Source of the DNA: Candidatus Marinacidobacterales bacterium
GTDB lineage: Bacteria; Acidobacteriota; Vicinamibacteria; Marinacidobacterales; DATDRI01
Direction of reading: 5' to 3'
NCBI GenBank assembly: GCA_965226495.1
Contig: OZ245365.1
Coordinates: 3,488,001 to 3,552,000, forward strand
DNA length: 64,000 nucleotides
The first letter of the stretch is position 1; each line of letters opens with the position of its first letter. The notes under the pieces were generated by a model that did no database searches, was not told where the DNA came from, and worked only from the letters and a program-made list of their open reading frames with translations. The position numbers and the translations under genes are program-made. This document shows positions 1 through 64,000 of this stretch, piece after piece.

Positions 1-1962
1 GCTCGCCTTTCGCCCTTCGGAATAAGCCCGGCAAGCTGCTTTTGTAAAGCCACGAGAGTTTCTCTCTGACTCTCATCCAGTACCAAATCGCGCGTCTCCT
101 CTGGATCGGCAACGACATCGTATAGCTCGAAGCGTGGTCCATCCAGCTCCGGAGTGAGGATCAGCTTGAAACGACCATCGCGAACCGCCCTGAGTTTTCC
201 AACCACGCCTTGGTAGGGGCGTCGGTCGTTGGCTTCCATCATTTTCACGTCCGACTCCAGGAAGGCCCCGCGGGACTGGTCCTCACGGCCCTCCCAGAAT
301 CCAGCCAAGGTTCGCCCGTCCATTTCGCCCGGGTTCCGGATTCGGGCCAGTCCGAGGAGCGTGGGCGCCACATCGATAGAGCGAACCTGATGGGATACGG
401 TCAAGCCCTTGGGGAGTTTCTTCGGCCAGCTCACAATCAGGGGAATCCGGACCGAGCTCTCGTAGAGGAACGCTCCATGATGGAAGTAGTAGTCATGCTC
501 CCCGAGCGAGTGACCGTGATCGGCGGTGAACACAACGATAGTGTCATCCCGGAAACCGGCTCGCTCCAGTTCTTCGAGCAACCGACCTACCTCACTCATA
601 GTGTCGTCGATCTCACCCCGGTACAGTCTTCGCGCGCCCTCGTTTTCTTCCTCGGAGAGGGGGTTATCGAATGTCAGTTCGCCGTGCGTGATCCCCGCGC
701 TTTCTGGGAAGTTCACGTTACTGCTTGCTCCCGGCGGCGCGCCGTAACGTTTCTCCAGATCGGGAGGAGGCAGGTAGGGCCAATGCGGTTCGAAGTAATG
801 GACATAGAGGAAGAACGGTTGCTGCTGTAAGTTGCGCAGGTAGCGGGAGGCCGAGTCGGTCACCGCCCGCGCCTGCGCCTGATAGACCTTTGGAGTTTTC
901 GCCGAAGGCGTCTCGATCCGCTTTACCGTCAAACGGTCGGCGAGGATGAACCAGCTTAGGTAGCGAAGGCCTCCGCCGTACTGCTCGCCCAGCTCGTATG
1001 TCGAATAGTAGCGCTCGAATCCTTGACCGAAGCCGCGGTCCTTGGATATCCAGGGATTGTTCACGAAGGCAGTGGTTCGGTATCCTGCCTCCTTGAACAA
1101 CTTCACCACGCTCGGCTGGTTCTCCTTGAGCTCGTCGTTGAGCGTACGCAGTCCGTGATGGATCGGATACCGACCGGTGAAGAACGAAGCGACCGATTGC
1201 GGCGTCTTGGGTATTACCGTCACCGCATCCTCGAACAGGATTCCTTCGGCGGCAAGACGTTCAATCGCGGGCGTCTGGACGACACCACCGAAAGGGCTGA
1301 CATGATCGCGACGAGTGGTGTCGATCAAAATCCACAAAACGTTCGGCATATCGGAGGCGCCCATTCCGGCGAAGGCTCCCCACAGCGCGATCGAGACCAC
1401 GCATCCTAGTGTCGCGCCAGCCGTGGCCCGTGGCCAGCGAAAGAAAACCAGGGAGACTATCAACGCCAGAGCCGCACTCGTGGCGTAGAACCAAGCCTGA
1501 TCGCCAAGCGGATATGCGAAGTCCGGCACTCTCCCCCACAACGAGAACGTCGATGCGATAAAGAGGGCGAAGCCAGCGAGCACCATTCGAAACGAACCGC
1601 TCAGCCGCGCCCACATGGATCGCGGTACCAGCCACATCGCAAGCAATGTTGCGAGAAGCAACTCATAAGGCCCGGCGTCTCCGAGCAGCATCCAACGGGC
1701 GAGGATAGCCGCCAGGACCCACACCGAAAAGACGGCTCGGAAGATCGGGAAGGGCTCGCGGAAAACGCGAGAAAAAATCGCTCCCAGCAGAATCCAGACC
1801 CCGCTGACGTTGGAGTCCAGCAATCCAGGCGACGGTACCCAGAGCTTCGAGGACGTTGGTCGAGGTCCAGTCGCCCATCAGCACATCCCAGCGAGCGATG
1901 TGAATGCCCTCGAAAAGGCCGACGACGACCGCGGCCTTGAAAACCGGTAACAGGCGCTTCAT
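1..1962 (-). CDS. Membrane-anchored sulfatase/alkaline-phosphatase-superfamily protein; runs off the left edge; apparent frameshift near 1812
   Basis: Not in the ORF track. Manual minus-strand translation from about 1810 to base 1 gives TM segments, then PNVLWILIDTTRRDH, KTPQSVASFFTGRYP, VHYFEPHWPY, VFTADHGHSLGEH, RIPLIV, ELYDVVADPEE. The N-terminus MKRLLPVFKAAVVVGLFEG (ATG at 1962) lies in an adjacent frame. Confidence 0.8.
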
Positions 1963-2254
1963 TAGTCTCTTCCGATTGCTTGAACGGGAGTGAATTGAGT
2001 TGGATTCTATGTTAGCACGAGGGGTGGGATTTCGCTCAGAGGCCTGCCAACGACGTAACTCCTTCGAACTATGGGTGCAAACGCCCTTCTTCCCCTTCTT
2101 ATGGTCGAATTGATTACCCGCAGCCTCTATGCGAAAATGTTTACATCTGAAGAACACGCATCCGTCCTCACGCGCCTTGAGATATCGCCCCTATCTTCCG
2201 TGAACCGATTCGTTCAGGAGGAAGCCGGGCGATGGAGATCCGGGAGAACGACCT

Positions 2255-2500
2255 ATGGCCCGCTTCACTTCGCCGCATGAATTGAGAAACGTTTTGAACA
2301 TCCTATTCTGGGCATCGATTGTCGCGCTATACCCCAGCACGAGCCATGCGTATCTCGACGCGGGCACCGGAAGCTACGGTTTTCAGATGCTGCTCGCGGT
2401 CGGCCTCGCTGCGGCGTTTATCATCAAAGCAAACTGGAAGAGGCTGAAGTCGAAATTCTCGAGCGCCTCCGAAAAGGACCATGACGGCGGCAACTCCTAG
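2255..2500 (+). CDS. Small membrane protein with AYLDAGTGS motif
   Basis: 81 aa or shorter; signal-like segment ending SHA, then YLDAGTGS, a hydrophobic helix and a basic tail (WKRLKSKF); overlaps the start of the next gene. Confidence 0.7.
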   Translation: MARFTSPHELRNVLNILFWASIVALYPSTSHAYLDAGTGSYGFQMLLAVGLAAAFIIKANWKRLKSKFSSASEKDHDGGNS

Positions 2501-4064
2501 CTCGTTCGACCCTGAGAGCGGGAGCTCGCCCTGGCGACTTCCGGTGGCCGTCGCGTCCTTGATGGCGACTCCCCTGCTGGTGTTCGTCTCATCGGCCAAC
2601 ACCCTTTACCTTAGAAACCAATCCGAGTTTCAGCATCAGCCACAAGTCCTGACCTCCTTCATAGAGCTCACCCTCGTCACGCTGCTGATAGGTCTCGCGC
2701 TCTATGCGCTATCGAAGTACCAACCCTTCCGATTATTGCTGCACGCTTACTACATGGTCGGGCCGTTCTTCCTCCTCTTTGGCTTTCTCCACAATTGGGC
2801 CGTGGGCTCCCACTTCTTTCTCTGGGTCTTCGACACTTGGGCGGGAGTGCTCACGTACTTTGCAGGCTTTGTCGCAGCTACGGTTTTCGTTTCGAGGCGC
2901 TTTAGCCCATCGACCCTGGCCGGCCCGTTCGCAGCGTTCAGCTTGCTTTTGTTGGCTACCGAGGCGCACTCCTTTGTGACGCACTACGAGAAGCTGGCGC
3001 CCGAGACTGCGGGCTCGCAGATTCCGAACCTGGAAACGAACCCGAATTTGCCGAACGTGTACCACTTCATTTTCGACGGCTACGACGCCGAGCACTTTCC
3101 TCAGACGCTGTCATCCGACTACCGGAACGCCTTAAGTGGCTTCGTGAACTTCCCAAAAAACCTCGCGCTCTACCGCAACACACGCTCCTCCCTACCCTCC
3201 ATCTTCTCGGGAAGGCGTAGGCCAGGAAACGTTTCCAACCCGGAGTACTTGAGGCGCGCTCTCAATACCGACTTCTCGTTCCTATACTGGCTCAAGGAGG
3301 AGGGTTACAAAACAGTCGCCTATACGCCGGACATGTACGAGTTCGGCCTCGAGCTCTTCGATCACGTGACCTTCCACCAGCAGAACCATGGTGCCGAGGC
3401 TCTGCTCGAAATGAATAATGCCACTTTCCAAAGGTTGTGGCTCTGGACCAATTCCCCGCGCCTGTTCACGGGGATGCTCTTGGACACCGAGTGGTTCATC
3501 GAGTTCGGTGGAGAGGACTTGCGGCTGGTTAAGAATAGAAACTTCTTGCCTTTTTCGGTTCCCATTAGATCCTATCTGAGTTTCTTGAACGTCCTGGAAC
3601 AGGAGGCCGATCTTCCTGCCAACGGCCGTTATACGTTGATCCATCTAGTACTCCCGCACTCTCCGGAAGTGCTCGCCGCCGACTGCTCGTACGATGTGGC
3701 GGGTAGCGAGACCACGCAGCTGGAACAAGCCGGCTGTGCGACAAAGCTGTTGGTGGATTTCGTAGAACGACTGAAGGAACTGGGACGATTCGACAACTCG
3801 CTGGTTATCGCTCAAGCCGATCACGGAGTCTACGAGCCCGACAACGGCGCCGAGAACCCGGCGGAGAGAGTGTCCTTGCACGCGCTGCTCCTGATCAACC
3901 CGATCGGCAGCGACGGTGAATTCGCGGTCTCGAGCGTGAACAGCACCCTCATCGACATCGCACCGACTCTCTTAGGCGCGCTCGAGGTCGAAAACCAACT
4001 CCAGATGGACGGCACACCGTTGCAAGATGCGATGCCCGACAACCGACTCGTACCGATGGATTGA
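2481..4064 (+). CDS. LtaS/sulfatase-like membrane hydrolase/transferase (paralog A1)
   Basis: About 5 N-terminal TM helices, PNVYHFIFDGY, NTRSSLPSIFSG (Thr at nucleophile position), HLVLPH, QADHG, TLIDIAPTLL. Confidence 0.8.
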   Translation: MTAATPSSFDPESGSSPWRLPVAVASLMATPLLVFVSSANTLYLRNQSEFQHQPQVLTSFIELTLVTLLIGLALYALSKYQPFRLLLHAYYMVGPFFLLFGFLHNWAVGSHFFLWVFDTWAGVLTYFAGFVAATVFVSRRFSPSTLAGPFAAFSLLLLATEAHSFVTHYEKLAPETAGSQIPNLETNPNLPNVYHFIFDGYDAEHFPQTLSSDYRNALSGFVNFPKNLALYRNTRSSLPSIFSGRRRPGNVSNPEYLRRALNTDFSFLYWLKEEGYKTVAYTPDMYEFGLELFDHVTFHQQNHGAEALLEMNNATFQRLWLWTNSPRLFTGMLLDTEWFIEFGGEDLRLVKNRNFLPFSVPIRSYLSFLNVLEQEADLPANGRYTLIHLVLPHSPEVLAADCSYDVAGSETTQLEQAGCATKLLVDFVERLKELGRFDNSLVIAQADHGVYEPDNGAENPAERVSLHALLLINPIGSDGEFAVSSVNSTLIDIAPTLLGALEVENQLQMDGTPLQDAMPDNRLVPMD

Positions 4065-5016
4065 CCCGTTGGGACTTCGGAGGGGGCTTTCGTCGCCGCT
4101 TGCTTTGCTCGTGGTCTTGGCCCTCGCGGGGTGCCAACCCAGTCCGCGAGAGCAACGATCTGGCAGAAAAAGCAACCGACCCACAGGCGCCGGCGGCCAC
4201 CAGAGCCCAGTCATTGGATTCGGATTGATTGTAGGGACCAACCCGGCAGTCACCTACAAAGCTTACCAACCCCTGATGGATCATCTGACGGCCCAAGCGC
4301 CGTTCCTATTTCAGATCCGGCTCGGAAAGACTACCGACGATCTGATGAGATCAGTGGAGGAAAGGATGGCCGAGCTCGCTCCACTGAGCGCGGTGAGCTA
4401 TCTCGAGGCTCACAGCCAGTTCGGAGCAGTGCCACTCGTGAAGCCTCTCAATCGTCGTGGGGAGGCGTTGTCGCGGGCCGTCTTCTTTACGCGAAAAGAC
4501 AGCAGATTGGACGCGGTCGAAGGGCTGCGGGGCGGGACGCTGGCCCTCGGACCGCACCATTCGGTATTGAGTAACCTCGTACCGCGCCACGAGCTCCTGC
4601 ATGCCGGTATCCACTCCGAGGACCTCGCAACCATCGAGCACATGTCCAGCGATGACAGGGTCGTGGCCGCCGTTTTGGAGGGCCGATTCGATGCCGGCGC
4701 GGTAGAGGATGAGATAGCCCAGGCCGCCGAAGGGGTTCGAATTTTCCATACCTCCGAGCCCATTCCTAGCGCTCCACTGGTCATCCGAGACGACCTCCCG
4801 GTATGGGTGGCCCAGGCGATCCGGGACGCGCTACTCCGGCTGGACGTCGCCGATTCGGCAAAACGAGCCGCGTGGGCGGAGGAGATCCGTTACGGTTTTC
4901 GCCCCGCCAAGGACTCCGACTATGAGCCAGTTCGCACAATGGTAAATGCCGTCGTTGGTCAATGTGCCGACTCTTGCCATTCGAGCGGCGAGGTCTCTGA
5001 CACGAGCAGGCAGTAG
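4027..5016 (+). CDS. PhnD-like phosphate/phosphonate-binding lipoprotein (paralog B1); true start may be slightly downstream
   Basis: Lipobox LAGC; YQPLMDHL, LRGGTLALG, VLEGRFDAGAV, SEPIPSAPLVIR, GFRPAKDSDYEPVR; C-terminal CADSCH. Confidence 0.8.
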   Translation: MRCPTTDSYRWIDPLGLRRGLSSPLALLVVLALAGCQPSPREQRSGRKSNRPTGAGGHQSPVIGFGLIVGTNPAVTYKAYQPLMDHLTAQAPFLFQIRLGKTTDDLMRSVEERMAELAPLSAVSYLEAHSQFGAVPLVKPLNRRGEALSRAVFFTRKDSRLDAVEGLRGGTLALGPHHSVLSNLVPRHELLHAGIHSEDLATIEHMSSDDRVVAAVLEGRFDAGAVEDEIAQAAEGVRIFHTSEPIPSAPLVIRDDLPVWVAQAIRDALLRLDVADSAKRAAWAEEIRYGFRPAKDSDYEPVRTMVNAVVGQCADSCHSSGEVSDTSRQ

Positions 5017-5017
5017 C

Positions 5018-6613
5018 ATGAGCTTGAAGAGGCTCGGCGGCGCGAAGGCAATGCGAATGCTCCTCGTATTCATGTCTTTAGTCCCGACTCCACTTCTCGT
5101 TTTCGTTTCCTCATCCAACAAACTCTACGCTAGGAATCATGCCAAGTTACACGATCACCCTGAGGTCCTCCTGCCCTTCGTCTATCTCTTCCTAATCTCT
5201 TTGGGGGTGGGGCTGGTTCTCTACTTGCTCTCGAAGCACACCGCATTTCGTTACGCGCTTTGGAGCTATTACCTCATCGGCCCCTTCTTTCTCGCGTTTC
5301 AATTCCTTCGGAGCGCGACCGGCGGCATGACGTTTCTCAGTTGGCCGGCACATACTCAAGCAGGTTTCTGGGCCTTTGTGCTCGTCTTCGCGTTGCTTGT
5401 GATCGCAGCCGGACACACCCTAAACTTTCGTTCTGTCGTAACGCCCCTTGCACTTTACGGCATCCTCCTGCTCGTGAACGAGGCACGGGTAACTGCGGGA
5501 GCGATCCGAGGTCGCGCGATAGAGGCACCTGAGCGGGCGAGCGAAAGCCCTCTGTCAAACAAACGGCCCAACATCTACCATATCGTTCTCGATGGCTTCC
5601 AAACGGATGTCTTCGAGTTAGTTCGTTCCACCGAGATAGAAAAAGCGTTGGGCGGCTTTACCTATTTCCCCAACAACACCGCCATCTACCATCTGACGGC
5701 GACTTCTCTCGCTTCGGTTTTTGGGAGTTCACACTACGACTACCGAAAAACTCGACGTGAGTATCTCAACCAAGCGTTTAACGGAAAGCTCTCTCTCATC
5801 CCGCGGCTACAAGATGCCGGCTATAGCTCGGAGGTCTACATCCCGGCCCTCCAAGAAACCCGGTTCGAGATTCCGGACTACGTGTATCGCCACGCCGACT
5901 ACGCTCGCGCCGACCTGGTAGCGATGAACACTTCGTCGTTCACAAGATTGTGGGTGTACAGCCAAGTTCCTCGAGCCTTGAGAATGCGCTTCTCGTCCGA
6001 CGCTCTCGATTCAGCCGACTTGAAGCGGCTCGAAGAAGGCAGGTTCCTCCCCTACTCCGCCCCGGCGGTATCGGCCCTGGGTTTCGGAAAAATGATTAAG
6101 GAGGAAGAGAACCTTCTCGCTTCGGGTCGATACAGCTTCATCCACTTGTTGATGCCGCACCAGCCGTATGTGTTACGGGCAGACTGCTCGTTTGACCATA
6201 CGGGAGCGAAGACCGACCTGATGGCGCAAACGCAATGCACCATGAAGCTTCTCTTCGAGTTCTTAGACGTCCTGCACACACTCGGACGTTTCGATGACAA
6301 TCTGATCCTGGTACACGGCGATCACGGAGGAAACTACCGGATGAGAGACGGGAAGTTGGTTGACAACCGCTCCCGATCCTTGAGAGCGCTGTTACTGGTC
6401 AAACCCAGCGGGCGGGGCCAGGAGGACCGGTTCGAAGTGTCGCCACGGAAAACGTCGCTGCTCGACATCGCACCGACCATCCTCGACTGTGTCGACACCG
6501 GCGCCCCCCGAGAGCCGGACGCTTTCGAGGGAAACTCCCTCAGCGATGCGGTGCCCTGCTCCGACTTAAAATCGAACAGGCTCGAGAATCGAGAGGGCGT
6601 TGACATTAAATAA
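5018..6613 (+). CDS. LtaS/sulfatase-like membrane hydrolase/transferase (paralog A2)
   Basis: Same architecture as A1: PTPLLVFVSSSN, PNIYHIVLDGF, HLLMPHQPY, HGDHGG, SLLDIAPTIL; ATG at 5018 directly follows the B1 stop. Confidence 0.8.
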   Translation: MSLKRLGGAKAMRMLLVFMSLVPTPLLVFVSSSNKLYARNHAKLHDHPEVLLPFVYLFLISLGVGLVLYLLSKHTAFRYALWSYYLIGPFFLAFQFLRSATGGMTFLSWPAHTQAGFWAFVLVFALLVIAAGHTLNFRSVVTPLALYGILLLVNEARVTAGAIRGRAIEAPERASESPLSNKRPNIYHIVLDGFQTDVFELVRSTEIEKALGGFTYFPNNTAIYHLTATSLASVFGSSHYDYRKTRREYLNQAFNGKLSLIPRLQDAGYSSEVYIPALQETRFEIPDYVYRHADYARADLVAMNTSSFTRLWVYSQVPRALRMRFSSDALDSADLKRLEEGRFLPYSAPAVSALGFGKMIKEEENLLASGRYSFIHLLMPHQPYVLRADCSFDHTGAKTDLMAQTQCTMKLLFEFLDVLHTLGRFDDNLILVHGDHGGNYRMRDGKLVDNRSRSLRALLLVKPSGRGQEDRFEVSPRKTSLLDIAPTILDCVDTGAPREPDAFEGNSLSDAVPCSDLKSNRLENREGVDIK

Positions 6614-6648
6614 TTTAAATACAATGGGTTAGATACCATTGCCTCCTC

Positions 6649-6677
6649 TTGACACAGGCAAACCCGCATGGCATCCT
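6649..6677 (+). promoter_or_regulatory. Possible sigma-70 promoter for the B2-A3 genes
   Basis: TTGACA, 17-nt spacer, CATCCT with extended -10 TG, in an AT-rich intergenic gap. Confidence 0.35.
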
Positions 6678-6708
6678 AACTGGTATCAACTGACATTGAC
6701 GCTTTCGG

Positions 6709-6744
6709 CCCGTTGAGCTCGTTGAGCCCGTTGAGCCCGTTGAG
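6709..6744. repeat. Intergenic 9-bp tandem repeat (CCCGTTGAG)x4, one variant unit
   Basis: cccgttgag ctcgttgag cccgttgag cccgttgag. Confidence 0.85.
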
Positions 6745-6840
6745 CCTGTCCGGCTCCGCCGTGAAGCAATCTTCAGTCCCGATTCTCCACGACACTTTCG
6801 CAAACGACCGGCCGAGTATCGGAAAGCTACTAATCCTTCT

Positions 6841-7785
6841 ATGACGTATCTGCTAGCCCGGTCCTCCCTGATCCTGTTGCTCGTCACCGCCATGCTCGGC
6901 CTTCCCATTGCGGGCTGCCATCAGGAGAGCGGAAACCCAGAGGAGGCGCCGTCGACCGAGTCAGTGCAGAGTACTTCGTCGCTCGCTAGTCGACCGCTCA
7001 TCATTTTGTCCTTCATGGATCCGACAAACACCATCCTTTCGACGAAAGCGCATCAGCCTCTTCTGGACTATCTCACCGCACAAACCCCTTTTCGTTATCG
7101 GGCCATTTTCAGCAGCGAGTCCGAGAGGAACGTCGGCGTCCTCGAGGAACGGCTGGTCGAAATTTCACACCTGGGAGTCGTAAGTTATCTGGAGGCACAC
7201 AATCAGTTCGGAGCGGTGCCAATAGCAAAGCCTCTGAACCGCGACGGTGAACCGACCTCGCGAAGCGTCTTGATCACGCGAGAAGACACCGATATCGGTA
7301 AGCTCACGGATCTGAGAGGACGCTCTTTGGCACTGGGATCATTCCATTCCACGTTGAGCAACCTCGTACCGCGTTACGAGCTCATCCAAGCGGGGATCGA
7401 TCCCGAGGATCTCGAGTCCTTGGAGCGTTTGGCCAACGACGAGGAGGTGGCGCAAGCGGTTTTGGCCGGTCGGTTCGATGCCGGAGCAGTGGAGGACATC
7501 GTCGCCGCGCGCTATGAGCAGAAAGGGCTTCGACCCTTCCACGTTTCCGGTCCGATTCCGACGGGCCCACTGGCCATTCGCGAAGACCTTCCTCGGCGAG
7601 TCGAATCGGCGGTTCGCGACGCCCTCCTGAAGTTGGGCCCAAAAGGAGTAGAAAGCCGTCAGGACTGGGCCGAAGAGATCCGATACGGTTTCCAACCCGC
7701 CGCGGACTCGGACTACGAGCCGCTCCGAAAGATCATGATGACCGTACCTACCGGATGCAGTGAATCATGTCACGGGAGCTCTTGA
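6841..7785 (+). CDS. PhnD-like phosphate/phosphonate-binding lipoprotein (paralog B2)
   Basis: Lipobox IAGC; clear paralog of B1 (SYLEAHxQFGAVP, LSNLVPR, GRFDAGAVED, WAEEIRYGF); C-terminal CSESCH. Confidence 0.82.
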   Translation: MTYLLARSSLILLLVTAMLGLPIAGCHQESGNPEEAPSTESVQSTSSLASRPLIILSFMDPTNTILSTKAHQPLLDYLTAQTPFRYRAIFSSESERNVGVLEERLVEISHLGVVSYLEAHNQFGAVPIAKPLNRDGEPTSRSVLITREDTDIGKLTDLRGRSLALGSFHSTLSNLVPRYELIQAGIDPEDLESLERLANDEEVAQAVLAGRFDAGAVEDIVAARYEQKGLRPFHVSGPIPTGPLAIREDLPRRVESAVRDALLKLGPKGVESRQDWAEEIRYGFQPAADSDYEPLRKIMMTVPTGCSESCHGSS

Positions 7786-9751
7786 GGTGAGGTTAGTAGC
7801 GAGCGCTTTCCGTAACTATGGCACCCTTGTCCTATCCCTCCTACCCACTCCCCTACTAGTGTTTGTCTCATCCTCGAACGCCATTTACCTGAAGAATCAG
7901 AGCTTGCTGCAGTACCAGTATGAGGTCCTCACACCTTTCGCCAAGATTTCGGCCCTGACGCTCTTCGTCGGCATCACGTTAGCCGCTCTCTCAAGGTTCA
8001 ATCGGCTTTTCCACTATGGTCTGTGGGCCTACTATTTGGCGGCCCCCCTTTTCCTCCTCTTCGGTTTCTTCCGACCTCTTCAAACCCAGCTGCCAGGCGT
8101 AAGCGTGCTGTACCAAACGATGGGCGGACTCCTTTTCTGGCCCGCCCTTCTTCTCGTGGCAACCCTCTTTCTGGGACGAAGTTTGAAACCACCGGCTCTG
8201 ATCACGCTGAAGAGGGCCTTCGCAGTATTCGGACTCGCCCTCTTCGCCTACGAGACGGGGGCGTTGCTTTATAACGTCCTGCTTCGCACAGCCCCAGACA
8301 CCGAGGTCGCCCAGTACCGGCAACCATCGGACACCGGAAACGGATTACCCAACATTTACCATCTGATCTTCGACGCCTATCAGACCGATCTGTTCGAGCA
8401 CACTTTGTCCCCCGAAGCCAAGGAATCGTTAGGAGGGTTCTCCTACTTCCCCGCCACAACCGCCATATCCGCGTACACGCCCATGTCTCTGGCCTCGATC
8501 TTCTCCGGCCGCCGGTTTTTTTATGACCAAGCCCGCGCCGACTACATCACTTCGGCGTTCGGTTCCGAGAAATCGTTTCTCTATTGGCTCAAGTCGCAGA
8601 AGTACGAGATGGTGGGGTACGGAACGAACCCCTGGCGGCGGCGCGATCACTTCTTCGATCGCATGGTCACCCATGGAGACGCGGCGCGCGACGACCTCCT
8701 AGCACTCAATACCGAAGCCTTTCGGGACCTCTGGCTGTTCAGTCACATACCCGCCCCTTTGAAGCCCGCCGTCATGCGGACGAGCCTGTTCGCTCGGCTA
8801 GACGACCAGGACCTGAAGCTACTACAAGACGGGAGATTGTTACCGTACTCGGCACCGGTGACGTCTTACATCGGCTTCAGGAGGATGATGGCTGAGGAAG
8901 AGAGCCTCTCGTCTACCGGGCGGTACACCCTCGTGCACGTCGTGATTCCTCATCATCCTCTCAAGTTGGGAGCCGATTGCACCTACACCCTGGGTTCGAC
9001 GAGAACCGGAGTCATCGAGCAATCCAAATGCGCGCTCAAGCTGGTCTTGGAGTTCGTCGATCATCTCGAGAAGCTACGCCGCTTCGACGATTCTTTGATA
9101 CTCATCCACGGCGACCACGGCGGTCCGTATCGCACCAAAAACGGCGAATTGGTCACCGAGGCCCGATCCCGGTCTTTGAGCACCGTCTTACTCATCAAAC
9201 CGATGGGACAAGCGAAGACCGGTGGCCTCCAAGTCTTGGACTCAGAGATGAGCCTCATGGACGTTCCGTCCATTGTGATTGGCTCGGTCGCCGAAGCGCG
9301 GTTAGGCGAGCCGCGAACAGCCCCTTGGGATTTGAGCCAACGATTCGTCCCCTTCGTCCAAGGTGAGCTCTTCGAATCGGCGCAACTCATTTTGAAACGG
9401 CAAGGATTCTCGCTCGGCGAGGTGAAGGAGAGCCCTAGCCAGAGCTACGCCGCGGGTACCGTCATCTCGCAGGAACCTCCCGCGTATCACGGAGGCTCCG
9501 ACACCTCAGAGATCGAGATCGTCCTCTCCACTGGCCATCCCGGCGGCTCCGACATCATGCCCGACTTCGTGGGTCGCGACATCGCCGAAGTGAGCTATTG
9601 GCTCGAGCAAAGGCGGCTCCCCACCTCCAGCATCCACCACGTCGTCCATGTGGGAGCTCCCGAGGGAATGGTGGTGCGCCAGACCCCCCGGGCCGGAGCC
9701 GGTACAAATGGCAGTGGGGAGATTGCTTTCTACGTGAGCAAGGGGAAGTAA
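7760..9751 (+). CDS. LtaS/sulfatase-like membrane hydrolase/transferase with two C-terminal PASTA domains (paralog A3); start may be GTG 7787
   Basis: PNIYHLIFDAY, YTPMSLASIFSG, HGDHGG; then VPFVQG...GTVISQEPPA...IVLSTG and MPDFVG...GMVVRQTPRAG...FYVSKG PASTA-type repeats. Confidence 0.8.
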   Translation: MNHVTGALEVRLVASAFRNYGTLVLSLLPTPLLVFVSSSNAIYLKNQSLLQYQYEVLTPFAKISALTLFVGITLAALSRFNRLFHYGLWAYYLAAPLFLLFGFFRPLQTQLPGVSVLYQTMGGLLFWPALLLVATLFLGRSLKPPALITLKRAFAVFGLALFAYETGALLYNVLLRTAPDTEVAQYRQPSDTGNGLPNIYHLIFDAYQTDLFEHTLSPEAKESLGGFSYFPATTAISAYTPMSLASIFSGRRFFYDQARADYITSAFGSEKSFLYWLKSQKYEMVGYGTNPWRRRDHFFDRMVTHGDAARDDLLALNTEAFRDLWLFSHIPAPLKPAVMRTSLFARLDDQDLKLLQDGRLLPYSAPVTSYIGFRRMMAEEESLSSTGRYTLVHVVIPHHPLKLGADCTYTLGSTRTGVIEQSKCALKLVLEFVDHLEKLRRFDDSLILIHGDHGGPYRTKNGELVTEARSRSLSTVLLIKPMGQAKTGGLQVLDSEMSLMDVPSIVIGSVAEARLGEPRTAPWDLSQRFVPFVQGELFESAQLILKRQGFSLGEVKESPSQSYAAGTVISQEPPAYHGGSDTSEIEIVLSTGHPGGSDIMPDFVGRDIAEVSYWLEQRRLPTSSIHHVVHVGAPEGMVVRQTPRAGAGTNGSGEIAFYVSKGK

Positions 9752-10038
9752 TCGGGGGCTTCGATAAGCAGTCCGAACGGCAAGTCAAACCAAACTCTTC
9801 GCGTTCTTGCTAGAGCAAGCCGAGGCAAGAGGGGGTCGAGCGGTGCTGGAGGCGCGAATGCGGAACGACAAGAGTGCTCGAAGGGAAACGCCGTGAGCAC
9901 CGCGGCGTCCCTGGGAACCGCAATCTCCGAGGCGGCGGCTACGGCACGCGGGCCCGTCGAGACCTCGATATGGCCTGTCGCACCGGTCGGCTCGTCGCTC
10001 ATGCTGGCCGCAAACCGATCGGAGTCTTGAACCACGAG

Positions 10039-12426
10039 ATGTGGCGAGGCTCGGCTCGGCGCCTCGTCACGCTAGCCCAGGGCGGTCCATGGCTGGCGTA
10101 TCTCGCTCATCTTTTCGTCGCATGCTGGGCCTTTGGCGGCCTGCTGTTCGGCGGTCGCGTGCTCTTCTTTCGCGACCTCTCTCTCTACTACTACCCGAAC
10201 TACACATTCCTGGACCGATCGCTGGCGCAAGGGATCTGGCCCGTTTGGAACCTGATGGTCGATGGTGGAATACCGTTCCTCATCACCGATCCGGTCGACC
10301 TTGCACTCGTCGGCATCTTCGGAGCCGACGCAGCTATGACGCTGGGGCCACCGATCCTTCTTTGGGTCGCAATGTGCGGAGCGACGTCACTCGCGCGTCA
10401 ACTCGGCGTCGACGGCTGGGGGAGCTGGACAGCAGGCGTGTTCTATGGCCTCTCCGGTGCGCTGCTCTCAACGGTTAATCTGGTCGAACTGTTTCACGGG
10501 GCGAGTTGGGCACCATGGGTGGTTGTAGCATTCCTGCGCTTCTGGAGTGCACCGAGCCCGGGCCGCATTGCCGCCCTCGCGTTGGTGGGGGCGGTTCAGA
10601 TTGCTACCCTCTCCGCAGAGGTCCTACTCCAGGCCGCGGCGGTGGGTCTGGCGCTCGCTCCTGGCTGGCCGCGGCCGCGGCACGTCTTTGGCCTGATCGG
10701 AGCGGTGCTTGCTGCTACACTGCTGGCCGCTCCAGCGCTACTCGGAGCGCGAGCACTCTTGGCCGGGACCGCGCGCGAAGCGGGCTTCCCGCATGAAGTC
10801 TCCTTCGCTTGGTCAGCGAAGCCGCTCATCTTCTTGGAGGTGGTGTTTCCACACTTCTTCGGCGACGTACACACGATGACCAACGTGGGTTTCTGGGGAC
10901 AGGAACAGTTTCCGAACGGCATCCCTTACCTGCTCAGTCTCTACCTTGGGCCGGCGGTTCTCATGCTCGTCGCTATGGCGGGTCGACGTGGCACGCGGCT
11001 TTACGTGGTGGTTGTTCTGGGCATCCTTCTGGCCCTAGGTGACTCCGGGCCGTTGGAACCGATCATGGTGCCCTGGATGAAATCGCTTCGAGTCCCGCTC
11101 AAGTTCTTCCTCGCGTCGAACCTGGCGCTCTGCTTGCTCGCCGGGCTCGGGCTCGATCGCGTCGCCCGCCGCGGGGGCGGTGCAAGATGGTGGCTGGCCG
11201 GACCTGGTGTGCTCATGCTACTCACCGGAGCGGTCATCAAGATCTGGCCCACGCTGCCGCTGCCGCTCATCGACGCGGTCGCGCCAGGCGCCGGCTCGCG
11301 CGCTGCACTTGTGATCGCAAACGCTTGGCCGCACGACTTTCTGGTCACCGGAGTACTGGCCCTCGGCGCGGGCCTGGCGCTCAGCGCCGGGCGGCGTTTG
11401 GTGCCCTTGGCCGCGGTGCTCGCGGTACTCGACCTCGCGATCGTCAACGAATCGATCAATACATCAGCGCCTGCCGACTTCTACAAGCTGCGAACAGAGA
11501 TCGCCTCGCAGATCGCTGAGACGCAGCGTGAAGGGAGTTTCCGCTGGTTCTCGTATGGCGTTGCCTACTCCCCGGGATTGTCCTTTTCTTCAGACTTGTT
11601 GCGGCGAAACTCGGACGTCTGGCTATTCTATCTCGACCGCCAGACGTTGCTGGCGCGTACCCAAGCCCTCGACGGTTTCGAGTCGGCCCTCGGACTCGAC
11701 CGGGTGGGCTGGGCGCCGCCAGGTACCACGCTCACGATCGACGAGATGACCCCGAAGCGATTCCGCGACTACTACCCGCGGCTGCGGATGGCGAACGTGC
11801 GCTGGGTCGTTTCGTTTCACGATCTGCCCGAGGAGCTGGTCTCGGAGAGGGCCAAGATCAACCTGCCGGAGGTGCGCCAGCCCTTACGGCTTTTCGAAGC
11901 TCGCGATCCGTTGCTTCGAGCGTTTTGGGTGGGGAGCTACGAGGTGTTCCCGAACCCTTCCGCACTTCAAGCCAGGCGGAGCGAGCCGGGGTTCGACCCT
12001 CATCGCGTCGTCCTTTTGGAGCAGCGACCACCACCCGTAGCAGCCGGAGAATTGGGCACCGCGAGCTACCAGCCCTTGGATCCCCACACCATCCGTGTGC
12101 ACTCGGACGGTGCCCCGGGATTCATCGTGGTCCTCGACAATTTCCACCCAGCGTGGGTGGCAGAGCGAAATGGGAAGCCGAGCCCGCTCCTCCGCGCGAA
12201 CGGTCAGTACATCGCCATACCCACCCCTGGCGGCTCGCAGGAAATCACGCTGCGCTTTCGCCCCGACTGGCGGCGGCGCGCGCTGGTGGCCACCTCCCTC
12301 GGCGTGGTCCTGACCCTTGCCCTGGCGCTCGCCGGCGCCAGAGAAAAATGGAGATCACCTCGCGGGCACAAGCGAGAGTCTCAGGGATGGAGCCTGCCGA
12401 CGCCGCCCCCTACTCGAGGCGAGTAA
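10039..12426 (+). CDS. YfhO-like polytopic membrane protein (putative GT-C glycosyltransferase)
   Basis: FFRDLSLYYYP...WPVWN...GGIP N-terminal loop, many TM helices, LRVPLKF, C-terminal VVLDNFHPAW...LRANG...ITLRF domain; start chosen at ATG 10039 within ORF 9874-12426. Confidence 0.72.
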   Translation: MWRGSARRLVTLAQGGPWLAYLAHLFVACWAFGGLLFGGRVLFFRDLSLYYYPNYTFLDRSLAQGIWPVWNLMVDGGIPFLITDPVDLALVGIFGADAAMTLGPPILLWVAMCGATSLARQLGVDGWGSWTAGVFYGLSGALLSTVNLVELFHGASWAPWVVVAFLRFWSAPSPGRIAALALVGAVQIATLSAEVLLQAAAVGLALAPGWPRPRHVFGLIGAVLAATLLAAPALLGARALLAGTAREAGFPHEVSFAWSAKPLIFLEVVFPHFFGDVHTMTNVGFWGQEQFPNGIPYLLSLYLGPAVLMLVAMAGRRGTRLYVVVVLGILLALGDSGPLEPIMVPWMKSLRVPLKFFLASNLALCLLAGLGLDRVARRGGGARWWLAGPGVLMLLTGAVIKIWPTLPLPLIDAVAPGAGSRAALVIANAWPHDFLVTGVLALGAGLALSAGRRLVPLAAVLAVLDLAIVNESINTSAPADFYKLRTEIASQIAETQREGSFRWFSYGVAYSPGLSFSSDLLRRNSDVWLFYLDRQTLLARTQALDGFESALGLDRVGWAPPGTTLTIDEMTPKRFRDYYPRLRMANVRWVVSFHDLPEELVSERAKINLPEVRQPLRLFEARDPLLRAFWVGSYEVFPNPSALQARRSEPGFDPHRVVLLEQRPPPVAAGELGTASYQPLDPHTIRVHSDGAPGFIVVLDNFHPAWVAERNGKPSPLLRANGQYIAIPTPGGSQEITLRFRPDWRRRALVATSLGVVLTLALALAGAREKWRSPRGHKRESQGWSLPTPPPTRGE

Positions 12427-12464
12427 CCTCACTAAAGATCCAGCCGGACAAAACCACACTGGCG

Positions 12465-14360
12465 TTAGATCCACTCTCCTTCCGTCGTCGTTCCGCTTTC
12501 CGGCCGGGCCGGCAAACTCAAGACGAAGGTCGTGCCGTCTCCGGGCTTGGACTTCACTTCCACCTCGCCATTGTGGGATACCACGATCTTCTGCACGATC
12601 GAAAGCCCTAGGCCGGTGCCCTCGGACTTGGTGGTGAAGAAAGGCGAGAAAATGCGCGGGAGGTCTTTCCCTAGGATACCCGGGCCGTTGTCCGACACGC
12701 GAACGAAGGCCAAGCCGTTGTGCCCCCCGGTCTCCAGGTGGACCTCTCCCGCTTCGCCGCTATCCTTTGCGGCCGCTGCCTCGATGGCGTTTAACATGAG
12801 GTTGGACACCGCTTTTCTCAGAAGCATCTCATCGGCTTCCACCAGGAACGATTGAGCCTCCAACGTTAGTTGTACCTTCGCGGCGCGGACCTGAGGCTCG
12901 AGGTCGCGGGACAGATCTCGGGCCATTTCCGCCATGTCGAAGGGAACCGCGCGCACAGTTTCCGGCCGTGCGAACTGCAGAAACTCCGTGACCACTCGAC
13001 TGAGCGACGAGCATTCTTCAACCAACGCGTCGACGACCGTATCGTGTTCTTCGGAAGACACCGATTGCCTGAGGAGCTTGGCGTTTCCGAGGATGGTGGC
13101 CAGACTGTTGCGAAACTCGTGGGCGATTCCGGCCGCCATCTCGCCGAGACTGGCCAAGTTGTCCTTGATGAAGAGTCGCTCGCGAAGCTCCATGACCTCG
13201 GTTAGATCGGCAAAAAGACACAGCGCCCCTCGCACCTTTCCTTCCGTCGATGGGAGGGGCAGGACGCTTGTCCCCAAGTGGATCGATTCGCCAGACTGGC
13301 ATTGGTAGTCGACTCGACGCCGAAGCGACTGCGATCCCTCGCCGAGCGCTCGAGCCATCCATCCGACAAGCACTTGAGAACCGGGCAGCGCTTCCCGAAA
13401 GCTCTTGCCCTGAAACGATTGCGCGTCCGCGCCGAAGATTCTCTCCGCCGCTGGGTTCACCAGGACGACCCGACCTGCCTCGTCGAGACTAACAAGGCCG
13501 GTGGTCATACTCTGGATAATGTCGGTGGCCAGGGCCTCGGTCTCGTCCGCTCGCGCCTTCTCCATTCGATGCATCTCGGCGAGCTGTTTCTCCTTTTCTT
13601 TCAGCTTCGCTACGACATCCCGAAACGTGGAGAGAAGGAATTGGCCTTCGTCCTCGGCAGCTGAAGTCACCGCCGAATCTCCGGCCACCGAGCGGGCCTC
13701 CGCGACAAGCCGGCGATGGGGGGCGAGGAGACTGTTAAGAAACAGAACGAGGGTCAGTAGCACCAGGCTGAGTGCCGAGACCTGGTAGACGAGCGTGGAG
13801 CGGAAGCTGCGATTCACCTCCGCCAGCGACGACGCCGGGAACTGGACACGAAGCACGCCTCGTGCGGTCCCGTCCGGATACCTCAGGGCGAGGTAACCGA
13901 ATGCGGTAGCACTTTCCGGCTGGTAGGCGGGAGAGACCTCGGTCATGGTCCACCCGCGATCGACCAGCCGATACTTCCCCACTCGATCCAATCGATCGAA
14001 ATCGAGTACATCTGAGAGCCGACAATCCGACGAGCCGGCGAGGATCCTCCCGTTCCAATCCAGCAGGCAAGCCGAAGCAGCGCTGTGTTCTTCCGCCAAC
14101 GCTTGGAGAAACTCGGAGAGGCGGGCGGATCGCTGGAATCGGTCCGCAGCGGCGGGGCTCCCTGCTGGCGCCAGCACGGTTGCTAGACGGGAGGCCATGA
14201 GCTCCGCCTTCGATCGAGCGGCCGCGTCGAAGGCGGTGGTGAGAGTCTTGCGCGATGTATGCGAGAAGTGAAGACTCTGGCTGTTGACGATCACCAGGAC
14301 GATGATCAGGAACGCCAGAAACAGCCGGACCCGATTCTCGTGAGAAATAAAGTCGGCCAT
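12465..14360 (-). CDS. PAS-domain sensor histidine kinase
   Basis: Two TM segments, PAS (VNPAAERIFG), H-box AGIAHEFRNSL, N/G boxes NLMLNAIEA, DNGPG, FFTTK, GTGLGL. Confidence 0.9.
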   Translation of the reverse strand: MADFISHENRVRLFLAFLIIVLVIVNSQSLHFSHTSRKTLTTAFDAAARSKAELMASRLATVLAPAGSPAAADRFQRSARLSEFLQALAEEHSAASACLLDWNGRILAGSSDCRLSDVLDFDRLDRVGKYRLVDRGWTMTEVSPAYQPESATAFGYLALRYPDGTARGVLRVQFPASSLAEVNRSFRSTLVYQVSALSLVLLTLVLFLNSLLAPHRRLVAEARSVAGDSAVTSAAEDEGQFLLSTFRDVVAKLKEKEKQLAEMHRMEKARADETEALATDIIQSMTTGLVSLDEAGRVVLVNPAAERIFGADAQSFQGKSFREALPGSQVLVGWMARALGEGSQSLRRRVDYQCQSGESIHLGTSVLPLPSTEGKVRGALCLFADLTEVMELRERLFIKDNLASLGEMAAGIAHEFRNSLATILGNAKLLRQSVSSEEHDTVVDALVEECSSLSRVVTEFLQFARPETVRAVPFDMAEMARDLSRDLEPQVRAAKVQLTLEAQSFLVEADEMLLRKAVSNLMLNAIEAAAAKDSGEAGEVHLETGGHNGLAFVRVSDNGPGILGKDLPRIFSPFFTTKSEGTGLGLSIVQKIVVSHNGEVEVKSKPGDGTTFVLSLPARPESGTTTEGEWI

Positions 14361-14373
14361 GACTAAGTCTGCG

Positions 14374-15180
14374 CTAAAAGAGATTGAAGTACCAATCGAT
14401 CAGCGAGGGCCCGGCGAACAGCGTCCCCACCGCGGCCATCCCGAGAAACGTCCCGAAAGGAAGTGCCGTCTTGAGGTCCTTTCCTCGTGTGGCCATGAGC
14501 GCTATGCCGACTACAGACCCTAGGAGCGAACCGAAGAAGATCGTGAGCAGAACACCTTTCCAACCTACGAAGGCGCCCACCATGGCCATCATCTTCACGT
14601 CTCCCATTCCTAGCCCTTCGACCTTTCTTACTCTGAAGTAGACCTCGGCCACCCCATAGAGGAGGCCGGCTCCCAGCGCCGCGCCCGCCAAGGCCTGGGT
14701 TACGGCGATCGGCTCACGAATGGGTGCCAAGAGGAGGCCGATGAGAGTTCCCGGTATGGTGATCACGTTGGGAAGTATTCGATGGTCATAATCGATGAAT
14801 ACCAGGGCGAGCATCGCCGCAACGAACGCGAACTCGACTCCATACTCGACTCCGAAGCCGTGGCGCAGATACGCGGTCAAGGACGCGGCTCCCACCATCA
14901 GCTCAACCAAAGGGTAGCGGATCGAGATCGGAGCCTTGCAATGTCGACACCGACCCCAGAGCAGCAGGTAGCTCAGGACCGGAATGTTGTCATAAGGCGC
15001 GATCGGTTTCTTGCACTTGGGGCACGCCGAGGGCGGAAAAACAACCGACTCCTCCTGAGGCAAACGATGTATGAGCACGTTGACGAAGCTGCCCCAAACG
15101 AGCCCGAAGAGGGCGGCCAAGAAGGGTCCTAGCCAAGGGAGGTCCTTGAAGGCCGATGTGATGCCGCTGAGAAGGCTCAC
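14374..15180 (-). CDS. pilD: Prepilin peptidase (A24)
   Basis: GSFVNVLIHRLP, CPKC...CRHC zinc motifs, YPLVE, FID, GMGDVKM, PFG. Confidence 0.95.
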   Translation of the reverse strand: MSLLSGITSAFKDLPWLGPFLAALFGLVWGSFVNVLIHRLPQEESVVFPPSACPKCKKPIAPYDNIPVLSYLLLWGRCRHCKAPISIRYPLVELMVGAASLTAYLRHGFGVEYGVEFAFVAAMLALVFIDYDHRILPNVITIPGTLIGLLLAPIREPIAVTQALAGAALGAGLLYGVAEVYFRVRKVEGLGMGDVKMMAMVGAFVGWKGVLLTIFFGSLLGSVVGIALMATRGKDLKTALPFGTFLGMAAVGTLFAGPSLIDWYFNLF

Positions 15181-15228
15181 CCTTAGCCCGATCGTCTTCC
15201 TAATGGCGCCACTGGCTGAGGTGTCCGG

Positions 15229-16146
15229 TTACCGATCCGGCAATGCAGAGAGGAAGGAGTCTTCGGACACTTCCGCCTTCTCGTCGCGGGGGTTCAAAAC
15301 GTACGGCACGCCGATGGGATCCGCAGGCACCCGCCGCAAGTAGCCGGCCTCGACCATCTCCTGCCAGCTTTCCGGAAAGTGTCCTAACTGCTCTTCGTAT
15401 TTTCCGGCGAGCTTCGTTAAGACCTCGACCTGATCCAATGCGTCGAGCTGCTGCAGATGGATCTGGGCGTTGTGCCGCATTTGCTCGTTCTCCGCGGTCT
15501 CGTAGAGTATTTTCCACAACTCGCGCGCCGTGCGGCGTTCTCCGCCACGCGCCAACGTGCGTCCGGCAGTGGCCACCATCCAATAGGGCGCACCTGGAAG
15601 CTTGCTGCCCTTGAGAAAGATCTCGGCCGCAGTCTTGTAGTCTTTGAGAACCCAGAAATAGACGAAGCCCTTGTCCAAGTAAAAGCGCCAGTGGTCGGGG
15701 TTGTTCTCGATTCCCTTGTCGATCAGACTCAGGCCCTTGAACGGCACACCGGCTCCCGTCGGCCAGGGCTCCGACAACAGAGTCGCGCCGTAGGTGTAGG
15801 CGACCTTCAGATGCGGGTCGAGGGTGGTAGTAATGTCGAGCAGCGGCTCGAGCAAGTCGAACCTCTTCTCCGTAGAATAAAGACGCTGCCCACCAAAGTA
15901 CTGAACGGCCCGGAGCCAGTATAGGTCGGCGGCTAGGCTCTCGAAGCCGAGAAGCACCTTCTTTAGAGTTTCTCCGTCCTCGACATAGAGGATTTCCTCG
16001 GTGGCGCGGTACTCTCCAAATCGATCGTCGATGGCGACTTGGAGAAACCAAACGGCGACAAGGAGCTGGGAGAGAACCACGAGAAGGATGAAGCCTTGGG
16101 AAAGCCCGGGTCGGCTCGACGGCGCCTTTTCGGTCAACTCGGTCAC
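15229..16146 (-). CDS. Membrane-anchored TPR-like pilus accessory protein
   Basis: N-terminal TM, ADLYWLRAVQYFG, TTLDP, GIENNPDHWR helical repeats, C-terminal P.DP.G.PY; sits in the pilin-ABC gene block. Confidence 0.7.
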   Translation of the reverse strand: MTELTEKAPSSRPGLSQGFILLVVLSQLLVAVWFLQVAIDDRFGEYRATEEILYVEDGETLKKVLLGFESLAADLYWLRAVQYFGGQRLYSTEKRFDLLEPLLDITTTLDPHLKVAYTYGATLLSEPWPTGAGVPFKGLSLIDKGIENNPDHWRFYLDKGFVYFWVLKDYKTAAEIFLKGSKLPGAPYWMVATAGRTLARGGERRTARELWKILYETAENEQMRHNAQIHLQQLDALDQVEVLTKLAGKYEEQLGHFPESWQEMVEAGYLRRVPADPIGVPYVLNPRDEKAEVSEDSFLSALPDR

Positions 16147-16727
16147 GAGCTCGTCTCGTTCGCCGCCTTCGTCAAGGCCACGACCTCCTCCACCTGCCGG
16201 TCGGTGAGCCCACCCACAACGTTCTCTTCCACCGTACCGCCGGGAGCGACCACGATGGTCTGTGGCACCTTATTGACTTTGTAGGCGTTCATGATTTCTT
16301 TACTTGGAAAGCGAATCGCGGGAAAGGTAAGTGCCTTCTTCTCGAGGAGCTCTTGCTCCCTTTGGTAACTTCCGAGGACGATACCAAGCACTAGCGCTCG
16401 GCCCTCCAATTCCAAGGCCATCCGGTTCCACTTGGGAACGGTCCTGGCACAAGTGCCGCAGGTGAGCGACATCAAGAACAAGTACGTCTTCGGTCCGTCG
16501 GGCGGAAAGTCGATCCGCTCCGACCCCCCGTCCAACCTCTCCGCCTCGAACGCAACCGCCTGTTCCCCCGGCTTCAAGTGCGAGAAGCCCTCAAGGGGGT
16601 GGCTCGCCCGTGTCTCGGCCGAGCTCGACGGCTCACTGGGGTGCTTTCCACTCTGCCAGACGTAGAGCTCGATCCCTCCTAGCGCAAGCAGAAGAAGCGC
16701 TACTGCCAGCCACCGCTTTCCCGTCAC
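16143..16727 (-). CDS. Membrane-anchored TlpA/MauD-like thioredoxin-fold protein
   Basis: N-terminal TM, TCGTC (CxxC), VPQT cis-Pro loop. Confidence 0.8.
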   Translation of the reverse strand: MTGKRWLAVALLLLALGGIELYVWQSGKHPSEPSSSAETRASHPLEGFSHLKPGEQAVAFEAERLDGGSERIDFPPDGPKTYLFLMSLTCGTCARTVPKWNRMALELEGRALVLGIVLGSYQREQELLEKKALTFPAIRFPSKEIMNAYKVNKVPQTIVVAPGGTVEENVVGGLTDRQVEEVVALTKAANETSS

Positions 16728-16740
16728 GTAGAACCAACTC

Positions 16741-17508
16741 CTACTTGAGATTCCGGCGGCTGAACACGACCGTCGCGATGATGAGCAAAATCGCGATGTA
16801 AGTCACGCCATAGGCGGTGGAGTAACCGAGCATCGCGAACGGCACCGGATCGCCGGAGACGACCCGAGACTTCACGTCGAAGTTTCGAAGGTTAGGCACC
16901 ACGTAGTAAACGATCTGAGTCAGCTGCGGCAAGAACCCCGACTCGACAACGCTATCGAGGTGCTTGAGCTCCGCCGAGAAATGCCCCACCACGTATAAGA
17001 ATCCGGTGAAGACCGCACTCAGAATAGACGAAGTGAACGTACTGAACAGAAGGGCCAGAGCCGTGAGAAGCGCCATCTCGAAGTATAGAAGGTAGATGGC
17101 TTTCAACAGCGCCGGTTCGAAGCTGCGGGTCATGGCAAACAAGAGCGCATAGAGCCCGACCGTCATGATTGTTACATTCACCGCGAGTGTTAGACAGAGC
17201 CCGCCATATTTCCCCAGGATGAAATGAACCCGCGAGATCGGTTTCGGCAATAGCGAGTAGAGAGTGCGTTTGTCCATCTCCTTCGAGACCAGGCCGATCC
17301 CGATGAAGATCGCGATCACCGATCCAAAGGCAGCAATCGACGCGAGCCCCAGATCCTTGATGATCTTGACTTCCTGGTAGACGGAGATCTGTCCCAACAC
17401 GTAGGAGCTGGCGATCATGATGAGCGCGAAGAGGACCAGGTTATAGAGCACCTTGTCGCGGACCGTTTCCCGGAAGGTATTCAGCGAGATGAAGGCGATC
17501 TTAGTCAT
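16741..17508 (-). CDS. ABC transporter permease (PilI-like)
   Basis: NTFRETVRDK, EMDKRTLYSLLPKPISR, GKYGG, multiple TM helices. Confidence 0.85.
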   Translation of the reverse strand: MTKIAFISLNTFRETVRDKVLYNLVLFALIMIASSYVLGQISVYQEVKIIKDLGLASIAAFGSVIAIFIGIGLVSKEMDKRTLYSLLPKPISRVHFILGKYGGLCLTLAVNVTIMTVGLYALLFAMTRSFEPALLKAIYLLYFEMALLTALALLFSTFTSSILSAVFTGFLYVVGHFSAELKHLDSVVESGFLPQLTQIVYYVVPNLRNFDVKSRVVSGDPVPFAMLGYSTAYGVTYIAILLIIATVVFSRRNLK

Positions 17509-17518
17509 GGCTCATGGC

Positions 17519-18463
17519 CTATGGTCTCTCGACCCCCGTGGCAGCCACCTGACGGACGAAATACTCTTCGAGTGTCTGACGAACCGGTTGCACCGAAACG
17601 AGACGCGATCCCGTCGACTGCACCATGCCCAGAACCTTATCCAAAACCTCCTCGCCTCCCAGCTCCAACTTGACGCTCTCACCTATGCGGTGCAGGCGAG
17701 TCGCGATGGCGCCGAGCTCTTGCTCCAATCCGTCGGAGACATTCCCTAAAACGACTTCTATCGTCACCGACAGGTCTAGTATGTCCGAGAGCTTGCCTTC
17801 CTCGACCTTCTTCCCCTGGTTCAAAATCGCTACCCGGTCGCACAGGGCCTCGACGTCCGGGAGGATGTGCGAGCAGAAGAGAACCGTAACCCCTTCGTTC
17901 CTGAGCTCTCGAACGAGCACCGTCATGTCGCGTCTACCCATGGGGTCGAGGCCCGACATCGGCTCGTCTAGAAAGACGATACGCGGCCGGTTGAGCAGCA
18001 CCTGTGCCACTCCGAGTCGTTGCGTCATCCCCTTGGAGTACTCGCGAAGTTGAGTATCTCCTGCCGCGGTCAGACCCACTCGTTCCAGCAAATCGTCCGC
18101 TCGGCGGAGCCGCTCGGCCCGCTCCAGGCCAAAGAGTTGCCCAAAGTAATTTAGCAGCTCCCGACCGGTCAGATAGTCGTAAAAGTACGGGTGTTCGGGA
18201 AGATAGCCGATCTGCGCCTTCATCGCGAGATCATGGAGAGGCTTGCCGAGAATTTTGGCCCGTCCCGCGGTCGGGAATACCAACCCCATCAGAAGCTTTA
18301 GCGTGGTGGTCTTGCCGGCACCATTGGGCCCGATCAATCCAAAGATCTCCCCTTGCTCTATGATGAGGGACAGACTGTCAAGGGCCCGCTTCGTCTTCCG
18401 TGAGAACGAGCCCACCGGATAGTCCTTCGTCAAGCCAACGATTTCGACATCGGACATGCGCAC
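17519..18463 (-). CDS. ABC transporter ATP-binding protein (PilH-like)
   Basis: GPNGAGKTT, YSKGM, LDEPMSGLDP, SH. Confidence 0.92.
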   Translation of the reverse strand: MRMSDVEIVGLTKDYPVGSFSRKTKRALDSLSLIIEQGEIFGLIGPNGAGKTTTLKLLMGLVFPTAGRAKILGKPLHDLAMKAQIGYLPEHPYFYDYLTGRELLNYFGQLFGLERAERLRRADDLLERVGLTAAGDTQLREYSKGMTQRLGVAQVLLNRPRIVFLDEPMSGLDPMGRRDMTVLVRELRNEGVTVLFCSHILPDVEALCDRVAILNQGKKVEEGKLSDILDLSVTIEVVLGNVSDGLEQELGAIATRLHRIGESVKLELGGEEVLDKVLGMVQSTGSRLVSVQPVRQTLEEYFVRQVAATGVERP

Positions 18464-18585
18464 TTCCTTGAAAACTGCCAGATCCTCTAGGATTCTACAT
18501 TGTTTCTGATGTTGCGTTGCGCCAAGCCTTCGCCGACGCGAAAGCTATCCTCTTGGTGGAGAGGTGAACGCCTTCGTGGTAACGA

Positions 18586-19113
18586 CTAGTCGAGAATAAA
18601 TGTTGCCGAGGGAATCGGACAAGCAATGGCGTTACCTGCCTGGTCAAAGTAGATGGTGCCTGCCGGCGTACCCGAGTAGGCTCGTACCCCGGTCAGCCCC
18701 GGGTTGAGTGGTTGGGAATGATAGCAGAAATCGAATAAGGATCCGGCATCGCACCTCGTCGTATCCTGGCCCGCGGCTGGAGTCGTCAAATAGTCCCGCG
18801 AGTACCCGCCCTTATTGTAGGGGGTCGCTCGACCGAGGTCCCGACCCAAGAATGGAGGCGCGATGGTTGGATATCCCGGGATGCATATATTGCCCTGTGT
18901 CATGCATACCAAGCTTGCAGCGAACAGCCCACAATTGCTCGAAGCATAAGTGACCGCGGCGGAAATGAGGGTCCGGGTATCTCCGATGACCTGGGCTTCG
19001 TTAGCTGCGACGCGGGCACGAAGGAGGTTGGGGATGGCGATGGCGGCGATGATACCGATAATGGCAACAACGATAAGCAGTTCGATGAGTGTGAATCCGT
19101 TTCTCTTCTTCAT
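18586..19113 (-). CDS. Type IVa pilin paralog 2 (6 Cys)
   Basis: MKKRNG-FTLIELLIVVAIIGIIAAIAIPNL class III signal. Confidence 0.9.
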   Translation of the reverse strand: MKKRNGFTLIELLIVVAIIGIIAAIAIPNLLRARVAANEAQVIGDTRTLISAAVTYASSNCGLFAASLVCMTQGNICIPGYPTIAPPFLGRDLGRATPYNKGGYSRDYLTTPAAGQDTTRCDAGSLFDFCYHSQPLNPGLTGVRAYSGTPAGTIYFDQAGNAIACPIPSATFILD

Positions 19114-19151
19114 CGTGGCTGGGTCCCCTCATGCCCCTCGGGAAGAAGTGG

Positions 19152-19187
19152 GAGGAAAGGGTGGCTTAGCACAGCCACCCTTTCCTC
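19152..19187 (-). terminator. Perfect 15-bp stem-loop between the two pilin genes
   Basis: gaggaaagggtggct / tagcac / agccaccctttcctc; only a weak U-tract. Confidence 0.65.
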
Positions 19188-19196
19188 TCTGGTCTA

Positions 19197-19739
19197 CTAC
19201 TCGAGGAAGAGCACCGTGCTGTCAGCGGGACATGCCACCTGGCTACCGTCCTGCGTGATGTAGATCGCGCCCGCGGCTGAACCCATGAAGCCCCGTACAC
19301 CGGTGAGCCCGAGGTTCGACGGAACCGAGTGGTAGCAGTAATCCGTCTCGCTGCTGGGGTCGCAGCGCGCGGAGTCGACGGTCGGGGCCGTTCCAACGGC
19401 TTCAAAAGACCGGTCGTAACCAGACTTCGTGTAGGTCGAGGTCCTTCCGAGGTCACCACCCACGAACTCAGGTGCGTTCGTCGGATAGTTGGGGATGCCG
19501 ATACCGCCACAGTCTCCGCCGTTCCGGCATAGATTGATCAAGTCCGCGAAGAACCCGCAGTTAGCCGAAGCGTAGGTCTGCTCTGCAGAGATGACGGACC
19601 GGGTGTCCCCAATAGCCTGCGCTTCGTTCGCGGATACGCGCGCCCGAAGCAAGCTGGGGATGGCGATGGCGGCGATAATGCCGATAATCGCCACGACGAT
19701 CAACAGCTCGATCAGTGTGAAACCTTTCTGATTTCTCAT
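19197..19739 (-). CDS. pilA: Type IVa major pilin candidate (6 Cys)
   Basis: MRNQKG-FTLIELLIVVAIIGIIAAIAIPSL; SD AAGGAG; first gene after a sigma-54 promoter. Confidence 0.88.
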   Translation of the reverse strand: MRNQKGFTLIELLIVVAIIGIIAAIAIPSLLRARVSANEAQAIGDTRSVISAEQTYASANCGFFADLINLCRNGGDCGGIGIPNYPTNAPEFVGGDLGRTSTYTKSGYDRSFEAVGTAPTVDSARCDPSSETDYCYHSVPSNLGLTGVRGFMGSAAGAIYITQDGSQVACPADSTVLFLE

Positions 19740-19876
19740 TTCTAGCTCCTTTTCCCTTGCTTACCCCACCCAAGGGGTCGATTGTGTTGTGCCCGCCCTG
19801 CTCTCGTCGTTTCCGGCCTCGTTGGCTCAGTTGCGAATCGACTTACCGGGGGCGAGGCAAGTTCGATGGGGACTAT

Positions 19877-19892
19877 AGCAACCCCTATGCCA
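19877..19892 (-). promoter_or_regulatory. Sigma-54 (-24/-12) promoter of the pilin genes
   Basis: Minus strand TGGCATAGGGGTTGCT gives GG-N10-GC; pilR is nearby. Confidence 0.8.
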
Positions 19893-19997
19893 GCCTCTGC
19901 TCCACGAGGCCGGACCTAGCCTGCGCTTTTAAGTTATTCTGTTTATACAAGTTAACCGGCATTCTCTGTCAACGAGGAACCCCGGCCAAATCGACGC

Positions 19998-20022
19998 CGT
20001 CAAAGTCTGCCACTTTTTGTCA
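19998..20022. promoter_or_regulatory. Candidate PilR upstream activating sequence
   Basis: CGTCA-N5-TGCCA-N5-TGTCA, 10-bp periodic, about 105-130 bp upstream of the -24 box, with an AT-rich stretch between. Confidence 0.45.
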
Positions 20023-20356
20023 ACGGCCGGGTCGCAAATTTTTGAAGTTCCTACCCGGAGTCGAGCGAACAACAATAGAATATATAGAGATTCATCCTAG
20101 AACAAGCGGAAGTGCGTGATGCTCTTCTGAATCTACGACTTCCCCCGCTTCTTCAGCTCGTAGCCCGCCATCTATGGAAACGACGCCACGTCCAATTTCT
20201 GGGTGTGGGACGACGGAGCGCTTCCCTTTGGAATTTCCTTGGAATCGTGACAATAGCACATGTTAGCTTCGAAAGGTCAACCAACGCTTCAGGTCCTGTA
20301 GAACCAATTCCTTCGCCCTGGGGACACGTGGAGTGGCTCGAGATTCAGGCGAAGTT

Positions 20357-20821
20357 CTATGTGGTAGCGAGAGGGGATGCAGCCACCCTGCGGCGCTCGG
20401 ACAGGGCCGCACGTAGTACCACCAAACCGGCGAGGAGTAGAACCACGTCTTGCGCGACCGTGACCGCCCCGATACCTCTCCCCTCTCCAGAAGTGCTGAA
20501 ACACCCGCAATCGAGGTTTACGCCGCGATAGAGGTTCACGGAGATCGCGGCGATGAACACGACCAGAAGGACGCTCAGCAGAAGCGAGCTCTCCCCTTTG
20601 AAGACCCCGATGATCAACGCGAGCCCCGCGAAGAGCTCCATCCAGGGCAAACTCATCGCGAATAGGTTGGAAGCCATTACCGGCAACATCTGGTAGTTGT
20701 AGACCTGCTTGGCGAAAGCGGCGGGGTGTTGGATCTTGTCGATACTGGCGTAAATGAACACCGCGCCCAGTACCAGCCTACAGGTCAGCACGAACCAGCG
20801 GTTGTCCAGTAGTTTTTGCAT
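20357..20821 (-). CDS. MauE/DoxX family membrane protein
   Basis: RLVLGAVFIYASIDK, LPWMELFAG, RGVNLDCGCF. Confidence 0.85.
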   Translation of the reverse strand: MQKLLDNRWFVLTCRLVLGAVFIYASIDKIQHPAAFAKQVYNYQMLPVMASNLFAMSLPWMELFAGLALIIGVFKGESSLLLSVLLVVFIAAISVNLYRGVNLDCGCFSTSGEGRGIGAVTVAQDVVLLLAGLVVLRAALSERRRVAASPLATT

Positions 20822-20875
20822 TTGCCTCTCTCGTTCAGTAACGGATAGTTATCAGTATGTCTAAAAAGGTACTGA

Positions 20876-21376
20876 CTACTGATCACTAACCTCAGTGGGG
20901 AGACCCGCTTCCGTCCACTCCGGCCATCCTCCGGTATACACGTAAACGACCTGGTAGCCCTTCTCCAGGAGCTTGCTTGCCAGCAAGGTACTCTCCTCAC
21001 AACCGTAGCCGCTGCAATAGCAAACGATTTCGTCATCCAGCGGCGGCAACTTGTCCTCCACCTTCGGAAAAACCGTGTCGAACTCCATGACCGGCAATGA
21101 GATCGCTCCCGGGATATGCCCCTCGTACAGGTAAAAGTCCTCGGCACGCGCGTCGATGAAAGTTATCCCCGCCTCCCATTTCGCTTTCGTCTCCTCCAGA
21201 TTGTTGAGGAACCTCGAAGATTCGAGCTCACTCACCGCTTCCAGTGGATGTTGGCTGAGGCCTACCCCTTCGGGAGAGATTCCGTTATGAACGAATCCCA
21301 CTGCCACGGCGCACGTCACTATCGCCAACGACCCCAGGATCGTTCTTCTCCAACCGGTCCAACCAGCCATCGTCAC
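20876..21376 (-). CDS. Membrane-anchored rhodanese-like protein
   Basis: N-terminal TM, FIDAR, GHIPGA, YCSGYGC, GGWPEW. Confidence 0.88.
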   Translation of the reverse strand: MTMAGWTGWRRTILGSLAIVTCAVAVGFVHNGISPEGVGLSQHPLEAVSELESSRFLNNLEETKAKWEAGITFIDARAEDFYLYEGHIPGAISLPVMEFDTVFPKVEDKLPPLDDEIVCYCSGYGCEESTLLASKLLEKGYQVVYVYTGGWPEWTEAGLPTEVSDQ

Positions 21377-22755
21377 CTCAGATCGTATTTCTGAAGAAGA
21401 TAGCGAAAGGAGCGAAGGTTCATGTGTAGGAACTTGGCGGCTCGGGTTTGCACTCCACCTGCGCGCTCCAGGGCCAGCGACAATAGACGTCGTTCGATAC
21501 TTCCGATGTGCTCGTGGAAATCGAGCCCGTCCTCCGGGAGCTCGACCGGTTCCCCTCCGTCAGTCGCCGCGATCGATGCGGAGCTGCCTTCCTGAATCTT
21601 CTCCGGCAGCCTCTCCGGCAGAATGACCTGCGAAGGCTCGAGCGCCACCGCACGCTCGATGACGTTCTCGAGCTCTCGCACGTTACCCGGCCAGTCGCAT
21701 CGGGTCATGAGCTCCATGGCTTCATCGGAGATCTTCGCAATGCGTTTGTTCATATTCTTATTGGCCTTCGTCAAGAAGTGCTCAGCCAACAACGGGATGT
21801 CGTCTCGGCGTTCTCGGAGTGGGACCATGTGAACGGGAATCACGTTTATGCGGTAATAGAGATCTTCACGAAAGGTCTTTTCCCCCACCATTTCCTCGAG
21901 GTTCCTGTTGCTGGCTGCGATGATCCGAACGTCAACCTCGAACTCCTCAGTGGAGCCGATAGAGCGGATTTTCTTCTCCTGCAGGACTCGCAGCAGCTTC
22001 ACCTGCATCGAGGTGCTCATCTCACCGATCTCATCGAGAAAGATGGTCCCTTTGTGAGCCACTTCGAAGAGGCCCTTGTGGTTGGCATGCGCGCCGGTGA
22101 AGGACCCCCTGAGATGACCGAATAACTCACTCTCCAGCAGGGTCTCGGGCACCGCACCGCAGTTGACAGAAACGAAGGGATCCGACTGCCGCGTGCTGTT
22201 GACGTGGATGGCACGGGCGGCGAGTTCCTTCCCCGTGCCGCTCTCCCCAGTAAGGAGGATGGTGCTGTTGGTCGGAGCCACGGACTTGATCAGCTCGAAG
22301 AGCTTAACCATCTTGGAGCTCCGGCCAAGCATCGACCCGAGGCCGTGCTTCTTGCGAAGCGTCCGCTTGAGGCTGACGACTTCCTCAGTCAGTTGCTGCT
22401 TTTCGAGAGCGTTTTTGATGGTAACTTTGAGCTCGTCGATCTTGAAGGGTTTCGCGATGTAGTCGTAGGCGCCCAGACGCAGCGCTTCCACCGCAGTTTC
22501 CGCGGACGAGTATGCGGTGATCATGATGACCGGGGTTTCCGGGGAGGATTGCTTCACTGCTCGCAGAACCTCGACACCACTCATGTCGGGCATTTTGATG
22601 TCGGAAATGACCAAATCGTAGGGAGCCTTCGAGAACGCCTCCACCGCGCTCTTACCCGACTCCGCCATCACTACTCGATGGCCATCCTTGCGAAGAGTTA
22701 TCTCCAACAGCTGGCGCATGGAAGTCTCGTCATCGACCACCAGAATGCGACTCAA
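21373..22755 (-). CDS. pilR: Sigma-54-dependent response regulator PilR
   Basis: Receiver domain, GESGTGKE, GSFTGA, WPGNVRELEN, C-terminal HTH; follows pilS. Confidence 0.88.
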   Translation of the reverse strand: MSRILVVDDETSMRQLLEITLRKDGHRVVMAESGKSAVEAFSKAPYDLVISDIKMPDMSGVEVLRAVKQSSPETPVIMITAYSSAETAVEALRLGAYDYIAKPFKIDELKVTIKNALEKQQLTEEVVSLKRTLRKKHGLGSMLGRSSKMVKLFELIKSVAPTNSTILLTGESGTGKELAARAIHVNSTRQSDPFVSVNCGAVPETLLESELFGHLRGSFTGAHANHKGLFEVAHKGTIFLDEIGEMSTSMQVKLLRVLQEKKIRSIGSTEEFEVDVRIIAASNRNLEEMVGEKTFREDLYYRINVIPVHMVPLRERRDDIPLLAEHFLTKANKNMNKRIAKISDEAMELMTRCDWPGNVRELENVIERAVALEPSQVILPERLPEKIQEGSSASIAATDGGEPVELPEDGLDFHEHIGSIERRLLSLALERAGGVQTRAAKFLHMNLRSFRYLLQKYDLR

Positions 22756-24416
22756 CCGATCGTCCTCCTGCTCAACGGAAAGTGTACGGAGACCTCCGTA
22801 CCCTGCGGCTCGATACTATCCACGCGGATAACTCCATTGTAATCTTTCACGATTCTATAGACGATAGCCAAACCTAATCCGCTCCCCCGCTCGAACTTAC
22901 CGGAGAAAGGGCGGAATACTTGATGCACCTCACCCTCGCTCAAACCGACCCCTTGGTCACGAAAAGCCATGACAACTTCCCCTGAGCCGTTCCGCCCGAG
23001 TTCTACTTCCAAGCGACCTCCTTCCGGCATCGCTTGAATGGCGTTGCGGGCTAGATTCCACGTAATCTGTTTCACATGGTTGGCGTCGGCGAAAAGCTTC
23101 ACCGCCGCATCAGGTAGCTTCAAGGCGATCTCGTGCTCCGGCTGAACCTCTGCGCTGTTTTCCAGCAGCGCAACCGTTTCCCCCACGACCTCGCGAAGAT
23201 CGATGTTACGGGGCTCGAACTTCGGAGGCCTGGCGTAGACCAGAAACTCGTTCAAAATAGACGAGAGGCGCTCGGATTCCCTCACAATGATGTCCATCAA
23301 CCGAGAGTCTTCTCCCGCCAGGCCCAGCTCTTCCTGCAGGACCTGAACGGAACCGCTGATAGACGCCAACGGGTTGCGGATCTCGTGAGCCATCCCCGCC
23401 GCCATCTCTCCCATCGTAGCAAGGTTCTCCTTCAGGCGGACCTCGTTCTCCAACCGTTTGATCTCGGTGAGATCCTGAAACGTAAAAAGGAATCCGCTCC
23501 TGCTTTCGCCTTTGTAGAGTAAATGGGACACGCTCAACCCAAGGTAAATCTCATCCCCATGCCCGTTCAGATAGGCTCCCTCCATCCGACAATAGCGACG
23601 CGCTTCCAACATCGAGGCAATGCGTCCAATGAAGCCTTCTTCTTCCCCGAGCAACTCACTGGCCTTCTGTCCCATCGCTTGTGCCGCTTTCACCTTGAGT
23701 ATCGCCTGCGCGGCGTCGTTGAAGAAGTTGATGCGTCCTTCAGTATCGGTGGTCATCAAACCCGAAGAAAGTGAGTCGATCACGGTCTGATTGAAGGCTT
23801 GAAGGTCGGCGAGATGATCGGACGCCACCTCTAGTTCGCGGCCCGTCTCTCGGAGGCTCTCGGAGAGATAGCTGGTGAGAAATCCTACTGTGAAGAAGAG
23901 AAACGTATTCAGAAAGATTGTGAAGTGAACGGCCTTGGCCGGAACGGCGAACACCGCCCCCAGATAGGGATAGGCGGGAAGCACTTGTAAATGGACGAGC
24001 TCCAGCACCACCCCATACATCAACGAGGCGGCGGCCGCGGTTACTAACCCTCCCCGCCGATAGAGGATGGTGCTCGCGGCGATAATGGAAATGAAATAGA
24101 GCCTGGAGAAATTACTCTCCCCGCCACCGGTGAAATAGACGACACCCGAGATGATGGCGAGGTCCGCCAAGATCTGTGCATAAGCGGTTTGGCGGCGATA
24201 CGCCCCGGTAAAGGGCCAAACCAGGGCGTAAAGCAGCGTGAAGAAGTAGGTGAGTGCGATGAGGAAGTAGAGTGGGTGAACGGGCGCCCCGGGACGCGCA
24301 ATCACCTCGGTGGCAACTGCCAGCCCGAGCAGGATGGTGACTACCAGTACTCGCAGGACCATCAACCAGATGAGTCTGGTCTCGATTTGGCTGGAGGCTG
24401 TTTGCTTCGACATCAA
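22752..24416 (-). CDS. pilS: Sensor histidine kinase PilS
   Basis: About 6 TM helices, PAS, AHEIRNPL, GSGLGL; located between pilC and pilR. Confidence 0.85.
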   Translation of the reverse strand: MMSKQTASSQIETRLIWLMVLRVLVVTILLGLAVATEVIARPGAPVHPLYFLIALTYFFTLLYALVWPFTGAYRRQTAYAQILADLAIISGVVYFTGGGESNFSRLYFISIIAASTILYRRGGLVTAAAASLMYGVVLELVHLQVLPAYPYLGAVFAVPAKAVHFTIFLNTFLFFTVGFLTSYLSESLRETGRELEVASDHLADLQAFNQTVIDSLSSGLMTTDTEGRINFFNDAAQAILKVKAAQAMGQKASELLGEEEGFIGRIASMLEARRYCRMEGAYLNGHGDEIYLGLSVSHLLYKGESRSGFLFTFQDLTEIKRLENEVRLKENLATMGEMAAGMAHEIRNPLASISGSVQVLQEELGLAGEDSRLMDIIVRESERLSSILNEFLVYARPPKFEPRNIDLREVVGETVALLENSAEVQPEHEIALKLPDAAVKLFADANHVKQITWNLARNAIQAMPEGGRLEVELGRNGSGEVVMAFRDQGVGLSEGEVHQVFRPFSGKFERGSGLGLAIVYRIVKDYNGVIRVDSIEPQGTEVSVHFPLSRRTIG

Positions 24417-24527
24417 CCGACTCTAGCCGGCTCTCTCTTCAATTGTCTAGATTCTGCGCGAGGACATGAAGCGAAAGGACGACTGGCGTTCCGGAGAACG
24501 CCCGTCGTCGCGAAAAATAGGATTAGC

Positions 24528-25727
24528 TCACAGGTGGCTGATCAGGTCGAAGATTGGCAGGTACATCGAGATAACGATTCCACCTACGACGATACCCAAA
24601 AAGAGGATGAGAACCGGCTCCATCAGCGTCATCAAGTTGGCCACCGATTGATCCACCTCGTCTTCGTAGAAATCTGCGATCTTCGACAGCATAGTGTCCA
24701 AGGCACCGGTTTGCTCCCCGACCGAGATCATTTGAACAACCATGGACGGAAACACCTCGGTCGCCTTGAGCGGCTGGGCGAGCGTCTGACCACCCTCGAC
24801 GGCCTTCCGAGTGGTCATGATCGCGTCTTCGATGATCGCGTTACCCGACGTCTTCGCAGTAATCTCCAGTCCGTCCAGGATGGGCACACCACTAGACATC
24901 AACGTGGCAAGCGTCCGACAGAACCGCGCCACCGAAATCTTCTTGAGGATCATTCCTAGAACAGGCGCTTTCAACATCAAACCATCGAGTACTCGCCTGC
25001 CCTTGTAGGTCGCGTAATATCGACGGATGCCGATCACCCCCGCGATGGAACCCAGGACGAGAAACGGCAGGAGCCGAACGAACCAGTTGGACGAGGCGAT
25101 GACGATTCGGGTGGGTAGAGGTAACTGAGCCCCGAGCCCTACAAACAGAGCCGCGAAGGTCGGAATCACCTTCCAGAGAATGACTCCTACCACCAAGCCG
25201 GCAATGCTCACCACCGCCGCTGGATAGATCATCGCCGACTTCACCTGGGACTTCAGCTTGACGTTTTTTTCGATATAGATGGCCAGGCGCTTGAGAATAG
25301 TGTCCAAGATACCGCCAGCCTCACCGGCAGCGATCATATTGGTAAACAGATCATCGAATGCCTGAGGATGCTTTTTCATAGCATCGGCTAAGGACGCACC
25401 GCCTTCCACGTCCTGACGCACGCCCAGAAGTACCTTTTGGAAACTGGCATTGTCTTGCTGGGTCCCCAGGATCTCCAAGCATTGCACCAACGGAAGTCCG
25501 GCATCGATCATCACCGAGAACTGACGCGTGAAGACAGCAATGTCCTTAGACTTGATGCCGCCCCCCAACTTGGGAAGCGACAACTCCTTGCCCTTCTCCT
25601 TGATGCTGGTGACCAGGACCTGCTCACGGCGGAGCATGGCAATCACCGCGTCCTTGGTATCGGCGACCCTTTCTCCGCTGGTGGCCACGCCGCGACGCGT
25701 CTTGCCTTTCCAAACGTACGCCGGCAT
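24528..25727 (-). CDS. pilC: Type IV pilus platform protein
   Basis: FTRQFSVMIDAGLPL, AGEAGGILD, VKSAMIYP, GEQTGALD. Confidence 0.95.
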   Translation of the reverse strand: MPAYVWKGKTRRGVATSGERVADTKDAVIAMLRREQVLVTSIKEKGKELSLPKLGGGIKSKDIAVFTRQFSVMIDAGLPLVQCLEILGTQQDNASFQKVLLGVRQDVEGGASLADAMKKHPQAFDDLFTNMIAAGEAGGILDTILKRLAIYIEKNVKLKSQVKSAMIYPAAVVSIAGLVVGVILWKVIPTFAALFVGLGAQLPLPTRIVIASSNWFVRLLPFLVLGSIAGVIGIRRYYATYKGRRVLDGLMLKAPVLGMILKKISVARFCRTLATLMSSGVPILDGLEITAKTSGNAIIEDAIMTTRKAVEGGQTLAQPLKATEVFPSMVVQMISVGEQTGALDTMLSKIADFYEDEVDQSVANLMTLMEPVLILFLGIVVGGIVISMYLPIFDLISHL

Positions 25728-25804
25728 CCTGTGCCTCCTTTACTCGTTCAAACCATTAACGGTTTAGTGGCCTGATATTGCAAAACGGGGCAACCATTTC
25801 TCGC

Positions 25805-26932
25805 CTACCGACCGCCTCCGGCGCGGTTGCCCGCCATCTGCGGTCGATGACCGCCCGAAATTCCGGCGCCCCGATTGATCATGTCCTGGAGCTCATCCGG
25901 GATGGATGACATCGAGAGGGCCAATTGCAGCGTGATCTGCTTCTGAGCGTAGAGCGTAGACAAGCATTGATTGAACGTCTGCATGCCGTGTTTTTCCTGA
26001 CCGGTCTGCATCGACGAATAGATCTGATGGACCTTATCCTCGCGAATCAGGTTACGGATTGCCGCATTCGGGATCAGAATCTCCATCGCCAATACGCGGC
26101 CGGTTCCGCTCGCACGGGGTAGCAAGGTCTGACACAAGATCCCCTCGAGCACGAACGAGAGTTGCGCTCGAATCTGTGGCTGCTGGTGCGCTGGGAAGAC
26201 GTCGACGATACGGTTGATGGTTTGAGCCGCCGAGTTGGTGTGCAGGGTGGCGAACGTCAAGTGGCCAGTCTCGGCGATGCGAAGCGCCGATTCGATGGTC
26301 TCGAGGTCACGCATTTCTCCGATGAGCACCACGTCGGGATCTTCACGAAGTACGGAGCGCAGCGCGTTCGGGAAACTGAGTGTGTCGGCATGGAGCTCGC
26401 GCTGATTCACGACGCACTTCTGATGGTTGTGCAGGTACTCGATGGGGTCTTCGATAGTGATAATGTGCTCTGCTCTTTCTTTGTTGACCTTGTCCAACAT
26501 GGCGGCAAGCGTCGTCGACTTGCCGCTCCCCGTCGGGCCCGTCACCAACACCAACCCTCTCGGTTTGTCGCAGATCTGTGACACCACGGTCGGGAGTCCC
26601 AGCTGCTTGAAATTGAGGATTTCGTAAGGAATCGTCCGATAAACGGCTGCCACTGATCCCCGCTGCTGGAACACGTTAGCGCGGAACCTTGCCAGATTCT
26701 TGATGCCGAACGAAAAGTCCAACTCGAGGTTTTCTTCGAAACGATGCTTTTGGTTGTCGGTGAGCACACTGTAAGCAATTTGTTTCGTTTCCACCGAAGT
26801 GAGAGGCGGCATGTCGAGCTGACGAAGCTTGCCGTCCACCCGCACCTGAGGCGCCGAGTTGTTGGTCACGTGTAGATCGGATCCGCCCATCTCGAGCATC
26901 GTCTTCAGCAACTGATGGAGGCTAACCGCCAT
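25805..26932 (-). CDS. pilT: Type IV pilus retraction ATPase
   Basis: GPTGSGKSTT, REDPD, ETGHL, AIRNLIRE. Confidence 0.96.
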   Translation of the reverse strand: MAVSLHQLLKTMLEMGGSDLHVTNNSAPQVRVDGKLRQLDMPPLTSVETKQIAYSVLTDNQKHRFEENLELDFSFGIKNLARFRANVFQQRGSVAAVYRTIPYEILNFKQLGLPTVVSQICDKPRGLVLVTGPTGSGKSTTLAAMLDKVNKERAEHIITIEDPIEYLHNHQKCVVNQRELHADTLSFPNALRSVLREDPDVVLIGEMRDLETIESALRIAETGHLTFATLHTNSAAQTINRIVDVFPAHQQPQIRAQLSFVLEGILCQTLLPRASGTGRVLAMEILIPNAAIRNLIREDKVHQIYSSMQTGQEKHGMQTFNQCLSTLYAQKQITLQLALSMSSIPDELQDMINRGAGISGGHRPQMAGNRAGGGR

Positions 26933-27050
26933 ACCTTGACCTCTCTAATATCCGCTCTGGAATAGCTGTTGGGTTTGTCACGTTAACTTGCCGCCCAAGA
27001 GTATGCAGGTCAGCATCGAAAGTGGTCCGGCCCTCAGAGTCTCCAGGGGT

Positions 27051-28766
27051 TTATTTTACGGTCTCGCGAACGACCTCATCGATGGTCGTTTGGCCGTCCG
27101 CAATCTTCTGGAGTCCGCTCCGCCTGAGCGTGAGCATGCCATCCTCGACCGCCTGCTTCTTGATTTCCATAGCCGAGGCACCCTCTAAGATCATCTGACG
27201 GATTTCGTCGGTACACTCCAGGACTTCGTAAAGACCTAGGCGCCCTTTGTATCCGGTATTGTTGCAGGTCGTGCAACCCTTGCCCTTGAAGATCGTAAGT
27301 TTCTTCGCCTGATCGGGCTCGAAGCCGACGTCGATAAGTGCCTGAGGAGGTACTTCCATAGGTCCCCGGCACTCCTTGCAGATCTTTCGCACCAACCGTT
27401 GAGCACAAATCAAGTGGACCGACGTCGCCACAAGAAACGGCTCGATACCCATGTTCATCAGTCGATTGATCGTTGAGGGAGCGTCGTTGGTGTGGAGGGT
27501 GGATAGTACCAAGTGGCCGGTCAACGCGGCTTTGACCGCAATTTCGGCCGTTTCGAAATCTCGAATCTCTCCGACTAAAACGATGTTGGGATCCTGACGG
27601 AGGAAGGACCGCAGGGCGGCCGCGAAGTTCAAGCCGATGGACTCCTTCATTTGCACCTGGTTGATGCCCACCAAGTTGAACTCCACCGGATCTTCGGCGG
27701 TCATAATGTTGGTTTCGGGCGTGTTCAGTCGGCTGATCGCGGAATAGAGTGTATTCGTCTTCCCGCTGCCGGTCGGTCCCGTCACCAGTACCATGCCCCA
27801 CGGCTTGAGGATGGCTTCTTCGAAATGCTTCAACGAGCCGACCTCGAACCCCAGCTTGGTCATGTCGAGCATCAAGTTCTCTTTGTCGAGCAATCGAAGC
27901 ACGACCTTCTCACCGAAGAGTGTGGGCAGGGTCGAGACGCGGTAATCGAGCTCTCGCATCTTGCCGTTGCTGTTCATTCGAATCTTGATTCGGCCATCTT
28001 GAGGGAGACGCTTCTCCGAGATATCGAGTTTGGCCATAATCTTGAGACGCGAAGTAATCGCGTCGCGAAGCTTCATCGGCGGGTTCATCACGACGTAGAG
28101 AACACCGTCGATGCGGAACCGCACGCGAAACTCCCGCTCGTACGGCTCGATGTGGATATCGCTCGCGCCCCGACGCAGCGCGTCGGTGAGGATCAAGTTG
28201 CAGAGTTTGACGACCGGAGCCTCTTCACTGGATCGTTCCAGCTCTTCGAGGTCGATGTCCGAAGATTCCTCAAGGACTTCGACGTCGCCGGCGTCGGTCT
28301 CGGCCAACTCGCTCATCACTTCCTTGAGCTGCAAGGAATGAGCGGAGCCGTAGTACCTGTCGATGGAATCCATGATGGCGGTTTCCGACGCGACGACCGG
28401 CTCGACGTTGTAGCCCGTCATGAACTTGATGTCATCCATCGCAAAAACATTCGTCGGATCGACCATCGCGATGGTCAAGTTGGCGCCTGCTCTGGAGAGC
28501 GGAATGATCTGATACTTCTGGGCAGTCTCGGCGGGCACGAGCTTGATGACGGTGGGATCGATCTCGAATCGCGCGAGATTGATGGCCGGAACGCCATACT
28601 GGCGAGACAGCAAGCCGGTGATCTCCTCATCCTTGACGAAGCCCAACTTGACGAGGTTGTACCCTAGCTTCCCACCGTGTTGTTTTTGATAAGTTAGGGC
28701 TTCTTGTAGCTGCTGGGGTGAAATCAGATTTTCCTTAACCAGCAGTTCGCCGAGCTTAATTGGCAT
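27051..28766 (-). CDS. pilB: Type IV pilus assembly ATPase
   Basis: N-terminal KLGELL/KLGYNL MshEN-like region, GPTGSGKT, RQDP, CKEC...CTTC zinc motif. Confidence 0.96.
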   Translation of the reverse strand: MPIKLGELLVKENLISPQQLQEALTYQKQHGGKLGYNLVKLGFVKDEEITGLLSRQYGVPAINLARFEIDPTVIKLVPAETAQKYQIIPLSRAGANLTIAMVDPTNVFAMDDIKFMTGYNVEPVVASETAIMDSIDRYYGSAHSLQLKEVMSELAETDAGDVEVLEESSDIDLEELERSSEEAPVVKLCNLILTDALRRGASDIHIEPYEREFRVRFRIDGVLYVVMNPPMKLRDAITSRLKIMAKLDISEKRLPQDGRIKIRMNSNGKMRELDYRVSTLPTLFGEKVVLRLLDKENLMLDMTKLGFEVGSLKHFEEAILKPWGMVLVTGPTGSGKTNTLYSAISRLNTPETNIMTAEDPVEFNLVGINQVQMKESIGLNFAAALRSFLRQDPNIVLVGEIRDFETAEIAVKAALTGHLVLSTLHTNDAPSTINRLMNMGIEPFLVATSVHLICAQRLVRKICKECRGPMEVPPQALIDVGFEPDQAKKLTIFKGKGCTTCNNTGYKGRLGLYEVLECTDEIRQMILEGASAMEIKKQAVEDGMLTLRRSGLQKIADGQTTIDEVVRETVK

Positions 28767-28841
28767 CCACTACTCCGCTCGAACTCGATCTGGCCGGAGG
28801 CCTTAAGTTTCTCTGTTCACTATGGATTACCGTGATAAAAC

Positions 28842-28870
28842 ACTTTAACCTCCGGGTCGAAAATTGTCAA
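28842..28870 (-). promoter_or_regulatory. Sigma-70 promoter upstream of pilB
   Basis: Minus strand TTGACA, 17 nt, TAAAGT. Confidence 0.6.
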
Positions 28871-28973
28871 GGGAGAACCCTTTGTCGGATGCCCGGGATG
28901 CCAGTTTTGGAGAGGCTTCCGGCTCGTCGGCAGGTCCAAACGTGCCCCAGGAAGGGTACGTTCCTGCCCCCGC

Positions 28974-30020
28974 TCAGCGGCTGAGACTGACCCCTAGCCA
29001 GAGGGCTCCTTGCCGCCTTTGTGTGCTCGTGATCACACCGAAATCGACGATCACCATGGCGATTCGAATGCCGCCCCCGAGAGAAACGCCCGGCCGTGCT
29101 AGAGAGCCGCCGGCGATCTCAGTCCTCAAGCCAGCGCGCACCGCCACACGCCGACTTCCCCATGCCTTTTCGACCCCGACCGAAAGCTCGCGCCAGTGCG
29201 CAATGCCGTCTAATCCCGAAAGAAAATTCCGAGACGTTAGATCGGCGTCCACCGCGACGAGAAAGTCAGACTCCATCATGAACGCCACGCCGGCGCGCGC
29301 ATGTCTGGGCAGAACAATCTCGTTGTCGCTTTCCGTGTGAAAGGTGGGCTCGGTGAGGTTACGAGCCATGAGACCGAGCCGGAGCCATTCGTTCGGTTGG
29401 TAGAGAAGACCGAGATCCAACCCAAACTCGTTCTCGGTCCGTCCCTCCCCCGCGGTAGCTCGATCCACGAGATCGCTCACGTTTCGGTTGGCGGGTGGCA
29501 CGAAGCTCGCCGGTTCACCCTGCTCGAAGGCTGTACCTCGGATGAATCTCGCGTTGACACCCACCGTCAACTCATCCAAAGGAAGCGATTGCACCAGCGT
29601 AACCGCAACATCCAGCGCCTCGAGTCCTCGAGAATGAAGTATGTCGTCCTCTAGAAAGGACGAGGTTTCCGTCAAACCAGTGACCGCAACACCCAGCATA
29701 GTGAAGCTAGCCGAAAACCCTATCCCATCGCCGCCATCGAGAACCGAGCGATCGCCGGGAAGCCCCTGACGCACGCCGTTCACCAGTTCGTTGCGGTCCT
29801 GAAAAGAAGTGCCGGCATAGAACCCGGCGCGAATGAGGTTTCCGTAGACGATTCCGGCCGGATTCCAATGAAAGGCCGTTGAATCGTCGGCGACCGCCGT
29901 AAAGGCACCCGCCAGGCCCGTTGCGCGGGCCCCCACCAACGGCGATGCCGTGTCGGCAGTGGCCGTGCGCGCCACGACAAAGAGACAAATCATTGAAATC
30001 ATTGCCGGGGCTCGCAACAT
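28974..30020 (-). CDS. Outer-membrane beta-barrel protein (FadL/PorV/TraF-like)
   Basis: Signal peptide, GARATGLAGAFTAVADDSTAFHWNPAG motif, amphipathic beta strands; start uncertain. Confidence 0.7.
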   Translation of the reverse strand: MLRAPAMISMICLFVVARTATADTASPLVGARATGLAGAFTAVADDSTAFHWNPAGIVYGNLIRAGFYAGTSFQDRNELVNGVRQGLPGDRSVLDGGDGIGFSASFTMLGVAVTGLTETSSFLEDDILHSRGLEALDVAVTLVQSLPLDELTVGVNARFIRGTAFEQGEPASFVPPANRNVSDLVDRATAGEGRTENEFGLDLGLLYQPNEWLRLGLMARNLTEPTFHTESDNEIVLPRHARAGVAFMMESDFLVAVDADLTSRNFLSGLDGIAHWRELSVGVEKAWGSRRVAVRAGLRTEIAGGSLARPGVSLGGGIRIAMVIVDFGVITSTQRRQGALWLGVSLSR

Positions 30021-30157
30021 CCGACCACTATAACTCTCGCTGGGAAACCGTTGCCAATGGGTGCGATGTTCAAGACGAAATCGTTGTTGACACCGAAGAT
30101 TCGACGAAGATATCATTGCGAGTGCGCTACAAAGTCACCGCAGTATTTTCTGGATGA

Positions 30158-32705
<2,548 letters not shown>

Positions 32706-32754
32706 GGCAAAGCTCGAATTCAGGCCAATTCAGGTAATATGGGGCCCGAGATCC

Positions 32755-33600
32755 ATGCCGACAAATGACCCCACCCGCGCGGTTCGTGTCGCGGGAACGA
32801 CCTTAGGGGCCGGCCATCCGTTCGTCCTGATCGCTGGCCCCTGTGTGATTGAAGACGACCGACATCCGTTCTTCATGGCCGAACAACTAAGATCTATCGC
32901 TCGCGAGGCAGAGGTCCCCTTCATCTTCAAGGCTTCGTTCGACAAGGCGAATCGGACCTCGGTGGATTCCTTTCGGGGGCCCGGCCTCGAGCACGGCCTC
33001 GCTCTGCTCGGCGAGATCCGGCGGAAGCTCGAGCTCCCCGTGACAACCGATGTTCACGAACCTCAGCAAGCGGAAGCCGTCGCAGAGGTCGTGGATCTCC
33101 TGCAGATCCCGGCATTTCTCTGCCGCCAGACCGACCTCATCATGGCCTCCGCCCGGACCGGAAAGCCGATCAACATCAAGAAGGGGCAATTCCTCGCGCC
33201 CTGGGATATGGCTCACACCGTCGACAAGGCTCGGGCAGCCGGGAACGAGAGCGTTCTGCTGACGGAGCGCGGAACTAGTTTTGGGTACAACAATCTGGTC
33301 GTCGATATGCGCGGATTCTCTGTCATGCGCGAGACCGGATGCCCGGTGGTCTTCGACGTGACACATAGCCTGCAGCTACCAGGGGGGGCAGGAAAATCGT
33401 CAGGAGGCGAAGCTCGCTTCATCGCCGAGCTCGCGTCTGCGGGAGTCGCCGCCGGAGTCGACGCCGTCTTCATGGAGGTCCACGATCGCCCGGATCAGGC
33501 TCGCTCGGATGGACCCAACAGTTGTCCACTCGATAGATTGCCGTCGGTCCTGAAACGCCTCAAAGCCATCGAGCGAGCGATCCGAGAGGAAGGGTCATGA
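32755..33600 (+). CDS. kdsA: KDO8P synthase
   Basis: IAGPCVIE, KASFDKANRTS, IPAFLCRQTD, KKGQF, SDGPN. Confidence 0.97.
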   Translation: MPTNDPTRAVRVAGTTLGAGHPFVLIAGPCVIEDDRHPFFMAEQLRSIAREAEVPFIFKASFDKANRTSVDSFRGPGLEHGLALLGEIRRKLELPVTTDVHEPQQAEAVAEVVDLLQIPAFLCRQTDLIMASARTGKPINIKKGQFLAPWDMAHTVDKARAAGNESVLLTERGTSFGYNNLVVDMRGFSVMRETGCPVVFDVTHSLQLPGGAGKSSGGEARFIAELASAGVAAGVDAVFMEVHDRPDQARSDGPNSCPLDRLPSVLKRLKAIERAIREEGS

Positions 33601-34556
33601 GCCTGGAACTCGCACGCAAAGTGCTCGCCATCGAGGCCCGGGCGATCGAGAAACTCAGCGAGCGACTGGACGAGAATTTCAGCCGTGCGGTGGAGCTCGT
33701 GTCCAACTGTCAGGGTCGCGTCGTGGTGACCGGCATGGGTAAGTCTGGAATCATCTGCCGCAAGATCGCCGCAACCCTGAACAGCACCGGGACGCCGTCG
33801 ATGTTCCTCCATCCCGCCGAAGCACTCCACGGTGACCTAGGAATGGTCGTCAAAGACGATGCTGTCATCGCAGTCTCCAACAGTGGCGAGACCGAAGAGC
33901 TAGTGCAGTTACTCGAGACTCTCAAGCGTCTCAGCGTGCCCCTGATTTCTCTGCTGGGTCGCACGCGCTCCACCTTGGGTAACGCCTCTGACGTCGTTCT
34001 AGATGTCTCGGTGGATGAGGAAGCCTGCCCGATGGGCCTGGCACCCACCGCTAGCACCACTGCCCTTCTCGCCTTGGGCGACGCCTTGGCGATGGCGGTG
34101 TTGGAAAAGAAGGGCTTCACCACGGAAGACTTCGCTGTCCTCCACCCGCGGGGTCATTTGGGATTCAAGCTCCGACGAGTCGAAAACCTGATGCACACCG
34201 GAGAGGAGCTCCCGTTGGTGAAGACAGATGCGCTGATGCGCGACGTAATCTACGAGATGTCTCGCAAGGGGCTCGGAGTCACCAGTGTCGTCGACGACCA
34301 AGAAAAGCTCGTCGGCGTCATATCCGACGGTGACTTGCGTCGCCAACTTGGCCAAGATACGGGACTCTTGGGTAGGAAGGCCGGTGAATGTATGACTCGC
34401 AATCCGGTAACGATCGGTGCTCAGGAGCTCGCAACCAGCGCCCTGGCCCTCATGGAGGAGCGCAAGATCACGTCTCTTCTCGTCCCCGATGATCGTGGCG
34501 GCATCGCGGGCATTATTCACCTCCACGATTTGTGGAGACTCGGCCAGTATTTTTGA
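33597..34556 (+). CDS. kdsD: Arabinose-5-phosphate isomerase (KpsF/GutQ)
   Basis: GMGKSG, HGDLG, APTASTT, two CBS domains. Confidence 0.93.
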   Translation: MSLELARKVLAIEARAIEKLSERLDENFSRAVELVSNCQGRVVVTGMGKSGIICRKIAATLNSTGTPSMFLHPAEALHGDLGMVVKDDAVIAVSNSGETEELVQLLETLKRLSVPLISLLGRTRSTLGNASDVVLDVSVDEEACPMGLAPTASTTALLALGDALAMAVLEKKGFTTEDFAVLHPRGHLGFKLRRVENLMHTGEELPLVKTDALMRDVIYEMSRKGLGVTSVVDDQEKLVGVISDGDLRRQLGQDTGLLGRKAGECMTRNPVTIGAQELATSALALMEERKITSLLVPDDRGGIAGIIHLHDLWRLGQYF

Positions 34557-34621
34557 GAGCAGCGAGCGACAGCCTTGAGGCCCACCCGCAGCGGCGAGCG
34601 GAGCGAGGCCGCGGAGGGTGC

Positions 34622-34651
34622 AGCGAGTGGGGGTGGGGCCCCACGAGCGCT
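34622..34651. repeat. GC-rich hairpin repeat, core GTGGGGGTGGGGCCCC (copy 1)
   Basis: Identical 16-mer at 34627-34642 and 62780-62795. Confidence 0.65.
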
Positions 34652-34662
34652 AATAAAAGACC

Positions 34663-35187
34663 GTGGATAATATCTTCAGAGAAAAAGCCAAAAAAATCCA
34701 AATGCTGCTCCTCGACGTGGACGGTGTTCTTACCGACGGAACGTTCGAGCGACACGGCAGCGAAGAGGTGAAGCGCTTCCACTCCCGGGACGGCATCGGA
34801 CTCGTGCTGGCGCGCAAGGCAGGCTTGAAGATCGGGCTCATCTCCGGACGTAAATCAAAGGCGGTAATCCAACGGGCCAAGGAGCTAAAGCTGGATTTCG
34901 TCTCCCTGGGCGCCGGTGATAAGCTAGCGGCTCTTCAGCAAGCACTCGGTCAGGAAGGGCTGACACAAGAACAGATCGCGTTCATGGGTGACGACCTTCC
35001 CGATCTGCCAGTCTTGAGCCGAGTGGGACTCTCCGCGGCGGTCGCGGACGCCCATCCCGAGGTCAGGGCGCGCGTCGATCTGGTAACCCGGACGCGAGGA
35101 GGTTTCGGTGCGGTGCGGGAGCTCGTCGATCAAATCTTGACCGCCAAGGGCCTGCTCGAAAACTTAGTCAAAGAATATTTGAGGTAG
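34663..35187 (+). CDS. kdsC: KDO8P phosphatase
   Basis: LDVDGVLTDG, GDDLPD, GGFGAVRE. Confidence 0.93.
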   Translation: MDNIFREKAKKIQMLLLDVDGVLTDGTFERHGSEEVKRFHSRDGIGLVLARKAGLKIGLISGRKSKAVIQRAKELKLDFVSLGAGDKLAALQQALGQEGLTQEQIAFMGDDLPDLPVLSRVGLSAAVADAHPEVRARVDLVTRTRGGFGAVRELVDQILTAKGLLENLVKEYLR

Positions 35188-35189
35188 CC

Positions 35190-35594
35190 GTGCGTACTCT
35201 TACTATGTTGTTCTATTTGTTGCTTGGTTCTTCCCTGACGATCTTCTTCATCACCAACTTCGATCAACGGGTCATTGTCTACTTCGGTTGGCCGCCGAGC
35301 CTGGGATTTCAGACGGTCGACATTCCCCTGGCCTTGGCGCTCATAGGCGCCATGCTCGCGGGCTTCGTGATCGCTGCGTTCCTCGCCATCACCGATCAGT
35401 TTCGACTTCGAACTCGCTTGAGACAGTTGCGTAGAACGAACGAGAGGCTCGAATCCGAGCTCGAGGCGCTCCGGAATCTTCCTTTGACGTCGTTGCCCAC
35501 GTCCGAAGGTCGGCGCGCAACCGCCGAAAACCCCGAAACTGAAGACACGAAGAATGACACGACCCGCGATCGGGAACACCGACTGCTCGATTGA
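35190..35594 (+). CDS. lapA: LapA family membrane protein
   Basis: Two TM helices and a coiled coil ending LRNLP; directly upstream of lapB. Confidence 0.7.
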   Translation: MRTLTMLFYLLLGSSLTIFFITNFDQRVIVYFGWPPSLGFQTVDIPLALALIGAMLAGFVIAAFLAITDQFRLRTRLRQLRRTNERLESELEALRNLPLTSLPTSEGRRATAENPETEDTKNDTTRDREHRLLD

Positions 35595-35625
35595 ACCCGT
35601 TTCCGGCGACCATGCCTAAGTACTG

Positions 35626-36843
35626 TTGATGAGCATCAATGAACTGATTCTTCTTGTAGCGCTCATCGCGTTCATCGCCGGGGTCGCGCTGGGCCAGCTT
35701 TGGGGAAAGTTGACCGGCCCGGGGCGCCCGTCAGCGCGTAGGGGAATCGGAGAGTCTTTCCACTACATCTTGGGACTCGAGCTACTCGCTTCCCGACACG
35801 TCGATCGCGCCATATCCGAGCTTTCTCGTGCCGCCCGCTCCGATACCGAAGCCATCGAGATCTATTTGATCCTCGGCAATCTCTTTAGGGAGAAGGGACA
35901 GGTCGAGCGCGCCATCCAAATACACCAAAGCATCTTGCACCGCCCCGGTCTGCTGCCTCTGGAGAAAGCTCATGCGCTTCTTTGCCTCGGTGTGGATTTC
36001 AAGAGAGCCGGATTCCGTGACCGAGCGGTCGACACGTTGGAAGAAGTACTGGCGATCGAACCGACGAACTCCTATGCACTCTTACACCTTCTCCGCATCC
36101 AAGAAGAAGAGCAGGATTGGGAAGAGGCTCTCTCCGTGCTTCAGAAGCTCGATGCGGCCAGCGAAGAACCCAATCCAACTTTGGCGGCTTTCTTACACGA
36201 CCAGGTCGGCCAGGCGGCTCTCGACACCGACGAGAAGCGAGCGGCGAGAAGCTTCGAAACGGCTATCGGCTACGACCGAACCCTGGCACCTCCTTACCTC
36301 CATCTCGGAGACTTGTTGGAACGACAGGGCTCCCTCTCAGCAGCGGTTGAGCAATGGGAGAAGCTGGCCCGCGAGAGCCCGGAGCACGCCTACTTGGCGT
36401 TCGAGCGATTGGAAAGGGTCTATCCTCAGATCGGCGAAGAAGTGAAACTGGATCGACTCTATCAGGACGCGATGGCGAGCGACGGCAGGGACTGGCGAGC
36501 GCATCTTGCCTCAGCGCGGAGAAAAGCCCGTAAGGGCAACACCGACGAGGCGCTCCAACTCTTGGCAACTGCCGCGGCGAACAATCCTCATGCCATCGAA
36601 GTACATCTTGATTACTGGAATCTCCTGCTCACCCACGGTGCGTCCAAGGAACGCATCCAAGGCTATCTCGAGAACGTTCGCGGGTCGATGTTTTTCCTGG
36701 ATCCCCACATCTGCGTGAAGTGCCACTACCGCGCCAACGGGATTCTTTGGCGATGTCCCCATTGCCAAGAATGGAATACCTTCGTGGAGGAAAGGCTCGC
36801 AGCGCGGCAGCATCCACCGGCAGTCCAGAGCGAACGAAATTGA
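35626..36843 (+). CDS. lapB: LPS assembly protein B (TPR plus rubredoxin-like domain)
   Basis: N-terminal TM, LGNLFREKGQVERAIQIHQ, C-terminal CVKC...WRCPHCQEW. Confidence 0.88.
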   Translation: MMSINELILLVALIAFIAGVALGQLWGKLTGPGRPSARRGIGESFHYILGLELLASRHVDRAISELSRAARSDTEAIEIYLILGNLFREKGQVERAIQIHQSILHRPGLLPLEKAHALLCLGVDFKRAGFRDRAVDTLEEVLAIEPTNSYALLHLLRIQEEEQDWEEALSVLQKLDAASEEPNPTLAAFLHDQVGQAALDTDEKRAARSFETAIGYDRTLAPPYLHLGDLLERQGSLSAAVEQWEKLARESPEHAYLAFERLERVYPQIGEEVKLDRLYQDAMASDGRDWRAHLASARRKARKGNTDEALQLLATAAANNPHAIEVHLDYWNLLLTHGASKERIQGYLENVRGSMFFLDPHICVKCHYRANGILWRCPHCQEWNTFVEERLAARQHPPAVQSERN

Positions 36844-36855
36844 AGCCCTTTCCTT

Positions 36856-36921
36856 TACTCCCTCTCCCTTCCGCCGAAGTCCTTTGAACCGAGGTGGACG
36901 GAGGCGGGCAGGGAGAGAGTA
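36856..36921. terminator. Long imperfect stem-loop between convergent lapB and coaE (REP-like or bidirectional terminator)
   Basis: ctctccct/agggagag, ccgcc/ggcgg and gtcc/ggac nested pairings. Confidence 0.5.
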
Positions 36922-36922
36922 G

Positions 36923-37528
36923 CTAAGCCCCAGCGTCGCGCAGCAAACACTCCCAGACCTCTCCGACCCGCCGCTCAGTGTCTTCTAGACTCCCTGAGCT
37001 ATCGACCACGTAGTCGGCATAAAGTTTCTTTTGCTCAACAGAAAGTTGGGAGTCTATTCGGAGTGCCGCGTCCTCTGGTGGGAGACCATCGCGCGCCACC
37101 AACCGTTCCAGCTGGACTTCGCGAGGACAATAAACGACCACCAGGCGATCATAATCGCGATAAGTTCCGGTCTCGATCATAAGCGCCGCGTCGATAACCC
37201 CGATTTGTATGTCCCCTCGCTCGGCCTCCGCCAGGAGCCTTTTCTCCTCCGCGATCACCTCCGGGTGAACGAGGCGGTTCAGCTGCCGTCGCGCATCGGG
37301 ATCCGAAAAAACAATGGCTCCCAACTTTTTTCGATCGACCGATCCATCGGGCGCCAGGACGTCGGGCCCGAACTTTTTACCAATCGCTGCGGTGAGCTCT
37401 GTTTGCTGGTCCATGAGCTGGTGCACGACGGTATCGGCGTCCAAGGTGAAGGCTCCTCGTTCGGCCAAGAGTCTTCGGACAAAAGTCTTGCCGCATGCAA
37501 TGCCGCCGGTGAGGCCGACCCTCAGCAT
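36923..37528 (-). CDS. coaE: Dephospho-CoA kinase
   Basis: MLRVGLTGGIACGKT, DRKKLG, HPEV; start reassigned to ATG 37528. Confidence 0.94.
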   Translation of the reverse strand: MLRVGLTGGIACGKTFVRRLLAERGAFTLDADTVVHQLMDQQTELTAAIGKKFGPDVLAPDGSVDRKKLGAIVFSDPDARRQLNRLVHPEVIAEEKRLLAEAERGDIQIGVIDAALMIETGTYRDYDRLVVVYCPREVQLERLVARDGLPPEDAALRIDSQLSVEQKKLYADYVVDSSGSLEDTERRVGEVWECLLRDAGA

Positions 37529-37538
37529 ACTGGACCAT

Positions 37539-38462
37539 TCAAGAGGAAAGGCGTCTCTGGCGCGCCAAACGCGTGGTGTTGACGAGCAGCATCGCGATCG
37601 TGAGTGGGCCGACACCTCCTGGGACTGGGGTGAGCGCGCCGGCCACTTCCTGTGCCTCGCGCGGATGCACGTCTCCCACCAAGGTGTAGCCTTTCTCCTC
37701 GAGTTGCGCGAGCCGTGGAGAGCCATCCCCGAAGTACTCCCGAACCGCTTGCGGATCGTCAACGCGGTTGATACCGACGTCCACGACCACCGCTCCCGGC
37801 TTGATGAAGTCGCGCCCGACCATCGCCGGCCTACCAAGTGCAGCGATCAGGATGTCTGCCTCGGAAGACACCTGGGCCAGATCACGGGTCCGGGAGTGAC
37901 ACACTGTGACCGTGGCGTGCTCATGGAGGAGAAGAAGCGCCATGGGCTTTCCAACGATGTTGCTCCTTCCAAGCACCACCGCGCGGGCCCCTTTGATCTC
38001 CACCTTCTCCCTTTGTAGGAGCTCGAGAATACCGGCGGGCGTGCATGGACGAGGCGCTGGCTCGTTTTGGACCAGCCGACCGACGTTTACCGGATGGAAA
38101 CCGTCCACGTCCTTGTCCGGCCGAATGAGAGGAATGAACTCGCTCGCATCGAGGTGCTCCGGAAGCGGAAGCTGCAACAGGATGGCGTCTACGTCTTCCT
38201 TTCGGTTCAGAACCTCGATCTGCTCGGCAAGCGCATCGCGGCTCGTGTCGGCGCCCAAGCGGATGGCCTCCGAATGAATGCCCGCTTTTTCCGAGGCCCG
38301 CGTCTTGTTCCGCACGTAAATCTCGGATGCCGGGTTGTCTCCAACCAGAATCGCAACCAATCCGGGAACCACTCCTTGAGAGGCTAGTTCGCTTACTTCC
38401 CCCCGGACGTCTTCGCGGATGTCCTGCCCCACTTGCTTGCCATCGAGTATTCGTGCGCTCAA
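37539..38462 (-). CDS. folD: Methylenetetrahydrofolate dehydrogenase/cyclohydrolase
   Basis: YVRNK, KDVDGFH, PCTP, GRSNIVGKP, TPVPGGVGP. Confidence 0.97.
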   Translation of the reverse strand: MSARILDGKQVGQDIREDVRGEVSELASQGVVPGLVAILVGDNPASEIYVRNKTRASEKAGIHSEAIRLGADTSRDALAEQIEVLNRKEDVDAILLQLPLPEHLDASEFIPLIRPDKDVDGFHPVNVGRLVQNEPAPRPCTPAGILELLQREKVEIKGARAVVLGRSNIVGKPMALLLLHEHATVTVCHSRTRDLAQVSSEADILIAALGRPAMVGRDFIKPGAVVVDVGINRVDDPQAVREYFGDGSPRLAQLEEKGYTLVGDVHPREAQEVAGALTPVPGGVGPLTIAMLLVNTTRLARQRRLSS

Positions 38463-38609
38463 CTACCCTCCTACTTGTACGCGTGAGCCCTCACCCAGGC
38501 CCTCTCCCAGAGGGATTAACGGAAGAAGAGACCGACGCCTGGCTAACTGTTTCGTGGCTACTCCCTGTTTTGGCGTCCCTCATGCGACGGAAGAGGAAGA
38601 ATAACCGAA

Positions 38610-39968
38610 CTAGATCACAGCGGTGGTGTCCTTCGCCGCAAAGCGCTCGAGGAATCGTGTGTTGTAACGCCCCTCTTGAAAATCTTGATCGGCAAGGATC
38701 TTCTGATGCAGCGGCACCGTGGTCTTTACGCCCTCGATGATCGTCAAGCCCAAGGCGCGCCTCATTCGCGCGATAGCCGCCTTGCGATCGCGGTCGTGGA
38801 CGACCAATTTGGCGATCATCGAATCGTAGTAGGGAAGCACTTTGCATTCGGAGTGTGCCGCGGTGTCGACGCGTACCCCTGGTCCTCCCGGAAGGTGAAA
38901 GGCGTGAATGGTCCCTGGCGATGGCGTGAAGGTATCGGGGTCCTCGGCGTTGATGCGACACTCGATACTCGCACCGTTGAAGGAGACTTCTTTCTGCGAA
39001 TAGCCGAGCGGCTCTCCGGCCGCGATCCGGATTTGCTCCTTGAGTAGATCGATGCCGGTGACCATTTCCGTCACTGGATGCTCCACTTGGATGCGTGTGT
39101 TCATCTCCATGAAGTAGAACTTCTCGTTTTCATCCAGCAGAAACTCGACGGTGCCGGCATTGACGTAGTCCACAGCGCGCGCGCCGTCCACTGCCATGCG
39201 TCCCATTTTCTTTCGCAGTCGATCCGAGACTACGGGCGAGGGTGACTCCTCGAGAAGTTTTTGGTGGCGCCTCTGGATGGAGCACTCGCGTTCTCCGAGA
39301 TGGACCACGTTGCCTTTCGAATCAGCCAGAACTTGGATCTCGATGTGCCGGGGGCTCTTCAAATATTTCTCCAAATAGACGTCGCTCACTCCGAAGGCAG
39401 ACTCCGCCTCGTGGCGAGCGGCTCGGAACGCCTTGGACAGCTCCGCCTCATTCTCGACGATTCGCATGCCGCGGCCCCCGCCGCCGGCGGAAGCCTTGAG
39501 AATGACCGGGTAGCCGATGCCTTTGGCCACGTGCACCGCTTGCTCCGCATCTTCCATCACCCCGTTCGAACCAGGTAGCACGGGAACACCCGCCTTCTTC
39601 ATCGTGCGCCGAGCAAGAGACTTGTCTCCCATCAGCCGGATGGCACGCGGGCTAGGACCGATGAACTTGATGTGGCAGGCTTCGCACACTTCGGCCAGGT
39701 ACGAACTCTCGGCGAGGAACCCGTAACCGGGGTGAATCGCATCGGCGCCGGTGATTTCGGCGGCGGAAATAATATTGGGAATATTCAGATAGCTGTCGAC
39801 GCTTCGCGCCGGACCGATACAAACCTCTTCGTCCGCAAAGCGGACGTGCAGCGAGTCCCGATCGACGTCCGAGTACACGGCCACGGTACGGATGCCCAGC
39901 TCCTTACAAGCGGAGAGGACCCTGAGCGCAATCTCACCTCGGTTAGCGATCAGGATCTTTTTGAACAT
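38610..39968 (-). CDS. accC: Acetyl-CoA carboxylase biotin carboxylase
   Basis: [32 protein letters not shown]. Confidence 0.96.
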
Positions 39969-40018
39969 AGGTACATCTCGCAGAGATGTTAAAGGTTGGG
40001 TGACCTAGAACAGTCGCT

Positions 40019-40486
40019 TTAATTGCCCACCCGGATGGTGAAGAGCTCGTCACCGAATTGAACGGGCTGCCCGTTCTCGACGAATACCTTGACGATCTCG
40101 CCCCCCTCCTCTGATTCGATCTCGTTCATGAGCTTCATCGCCTCGATGACGCAAAGCACTTGCCCTACTTCCACTCGGTCACCTTCGTTGACGAACGGAG
40201 GAGCATTGGGCTCGGGTGCTCGGTAGAATGTACCCACCATCGGTGAGCGCACCAACGACACACCATCCTCCTCCACCGTAGCTGCTTTTTCCCTAGTTGG
40301 CTGGGCGGTCTCCGTCGACGAGAGGTCTTTGCCCCGACTGCTCGCGACAGCGAGCGGGGTTGGCGGTGGTGGCGAGTCGTGGCCCTTCTTGATCTTGACC
40401 TTGACTCCCTTTTCTTCGAGCTCGAACTCGGTGATGCCTTTCTCCAAGACGAGATCGAGCAACTCTCTGAGCTCTTTCAGATTCAA
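40019..40486 (-). CDS. accB: Biotin carboxyl carrier protein
   Basis: SPMVGTFY, EAMKLMNEI. Confidence 0.96.
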   Translation of the reverse strand: MNLKELRELLDLVLEKGITEFELEEKGVKVKIKKGHDSPPPPTPLAVASSRGKDLSSTETAQPTREKAATVEEDGVSLVRSPMVGTFYRAPEPNAPPFVNEGDRVEVGQVLCVIEAMKLMNEIESEEGGEIVKVFVENGQPVQFGDELFTIRVGN

Positions 40487-40529
40487 AGACGTTGGTCTCC
40501 GTTACCGGTACCTACTACGTGAGAAGGCG

Positions 40530-41639
40530 CTAACCATAACACACCCATGAAAAGTCCTGCAATCCGTTCTCATTCTCGTTGCGACTGAGGAGCCGGTACC
40601 CATCCTCGGTCACCAGTACATCGTCTTCCAACCGCACTCCCCCCTTTCCCGGGATGTAAATCCCGGGCTCGACGGTAAAGACCATTCCGGCCTTGAGCCG
40701 CTCCGCTCGACCCGGCGAGATCCAGGGGGCCTCGTGAACCTCCAGGCCGATTCCGTGCCCCGTGCCGTGCCCAAAGAACTCCCCGAAGCCGGCCGCTTCG
40801 ATGACTTCTCGAGCCGCAGCGTCCACTTCCTGAGCCTCCACGCCCGGACCGATCCTCTGAATCCCAGCCTGTTGAGCCGCGGCGACCACCTCGTAGATCC
40901 GCGCCATCTCTCCGGGCGGATCCCCAATCGAAAAAGTGCGGGTGATGTCGCTCGCGTACCCCTCCATGACTCCACCGAAGTCCGCGACCACGATATCGCC
41001 GGTTCGAAAACGACGGTCCGTGGGGCGAGCGTGCGGAAGCGCCGAGCGCGAACCGGAAGCAACAATAGTGTCGAAAGAGGTCTTTTCATAACCGTCCCGT
41101 CGCAATCGGTAGTCGAGCTCGGTCGCCAACGTTCGCTCAGATGTGTCCATCCGGATTGAGCTCCGTATCGAATCGAGCGCAGGCATCAAACCGACCGCTG
41201 CTCGTTCGAGCACCGCGAGCTCGGTCGCGTCCTTCACGATACGCAGCTCTTCAACCAACCCCTGCGTTCCTATGAGTCGCGCTGTAGGCAGTTCCGACTC
41301 CAACAAATTCAGCTGGGAGACCCGAAGATGGGACTCCTCGTACGCTAGGCTCTTGAATGCTCGGGCGCGTGTGAATCGCGCCAGCGTTTCCTCGTAGGAA
41401 TCGGTGACCACGTGGATGTCGAGGTGCCCGGTCTCTTCCTGAGATTGGTTCTTGTATCGCGAGTCGGTGATGAGCGTAGTGGCCCCGTCTTTTTCCACCA
41501 CGAGCACCGCGGCGCTTCCTGAGAACCCGGAGAGATACCGGACGTTGGGCAGATGAGTAACGATGAAAGCGCTGACCGTCAGCTCGTCGAGAGAACGTGC
41601 GAGGCGCGCACGGCGATCCACAAACTGGACGGATGACAT
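40530..41639 (-). CDS. Xaa-Pro aminopeptidase (M24B)
   Basis: NVRYLSGFSGS, SALPH, DFGG...SDITRT, HGTGHGIGLEVHE, EPGIY, GVRLEDD; start reassigned to ATG 41639. Confidence 0.92.
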   Translation of the reverse strand: MSSVQFVDRRARLARSLDELTVSAFIVTHLPNVRYLSGFSGSAAVLVVEKDGATTLITDSRYKNQSQEETGHLDIHVVTDSYEETLARFTRARAFKSLAYEESHLRVSQLNLLESELPTARLIGTQGLVEELRIVKDATELAVLERAAVGLMPALDSIRSSIRMDTSERTLATELDYRLRRDGYEKTSFDTIVASGSRSALPHARPTDRRFRTGDIVVADFGGVMEGYASDITRTFSIGDPPGEMARIYEVVAAAQQAGIQRIGPGVEAQEVDAAAREVIEAAGFGEFFGHGTGHGIGLEVHEAPWISPGRAERLKAGMVFTVEPGIYIPGKGGVRLEDDVLVTEDGYRLLSRNENENGLQDFSWVCYG

Positions 41640-41665
41640 GGAAGGAGCGAGGCGTCGAGCCCGAG

Positions 41666-42025
41666 CTACGCGAACTCTTTTTCCAACCGAAGGGTGGCGC
41701 GCCGCATCACAAAACGGGCCCGCCCCTGGTTCGCGCCCCGTCTCATCACGCCGAGAAGGATGTAGTCCTCGGTGATGGCGACGGCGAGGATCACGAGAAG
41801 CTCGGTGGTGATCGTGATCTCCCGTAGGCTCCCGGCGCCGACTTCCTCCGAAGCTTGCCGCGTGTTCTTCAGGAGAGCGGTACACTCGGCGGCCAACGTC
41901 TCGAAGTTGGCCGTATCATCCAAACGAAGCTGCTCGATGGGTATGCCATCCATTCCCATGACCACGAGACCTACCCAGCCATCGACTTTTTTCACCACGT
42001 CCTGCAAGACTTCCGAGAAAACCAT
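41666..42025 (-). CDS. Roadblock/LC7 (MglB-like) protein
   Basis: VVMGMDGIPIE, GRARF; start at ATG 42025 with SD AAGGAG. Confidence 0.8.
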   Translation of the reverse strand: MVFSEVLQDVVKKVDGWVGLVVMGMDGIPIEQLRLDDTANFETLAAECTALLKNTRQASEEVGAGSLREITITTELLVILAVAITEDYILLGVMRRGANQGRARFVMRRATLRLEKEFA

Positions 42026-42035
42026 CCCTACTCCT

Positions 42036-43484
42036 TCAGGATCTGCCGATGGCGACGAGCCATCCTTCAAGCGCGCGGACCGCCTCTTCGAGAGCAGGCA
42101 CGTTGGAATCCGCTCGCCCCCTGGCCGCCCCGCCCCCACCTCGCTCTGGAGGCGTAGGTTCCTCAGACGCTTTGACTAACATCTCCAGCTCTTCCAGACG
42201 GCCGCGCAGGTCCACATTGTCCGGCTGGGTGGCAACGAGTTGCCGATACACCCCGAGGGCTCGGTCGAGATGCCCCTGGGATGCGTAAAGCTCCGCCAAG
42301 GTCTCCGTGGCGAGACCCGGTTTGTCTTCTTCAATAGGTTCAATGGGCTCAACGGGTTCAGCTGGCGTGGGCCCTTCAGTGGCCCCGAAACCAACCCGCC
42401 CGACAGACCGGACAGGCTGGACGGGCTGGACGGGCTGGACAGGAGCTACCGGCTCATTCACCTGCTCTAGGAGCGACGGATCGAGTGGTATCGGCTCGAC
42501 ACTCTCAAGGGGCTCAATAGACTCGAGGGGCATCGGCTCCGATTGCATGGGTTCGTCGTCGGACGGTATTCCGAACTCCGGTTTAGATGAAGCCGGGGGT
42601 GACTCCCCCGTAGCAGGCGCGCTTTGCGGGACCATTGTGGGTGGCGTCGCGCTCTCGCTACCCTGCGGTGCCCCCGGTGGTGCCGATGGCGGCTCTGTCA
42701 GCTCTGTCAGGGGGGTCGGTTCCACTGAGACAGGGGTAACAGGGGAAACAGGGGCAGCAACGTCATCGGGAGCCCCCGGAGCGGCCCCCGGTGGCTCATC
42801 ACTCTTCTTCACAGGTTGGGGAATGGAGCCTAGGTCCATGATCTCCCGAGCCTGTCGCTTGAAGATCGAAGTGACCGGCTGATCTTCGATCTCCTCTTGC
42901 ATCGAGCGGACATCCTCCGACAAGAAGTCAGACCCGCCGATCTCGCTAGCCTGCCTCTCGATGAGGGAAGATGAAGCCGGCCTCGCAGGGGGTATCGTCG
43001 GGGACATGCTTTGCTCGCCTATCGAGGGCGTGCCGGCATCACCTTCAGGCGGCCGGGAAGCCGACTGGGCGGGCGCCGCTGGAGCGGCGATGGCCGCCTC
43101 GACCTGGCCGATACGATCGACCAGATCGGTGTCTTCCGGCGACAAGGTACTCGCGAGTTGGTACTTCGAGAGCGCCTCTTGAAGGTGCCCAAGCCCTTGG
43201 TACGTTGCTCCGAGGAACTTCAACGCGAGGAGATTGTCCGGCACCTGCTGCAGTACCTTCTCGAACTCCTCGCGGGCTTCCTCGAGCGCGTTCGACTCGA
43301 GAAGCGCCCGGCCTAATGCGACCCGGGCGGAGAAGTAATTGGGGTGTTTCTCGAGGCCGTCGCGACAGGTTGCGATGGCATCCTCTTGAAGGCCGGCTTT
43401 GCGATACTCCTCGGCGAGCTGGACGAAGATCTTGGAGTTGGGGTCGGCGACTAGCCGCTTTTCCAGATCTTCAATCCGACTCAT
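42036..43484 (-). CDS. TPR protein with long Pro/acidic linker
   Basis: N-terminal TPRs (FVQLAEEYRK, ARVALGRAL), PVQ/EPI repeats, C-terminal TETLAELYASQGH TPR. Confidence 0.82.
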   Translation of the reverse strand: MSRIEDLEKRLVADPNSKIFVQLAEEYRKAGLQEDAIATCRDGLEKHPNYFSARVALGRALLESNALEEAREEFEKVLQQVPDNLLALKFLGATYQGLGHLQEALSKYQLASTLSPEDTDLVDRIGQVEAAIAAPAAPAQSASRPPEGDAGTPSIGEQSMSPTIPPARPASSSLIERQASEIGGSDFLSEDVRSMQEEIEDQPVTSIFKRQAREIMDLGSIPQPVKKSDEPPGAAPGAPDDVAAPVSPVTPVSVEPTPLTELTEPPSAPPGAPQGSESATPPTMVPQSAPATGESPPASSKPEFGIPSDDEPMQSEPMPLESIEPLESVEPIPLDPSLLEQVNEPVAPVQPVQPVQPVRSVGRVGFGATEGPTPAEPVEPIEPIEEDKPGLATETLAELYASQGHLDRALGVYRQLVATQPDNVDLRGRLEELEMLVKASEEPTPPERGGGGAARGRADSNVPALEEAVRALEGWLVAIGRS

Positions 43485-43515
43485 CTTGGGTTCGCTTTAT
43501 ACCAGTGTAACGCAT

Positions 43516-43549
43516 AAAGGCGGAGCGGAACCATGTCCGCTCCGCCTTT
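43516..43549 (-). terminator. Probable terminator after the pilMNOPQ-lipoprotein operon
   Basis: 14-bp stem aaaggcggagcgga/tccgctccgccttt with 6-nt loop. Confidence 0.65.
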
Positions 43550-43606
43550 CGGATAGTGGTCGGCGGACTGACAGTCCGCTCTAGCTCAAAATACGCACCC
43601 CGAACA

Positions 43607-44466
43607 TCAGGAGTCCGGTCCCGCAACCGTGATGCTCACAGTACAGGTCGCTTGAGTACCGGTTTGCGATTCGGTCGTGGTGAGCCGGACGACGTAGGTT
43701 CTCGTCCTCCCGGCCAGGATGCCAGACTCAAACGCATACGCCACGTTCCGCTCCGCTCCGCTGGACCAGTCTCCGTGTTCGCATCGCCGTCGGCATCCGT
43801 ACTGTCGAACGTCCACTCGTATCGCGCGATCGGGAAGCCTCCGGCACCGGAGATCTGGGTCGCGGTGAAGAAGATCAATTGGCCGACGTCGTAGAAGGTT
43901 TGCACCGGCTCGACCAGAATGCTGCAGGCCACTCCGCCCGGGAAGTTGGGTCGATTCGCGGCACGCAGGAAGATGTCCACCTGGCGGAAGACCGCGTCCC
44001 GAAAGTCGTTCCCCTCTGGCCGCCCGGTTACAGTTACGACGATGTCGTTCTCTTGATCGGTCCGAAAGGGTGACCAGTAGCGGACGCGAGCCACCCCGTT
44101 TCCGTTGGTGGTGCCAGTAACGGTCTCCGGTCGGTTAGGGCCACCGGGGATCGGACGCGACTCGTTCAGTTTAGAGAGGACCCCGATGTCGGAGAAGTTA
44201 CTGGCGCCCCTCGCCAACAGGTCGAAGACGACGGGCGCATTGGCGGCGGGATTACCGTCCGGGCCACGCAATGTGGCTTCGATGACCGAGCTCGAGCTCC
44301 CGTTCGCGGTAAGCTGATCGGGATTGGCGCTCAGGCCAAGAGACGCCGCCAGCTCCGAGGGACCGGCCAAGGCCGGCCGGTTGGTTTTGTCGAGGTTACA
44401 GCCCGCTTGGCCTAGGGCCGCCGGAATCAGCGCTAATGCTAGCACCCACTTGAGTCTATTCCACAT
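43607..44466 (-). CDS. Ig-like/PKD-domain lipoprotein, frameshifted at a (GCGGA)3 tract
   Basis: MWNRLKW...QAGC lipoprotein signal, invasin-like ANPDQLTANG...TNGNGVA, PKD-like IARYEWTF; the C-terminus RNVAYAF...TYVVRLTTT...TVSITV is in another frame ending at 43607. Confidence 0.7.
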
Positions 44467-44479
44467 GAACGCCTCCGTG

Positions 44480-45145
44480 CTAGTTGGCTGCAGCTGCAGC
44501 TGAAGCAAAATCAGCGAAATGGATGTTGAGGAACGACTTGGCCGAAATCTCTCGGCCCGCGCCGTCGGTGCCGAAGAACTCGACCTCGGCAATGACGGAA
44601 AGGACGAGAGCCCCCCCGCCGAACGCGAGTTTGGCTAGCGGGGCTTCGAGCTTCGCCTGATCTCGTACAATGACGAAGCTTCTGGTCGCCGTGCCGGCAT
44701 CGACCGCCACTGTGAAGTTCGCGGCGCCATCGAAAGGAAAAGGCACGTCGACGCCTGGCGTGTTCCGTCCGTCGGAGCGAACGAACCTCACCCTATAGGC
44801 TCCGAACGAGCCGGATCACGAGCGGAACGTCACATCGTTGAAGAAGGAAGTCGCGGACTGAATCGGGTTCTTCAGAGTGACCGAGATTTCGACGACCCCG
44901 AAATCGGCTGCGACGGTGCAGGTCCCGTCGGTGAAGCTATCGTTAGAGCAGATATCGGACTGTAGGTCGTCGGTTGGCGAACCGGTCGGGGACCCGGCCG
45001 CGCCCTGCATGTTCTCGATGACGACGACCGTGTTGGTTGTATCTTGCTCCAACACGTTCGGAGTGCTGCAGCTAGCAAGTTGCAGGCCAAGCACCGCCGA
45101 GATGAGTAGGAACGCTTTAGATTTGAGAAACGAAGTCATTCCCAT
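44480..45145 (-). CDS. Lipoprotein downstream of pilQ with an in-frame TGA at 44816-44818
   Basis: Lipobox LASC; ORFs 44816-45145 and 44480-44791 share one frame: NDVTFRS*SGSFGAYRVRFVRSDGRNTPGVDVP. Confidence 0.7.
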
Positions 45146-45150
45146 ACCTC

Positions 45151-47778
45151 CTAAACCTCGCCCTTCCGGATCCTGGGGGTGAGAAAAATCAGGAGCTCCT
45201 GGTTCTCGTCCTGTTTCTGATCCGTTTTGAACAGATTTCCCAGGATGGGAATCTTATGTAGCAAGGGCACAAATTGTTGGGAACTCGCTTGGCTATTGAC
45301 GAAGACGCCACCAATGACGGTGGTGGACCCATCCGCGACCAGAACTTGAGTCGTCGCGGACTGAGTGATGATGCTCGGGATTCCGTTCACCGAACGACCG
45401 AAGTCCGCAGTGTCGTTATTGAGCTCGATGTCGAGAATGATGGTATCCGACGACGTGATTTGTGGCGTGACGAGTAGCTCGAGCACCGCGTCCTTAAAGG
45501 TCACGGTAACTGTGTTATTCGCCACGACCTGCACCGGGAAGGTCAGGCCTTGTTTTATCTCGGCGGGCTTGTTGTTCTGCGTAATGATCTTGGGCGATGA
45601 AATGATCCGTACCTGCCCATTCGCCTCGGCAGCTGCCAGCGCGACATCAATGCTGAAGGCGCCGGAGATGCTTCCCAATGCGAGTCCGATGGCTCCGCTG
45701 GGCGCCGTCGGGATGGGCAGGTTCACCGCATAGCCACGCTGTTCGCCGCCGCCGACCAACGGAGGTGTCACGCCAGGGTTTCGTGGAGCGGGAGCAACGA
45801 ACCCTTGCTCCAACTCGGAGCCGATGGACTGCCCATCGAGCAGGACGGAGTTGGGGAACGTGAGCTCCTGGCTGTTCCCGAACGCCGCGTTGGAGTTCCC
45901 GGTGAAACCCCACTGGATTCCCAAGTTGCGGGTAAAGATCCGCGTGGTCACGACGACGCGGGCCGCAATCTCGACACCGGGGATAGGCGCATCCAGGGTG
46001 TCGATGAGGCTATCGATGGTATCGAGCCGATCGGAAAGGTCGGTGATGATGAGCGTGTTGGTCCGGTTGTCGATGGCAATGTCGCCGCGAGCGGAAAGGT
46101 TCCGCTGCACGAGTGACTGCACGTCGGCCGCCTTTGCGTACGAGAGCTCGCGGAGCATGGTGCTCAGATTTCCGGCCAAGGCCTGTTCCTCGGCCAGCCG
46201 GCGTCGGTCCGCCTCCACCTGCGCTAGCTCGGTAAGAGGAGCGATACGGATGACATTGCCCTCCACGACGTAGCCCAGACGGTGCGACTTGAGGATGAGA
46301 TCCAGGGCCTGGTCCCACGGGACCTCGGTGAGCACCAATGTGATCCTCCCGGCAACGCCAGGCTGAACGACGATGTTGAGCCCGCTAATATCTGCGAACA
46401 GACGAAAGATGTCCTGAATGTCACCGTCTTTGAAATCGAGACTGATGAGCTCTCCGGTGAATGCGGTTTGATCTCCACCGATCGTGGCCCTCTGCATTAC
46501 ACGCTGACCGGGAACATCCGCGGCTCCCGCCGAGGGTGGTTCTTGAAACGGCGGTTCCGGGAGTCCCGGCATAGGGGCAGCGAGTCCGCTATCGGGTGCC
46601 GCCTGGGCGGGGTTTAGGCTCTGCGCCACCACCGCCACCGGCTTCATAGAGGCAACCGGCGAGTTGGATTCGTCGAAACCGTAATCCGGATACTCGCGCG
46701 GTGTTTCCGAGCCGCCGTTCCCGACCATCGTAATCTGAACGGTGCCCTCCGACGCGGGCGGAGGACCGAGAGCGGCAAGCCGGTCGGCAGAAGTCGAGAA
46801 GTATATCTTCAGGTCATTCCCTTCGGAGACGGCTCGATGGAGAATGTCGGAATCAAGATCGAACACGATGCGAGTGATCTTCGGGTTGGCGCTCTGAAAC
46901 TGCGCCACCCGCACGCGATAAACTCCTACCGCATCGATGGGTATTCTCCCGGTCTCCACACGGTTGAGCGTTCCAGCGAAATCGAACACTAGGCGGCTCG
47001 GCTCATCCAAACGGAAGCTCGTGTAATTCAACCGACCGTCAGCTTCAACCGAGATGGTCAAAAGCCCCTCTGAAATCGAGTGAGATACCGCATCGATGAA
47101 GGAAGCGGTTCGGGTTGATTGGGGAGGTTCCACGTAACTGGGAGCGCTCGAGACCGACGGAACTTCCAGCGAGGCGTCTTGTGGCTTCGGCTCGTGTTGT
47201 TGAGGAAGCTCGCTACTCGTTACCTCGGGCCGCTCCATCGCGACATCCGACACGGGTTCATTGCTGGAAGACGACTCGGTCAGGTCTGCTAGTGGCGCCG
47301 GGTCCTTGGCACCATCGCTGGCGGTATTAACAGGTACCGATTCAGGTGGCGATTCCGCACCCTCGAAAAGAATCGTTAGCGCGTGCTCGCCCGCCGAGAT
47401 CTGGTAGGGAACGAGTGAGCCTAGCTTTATCTCGATCCGGGAAAGGCTCTTCCCGCTCGAACCGTCGAGGCGAGTGGCACTAATGGACTCGACTTCCTGA
47501 CTCCCAACGACGGTGTGCTCTGCTATTGCCGTGATATCGGTGCCAGGTAAGTCGATGACCAGCGTCAGCGGGTCAGGGCTGTAATGGGTGTAGAACAGCG
47601 TGCCGCCCGTCTCGAACCACACTCGAGTACGCGCCGGCTCGACGTGATAGCGGACAGCGCGAATCACCGTCTCACTCACCCCGACTGGGGTGCTCTGGGC
47701 CGCCAAAACTGACAGACCCGACAAAACAATCACGGGAGCAAGGAGCGCTGCCCGAACAATTGACCAACGTTTCATCAT
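45151..47778 (-). CDS. pilQ: Type IV pilus secretin with AMIN domains
   Basis: Two AMIN-like domains (PSRLVFDF, RIVFDL), ISLDFKD, VPWDQALD, ELLIFLTPRI; ATG overlaps the pilP stop. Confidence 0.93.
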   Translation of the reverse strand: MMKRWSIVRAALLAPVIVLSGLSVLAAQSTPVGVSETVIRAVRYHVEPARTRVWFETGGTLFYTHYSPDPLTLVIDLPGTDITAIAEHTVVGSQEVESISATRLDGSSGKSLSRIEIKLGSLVPYQISAGEHALTILFEGAESPPESVPVNTASDGAKDPAPLADLTESSSSNEPVSDVAMERPEVTSSELPQQHEPKPQDASLEVPSVSSAPSYVEPPQSTRTASFIDAVSHSISEGLLTISVEADGRLNYTSFRLDEPSRLVFDFAGTLNRVETGRIPIDAVGVYRVRVAQFQSANPKITRIVFDLDSDILHRAVSEGNDLKIYFSTSADRLAALGPPPASEGTVQITMVGNGGSETPREYPDYGFDESNSPVASMKPVAVVAQSLNPAQAAPDSGLAAPMPGLPEPPFQEPPSAGAADVPGQRVMQRATIGGDQTAFTGELISLDFKDGDIQDIFRLFADISGLNIVVQPGVAGRITLVLTEVPWDQALDLILKSHRLGYVVEGNVIRIAPLTELAQVEADRRRLAEEQALAGNLSTMLRELSYAKAADVQSLVQRNLSARGDIAIDNRTNTLIITDLSDRLDTIDSLIDTLDAPIPGVEIAARVVVTTRIFTRNLGIQWGFTGNSNAAFGNSQELTFPNSVLLDGQSIGSELEQGFVAPAPRNPGVTPPLVGGGEQRGYAVNLPIPTAPSGAIGLALGSISGAFSIDVALAAAEANGQVRIISSPKIITQNNKPAEIKQGLTFPVQVVANNTVTVTFKDAVLELLVTPQITSSDTIILDIELNNDTADFGRSVNGIPSIITQSATTQVLVADGSTTVIGGVFVNSQASSQQFVPLLHKIPILGNLFKTDQKQDENQELLIFLTPRIRKGEV

Positions 47779-48308
47779 TGCCCCTCCTCCACCGGATGGA
47801 GCCATTTTTCCAGTCTTTGGAACTTCTCTATTCGCAAGGGGTCGTTGATTTCCTGGCGGAAAACAACTTTTTGGGAGTCAATCGATTCGATCATACCGTC
47901 GTACATTCGCACCCCTTCCCGGGCAAAGTAACTCTTGTTGTCCGTACCCTGGATCATGGCGATGTAGCCTTCCGATGTCTTGACAAAACCGCGCAAGCTC
48001 ACTTCCTGAATGAGCATGCCGCCCAGTCCGGGTAGTCTTTCCTCCGGAGGCAAGATGTTCAACCCGAGTGCCAAACTGATGAAGGGGTCCCTTCGGCCGC
48101 GAGCGTCGTAGTTGAAACCGGTTCCCTCTAGTTGTATTTCGTCAGGGACCACGGGAACCTCTGCCTGACCTTGAGACCCCTGCGTCGATTCTCCTCCACC
48201 ACCCTCTTCCTGAGCGCGGACCCCCGGGACACTCGTCACGAAGACCATCACCAAGATGCTCGTCGCGCGACCAACCCTAAAGGGCCTCAAGAACATTTCA
48301 GACCGCAT
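47775..48308 (-). CDS. pilP: Pilus assembly protein PilP-like
   Basis: YDARGRRDPF motif; position between pilO and pilQ. Confidence 0.75.
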   Translation of the reverse strand: MRSEMFLRPFRVGRATSILVMVFVTSVPGVRAQEEGGGGESTQGSQGQAEVPVVPDEIQLEGTGFNYDARGRRDPFISLALGLNILPPEERLPGLGGMLIQEVSLRGFVKTSEGYIAMIQGTDNKSYFAREGVRMYDGMIESIDSQKVVFRQEINDPLRIEKFQRLEKWLHPVEEGQ

Positions 48309-48332
48309 GGCTTCGCTCCCTTAGGTCCCGAC

Positions 48333-48938
48333 TCAGCGGCGTCTCCGCCCCTTCTTCTCCTTCGACGGCGCCGGCGCTTGCCTTTCGATGAAAACGAAGG
48401 TTGTGGCGGTGCATGTGGCTCGAATCGTCGACGAAGCAGTTGGTTTGTTCTGCGCAGTGATCTTCAGGTTGCTCACGTTCACTATTCGAGACAGCTTGCT
48501 CAATCTGTCGAAGAAGTAGGCAAGGTTGTGGTACGTCCCATTCAAGTCCAAACTGATCGGCCACTTCGCGTAGAAGTCGGCGGGCTGCGTGGCCTCCGGC
48601 TTAAAGCGAAGCACATTGAGGTTCGACTGAGCGGCGAGTGCCTGCACTTTGCGAAGGAGGTCATCCACCTCTTTGCTGTCGGGGAGAATCCGCGAAAGCG
48701 TTTGCAGCTGTGCTTCGCGCCTCTCCACCTCGCGCTTGAATTCAGGAAGCTTGGCGGCGGTGAGTTTGCCGCTCTCGACCTCATCGGAAAGCGCTTGGCG
48801 TTCTTGTTGTTTCGTCACGATGTCTTCTTCCATGCCGCTATAGATGAGGTAGTGGAATCCGAAGTAGAAAGCCAGTGCGAGAACTGCGAAGAGGGCCAGC
48901 TGAGCACCGAAGGACATTTTTCCCATATCGAGAGCCAT
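48333..48938 (-). CDS. pilO: Pilus assembly protein PilO
   Basis: TM, coiled coil, LP...EVDDLL, GTYHNL, LSRIVNV. Confidence 0.9.
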   Translation of the reverse strand: MALDMGKMSFGAQLALFAVLALAFYFGFHYLIYSGMEEDIVTKQQERQALSDEVESGKLTAAKLPEFKREVERREAQLQTLSRILPDSKEVDDLLRKVQALAAQSNLNVLRFKPEATQPADFYAKWPISLDLNGTYHNLAYFFDRLSKLSRIVNVSNLKITAQNKPTASSTIRATCTATTFVFIERQAPAPSKEKKGRRRR

Positions 48939-48954
48939 GGCTATCCTCCTCCCC

Positions 48955-49596
48955 TCACCTTGAACCGCCGGCAGCTGCCGGCTGGTCGCCCGCCGCTTGT
49001 GGGATCTTCGGGGGAACCACTTGGGCGCGTAGTTGGAAAGTCGTGAACTCCGACTTGTCCGCCTTGGCGTCGATGAGCTCTACGTTGCGAAAGTAATCGG
49101 TGTCCTCGAGCTTGCGGATGTAGTCGGCGATGCTCACGTAAGAAGCCGCCATCCCGTTTACCGCGACACCGCCGCCGGTCTGCGTGAGGTTAGTCAGCCA
49201 GATGAAGTCCGGAAGCTGGGCGGAGAGTTCGTCCAGCATTCGTACCGGACCCGCCCGTTCGCTCATGAGACGTTGAATGAGCTCCTCCTTCTCCTTGAGC
49301 TCCTTCAACTGCTTCTGATACTCGTTGACTTGGCTGATAATCGTCGCTAGTCGAGCTTTCTCTTGGTTGAGAGAGGCGATTTCCTGATCCAAGTCGGAGA
49401 GGGTTTGTTGGGCGCTCCACCATCGGAAGCCAATAAAGGCGAGGGTCCCTCCCAAGATCACGATGGCCAGGAGAAGACCACTCTTTTCGGAAGGTTCAGA
49501 AGGAATTCCCGGTTCCGGTCCCTGGCCACCACCGCCGCCAAAAACTCCCCCCCGTGCCGCCGGCTCTTTAGATCCTAAAAGGTTGACCTTGATCAT
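48955..49596 (-). CDS. pilN: Pilus assembly protein PilN
   Basis: MIKVNLL, TM, coiled coil, LPDFIWLT. Confidence 0.9.
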   Translation of the reverse strand: MIKVNLLGSKEPAARGGVFGGGGGQGPEPGIPSEPSEKSGLLLAIVILGGTLAFIGFRWWSAQQTLSDLDQEIASLNQEKARLATIISQVNEYQKQLKELKEKEELIQRLMSERAGPVRMLDELSAQLPDFIWLTNLTQTGGGVAVNGMAASYVSIADYIRKLEDTDYFRNVELIDAKADKSEFTTFQLRAQVVPPKIPQAAGDQPAAAGGSR

Positions 49597-50651
49597 TACT
49601 CACCCGGCTTTCTCAGAGCCAACCCGACCGCGATGGCACAGGCGGGCCCCACTTCTTGGAGATACTCCGCATCGAAGTCTTTCGGGCTGTAGCTGACGCT
49701 CTGAAACGGGTCGAACAGCTCGACGCGGGTGTCGAACCGCTCGGCCATTTTGTCGTGCAAGCCGACAACCCTTGCGCTCCCTCCGCTCAAAACAATGAGA
49801 TCAATGCGGTCCTCCGACGTTGTAGCCTTGAAGAAATCGAACGTCTTCTGGATCTCCATTAACACGGTCTCAGTGACCTGGTCGATGATGGGGATCACCG
49901 ATTCCATTCCCTGGCCACCCTGTCCTGTTTTGAGATTTTCAGCCTGCTCGAAATTGACGCTTAGGTCCTTCTGGATTGCATCGGTGTACTGATTACCCCC
50001 AACGGTGGTGATGTCGCGGGTAAAGATCGAACTATCGCCCTTGAGGGCATTAATGTTGGCCTGGCTGGCGCCGATATTCACCAGGGCCACGATCCGGCCG
50101 GGCCCGGCGCCGTAGTTGACATCGTAGGCGTTCTGGAGAGCGAAGGCATCGATATCCATCACGACCGGGTTTCGGCCCGCCTGGTTGATGACGCTCATAT
50201 AGTCGTTGATTTTGTCCTTCTTCGCGGCTACGAGCAGGATGTCCATGTTCCCGCCGGCGGCGCCTGGATCCAAGACTTGGTAGTCGAGGTTGACATCTTG
50301 GATATCGAAGGGGATGTACTGCTCGGCCTCCCAGTGTATGGACTCCGCTAGCTCCTGCTCGGTCATACTCGGGAGCTGTATCTTCTTAACAATCACTGAG
50401 TTACCGCTAATGGCCGTAGCCACTTCTTGCGTTTTGATCTTGTATTCGGCGAAAAGACGATGGATGGCGTCGATCACGGTCGTGGAGTCCATGATTTGGC
50501 CGTCCACAATGGCCTCCGGAGGGAGGTACTCGATGCCCACGTTGGCCAGCTCCCACGCGTCCCCCTTGGCAGGCTTGACCTCGACCGCTTTGATGGAGCT
50601 TGAGCCGATGTCCAACCCTACGAGGTTTTTCTTCTTGCCGAACAGAGCCAC
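49596..50651 (-). CDS. pilM: Pilus assembly protein PilM
   Basis: VGLDIGSSSIK, EAEQYIPF, LSGGSA, AVGLALR. Confidence 0.95.
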   Translation of the reverse strand: MALFGKKKNLVGLDIGSSSIKAVEVKPAKGDAWELANVGIEYLPPEAIVDGQIMDSTTVIDAIHRLFAEYKIKTQEVATAISGNSVIVKKIQLPSMTEQELAESIHWEAEQYIPFDIQDVNLDYQVLDPGAAGGNMDILLVAAKKDKINDYMSVINQAGRNPVVMDIDAFALQNAYDVNYGAGPGRIVALVNIGASQANINALKGDSSIFTRDITTVGGNQYTDAIQKDLSVNFEQAENLKTGQGGQGMESVIPIIDQVTETVLMEIQKTFDFFKATTSEDRIDLIVLSGGSARVVGLHDKMAERFDTRVELFDPFQSVSYSPKDFDAEYLQEVGPACAIAVGLALRKPGE

Positions 50652-50721
50652 AGGTCCGTCTCCCCGCTAACCCATCTCGATTTGATGAAGACTTACTGGA
50701 AGAAAGTTAAAGTACTGTATG

Positions 50722-50751
50722 AGGCTACAGCATATAGATTCTATCTGTCAA
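50722..50751 (-). promoter_or_regulatory. Possible sigma-70 promoter for pilM
   Basis: Minus strand TTGACA, 18 nt, TAGCCT. Confidence 0.4.
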
Positions 50752-50964
50752 GAAAAAAAACATTCGTCTAAAAGTGAGTTTTGGCTTTGAGATAAACATT
50801 ATGAAACATGTTTGCCGATTCGTCAAGGGTTTCATGGGGCAGCCCCCCCCGTGGGGGTACCCCCACTGATTCGGGGCCCCCTCCGGCTCCTGGACCGTTC
50901 CCGAATTGAGAGTCCGCGGGTCAAAGTAAACCCGCGGAAACCCACGGCCGGGCCCGCTTTTTCC

Positions 50965-50993
50965 TTGACACCACCGCTAAGGACAGTTAAATT
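50965..50993 (+). promoter_or_regulatory. Sigma-70 promoter of the rplM operon
   Basis: TTGACA, 17 nt, TAAATT. Confidence 0.7.
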
Positions 50994-51075
50994 GTCTGAT
51001 TGCCGTCCCGAGGCACTTAAAGTCGGGATGGTTTTCGTTTACCGCTGGAATCGAAAAAATCAGACTGTCTAGAAC

Positions 51076-51531
51076 TTGGAAAAATCAACAACGTTCCTCA
51101 AGAAAGCAGACATCGAGCGCCACTGGTATGTCGTGGACGCCGAGGGCCAAGTCCTCGGACGGCTGGCGAGTCGCATCGCCGGAGTCCTGACCGGCAAAGT
51201 GAAGCCTACCTACGCCCCGTTTCTCGATACCGGCGATCACGTCATCGTCATCAACGCCGAGAAGGTTCGACTCACCGGCGCCAAAGAGACCGGGAAGCAC
51301 TACTACCGCCATTCCGGATACCCGGGAGGAATTCGGGAGAAACGGGCGGAGGAGGTCCGCGCCAAACATCCGGAGAGGCTCATCGAGTCGGCGGTCCGCG
51401 GAATGCTTCCTAAGAATAAATTGGGCCGTGCCCAGTATAAAAAGCTGAAGGTCTACAGCGGTCCCAACCATCCGCACCAAGCGCAGCAGCCGCAGCAACT
51501 CGAAGCCGGAGTTGCTGCGCGAGCCAGCTAA
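51076..51531 (+). CDS. rplM: 50S ribosomal protein L13
   Basis: [40 protein letters not shown]. Confidence 0.98.
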
Positions 51532-51566
51532 TCCACTAAAACGTAGACAGACAAAGCCAAATCACA

Positions 51567-51968
51567 TTGACAACTACCAATAAGCTTCAATACTACGGAA
51601 CCGGGAAGAGGAAAACATCCGTAGCCCGAGTTTTTCTGCGCCCAGGCAAAGGACAAATTCAGGTCAACGGACGTCCTCTCGAAGACTACTTCCCCAGCGA
51701 CACTCACAAGATGGTCGTCAAGCAGCCGCTTCAGCTCACGGAGTCGTCGGACAAGTTCGACGTTCACGCCAAGCTTCGCGGCGGAGGACTCACTGGCCAG
51801 GCCTGGGCGTTGCGGCTCGGCATGAGCCGCGCGTTGTGCGACTTCAACCAGGAGCTCCGAGGGAAGCTGAAGGCGGCAGGGTTTCTCACGCGGGACGCGC
51901 GTATCAAGGAGCGCAAAAAGTATGGCCAGCCGGGTGCCCGCAAGCGGTTTCAGTATTCCAAGCGTTAG
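51567..51968 (+). CDS. rpsI: 30S ribosomal protein S9
   Basis: [26 protein letters not shown]...QYSKR. Confidence 0.98.
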
Positions 51969-51979
51969 GGAGGATCTTT

Positions 51980-52810
51980 TTGGCGTCAACTTCGATAACG
52001 ATGAAAGAGCTTCTGGAGGCAGGGGTTCACTTCGGTCATCAGACGAAGAGGTGGAACCCGAAAATGAAGGAATTCATCTTCGGGGAACGAAACGGAATCT
52101 ATATCGTCGATCTTCAAAAGACACTCAAGCTCTTTAGAGAAGCCCTGAAGGTCGCCACGCAGCTCGGTGCCGAAGGCAAGACGGTCCTGTTTGTGGGCAC
52201 CAAACGCCAGGCTCAGGTCGTCGTCGCCGAAGAGGCCGCCCGCGCCGAAATGTATTACGTCAACCAGCGCTGGCTGGGCGGACTCCTCACGAATTTCTTC
52301 ACCGTCAAGAAGAGCATCGCACGGCTGCGAGAACTGAACGCGATGGCCACCGAGGGCCGATTCGACGAGCTGTCGAAGAAAGAGGTTTCCCGTCTAGAGA
52401 AGGAACGGAGACGGCTGGAGAAGAATCTGCGCGGAATCCAACATATGGACCGGCTGCCGGACGCGGTGTTCGTGATCGACTCGAACCGCGAGGCCATTGC
52501 AGTCCACGAAGCCCGTAAGCTCGGGATTCCCGTGATCGCCATCGTCGACACCAATTGCGACCCGGAGCAAGTCGACCACGTGATCCCGGGGAACGACGAT
52601 GCGCTCCGCGCTATCAAGCTTTTCACTTCGCGGTTGGCCGATGCCATCATCGATGGCCGCCAGATGCGGGAAAGCCTCCCGCCCCTCCCATCTAAGGAAG
52701 GAACCGGCGAAGACGTCGAGCCCGCCGAAAACAAAGGGACCGCCGAAGCGGGGGCGACCGCGGGAGCAGGATCGCAACAGCCCGCTCAAGTACTTCCTCC
52801 CCCCGCCTAG
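51980..52810 (+). CDS. rpsB: 30S ribosomal protein S2
   Basis: [33 protein letters not shown]; TTG start with SD GGAGG. Confidence 0.97.
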
Positions 52811-52822
52811 ACAACAACCCCT

Positions 52823-53018
52823 GTTCGCCGACAGTTCATCATCCCTGAAAGGGGCACTTTCCCCGCAGGGGGCATCCGGTTTACGGAATTGCTCCGAACC
52901 GAAGTGGTCATGCACCAACTGGAGGCGGCCAGCCGGCGGTTTGGAGCGCTGCCCCAGCCTGCGACTACTTTCTGCTTCAGCCTGGGCACACTTCATGGGA
53001 TGATGAGCGCCGGCGAGC
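52823..53018 (+). ncRNA. Candidate structured RNA (about 196 nt) between rpsB and tsf
   Basis: Nested pairings GTTCGCCG/CGGCGAGC, GTTCATCATCCC/GGGATGATGAGC, CGCAGG/CCTGCG, GCTCCGAACCG/CGGTTTGGAGC; G-U pairs favour the plus strand. Confidence 0.35.
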
Positions 53019-53058
53019 GCTAGAATCACCCGTCATTGGGAGAAAGCAGGCCAGAGAA

Positions 53059-53667
53059 TTGAGCAACGTAACCGCTTCCGAAGTAAAAAACCTAAGGGAA
53101 AAGACCGGCGCCGGTCTCATGGAGTGCAAGAAGGCGTTGGTAGAGGCCGACGGTGATGTGGACCAAGCGGTCACCATCCTCCGTAAGCGAGGTCAGGCAG
53201 CCGCCGAAAAAAAGGCCGGCCGCACAACTTCAGAGGGGCTCATCGGCTCCTACGTTCACGGAGGCAAGATCGGGGTTCTCATCGAGGTTAATTGCGAGAC
53301 GGACTTCGTCGCCAAGACTCCCGAGTTCCAAGAGTTGGTCAAGGACTTGGCGATGCAAGTTGCCGCGGCTAGCCCGGCCCCCGCACGGTTCGTGAGTCGT
53401 GAAGAAGTTCCCGAAGAGGTCCTGGTTAAAGAACGTGAGATTTTGAAGAGCCAGGCAGAAGCCTCGGGCAAACCACCCAACGTAGTGGACAAAATCGTCG
53501 AGGGCAAACTGGGCAAGTTCTACTCGGAGGCGGTTTTTTTGGAGCAGCCGTTTATCAAGAACCCGGACGCGACGGTTAAACAACACATCTCGTCGATGAT
53601 CGCGATGCTCAAAGAAAACATCCAGGTGCGCCGCTTCGAACGGTTCGAGCGCGGCGAGCCTGTTTAA
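53059..53667 (+). CDS. tsf: Elongation factor Ts (short form)
   Basis: [26 protein letters not shown]. Confidence 0.97.
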
Positions 53668-53738
53668 AATGGACTGGGAAACGACTCGCCCGCGGGGCGG
53701 GAGCTCTTACCGAAGACGTCAATCGAGCAGACACGGAG

Positions 53739-54461
53739 ATGCCGACTAAAAAGCCGGTCTACAAACGCATTCTGGTCAAGCTCTCCGGCGAAGCCTTGAT
53801 GGGCGGGCAAACCTTCGGCATCGATCCGCAGATGTTCCAGATGATGGCGCGGGAGATCCAAGAAGTGCAGGCCTTGGGAGTGGAGATTTCGGCGGTGATC
53901 GGCGGTGGAAACATCTTCCGCGGAATGGCACCTTCCGCTCGCGGGATGGATCGGGTCTCCGCCGATCACATGGGGATGTTGGCGACCGTTATCAATGCCC
54001 TCGCCCTCCAAGACGCCCTCGAGAAACTGGGCACGCACACCCGTGTCCTGTCGGCCATCGAAATGCGTGCAGTCGCCGAGCCTTTCATTCGCCGGCGGGC
54101 CATTAGGCATCTAGAGAAGGGCCGCGTCGTGATCTTCGCGGCCGGCACGGGAAACCCTTACTTCTCCACCGACACCGCTGCCGCGCTGCGCGCCATGGAA
54201 ATAAAGGCGGACATCATCCTTAAGGGTACGAAGGTCTCCGGAATCTACTCGGCCGATCCCGAGAAAGACACAAACGCGACGCGGTTCGATACCATCACCT
54301 ACCTCGAGGTCATCGAGAAAGGCCTCAAAGTAATGGACACTACCGCCATATCTTTATGTATGGATAACCGACTCCCGCTGATCGTGTTCGATGTACGGGA
54401 GCCGGGCAACATGAAGCGGGTCGTCTGCGGCGACAAGCTCGGCACAATGGTCCGCAGCTGA
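53739..54461 (+). CDS. pyrH: UMP kinase
   Basis: [27 protein letters not shown]. Confidence 0.97.
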
Positions 54462-54506
54462 GCACGAAAGAACGGCTCCGCAGGCTCTCCCAGGGAGGTC
54501 AGGGCC

Positions 54507-55064
54507 ATGTCAAAGACAATCATCGATGACGCAAAACGGCGCATGGACTCATCGCTCGAAGTGCTCAAGAAAGAACTGGTGGCGATTCGAACCGGCCGTG
54601 CCTCTCTTGCCATCTTGGATGGTGTCACGGTCGACTACTACGGAACCGAGACCCCTCTGAGTCAGGTGGCAAATCTTGCGGTTCCAGAAGGGAACCTGAT
54701 TACGGTGCAGCCGTGGGAGCCAGCGCTGCTGTCTGAGATCGAAAAAGCCATTTTGTCTTCCGAGCTCGATCTCAACCCGGCCAACGATGGCAAGCTCCTC
54801 CGGATTCCCATCCCTCCTCTCACAGAGGAACGGCGCAAGCTCCTGGTGAAGCACGTCAGCAAGGTAGCCGAAGAGAGCCGGACCGCCATCCGACAAGTGC
54901 GTCGGGATGCCAACGATCACTTGAAGGCGCGCCTCAAGGAAAAGGAGCTCTCGGAAGACGACGAGAAGCGTGCACTAAAGCAAGTACAGGACCTTACAGA
55001 CCAGCACATCAAGTTCGTCGATGAGCTCGCAAAGAAGAAGGAAGAAGAGCTCTTGACGATATAG
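54507..55064 (+). CDS. frr: Ribosome recycling factor
   Basis: IRTGRAS, PPLTEERRK, SEDD. Confidence 0.97.
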   Translation: MSKTIIDDAKRRMDSSLEVLKKELVAIRTGRASLAILDGVTVDYYGTETPLSQVANLAVPEGNLITVQPWEPALLSEIEKAILSSELDLNPANDGKLLRIPIPPLTEERRKLLVKHVSKVAEESRTAIRQVRRDANDHLKARLKEKELSEDDEKRALKQVQDLTDQHIKFVDELAKKKEEELLTI

Positions 55065-55113
55065 GAACGACGCGCCAAGAATCCTTTCCACAAAAAAACC
55101 GTTCGTTCTCGAC

Positions 55114-56301
55114 ATGCCCCAATCCCTATTCACACACTTGGAATGCGCTCGATGCCACCGAGAGCTCGATGGCGGGAAGCCGCACGGGCTGTGCTCCTGC
55201 GGCTCTCCCCTGCTGGCGCGCTACGACCTCGACCAGGGCCGCAACATTATCGGTGACCCTGCCGTTTTGCGAGACAGACGCCGCGACTTGTGGCGCTATG
55301 AGGAGATGTTACCCGTCCGCGAGCCGAGGTTTCGCGCCGCCCTCGGCGAGGGAGGAACGCCGCTCACCCTGGCTTCTCGCCTCGGCGAACGGCTGGGGAT
55401 GTCGCGACTTCTCATCAAGGACGAGTCGCTGAACCCGACCGGGAGTTTCAAGGCACGCGGGCTTTCGCTGGCGGTGTCGATGGCCAAACAGTTGGGCGTC
55501 AAAGAGCTCGCCATTCCAACGGCTGGAAACGCTGGAGGAGCACTTGCCGCCTACGCCGCCAGAGTGGGACTCCCCGCGCACATCGTGATGCCTCGTGACG
55601 TTCCACGGGCCAATGCGGTGGAATGTGAAGCCTATGGCGCCGACGTCCGTTACGTTGAGGGACTGATCACCGACGCTGGGCGATTGGTCGGTGAGCTCTC
55701 GGCGGAATATGGATGGTTCGACGTATCCACTCTCAAGGAGCCCTATCGAATCGAAGGTAAGAAGACTATGGGCTACGAGCTCTTCGAACAGCTCGAGGGA
55801 CGACTCCCGGACGTCATCTTCTACCCAACTGGCGGCGGCACTGGCATGGTGGGCATGTGGAAAGCGTTCGACGAGATGCAACACCTCGGTTGGATCGACG
55901 ATCGCCGACCGCGGATGGTTACCGTCCAATCCACTGGTTGCGCCCCCATCGTGCGTGCCTTCGAGGAAGGAACAGAGACTGCCGAGATGTGGGAGAACGC
56001 ACAAACGATCGCTGCCGGTCTCCGCGTACCGAAAGCGATCGGCGACTTCCTCATCCTCCGCGCCATTAGAGAAAGCGGCGGCACAGCCGTGGCGGTTTCC
56101 GACGAGGCCATCCGCAAAGCAGTATCGACCATTGCGGCGAGGGAGGGCATCTTCGCCGCCCCCGAAGGAGCGGCGTGTCTCGTGGCGATGGAAAGACTAC
56201 TAGAACAGGGCTGGCTTGACCGAGGGGAAACGGTCGTACTTTTTAACACTGGCTCGGGCTTGAAATATACCGAGGCCCTCTCCATCAACTCTGCCGCATG
56301 A
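55114..56301 (+). CDS. thrC: Threonine synthase
   Basis: LGEGGTPL, NPTGSFKARG PLP lysine, EGKKTMGYE, FNTGSGLKY. Confidence 0.85.
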   Translation: MPQSLFTHLECARCHRELDGGKPHGLCSCGSPLLARYDLDQGRNIIGDPAVLRDRRRDLWRYEEMLPVREPRFRAALGEGGTPLTLASRLGERLGMSRLLIKDESLNPTGSFKARGLSLAVSMAKQLGVKELAIPTAGNAGGALAAYAARVGLPAHIVMPRDVPRANAVECEAYGADVRYVEGLITDAGRLVGELSAEYGWFDVSTLKEPYRIEGKKTMGYELFEQLEGRLPDVIFYPTGGGTGMVGMWKAFDEMQHLGWIDDRRPRMVTVQSTGCAPIVRAFEEGTETAEMWENAQTIAAGLRVPKAIGDFLILRAIRESGGTAVAVSDEAIRKAVSTIAAREGIFAAPEGAACLVAMERLLEQGWLDRGETVVLFNTGSGLKYTEALSINSAA

Positions 56302-57494
56302 CCCGGAAGCTCTATCTCGACGACCCTTATCGGCTGTCTTTCGACGGCCACATTGTGCAACGAGAGGAAACGTCAGACGGTTTCGCAGTGGTCTTGGACG
56401 AAACATACTTCTATCCCGAGTCCGGAGGCCAACCATACGATCTCGGAACCATCGACGGCATTCCGCTCCGTCGAATCGTAGAACGCGGAGAAGAAGTGCT
56501 CCACGTTCTCGCTCGGATGCCGGAGAAAGACCGTGTCAGTTGTGTTGTCGACGGAGCGCGGCGACATGAGCACATGCAGCAGCACAGTGGCCAGCACATT
56601 CTTTCCGCCGCCTTCATCAAGGAAGCAAACGCCCAGACTCTCTCGTTTCATCTAGGGAGCTCAACGAGCACCATCGATTTGGACGCGACGTCACTCTCTC
56701 CGAAAGCTTTGTCCGCCGCCGAGCACGAAGCGAACCGCGCGGTGCGCGAGGCGGCTCCCATCCGAGGCTACTTCGTGAAACCCGAAGAAGCATCGCGACT
56801 CAAGCTCCGTAAGGCGCCCGAGGTGGAAGGGACCCTCCGCATCGTGGAGGTCGAGGGTTTCGATCTCCAGGCGTGTTGCGGCACCCACCCCAGAAATACC
56901 TCCGAAGTCGGACCCATCCTGATCCGCAGTGCGGAACGTTTCAAGAAAGGCACGCGTGTGGAGTTCGTTTGCGGCGACCGTGCGCTAAGAGACTACCGAG
57001 GCACGATGGAGAAAATCCGTGCGCTCTCCCAGCTCTTCGCTGCTCCCGAGGACAAGTTGGTAGAAGCGGCGGAGAAACTCTCCGAAGAGAAAAACACCTT
57101 ACGCAAGACTCTCCAAGCGCTCCGTGAAGAGTTGATCCAACACAAGGCGTTTCGTATGGCCGCGGACGCACCGGCAGCCGATGGTGCTACGATCTTCCTT
57201 CAGCGAGTCGGCGATGTCACCCCCGCGGAGTTGAGATTACTCGCCAACTGTCTCACCAATGAGCCCGGGCGGATTGCGTGCCTCGGCTGTGTGGCCGACG
57301 AACGGGCTCATTTGGTCTTCGGCCGTTCTAGCGAACTGACACTCGACATGGCCGCCTTGCTTCGCGAATGTCTCGACCCGGTAGCAGGTAAAGGAGGAGG
57401 CTCCCCTCAGATGGCCCAGGGCGGCGGACCTAACACCTCCGGCCTAGACGTAGCGCTCGCGATGGCCCGGCGGTTTTTAGAAGAGCGAGAGTAG
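56298..57494 (+). CDS. Alanyl-tRNA editing protein (AlaX-like) with DHHA1 domain
   Basis: FYPESGGQPYD, QQHSGQH, CCGTH, GKGGGSPQMAQGG. Confidence 0.88.
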   Translation: MTRKLYLDDPYRLSFDGHIVQREETSDGFAVVLDETYFYPESGGQPYDLGTIDGIPLRRIVERGEEVLHVLARMPEKDRVSCVVDGARRHEHMQQHSGQHILSAAFIKEANAQTLSFHLGSSTSTIDLDATSLSPKALSAAEHEANRAVREAAPIRGYFVKPEEASRLKLRKAPEVEGTLRIVEVEGFDLQACCGTHPRNTSEVGPILIRSAERFKKGTRVEFVCGDRALRDYRGTMEKIRALSQLFAAPEDKLVEAAEKLSEEKNTLRKTLQALREELIQHKAFRMAADAPAADGATIFLQRVGDVTPAELRLLANCLTNEPGRIACLGCVADERAHLVFGRSSELTLDMAALLRECLDPVAGKGGGSPQMAQGGGPNTSGLDVALAMARRFLEERE

Positions 57495-57589
57495 GACATC
57501 GCGTTAGGCGGTGGCCGGCCCCCTACCTTAGGCCATCGCGCTGAGCACCATTTCTGGTACATTAGCGCCGACGTCGAGGAAGAGGTCAT

Positions 57590-58612
57590 ATGCGGATCCT
57601 ACTAAGAGGTTGGGTTACGTCGATATTAGCGGCAATCTGCGTGGCGGGGTGCGTTCAAAGCGAACCAGAAGGTTCCAGCACCTCGCCTTCCGGGGAGGGG
57701 AAGTTCCTGAGCATAGGTACCGCCCCTCCCGGGGGAGCGTTCTTCGTTGTCGGCGGCGCAATCGGTGAGGTTCTCAACGAGCATCGCGGCCCGAACAACT
57801 GGGATGTGACCGCGGAGGCCACGAAAGGTTCACAAGAGAACATCCGTCGCCTTGCGACTGGCGAGCTTGAGCTCGGCTTGGCGAACTCCGCCATTACGTA
57901 TTTCGCCGTCCGCGGTGAAAGAGGCTGGGAAAAGACCTACGATATGCGCACGGTGATGACTTTGGCTTCGAACGTCGCGCTGTTTGTCACTCCTGTCGAC
58001 TCCGGAGTACGCGAGATTTCCGACTTCAAGGGAAAGCGGATCGTTGTCGGCGTAGCGGGGGCTGGCTTCGAATACTTCGTGGGACCTCTTCTAGCGGCTC
58101 ACGGTGTGACCTATGAGGACTTCAGTGCGCTCCACAACACACAAATCGGCGCAGTCGACATGCTTAGCGACGGCGCAGCAGCGGCCGCATTCCTCGGCGG
58201 CGCCGTGCCCACCGCCTCCATCACTCAAGCCTCAACGTCTCGGGACGTCCTCTTCATTCCTTACTCGGATGAAGCGAAAAAAGAGCTCGTCCGAACATAT
58301 CCATTCTTCCGTCCGGCCACGATTCCGGCCGGCACCTACCCCGGCCAGGACGAAGACTTCGACGGACTGGACGTTGGCTCCATGCACTTAATCACGAGCT
58401 CTGCCGCGGACGCAGAGTTGATCTACCAACTCACGCGCACGATTTATGAGAATCGAGACGGCGTTACCGAAAAGCACGCCGCCGGCCGGGCCATCACTCC
58501 CGGGAATGTGATTCGCGACACGGGAACGCCCTTTCACGCGGGAGCGATCAGGTACTACGAGGAGATCGGCATTTGGACCGCGGGCGTCGTTAAGAACTCC
58601 GGAAGCCCTTAA
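57590..58612 (+). CDS. TAXI family TRAP transporter solute receptor (lipoprotein)
   Basis: VAGC lipobox, IGTAPPGGAFF, TKGSQEN, PFHAGAIRYYEE. Confidence 0.9.
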   Translation: MRILLRGWVTSILAAICVAGCVQSEPEGSSTSPSGEGKFLSIGTAPPGGAFFVVGGAIGEVLNEHRGPNNWDVTAEATKGSQENIRRLATGELELGLANSAITYFAVRGERGWEKTYDMRTVMTLASNVALFVTPVDSGVREISDFKGKRIVVGVAGAGFEYFVGPLLAAHGVTYEDFSALHNTQIGAVDMLSDGAAAAAFLGGAVPTASITQASTSRDVLFIPYSDEAKKELVRTYPFFRPATIPAGTYPGQDEDFDGLDVGSMHLITSSAADAELIYQLTRTIYENRDGVTEKHAAGRAITPGNVIRDTGTPFHAGAIRYYEEIGIWTAGVVKNSGSP

Positions 58613-58625
58613 ACCACCCTCCTAA

Positions 58626-60581
58626 ATGTCGGCCCGGGCACGCGAAACGGTCATGCGTGTGCTCGCGTTCCTCCTCTGCGTTTTCACTCTGGCGGAAGTG
58701 AACTATCCCCGGCTTTCCCCGCAGTCGCAGTTGGCGATCTTCGCGATGCTGGGGATCGTCTGGGGTTTCCTGGCGTCGCCGATGGCCCCGCGGTGGAGCG
58801 GGACTCGGTTTTCCACCGCGGTCGACATCCTTGCCTCCTTAGCTACCACGGCCACCTGCCTCTACATCGTCGTGCAAACGGAGCCCTGGCTCCAGTCCTT
58901 CTGGTTGGACGAGCGCTCTCTGGGCGATCGCGCAGGAGCCGAGACCGCTACCGACGTCTTCATCGGGCTCGTCGGCGTCCTGCTCGTACTCGAGGCGACA
59001 CGGCGCTCCCTCGGTGTCGCACTGCCGATGCTGGCGTCGCTCTTTTTGGGGTACGCGTATTTCGGAGCTTATTTCCCGGACTGGCTCTTCCCACACCGCG
59101 GCTATTCCGCGGAGCGAATCGTCGCCCAGACGTTCCTTCATAGCCAGGGGGTCTTCGGCACCGCGCTCAAGGTGATGTTCACGTATGTTTTTCTCTTCGT
59201 TCTCTTCGGCGCCCTGCTCGAAGTGACCGGGGCGACACAGTTCATCATTGACTACGCGCAACGGATCTTTCGAGGCTCCCGGGGCGGCGCCGCCAAGGTC
59301 GCGGTCCTCGCCAGCGGACTGATGGGCTCGCTCTCTGGCAGTGCGGTCGCGAACGCGGCGACGACCGGAACCTTCACCATTCCCCTCATGCGAAGCTCAG
59401 GCTTCCGGCCCCACATCGCAGCGGGAGTGACCGCGGCGGCGAGCGCGGGCGGTGCGCTCGTTCCTCCGGTTATGGGTGCCGGTGCCTACATGATGCTCGA
59501 GATCATCGATCCTCCGGTCACCTATCTCCAGATCGTTCGCGCCGCGGTGATACCAGCGTTCCTGTTTTACTTGGCGCTCTTTCTTATCGTTCATTTCTAC
59601 GCACATCGCGTTGGCACGACCGAGCAAGTTGACACACCGCGTGGTCGCGGCAGTAACAACCGATTCGAGGGCTTCGTCTTCGTCAGCGCACTGGGGTCTT
59701 TGATCTTCTTCTTGCTCGCTGGCTACACCGTCTTTCGCGCCGTCACCCTTGCTCTCGGGGTGGTCTTCATCACCAGCTTCTTCCATCCTCGCACACGAAT
59801 CGGCCTTAAGCGCGCCGCCGACGCGATGGAAAGGGCCGCTCGTGGTGGCATTTCGCTCATCGCCGCTTCAGCGTGCGTCGGGATCATTCTCGGCGTCGTA
59901 ACGCTCACCGGCATTGGAACCAAGTTCCCGTCCTTGATCTTGCAGATGGCCGGCGATAGCCTCCCCCTCGCGTTGGTTTTGATTATGGTCGGCTCCATCG
60001 TCCTGGGCATGGGCCTGCCATCAGCCGTCTGTTATCTGCTCATGGCGACCCTCATTGGGTCGGTTCTCAACCAGTTGGAAGTTGTGCCACTCGCGGCGCA
60101 CCTTTTCATCTTCTATTTCGGAATGATGTCGATGGTGACGCCGCCGGTCGCGCTGGCGGCCTATACCACCGCTTCCATTGCCGGCGCCGGGATCATGCCG
60201 TCCGCTTTCGCTGCCTTCCGGTTCGCCCTCGTGGGCTTCACGCTTCCCTTCATGTTCGTGTTTCGGCCGGAGCTTTTGTTCATGACACCGAGCGGCGACA
60301 CCCCGGGATTAACAAGTGTGGGGATCGCGGTGACGATGGCCATTCTGGGAATCATACCTCTCGCTGCGGGCATCGCCGGCTACCTCTGGACACCCCTTTC
60401 CATTGCCACGCGAGGCGGCTTGCTACTGGCATCGGGGTTCCTCCTCTACCCCGGTCAGGACAATTTGTTGGGATTGGGCCTATCGGTGCTCAATGTTGTG
60501 GGCGCGACTCTACTGGGTATACTCGTTTTCACTCAGTGGGCTCGACGGCCGCAGCGCGGTCGGGCCGACGAGAATGGCTAG
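58626..60581 (+). CDS. TRAP transporter fused 4TM/12TM permease
   Basis: LEATRR, GGAAKVAV, SGSAVAN, PPVMGAGA, LGMGLP, TPPVALAA. Confidence 0.92.
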   Translation: MSARARETVMRVLAFLLCVFTLAEVNYPRLSPQSQLAIFAMLGIVWGFLASPMAPRWSGTRFSTAVDILASLATTATCLYIVVQTEPWLQSFWLDERSLGDRAGAETATDVFIGLVGVLLVLEATRRSLGVALPMLASLFLGYAYFGAYFPDWLFPHRGYSAERIVAQTFLHSQGVFGTALKVMFTYVFLFVLFGALLEVTGATQFIIDYAQRIFRGSRGGAAKVAVLASGLMGSLSGSAVANAATTGTFTIPLMRSSGFRPHIAAGVTAAASAGGALVPPVMGAGAYMMLEIIDPPVTYLQIVRAAVIPAFLFYLALFLIVHFYAHRVGTTEQVDTPRGRGSNNRFEGFVFVSALGSLIFFLLAGYTVFRAVTLALGVVFITSFFHPRTRIGLKRAADAMERAARGGISLIAASACVGIILGVVTLTGIGTKFPSLILQMAGDSLPLALVLIMVGSIVLGMGLPSAVCYLLMATLIGSVLNQLEVVPLAAHLFIFYFGMMSMVTPPVALAAYTTASIAGAGIMPSAFAAFRFALVGFTLPFMFVFRPELLFMTPSGDTPGLTSVGIAVTMAILGIIPLAAGIAGYLWTPLSIATRGGLLLASGFLLYPGQDNLLGLGLSVLNVVGATLLGILVFTQWARRPQRGRADENG

Positions 60582-60672
60582 AATAGGGCCACTGCCGTCT
60601 GACGATGTCGGGTAATGGCACCGCCCTGTTTTGGGGGCCTAACAACAAACTCATCAGGAGCCCGTAAAGGTA

Positions 60673-62805
60673 ATGTTCGCTACTATCGCATTCGCTCTGG
60701 TTGTCGTGAGCGGGGCCATTTGGTGGGTGACTCTACGATTCCTCGGTGTCTATCGACGGGTTCCGGTCGAGAACTACGTCATTTGGGCGCTGGCGGCGGG
60801 TGTAGGGCTTTACGCCCTGATTCAGGAACCGTCGATCTTGAACGGTGCCGCGTTCCTGATTCCAACTGTCGTTTTGGGAGTAGCAGCTTGGTATTTGAAC
60901 ATAAGCGGCCAAGCGCGGTTTCCGAGAGACGAGCTTCGCCTCAAAGTCGGCGATCGTTTCCCTCGTTTCTCACTCCCCGACTCCCAGCGTCGACCATTCC
61001 AATCCGAAAGTCTGGAGGGGGTCAGCTCTGCACTCTATCTCTTCTACCGTGGAGACTGGTGACCCTTCTGCACGACGGAGCTGGGCCAGCTTCATAAGTT
61101 TCACGAGAAAGTCGCCGCAACCGGCGTCCAAGTCTTCGCCATCAGTGTAGATGCCCCCGACGTTTCGGAGGCGTTTCGCACCAAGGTTGGTGCCGAGTTC
61201 ACGTTCCTGTCCGACCAAGAACGAACCCTCATCGACCGGCTAAACATCAAGCACGACGACCCCTACGTGAACGCGGAGATCGCGTTCCCTACTGCGATAT
61301 TGGTCGACAAGTTCGGCATCGTCCGGTGGATTAACGCGATGCAGTATGGAAATACTCGAATGACGCCCAACGAGTTGTTCGAGGCCATCGAGCGTATGAC
61401 CCTCGAAGAACAAAACCGCGAGCTCAGAAGAGCGCGGGCGGTCAGCCAGGTGGTGCGGCAGGTCTTCTTGATGGAAAAGAGCGGTGACTTGGCGCAAGCG
61501 ATCCATGTCATGCGGGAAGAGCTCCAACGACTCGGGCTCGTTTTCTCACTATGTTCGATCACGATTTTCGATGAGGGGGCCGACGCGCTCAAAATCTACC
61601 GGGATGCAAGTGAGACCAGAGACGGTGCAGCGGTCAAGGTGCTTCCGGTATCGCCGGTATCTGATGTCCCGATTCTCCAAGACCTAGTGACGGCATGGCG
61701 GGAAACGCGCGTTTTTTGTGAGAACGTCGACATATTTGATGTTCGTTCCATCCTGAGCGTCCCATTCAGTCACGGAACCGTCGTGCTCGGCGGAACGAAG
61801 CCGGATCAGTTCGAGGAAGACGACATCCATACGCTCGAAGAGTTCGCAAAAGCCATCTCCGTCGGTTACAAACGCTTCCTCGACTTCCAAGAGCTGGATC
61901 GCCGCAACCATGAGCTCCAAGAGACGCAGTTGCAGCTCATTCAATCCGAGAAGATGGCCTCGCTCGGGCAGTTGGTGGCGGGAGTGGCCCATGAGCTCAA
62001 CACACCTATGGGAGCGATCAATAGCAACGCTCAGATCGCCGCGACTGCTTTGGCGCGGGTTCGGAAGGCCCTGGAGGACGGTCGGCTCTCCGAGGAACCG
62101 ACCCGGCGGCGCTTCTCCGAGCTCGTTGCAAACCTCGAAAATCTCAATGGGGTTAATCGAGACGCGTCGGTTCGCATGATCAGAATCGTCGACAGCCTCC
62201 GAAGCTTCGCGCGGCTCGACGAGGCGGAGTGGAAGCGCGCCGACCTGAAAGAGGGGCTCGAAGTCACACTCAGCCTCATGCAGCATGACCTCGGCAACCG
62301 TATCAAGGTCGTCAAGGACTATGGAGACCTGCCCGATGTTCCCTGCTATCCCAAGCAGCTGAATCAAGCATTCTTGAGCCTCTTGATGAACGCCGTCCAG
62401 GCTATCGATGGCAACGGGGAAGTCCGTATCCAAACTCATTGCGACGCGGCTCACGCGATTGTCAAGATTACCGACGACGGGCATGGGATCCCCGAGGAAC
62501 ACCTCGGCCGGATCTTCGATCCCGGCTTTACCACCCGCGGGGTGGGAGTCGGGACTGGCTTGGGGCTCGCGATCTCGTATCGGATTATCGAGAACCACCA
62601 AGGGACCCTCAGCGTGCAAAGCGAAGTTGGCAAAGGCTCCACTTTTACGATAGAGATACCGCTGCGCGCCGACGCGCCGCAGCCAACAAAGTTAGCTGGC
62701 AGGGTGCTGACGGATTCACGGCGCCCTGCGCGAGGAGCCATCAGCGGTCCCGAAGCCGCTCGCCGGCGAAGGGACGGCGGTGGGGGTGGGGCCCCGCCGC
62801 AGTGA
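60673..62805 (+). CDS. Putative selenocysteine-containing sensor histidine kinase (3 TM, AhpC/TSA Prx-like UxxC, GAF-like, HisKA, HATPase_c), 710 aa, Sec at codon 130
   Basis: In-frame TGA at 61060-61062 in FYRGDW-U-PFCTTEL; frame stays open through 61063-61266 (GVQVFAISVD, FTFLSD) into ORF 61267 (AFPTAILVD...VAHELNTP...GTGLGL); SECIS-like hairpin downstream. Confidence 0.8.
61077..61093 (+). promoter_or_regulatory. Candidate bacterial SECIS element
   Basis: GGAGCUG-GGC-CAGCUUC: 7-bp stem (one G-U), G-initiated apical loop 21 nt after the UGA. Confidence 0.6.
62777..62800. repeat. GC-rich hairpin repeat, core GTGGGGGTGGGGCCCC (copy 2), overlapping the kinase 3' end
   Basis: gcggtgggg-gtgggg-ccccgccgc; shares a 16-mer with 34627-34642. 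Confidence 0.6.
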
Positions 62806-62975
62806 TGAAGGAGCGAGCCCGGCCCGAGTGGGCCGACGACGGGAAGCCGAGCGAGGAGCGAGGCGCCAAGCGCGCGAACGAAGAGTGAGCGCGCATTGAT
62901 GCAGTTCTAAAGACCGGCCCGAAAACACGGAACTTTTGAGCGCTCAAGATCGTTTCAACCCGCGGCGGAGACATT

Positions 62976-64000
62976 ATGCTGCATAGACTTCTTGGAACTC
63001 TTCTTACTTTGTCGTTCGTGCTGTTAGTCGGCCTCATGGGTCTTGCTGAACCGGCTCAATCTGCACAGTCGAAAAGCGGCCCCCTCTTCGAAGAACCGTT
63101 GAGCCCACGCATCGCCAACTACCAGATCGACGTCAAGTTGACCCCCGAGACGCGGACCCTCGAGGGAAAGCAAGTGCTGACGTGGTACAACAAAACCGGT
63201 GAGACGATTGACGAGCTCCGATTCCATCTCTATCTCAACGCCTTTCGCAACTCTCGCACTACCTTCATGCAGGAATCGGGAGGCACGATGCGCGGCCACG
63301 CCATCGACGAAGAAGGATGGGGTTTCATCGAGGTCGACCGCTTGAGCCTATCCCAGCTCGAAGAGCGGACCGACGATCGCCTACGACTCTATCAACCAGG
63401 GGTCGGCTCTGACTGGCGCGAGGTTTTTCGAATCAACGCCGCCGCAACGGGAGCCGACCTCACCGAAGCCATGGAGTTTATCCAACCAGACGACAGCAAC
63501 GAACACGACAAGACGGTGTTCCGGGTGCCGCTACCCACGCCGCTCGCGCCGGGTGAAGGGGTGGCCCTCGACTTCGAGTTCCGAGCCCAGCTCCCGACGC
63601 CGCCTTTTGCGCGCACCGGCGCCAAGGAAGAGTACTTCTTCGTCGGCCAATGGTTTCCGAAGATCGCCGTCCACGACGGTGGAGAATGGAACGCTCACCA
63701 GTTTCACTACAACTCGGAGTTCTTCGCCGACTACGGGGTCTACGACGTGCGGATGACGGTTCCCGAAGACTTCGTACTGGGTGCGACCGGCTTGGAGGTG
63801 GAGACCATCGACAACGGCGATGGGACGACCACTCACTACTACCACGCCGAAGATGTCCATGACTTCGCCTGGACCGCGAGCCCGGAGTACCAGGTCTTCA
63901 CCGGCGAAACGCAAGATGTGAAGATCAGGGCGCTGGTACAGCCGGACCACGTCGGGCAAGGAAAACGCCATATCGAGGCCGCCAAAGTCGCGGTGAGTTT
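62976..64000 (+). CDS. M1 family metallo-aminopeptidase (partial; runs off the right edge)
   Basis: Not in the ORF track. Signal peptide, PLSPRIANYQIDV, LRFHLYLNAF, GQWFPKIAV, EFFADYGVYDV, AEDVHDFAW. Confidence 0.85.
   Translation, partial: MLHRLLGTLLTLSFVLLVGLMGLAEPAQSAQSKSGPLFEEPLSPRIANYQIDVKLTPETRTLEGKQVLTWYNKTGETIDELRFHLYLNAFRNSRTTFMQESGGTMRGHAIDEEGWGFIEVDRLSLSQLEERTDDRLRLYQPGVGSDWREVFRINAAATGADLTEAMEFIQPDDSNEHDKTVFRVPLPTPLAPGEGVALDFEFRAQLPTPPFARTGAKEEYFFVGQWFPKIAVHDGGEWNAHQFHYNSEFFADYGVYDVRMTVPEDFVLGATGLEVETIDNGDGTTTHYYHAEDVHDFAWTASPEYQVFTGETQDVKIRALVQPDHVGQGKRHIEAAKVAVS

What the first reader, a model, noticed from the sequence alone, without database searches (positions are those of the whole stretch)
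60673..62805. Hidden selenoprotein sensor kinase: peroxiredoxin-like UxxC domain fused to a GAF-histidine kinase
Seen: the ORF track splits this locus into a 129-aa ORF ending ...LYLFYRGDW and a kinase starting at 61267, but both are in one frame with only TGA 61060-61062 between them. Read-through gives LKVGDRFPRFSLPD...FYRGDW-U-PFCTTELGQL...GVQVFAISVD...FTFLSD...AFPTAILVDKFGIVRW, a complete AhpC/TSA thioredoxin-fold domain with the TGA at the first Cys of the WCPFC motif. It is followed by a coiled coil, a GAF-like segment, HisKA (VAHELNTP) and HATPase_c, with about three N-terminal TM helices. Established: AhpC/Prx-like UxxC proteins are known bacterial selenoproteins. Inference: selenocysteine redox chemistry is wired directly into two-component signalling as a peroxide or thiol-redox sensor. 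I do not know of a characterised kinase with this architecture. No cognate response regulator is adjacent.
Basis: partly seen in the sequence, partly recalled or inferred. Interest (0 to 1): 0.93.

Follow-up and report, generated by a model that had tools for sequence, protein, structure and literature searches.

The report
Selenocysteine redox domain fused to sensor kinase
This gene in a marine acidobacterium encodes one membrane-anchored protein in which a thioredoxin-like domain with a selenocysteine is joined to a histidine kinase, an architecture I found described nowhere and which probably lets selenium redox chemistry switch a signalling pathway.

Summary
Window 60673-62805 (+) is one reading frame with a single internal TGA at 61060-61062.

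Read through, it gives:
- three N-terminal hydrophobic helices;
- a complete AhpC/TSA-fold domain carrying W-U-P-F-C;
- a highly conserved helical linker;
- a weakly GAF-like domain;
- HisKA and HATPase_c.

The genome has SelA, SelB, tRNA-Sec(UCA) and a SelD that itself contains Sec.

The same fusion is found in 21 of 55 genomes of the order (Candidatus Marinacidobacterales, Acidobacteriota). All 20 that keep the motif segment have TGA at the same column, and none has Cys there. Stand-alone Cys-form homologues with the identical motif exist (P0053, 48% identity). Contigs from four studies show the TGA unchanged.

Public gene calls cut these genes at the TGA and label the remainder "signal transduction histidine kinase". 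Three selenoprotein overviews mention no kinase other than PSTK.

The domain is not a canonical peroxidase: the Pro and Thr of PxxxTxxC are replaced. It belongs to the known "Prx-like thiol:disulfide oxidoreductase (UxxC)" family.

A related Cys-form module is fused to class III cyclases elsewhere, which favours a sensory role. The sensing function, the stimulus and the partner regulator remain inferred.

The parts
60673..62805 (+). Whole gene: 710-residue selenoprotein histidine kinase (Sec at codon 130; stop TGA 62803-62805)
   Evidence: full-length homologues at 48-53% identity
60673..60903 (+). N-terminal membrane anchor, three hydrophobic helices (residues ~1-77). Inferred topology N-out/C-in, which puts everything downstream in the cytoplasm
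   Evidence: hydropathy and K/R counts in 10 of 10 homologues; no further hydrophobic segment before the kinase core (sequence)
60946..61338 (+). AhpC/TSA (thioredoxin-fold, Prx-like) domain, residues 92-222
   Evidence: Pfam PF00578 92.2 bits and PF08534 63.7 bits; 10 of 10 homologues; PDB sequence matches to BCP/PrxQ and ResA
61060..61062 (+). TGA read as selenocysteine (U130), first position of the U-P-F-C motif
   Evidence: same column in 20 of 20 genomes keeping the segment; Cys in stand-alone homologues; unchanged in contigs of 4 studies
61069..61071 (+). Cys133, second redox residue; aligns with the peroxidatic Cys column of BCP-type peroxiredoxins
   Evidence: invariant 10 of 10; alignment to 2ywn and 2cx3
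61077..61093 (+). Candidate bacterial SECIS hairpin. The 5-bp core GAGCU/AGCUY (61078-61082 / 61088-61092) is conserved in 19 of 19; in this genome it is extended to 7 bp with loop GGC. It starts 18 nt after the U of UGA
   Evidence: synonymous sites in the stem are fixed; no compensatory changes
61366..61482 (+). Conserved helical linker (residues ~232-270; ...ERMTLEEQNRELRR...VVRQVFLM), among the most conserved parts of the protein
   Evidence: many invariant columns (L244, E246-L251, R255, V260-M267)
61486..61860 (+). Middle domain, GAF-like (weak), with invariant Cys294, Trp342 and the P-F-x-H-G motif
   Evidence: GAF_2 22.6 bits (below cut-off); 3 of 10 members; no PDB hit
61963..62223 (+). 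HisKA / DHp domain; phospho-acceptor His440 (codon 61990-61992) in A-H-E-L-N-T-P
   Evidence: Pfam PF00512 31.7 bits; H440 invariant
62350..62667 (+). HATPase_c catalytic ATP-binding domain
   Evidence: Pfam PF02518 87.5 bits; 10 of 10
57590..60581 (+). Upstream same-strand TAXI/TRAP transporter genes (NMT1_3 receptor 57590-58612; fused DctM permease 58626-60581). A 91-nt gap precedes the kinase, so co-transcription is possible
   Evidence: in family f2 an SSF symporter occupies this upstream position

Best explanation
The locus encodes one polypeptide, a membrane-anchored cytoplasmic sensor histidine kinase. Its input module is a thioredoxin-fold 'Prx-like' domain with a selenocysteine-containing U-x-x-C redox centre. 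UGA-130 is decoded as Sec by the organism's SelA/SelB/SelD/tRNA-Sec system, helped by a short hairpin 18 nt downstream. Proposed mechanism (inferred, not shown): the selenolate of U130 reacts with an oxidant such as a peroxide, disulfide or electrophile, possibly at the membrane surface. It then closes a selenenylsulfide bond with C133. The resulting change in the Trx fold passes along the conserved helix that leaves the domain, through the GAF-like domain and the coiled coil, to the DHp helix bearing His440, and shifts the balance between kinase and phosphatase activity toward an unlinked response regulator. Reduction by a thiol system would reset it. My sub-estimates are: real Sec-containing fusion protein about 0.9; the UxxC centre is the sensory switch of the kinase about 0.55. 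The confidence given for this entry (0.55) is that of the whole statement, mechanism included.
For: Shown:
- One frame with a single internal TGA.
- The complete AhpC/TSA domain exists only when the TGA is read through.
- The Sec machinery is complete: SelA 474 bits, SelB 378 bits, SelD 333 bits with its own in-frame TGA at S-A-G-U-A-S-K, and tRNA-Sec with anticodon UCA. SelA is present in 54 of 55 genomes of the order.
- The fusion is present in 21 of 55 genomes of the order (f1 5/7, f2 15/19, f3 0/28). TGA sits at the same column in 20 of the 20 that retain the segment.
- 13 of the 21 copies are intact in one frame.
- There are Cys-containing homologues of the same module (P0053 has the identical F-Y-R-G-D-W-C-P-F-C; 48% identity, E 6e-54). 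This is the classical Sec/Cys pair criterion.
- The 5-bp hairpin core is conserved in 19 of 19 (4 pairs identical in all 19; the fifth is G-C in 17 and G-U in 2). Its synonymous sites never break a pair, although family-wide codon use is GAG 79%, CAG 75% and CTY 67%.
- The TGA is unchanged in contigs from four studies.

For the sensory role:
- The linker leaving the Prx-like domain is among the most conserved parts of the protein.
- The Prx-like modules of the fusions form one clade (99/99). This indicates a single old fusion kept across two families.
- A related Cys-form TM + Prx-like module is fused through a coiled coil to class III nucleotide cyclase domains (P0125 and P0152; Guanylate_cyc E 3e-46 and 8e-48). 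One input-type module therefore sits on two different signalling outputs.
Against: - There is no direct evidence of Sec insertion, expression or kinase regulation.
- The hairpin is short, with 5 conserved base pairs. It shows 0 compensatory changes, and the local fold is no more stable than shuffled sequence (z = 0.10). Its conservation could partly reflect the conserved peptide E-L-G-Q-L.
- 8 of the 21 copies carry frame disruptions or deletions. These include a same-genus relative that has lost residues ~77-148 with the UxxC. The gene is therefore dispensable in some lineages, though some disruptions may be assembly errors.
- No response regulator is adjacent in any of the 11 neighbourhoods examined, so the output is unknown.
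- The GAF-like domain could be the real sensor.
- The fusion could instead join an enzyme to a kinase that regulates it.
- The structure could not be predicted because the tool was off.
Confidence: 0.55

Rival explanations
1. Enzyme-plus-kinase fusion. The UxxC domain is a working thiol:disulfide oxidoreductase or hydroperoxide reductase that is merely tethered to a kinase. The kinase senses something else through the GAF-like domain, or through the membrane helices and the adjacent transporter. The redox centre is a catalytic site and not the signal input.
For: Stand-alone 3-TM + Prx-like U/CxxC proteins are common. They occur in 57 of the 400 other Acidobacteriota genomes sampled, and 19 of 19 inspected carry the TGA in the same motif. 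They presumably act as enzymes. A separate GAF-like domain lies between the redox domain and the kinase. Transporter genes sit immediately upstream on the same strand in both families (TRAP in this genome, SSF in f2).
Against: The linker between the redox domain and the next domain is one of the most conserved segments. A related module is also fused to cyclases. This repeated fusion to signalling outputs is typical of input domains. The GAF assignment is itself weak.
Confidence: 0.22
2. Selenium-gated expression. The main role of UGA-130 is regulatory. With selenium, the full membrane-anchored kinase is made. Without it, translation stops after 129 residues, so the amount of kinase reports selenium supply and not redox state.
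For: UGA decoding depends on selenium supply (established knowledge of bacterial Sec insertion). None of the 20 copies has replaced Sec by Cys, although Cys forms of the stand-alone module exist.
Against: Sec sits exactly at the redox-active position of a CxxC-type motif. That placement is explained by chemistry and is not needed for a simple gate. No selenium-uptake or selenium-metabolism genes are adjacent.
Confidence: 0.08
3. The TGA is a true stop. The locus is then a split or decaying gene that yields a 129-residue membrane peptide and, from an internal start, a soluble kinase.
For: Gene callers annotate it this way: 50 of 50 database relatives begin after the TGA. 8 of the 21 copies carry other disruptions. 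The gene's own terminator is also TGA.
Against: The stop would cut a single fold in half at its active site. The frame, the position and the flanking protein sequence are conserved at about 50% identity across two families. The stretch between the TGA and the first possible start (residues 131-198) is strongly conserved as protein. The Sec machinery and a Sec-containing SelD are present. Cys aligns with the TGA in homologues.
Confidence: 0.04
4. Sequencing or assembly error: the codon is really TGC or TGT.
For: The genome is a single-contig assembly of an uncultured organism, and relatives' records are named as MAGs.
Against: Contigs of runs from four studies cover 61060-61062 with no difference. 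The same TGA occurs in 19 other genomes.
Confidence: 0.01

Closest known systems
Prx-like thiol:disulfide oxidoreductase selenoprotein family (PF00578, UxxC/UxxU). It is listed in the prokaryotic selenoprotein tables of PMC9312934 and PMC13188914 (passages seen) and in PMC1794560
   Same: AhpC/TSA fold, U-x-x-C motif with Sec first, Cys-form homologues. Predicted by the same comparative logic.
   Different: Known members are listed as stand-alone oxidoreductases. Here the module carries a 3-helix membrane anchor and is fused in frame to a GAF-like domain and a complete histidine kinase core.
BCP/PrxQ-type peroxiredoxins (best PDB sequence matches 2ywn/4g2e and 2cx3)
   Same: Same fold. Cys133 aligns with the peroxidatic Cys column.
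   Different: The Pro and Thr of PxxxTxxC are Arg126 and Sec130. The residue aligned to the Arg in the K-R-A-V stretch of 2ywn is not Arg (that this Arg is the catalytic one is recalled, not tested). The motif looks like thioredoxin/ResA W-C-x-x-C.
Cysteine-based redox-sensing histidine kinases (for example ArcB, RegB/PrrB; recalled from general knowledge, not examined here)
   Same: Reversible oxidation of a chalcogen residue is proposed to control a class I HisKA/HATPase_c kinase.
   Different: Those use isolated Cys residues in linker or DHp regions. Here a dedicated Trx-fold domain with Sec would be the sensor. I found no Sec-containing kinase in print.
TM + Prx-like CxxC + class III nucleotide cyclase fusions (P0125, P0152; unnamed database proteins)
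   Same: Homologous membrane-anchored Prx-like module (27% identity, E 1e-24), followed by a coiled coil and a signalling output domain.
   Different: Cys in place of Sec; cyclase output in place of a kinase; no GAF-like middle domain; they form a separate clade in the tree.

Membership tests
Bacterial selenoprotein (UGA decoded as Sec) | In-frame UGA with conserved coding sequence on both sides | tested here: met
   same column in 20 of 20 genomes; invariant residues directly downstream
Bacterial selenoprotein (UGA decoded as Sec) | Homologues with Cys aligned to the UGA | tested here: met
   P0053, P0055, P0057, P0058 and others
Bacterial selenoprotein (UGA decoded as Sec) | SECIS stem-loop shortly downstream of UGA with G in the apical loop (the spacing rule is recalled from the bSECISearch model) | tested here: inconclusive
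   5-bp stem conserved in 19 of 19 (4 pairs identical in all; the fifth G-C in 17, G-U in 2), starting 18 nt after the U, with a G-rich loop. No covariation; z-score 0.10. No dedicated SECIS predictor was available
Bacterial selenoprotein (UGA decoded as Sec) | selA, selB, selC and selD in the genome | tested here: met
   SelD itself contains Sec
Bacterial selenoprotein (UGA decoded as Sec) | Selenium detected in the protein | not testable with these tools
   needs 75Se labelling or mass spectrometry
Prx-like thiol:disulfide oxidoreductase (UxxC) selenoprotein family | PF00578 domain with U-x-x-C | tested here: met
   (92.2 bits); motif W-U-P-F-C
Canonical peroxiredoxin (thiol peroxidase) | P-x-x-x-T/S-x-x-C active-site motif | tested here: not met
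   the alignment to 2ywn and 2cx3 places R126 at the Pro column and U130 at the Thr column; only the Cys is kept
Canonical peroxiredoxin (thiol peroxidase) | Conserved active-site Arg | tested here: inconclusive
   no Arg at the position aligned to the K-R-A-V stretch of 2ywn. Which PDB residue is catalytic is recalled, not checked
Class I sensor histidine kinase (HisKA + HATPase_c) | H-box histidine in a HisKA domain above threshold | tested here: met
   PF00512 31.7 bits against 26.9; H440 invariant
Class I sensor histidine kinase (HisKA + HATPase_c) | HATPase_c with N, G1 and G2 boxes | tested here: met
   PF02518 87.5 bits; N573, D601-x-G-x-G605 and G627-x-G-x-G631 invariant. Box names are recalled
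Class I sensor histidine kinase (HisKA + HATPase_c) | Cognate response regulator encoded nearby | tested here: not met
   none within ~9 kb in G000 or among the conserved neighbours in 10 other genomes; an orphan kinase
GAF domain | Pfam GAF model above gathering score | tested here: inconclusive
   22.6 bits against 28.6; 3 of 10 members; profile against PDB found nothing; fold prediction unavailable

The most novel reading that the evidence does not exclude
This is the first selenoprotein of two-component signalling. A selenocysteine/cysteine (U-x-x-C) centre in a membrane-tethered thioredoxin-fold domain would be the actual stimulus-perceiving switch of a histidine kinase. More generally, the 3-TM + Prx-like C/UxxC module would be an unrecognised family of redox input domains that evolution has plugged into at least two outputs, a histidine kinase (Sec form) and class III cyclases (Cys form). 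The strict retention of Sec (20 of 20, never Cys) would mean that the kinase needs selenium chemistry, such as fast reaction with oxidants and resistance to irreversible over-oxidation, to signal.
Probability: 0.5. Interest if true: 0.88.

Novelty: new variant of a known kind. Interest (0 to 1): 0.78.

Why it matters
Every selenoprotein family named in the passages and tables I saw of the overviews I checked is an enzyme or an uncharacterised redox or transport protein; none is a signalling kinase. A kinase whose sensor is a Sec redox centre would show that bacteria use selenium for perception as well as catalysis.

It would also give a natural system for asking why Sec is kept over Cys: here the read-out is a phosphorylation signal, not turnover.

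Practically, the case shows that standard gene calling hides this architecture. All 50 database relatives are truncated at the TGA and labelled as ordinary kinases. The related Cys-form cyclase fusions point to a wider, unannotated class of redox input domains.

Tried and rejected
- **Hairpin stability.** The 66 nt after the TGA fold no better than shuffles (z = 0.10). RNAalifold on 19 sequences found only a 5-bp conserved stem with 0 compensatory pairs. A possible lower stem (UUCUG/CAGAA) that I saw by eye pairs in only some sequences and was dropped.
- **Wider locus search.** The search for related loci returned mostly kinase cores, because one of its two patterns lay in the H-box. Its main use was to name the relatives.
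- **GAF domain.** A profile of the middle domain against PDB found nothing meaningful (best E 0.8).
- **Transcription signals.** The promoter/terminator scan of 60300-63100 found 0 promoter-like sites. The 1 terminator-like site is on the opposite strand inside the gene, fewer than shuffles give. This is uninformative.
- **Expression.** No RNA holder was listed, so nothing can be said about expression.
- **Cys-form kinase fusion.** It was not found in 50 of 50 hits of the word-indexed search, nor among the 150 best of 13,740 hits of the exhaustive profile search. Lower-ranked hits were not inspected.
- **Literature.** Searches for a Sec-containing or AhpC-TSA-fused histidine kinase and for the order name found no description. 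I saw only search listings and 'find' passages of PMC5109826, PMC9312934, PMC1794560, PMC13188914 and PMC13326102.
- **Co-occurrence with SelA.** SelA is in 54 of 55 genomes of the order, so this test does not discriminate.
- **Unpublished genomes.** G007 enters only the counts. G206 and G078 enter the count, and their loci L073 and L077 are two of 19 stand-alone rows. No conclusion depends on them.
- **First hand-in.** This report is the same with that field added.
Full report
**1. The observation.**
It is a single frame of 710 codons, interrupted only by TGA at 61060-61062 (codon 130) and ended by another TGA at 62803-62805.

With U read as C, Pfam finds:
- AhpC-TSA at residues 92-219 (E 3.1e-26, 92.2 bits) and Redoxin (63.7 bits);
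- HisKA at 431-517 (31.7 bits, cut-off 26.9);
- HATPase_c at 560-665 (87.5 bits);
- GAF_2 at 272-396, but only at 22.6 bits, below its 28.6 cut-off.

The AhpC/TSA domain is complete only if the TGA is read through. The mechanical "kinase ORF" at 61267 begins in the middle of that fold.

A hydropathy script on ten homologues shows three hydrophobic stretches (about 1-22, 33-51, 53-77). K/R-rich segments follow the first and third. This fits an N-out/C-in anchor. It is also the only topology compatible with an ATP-using kinase downstream, because no further hydrophobic segment follows.

**2. Can the organism decode UGA as Sec?**
The window lies in a 6.34-Mb single-contig genome, 94.8% complete. 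That genome has:
- SelA (474 bits);
- SelB (378 bits, above the 242-bit cut-off);
- SelD (333 bits), whose own frame holds a TGA in the sequence S-A-G-U-A-S-K;
- a tRNA-Sec scoring 70.9 bits in Rfam, read by ARAGORN with anticodon TCA.

SelA is present in 54 of 55 genomes of the order. The exception is an 83%-complete draft.

**3. Is the TGA conserved?**
A six-frame search of 40 relatives found full-length matches at about 50-55% identity, each with "1 TGA" inside. An order-wide search with the N-terminal 270 residues hit 21 of 55 genomes (family f1 5/7, f2 15/19, f3 0/28).
- In 19 loci a pattern search found the TGA at the same place, F-Y-R-G-x-[W/F]-U-[P/L]-F-C.
- A twentieth genome (G003) also has it.
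- The twenty-first (G002, same genus, 93% identical) has lost residues ~77-148, including the motif.
- No copy has Cys at this position.

Ten intact copies align over their whole length at 48-53% identity to the window. C133, the residues just after the TGA and His440 are invariant.

Thirteen of the 21 copies are uninterrupted. Eight show frameshifts, a deletion, an extra stop or kb-scale interruptions. I could not tell real decay from assembly error, except that the G002 deletion and the G003/G026 interruptions are too large to be simple indel errors.

**4. Is it a sequencing error?**
Twenty public runs from eight studies hold this stretch. Contigs from four runs of four studies cover 61060-61062 without any difference. 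One of these runs may be the source sample.

**5. Cys homologues and the wider family.**
An exhaustive profile search with the N-terminal 272 residues gave 13,740 proteins at E <= 1e-3 and 26 at E <= 1e-30. I inspected the best 150. They include:
- stand-alone, roughly 230-280-residue proteins spanning the whole module with Cys in place of Sec. P0053 carries the identical F-Y-R-G-D-W-C-P-F-C and is 48% identical over 162 residues (E 6e-54);
- many fragments that end or start at the Sec position.

In a sample of 401 Acidobacteriota genomes, 58 have a match. Of the 66 places listed besides the window's own, 61 contain a TGA, 4 have no stop and 1 has only a TAG. All 19 loci that I translated are stand-alone proteins, most with N-terminal hydrophobic helices, with TGA in [F/Y]-[F/Y]-R-G-x-W-U-x-x-C.

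So the module belongs to the known [quoted passage not shown] selenoprotein family. That family is listed in the tables of PMC9312934 and PMC13188914 (passages seen).

**6. What kind of redox centre is it?**
The best solved relatives by sequence are BCP/PrxQ-type peroxiredoxins (2ywn, 1.8e-11; 2cx3), followed by ResA/TlpA-type thiol-disulfide oxidoreductases.

In those alignments C133 falls on the peroxidatic Cys column. U130 falls on the Thr column and R126 on the Pro column of the P-x-x-x-T-x-x-C motif. The position aligned with the Arg in K-R-A-V of 2ywn is not Arg.

The centre therefore resembles a thioredoxin-type W-C-x-x-C site built on a peroxiredoxin scaffold, and is not a canonical peroxidase. 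Direct peroxide reactivity of the selenolate is chemically plausible (general knowledge) but untested.

**7. SECIS.**
Eighteen nucleotides after the U of UGA there is a hairpin. Its 5-bp core GAGCU/AGCUY is conserved in 19 of 19: four pairs are identical in all, and the fifth is G-C in 17 and G-U in 2. The loop is G-rich. In this genome the stem extends to 7 bp.

There is no compensatory covariation in the consensus stem, and the stability is not unusual. However, the four synonymous choices that maintain pairing never fail in 19 sequences, although family-wide codon use would allow alternatives (GAG 79%, CAG 75%, CTY 67%). The sequences are related, so this is modest support only.

**8. Context.**
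In this genome the gene follows, on the same strand, a TAXI/TRAP transporter pair (NMT1_3 and DctM; 91-nt gap). It precedes an M1-family peptidase.

In family f2 an SSF symporter lies immediately upstream and a DUF1028 protein immediately downstream, both on the same strand. The gaps of a few tens of nucleotides come from my own coordinate arithmetic.

No response regulator is adjacent in any of the 11 neighbourhoods compared. A link to solute or peptide uptake is a guess.

**9. Why I favour a sensory role.**
- The helix leaving the redox domain (...E-R-x-T-L-E-E-Q-N-R-E-L-R-R...V-V-R-Q-V-F-L-M) is among the most conserved parts of the protein.
- The Prx-like modules of the fusions form a single clade (99/99) that splits along the two taxonomic families. 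This indicates one old fusion maintained since (the G001 row was dropped for its frameshift; the tree is rooted at midpoint only).
- Two database proteins (P0125, 512 aa; P0152, 553 aa) join a homologous TM + Prx-like CxxC module through a coiled coil to a class III nucleotide cyclase domain (E 3e-46 and 8e-48; 27% identity to the window's module, E 1e-24). The same type of module placed in front of two unrelated signalling outputs is the usual signature of an input domain.
- In the tree the nearest neighbours of the kinase clade are Cys-form stand-alone proteins, then the cyclase fusions, but these branches are not strongly supported (85-90).

**10. Is it known?**
Public gene calls cut these genes at the TGA. 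All 50 relatives found in the 5.8-billion-protein collection are 410-585 residues long, cover only 15-46% of the N-terminal region, and are labelled "signal transduction histidine kinase" where named (one is "hypothetical protein").

Full-text searches for a Sec-containing or AhpC-TSA-fused histidine kinase returned nothing relevant. In a 2022 review, a 2026 review and the 2026 BSepDB paper the word "kinase" occurs only for PSTK, and "sensor" and "two-component" do not occur. Supplements were closed, so such genes could be filed there silently under "Prx-like".

**11. Verdict.**
The selenoprotein reading and the fusion are very well supported (about 0.9). That the U-x-x-C centre is the switch controlling the kinase is the best-supported mechanism (about 0.55) but remains inference. 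The main rival is an enzyme tethered to a kinase that senses something else.

I rate it a new variant of a known kind: a known selenoprotein module in a new, signalling architecture.

Noticed in passing
G000:C1:5697778-5698710 (locus L019), outside the window: The genome's selenophosphate synthetase SelD is itself a selenoprotein, with an in-frame TGA in S-A-G-U-A-S-K and a longer hairpin directly after the UGA.
   Followed up: partly
Loci L065-L083 (other Acidobacteriota genomes): A widespread family of stand-alone ~200-280-residue proteins, most with N-terminal hydrophobic helices, carrying a Prx-like domain and TGA in [F/Y]-[F/Y]-R-G-x-W-U-x-x-C. It was found in 57 of 400 other sampled genomes of the phylum, and 19 of 19 inspected have the TGA.
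   Followed up: partly
Proteins P0125 and P0152 (unnamed database proteins): Cys-form TM + Prx-like CxxC module fused through a coiled coil to a class III adenylate/guanylate cyclase domain. Their organisms and distribution were not determined.
   Followed up: partly
Locus L027 (G002, same genus), L061/L064 (G003), L040 (G026): Decayed copies of the kinase gene. G002 has a deletion of residues ~77-148 that removes the UxxC. G003 and G026 have pieces separated by 1.5-2.6 kb. The interrupting DNA was not examined and could be a mobile element.
   Followed up: no
window 61054-61091 and 62745-62785: In three runs the contigs break at a 38-nt piece around the TGA and hairpin. That piece has about twice the depth of its flanks, so it is shared with another sequence in the samples. 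One contig in each of three runs skips 39 nt in the Gly/Arg-rich C-terminal tail, which suggests strain variation.
   Followed up: no
window 62683-62802: The C-terminal ~40 residues (Arg/Gly/Pro-rich, ending GGGGGAPPQ) have no counterpart in the nine other aligned homologues.
   Followed up: no
window 51836-55064: Housekeeping cluster rpsB - tsf - pyrH-like amino-acid kinase - frr (Pfam Ribosomal_S2, EF_TS, AA_kinase, RRF), followed by a PALP enzyme and an AlaX-like tRNA_SAD/DHHA1 protein.
   Followed up: no
Locus L164:7656-8966 (genome 3557655-3558965, beyond the window end): A Mutator-family transposase gene about 5 kb downstream of the kinase. An SSF symporter homologous to the one that sits directly upstream of the kinase in family f2 lies nearby on the opposite strand. 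Local rearrangement may explain the different neighbourhood in this genome.
   Followed up: no
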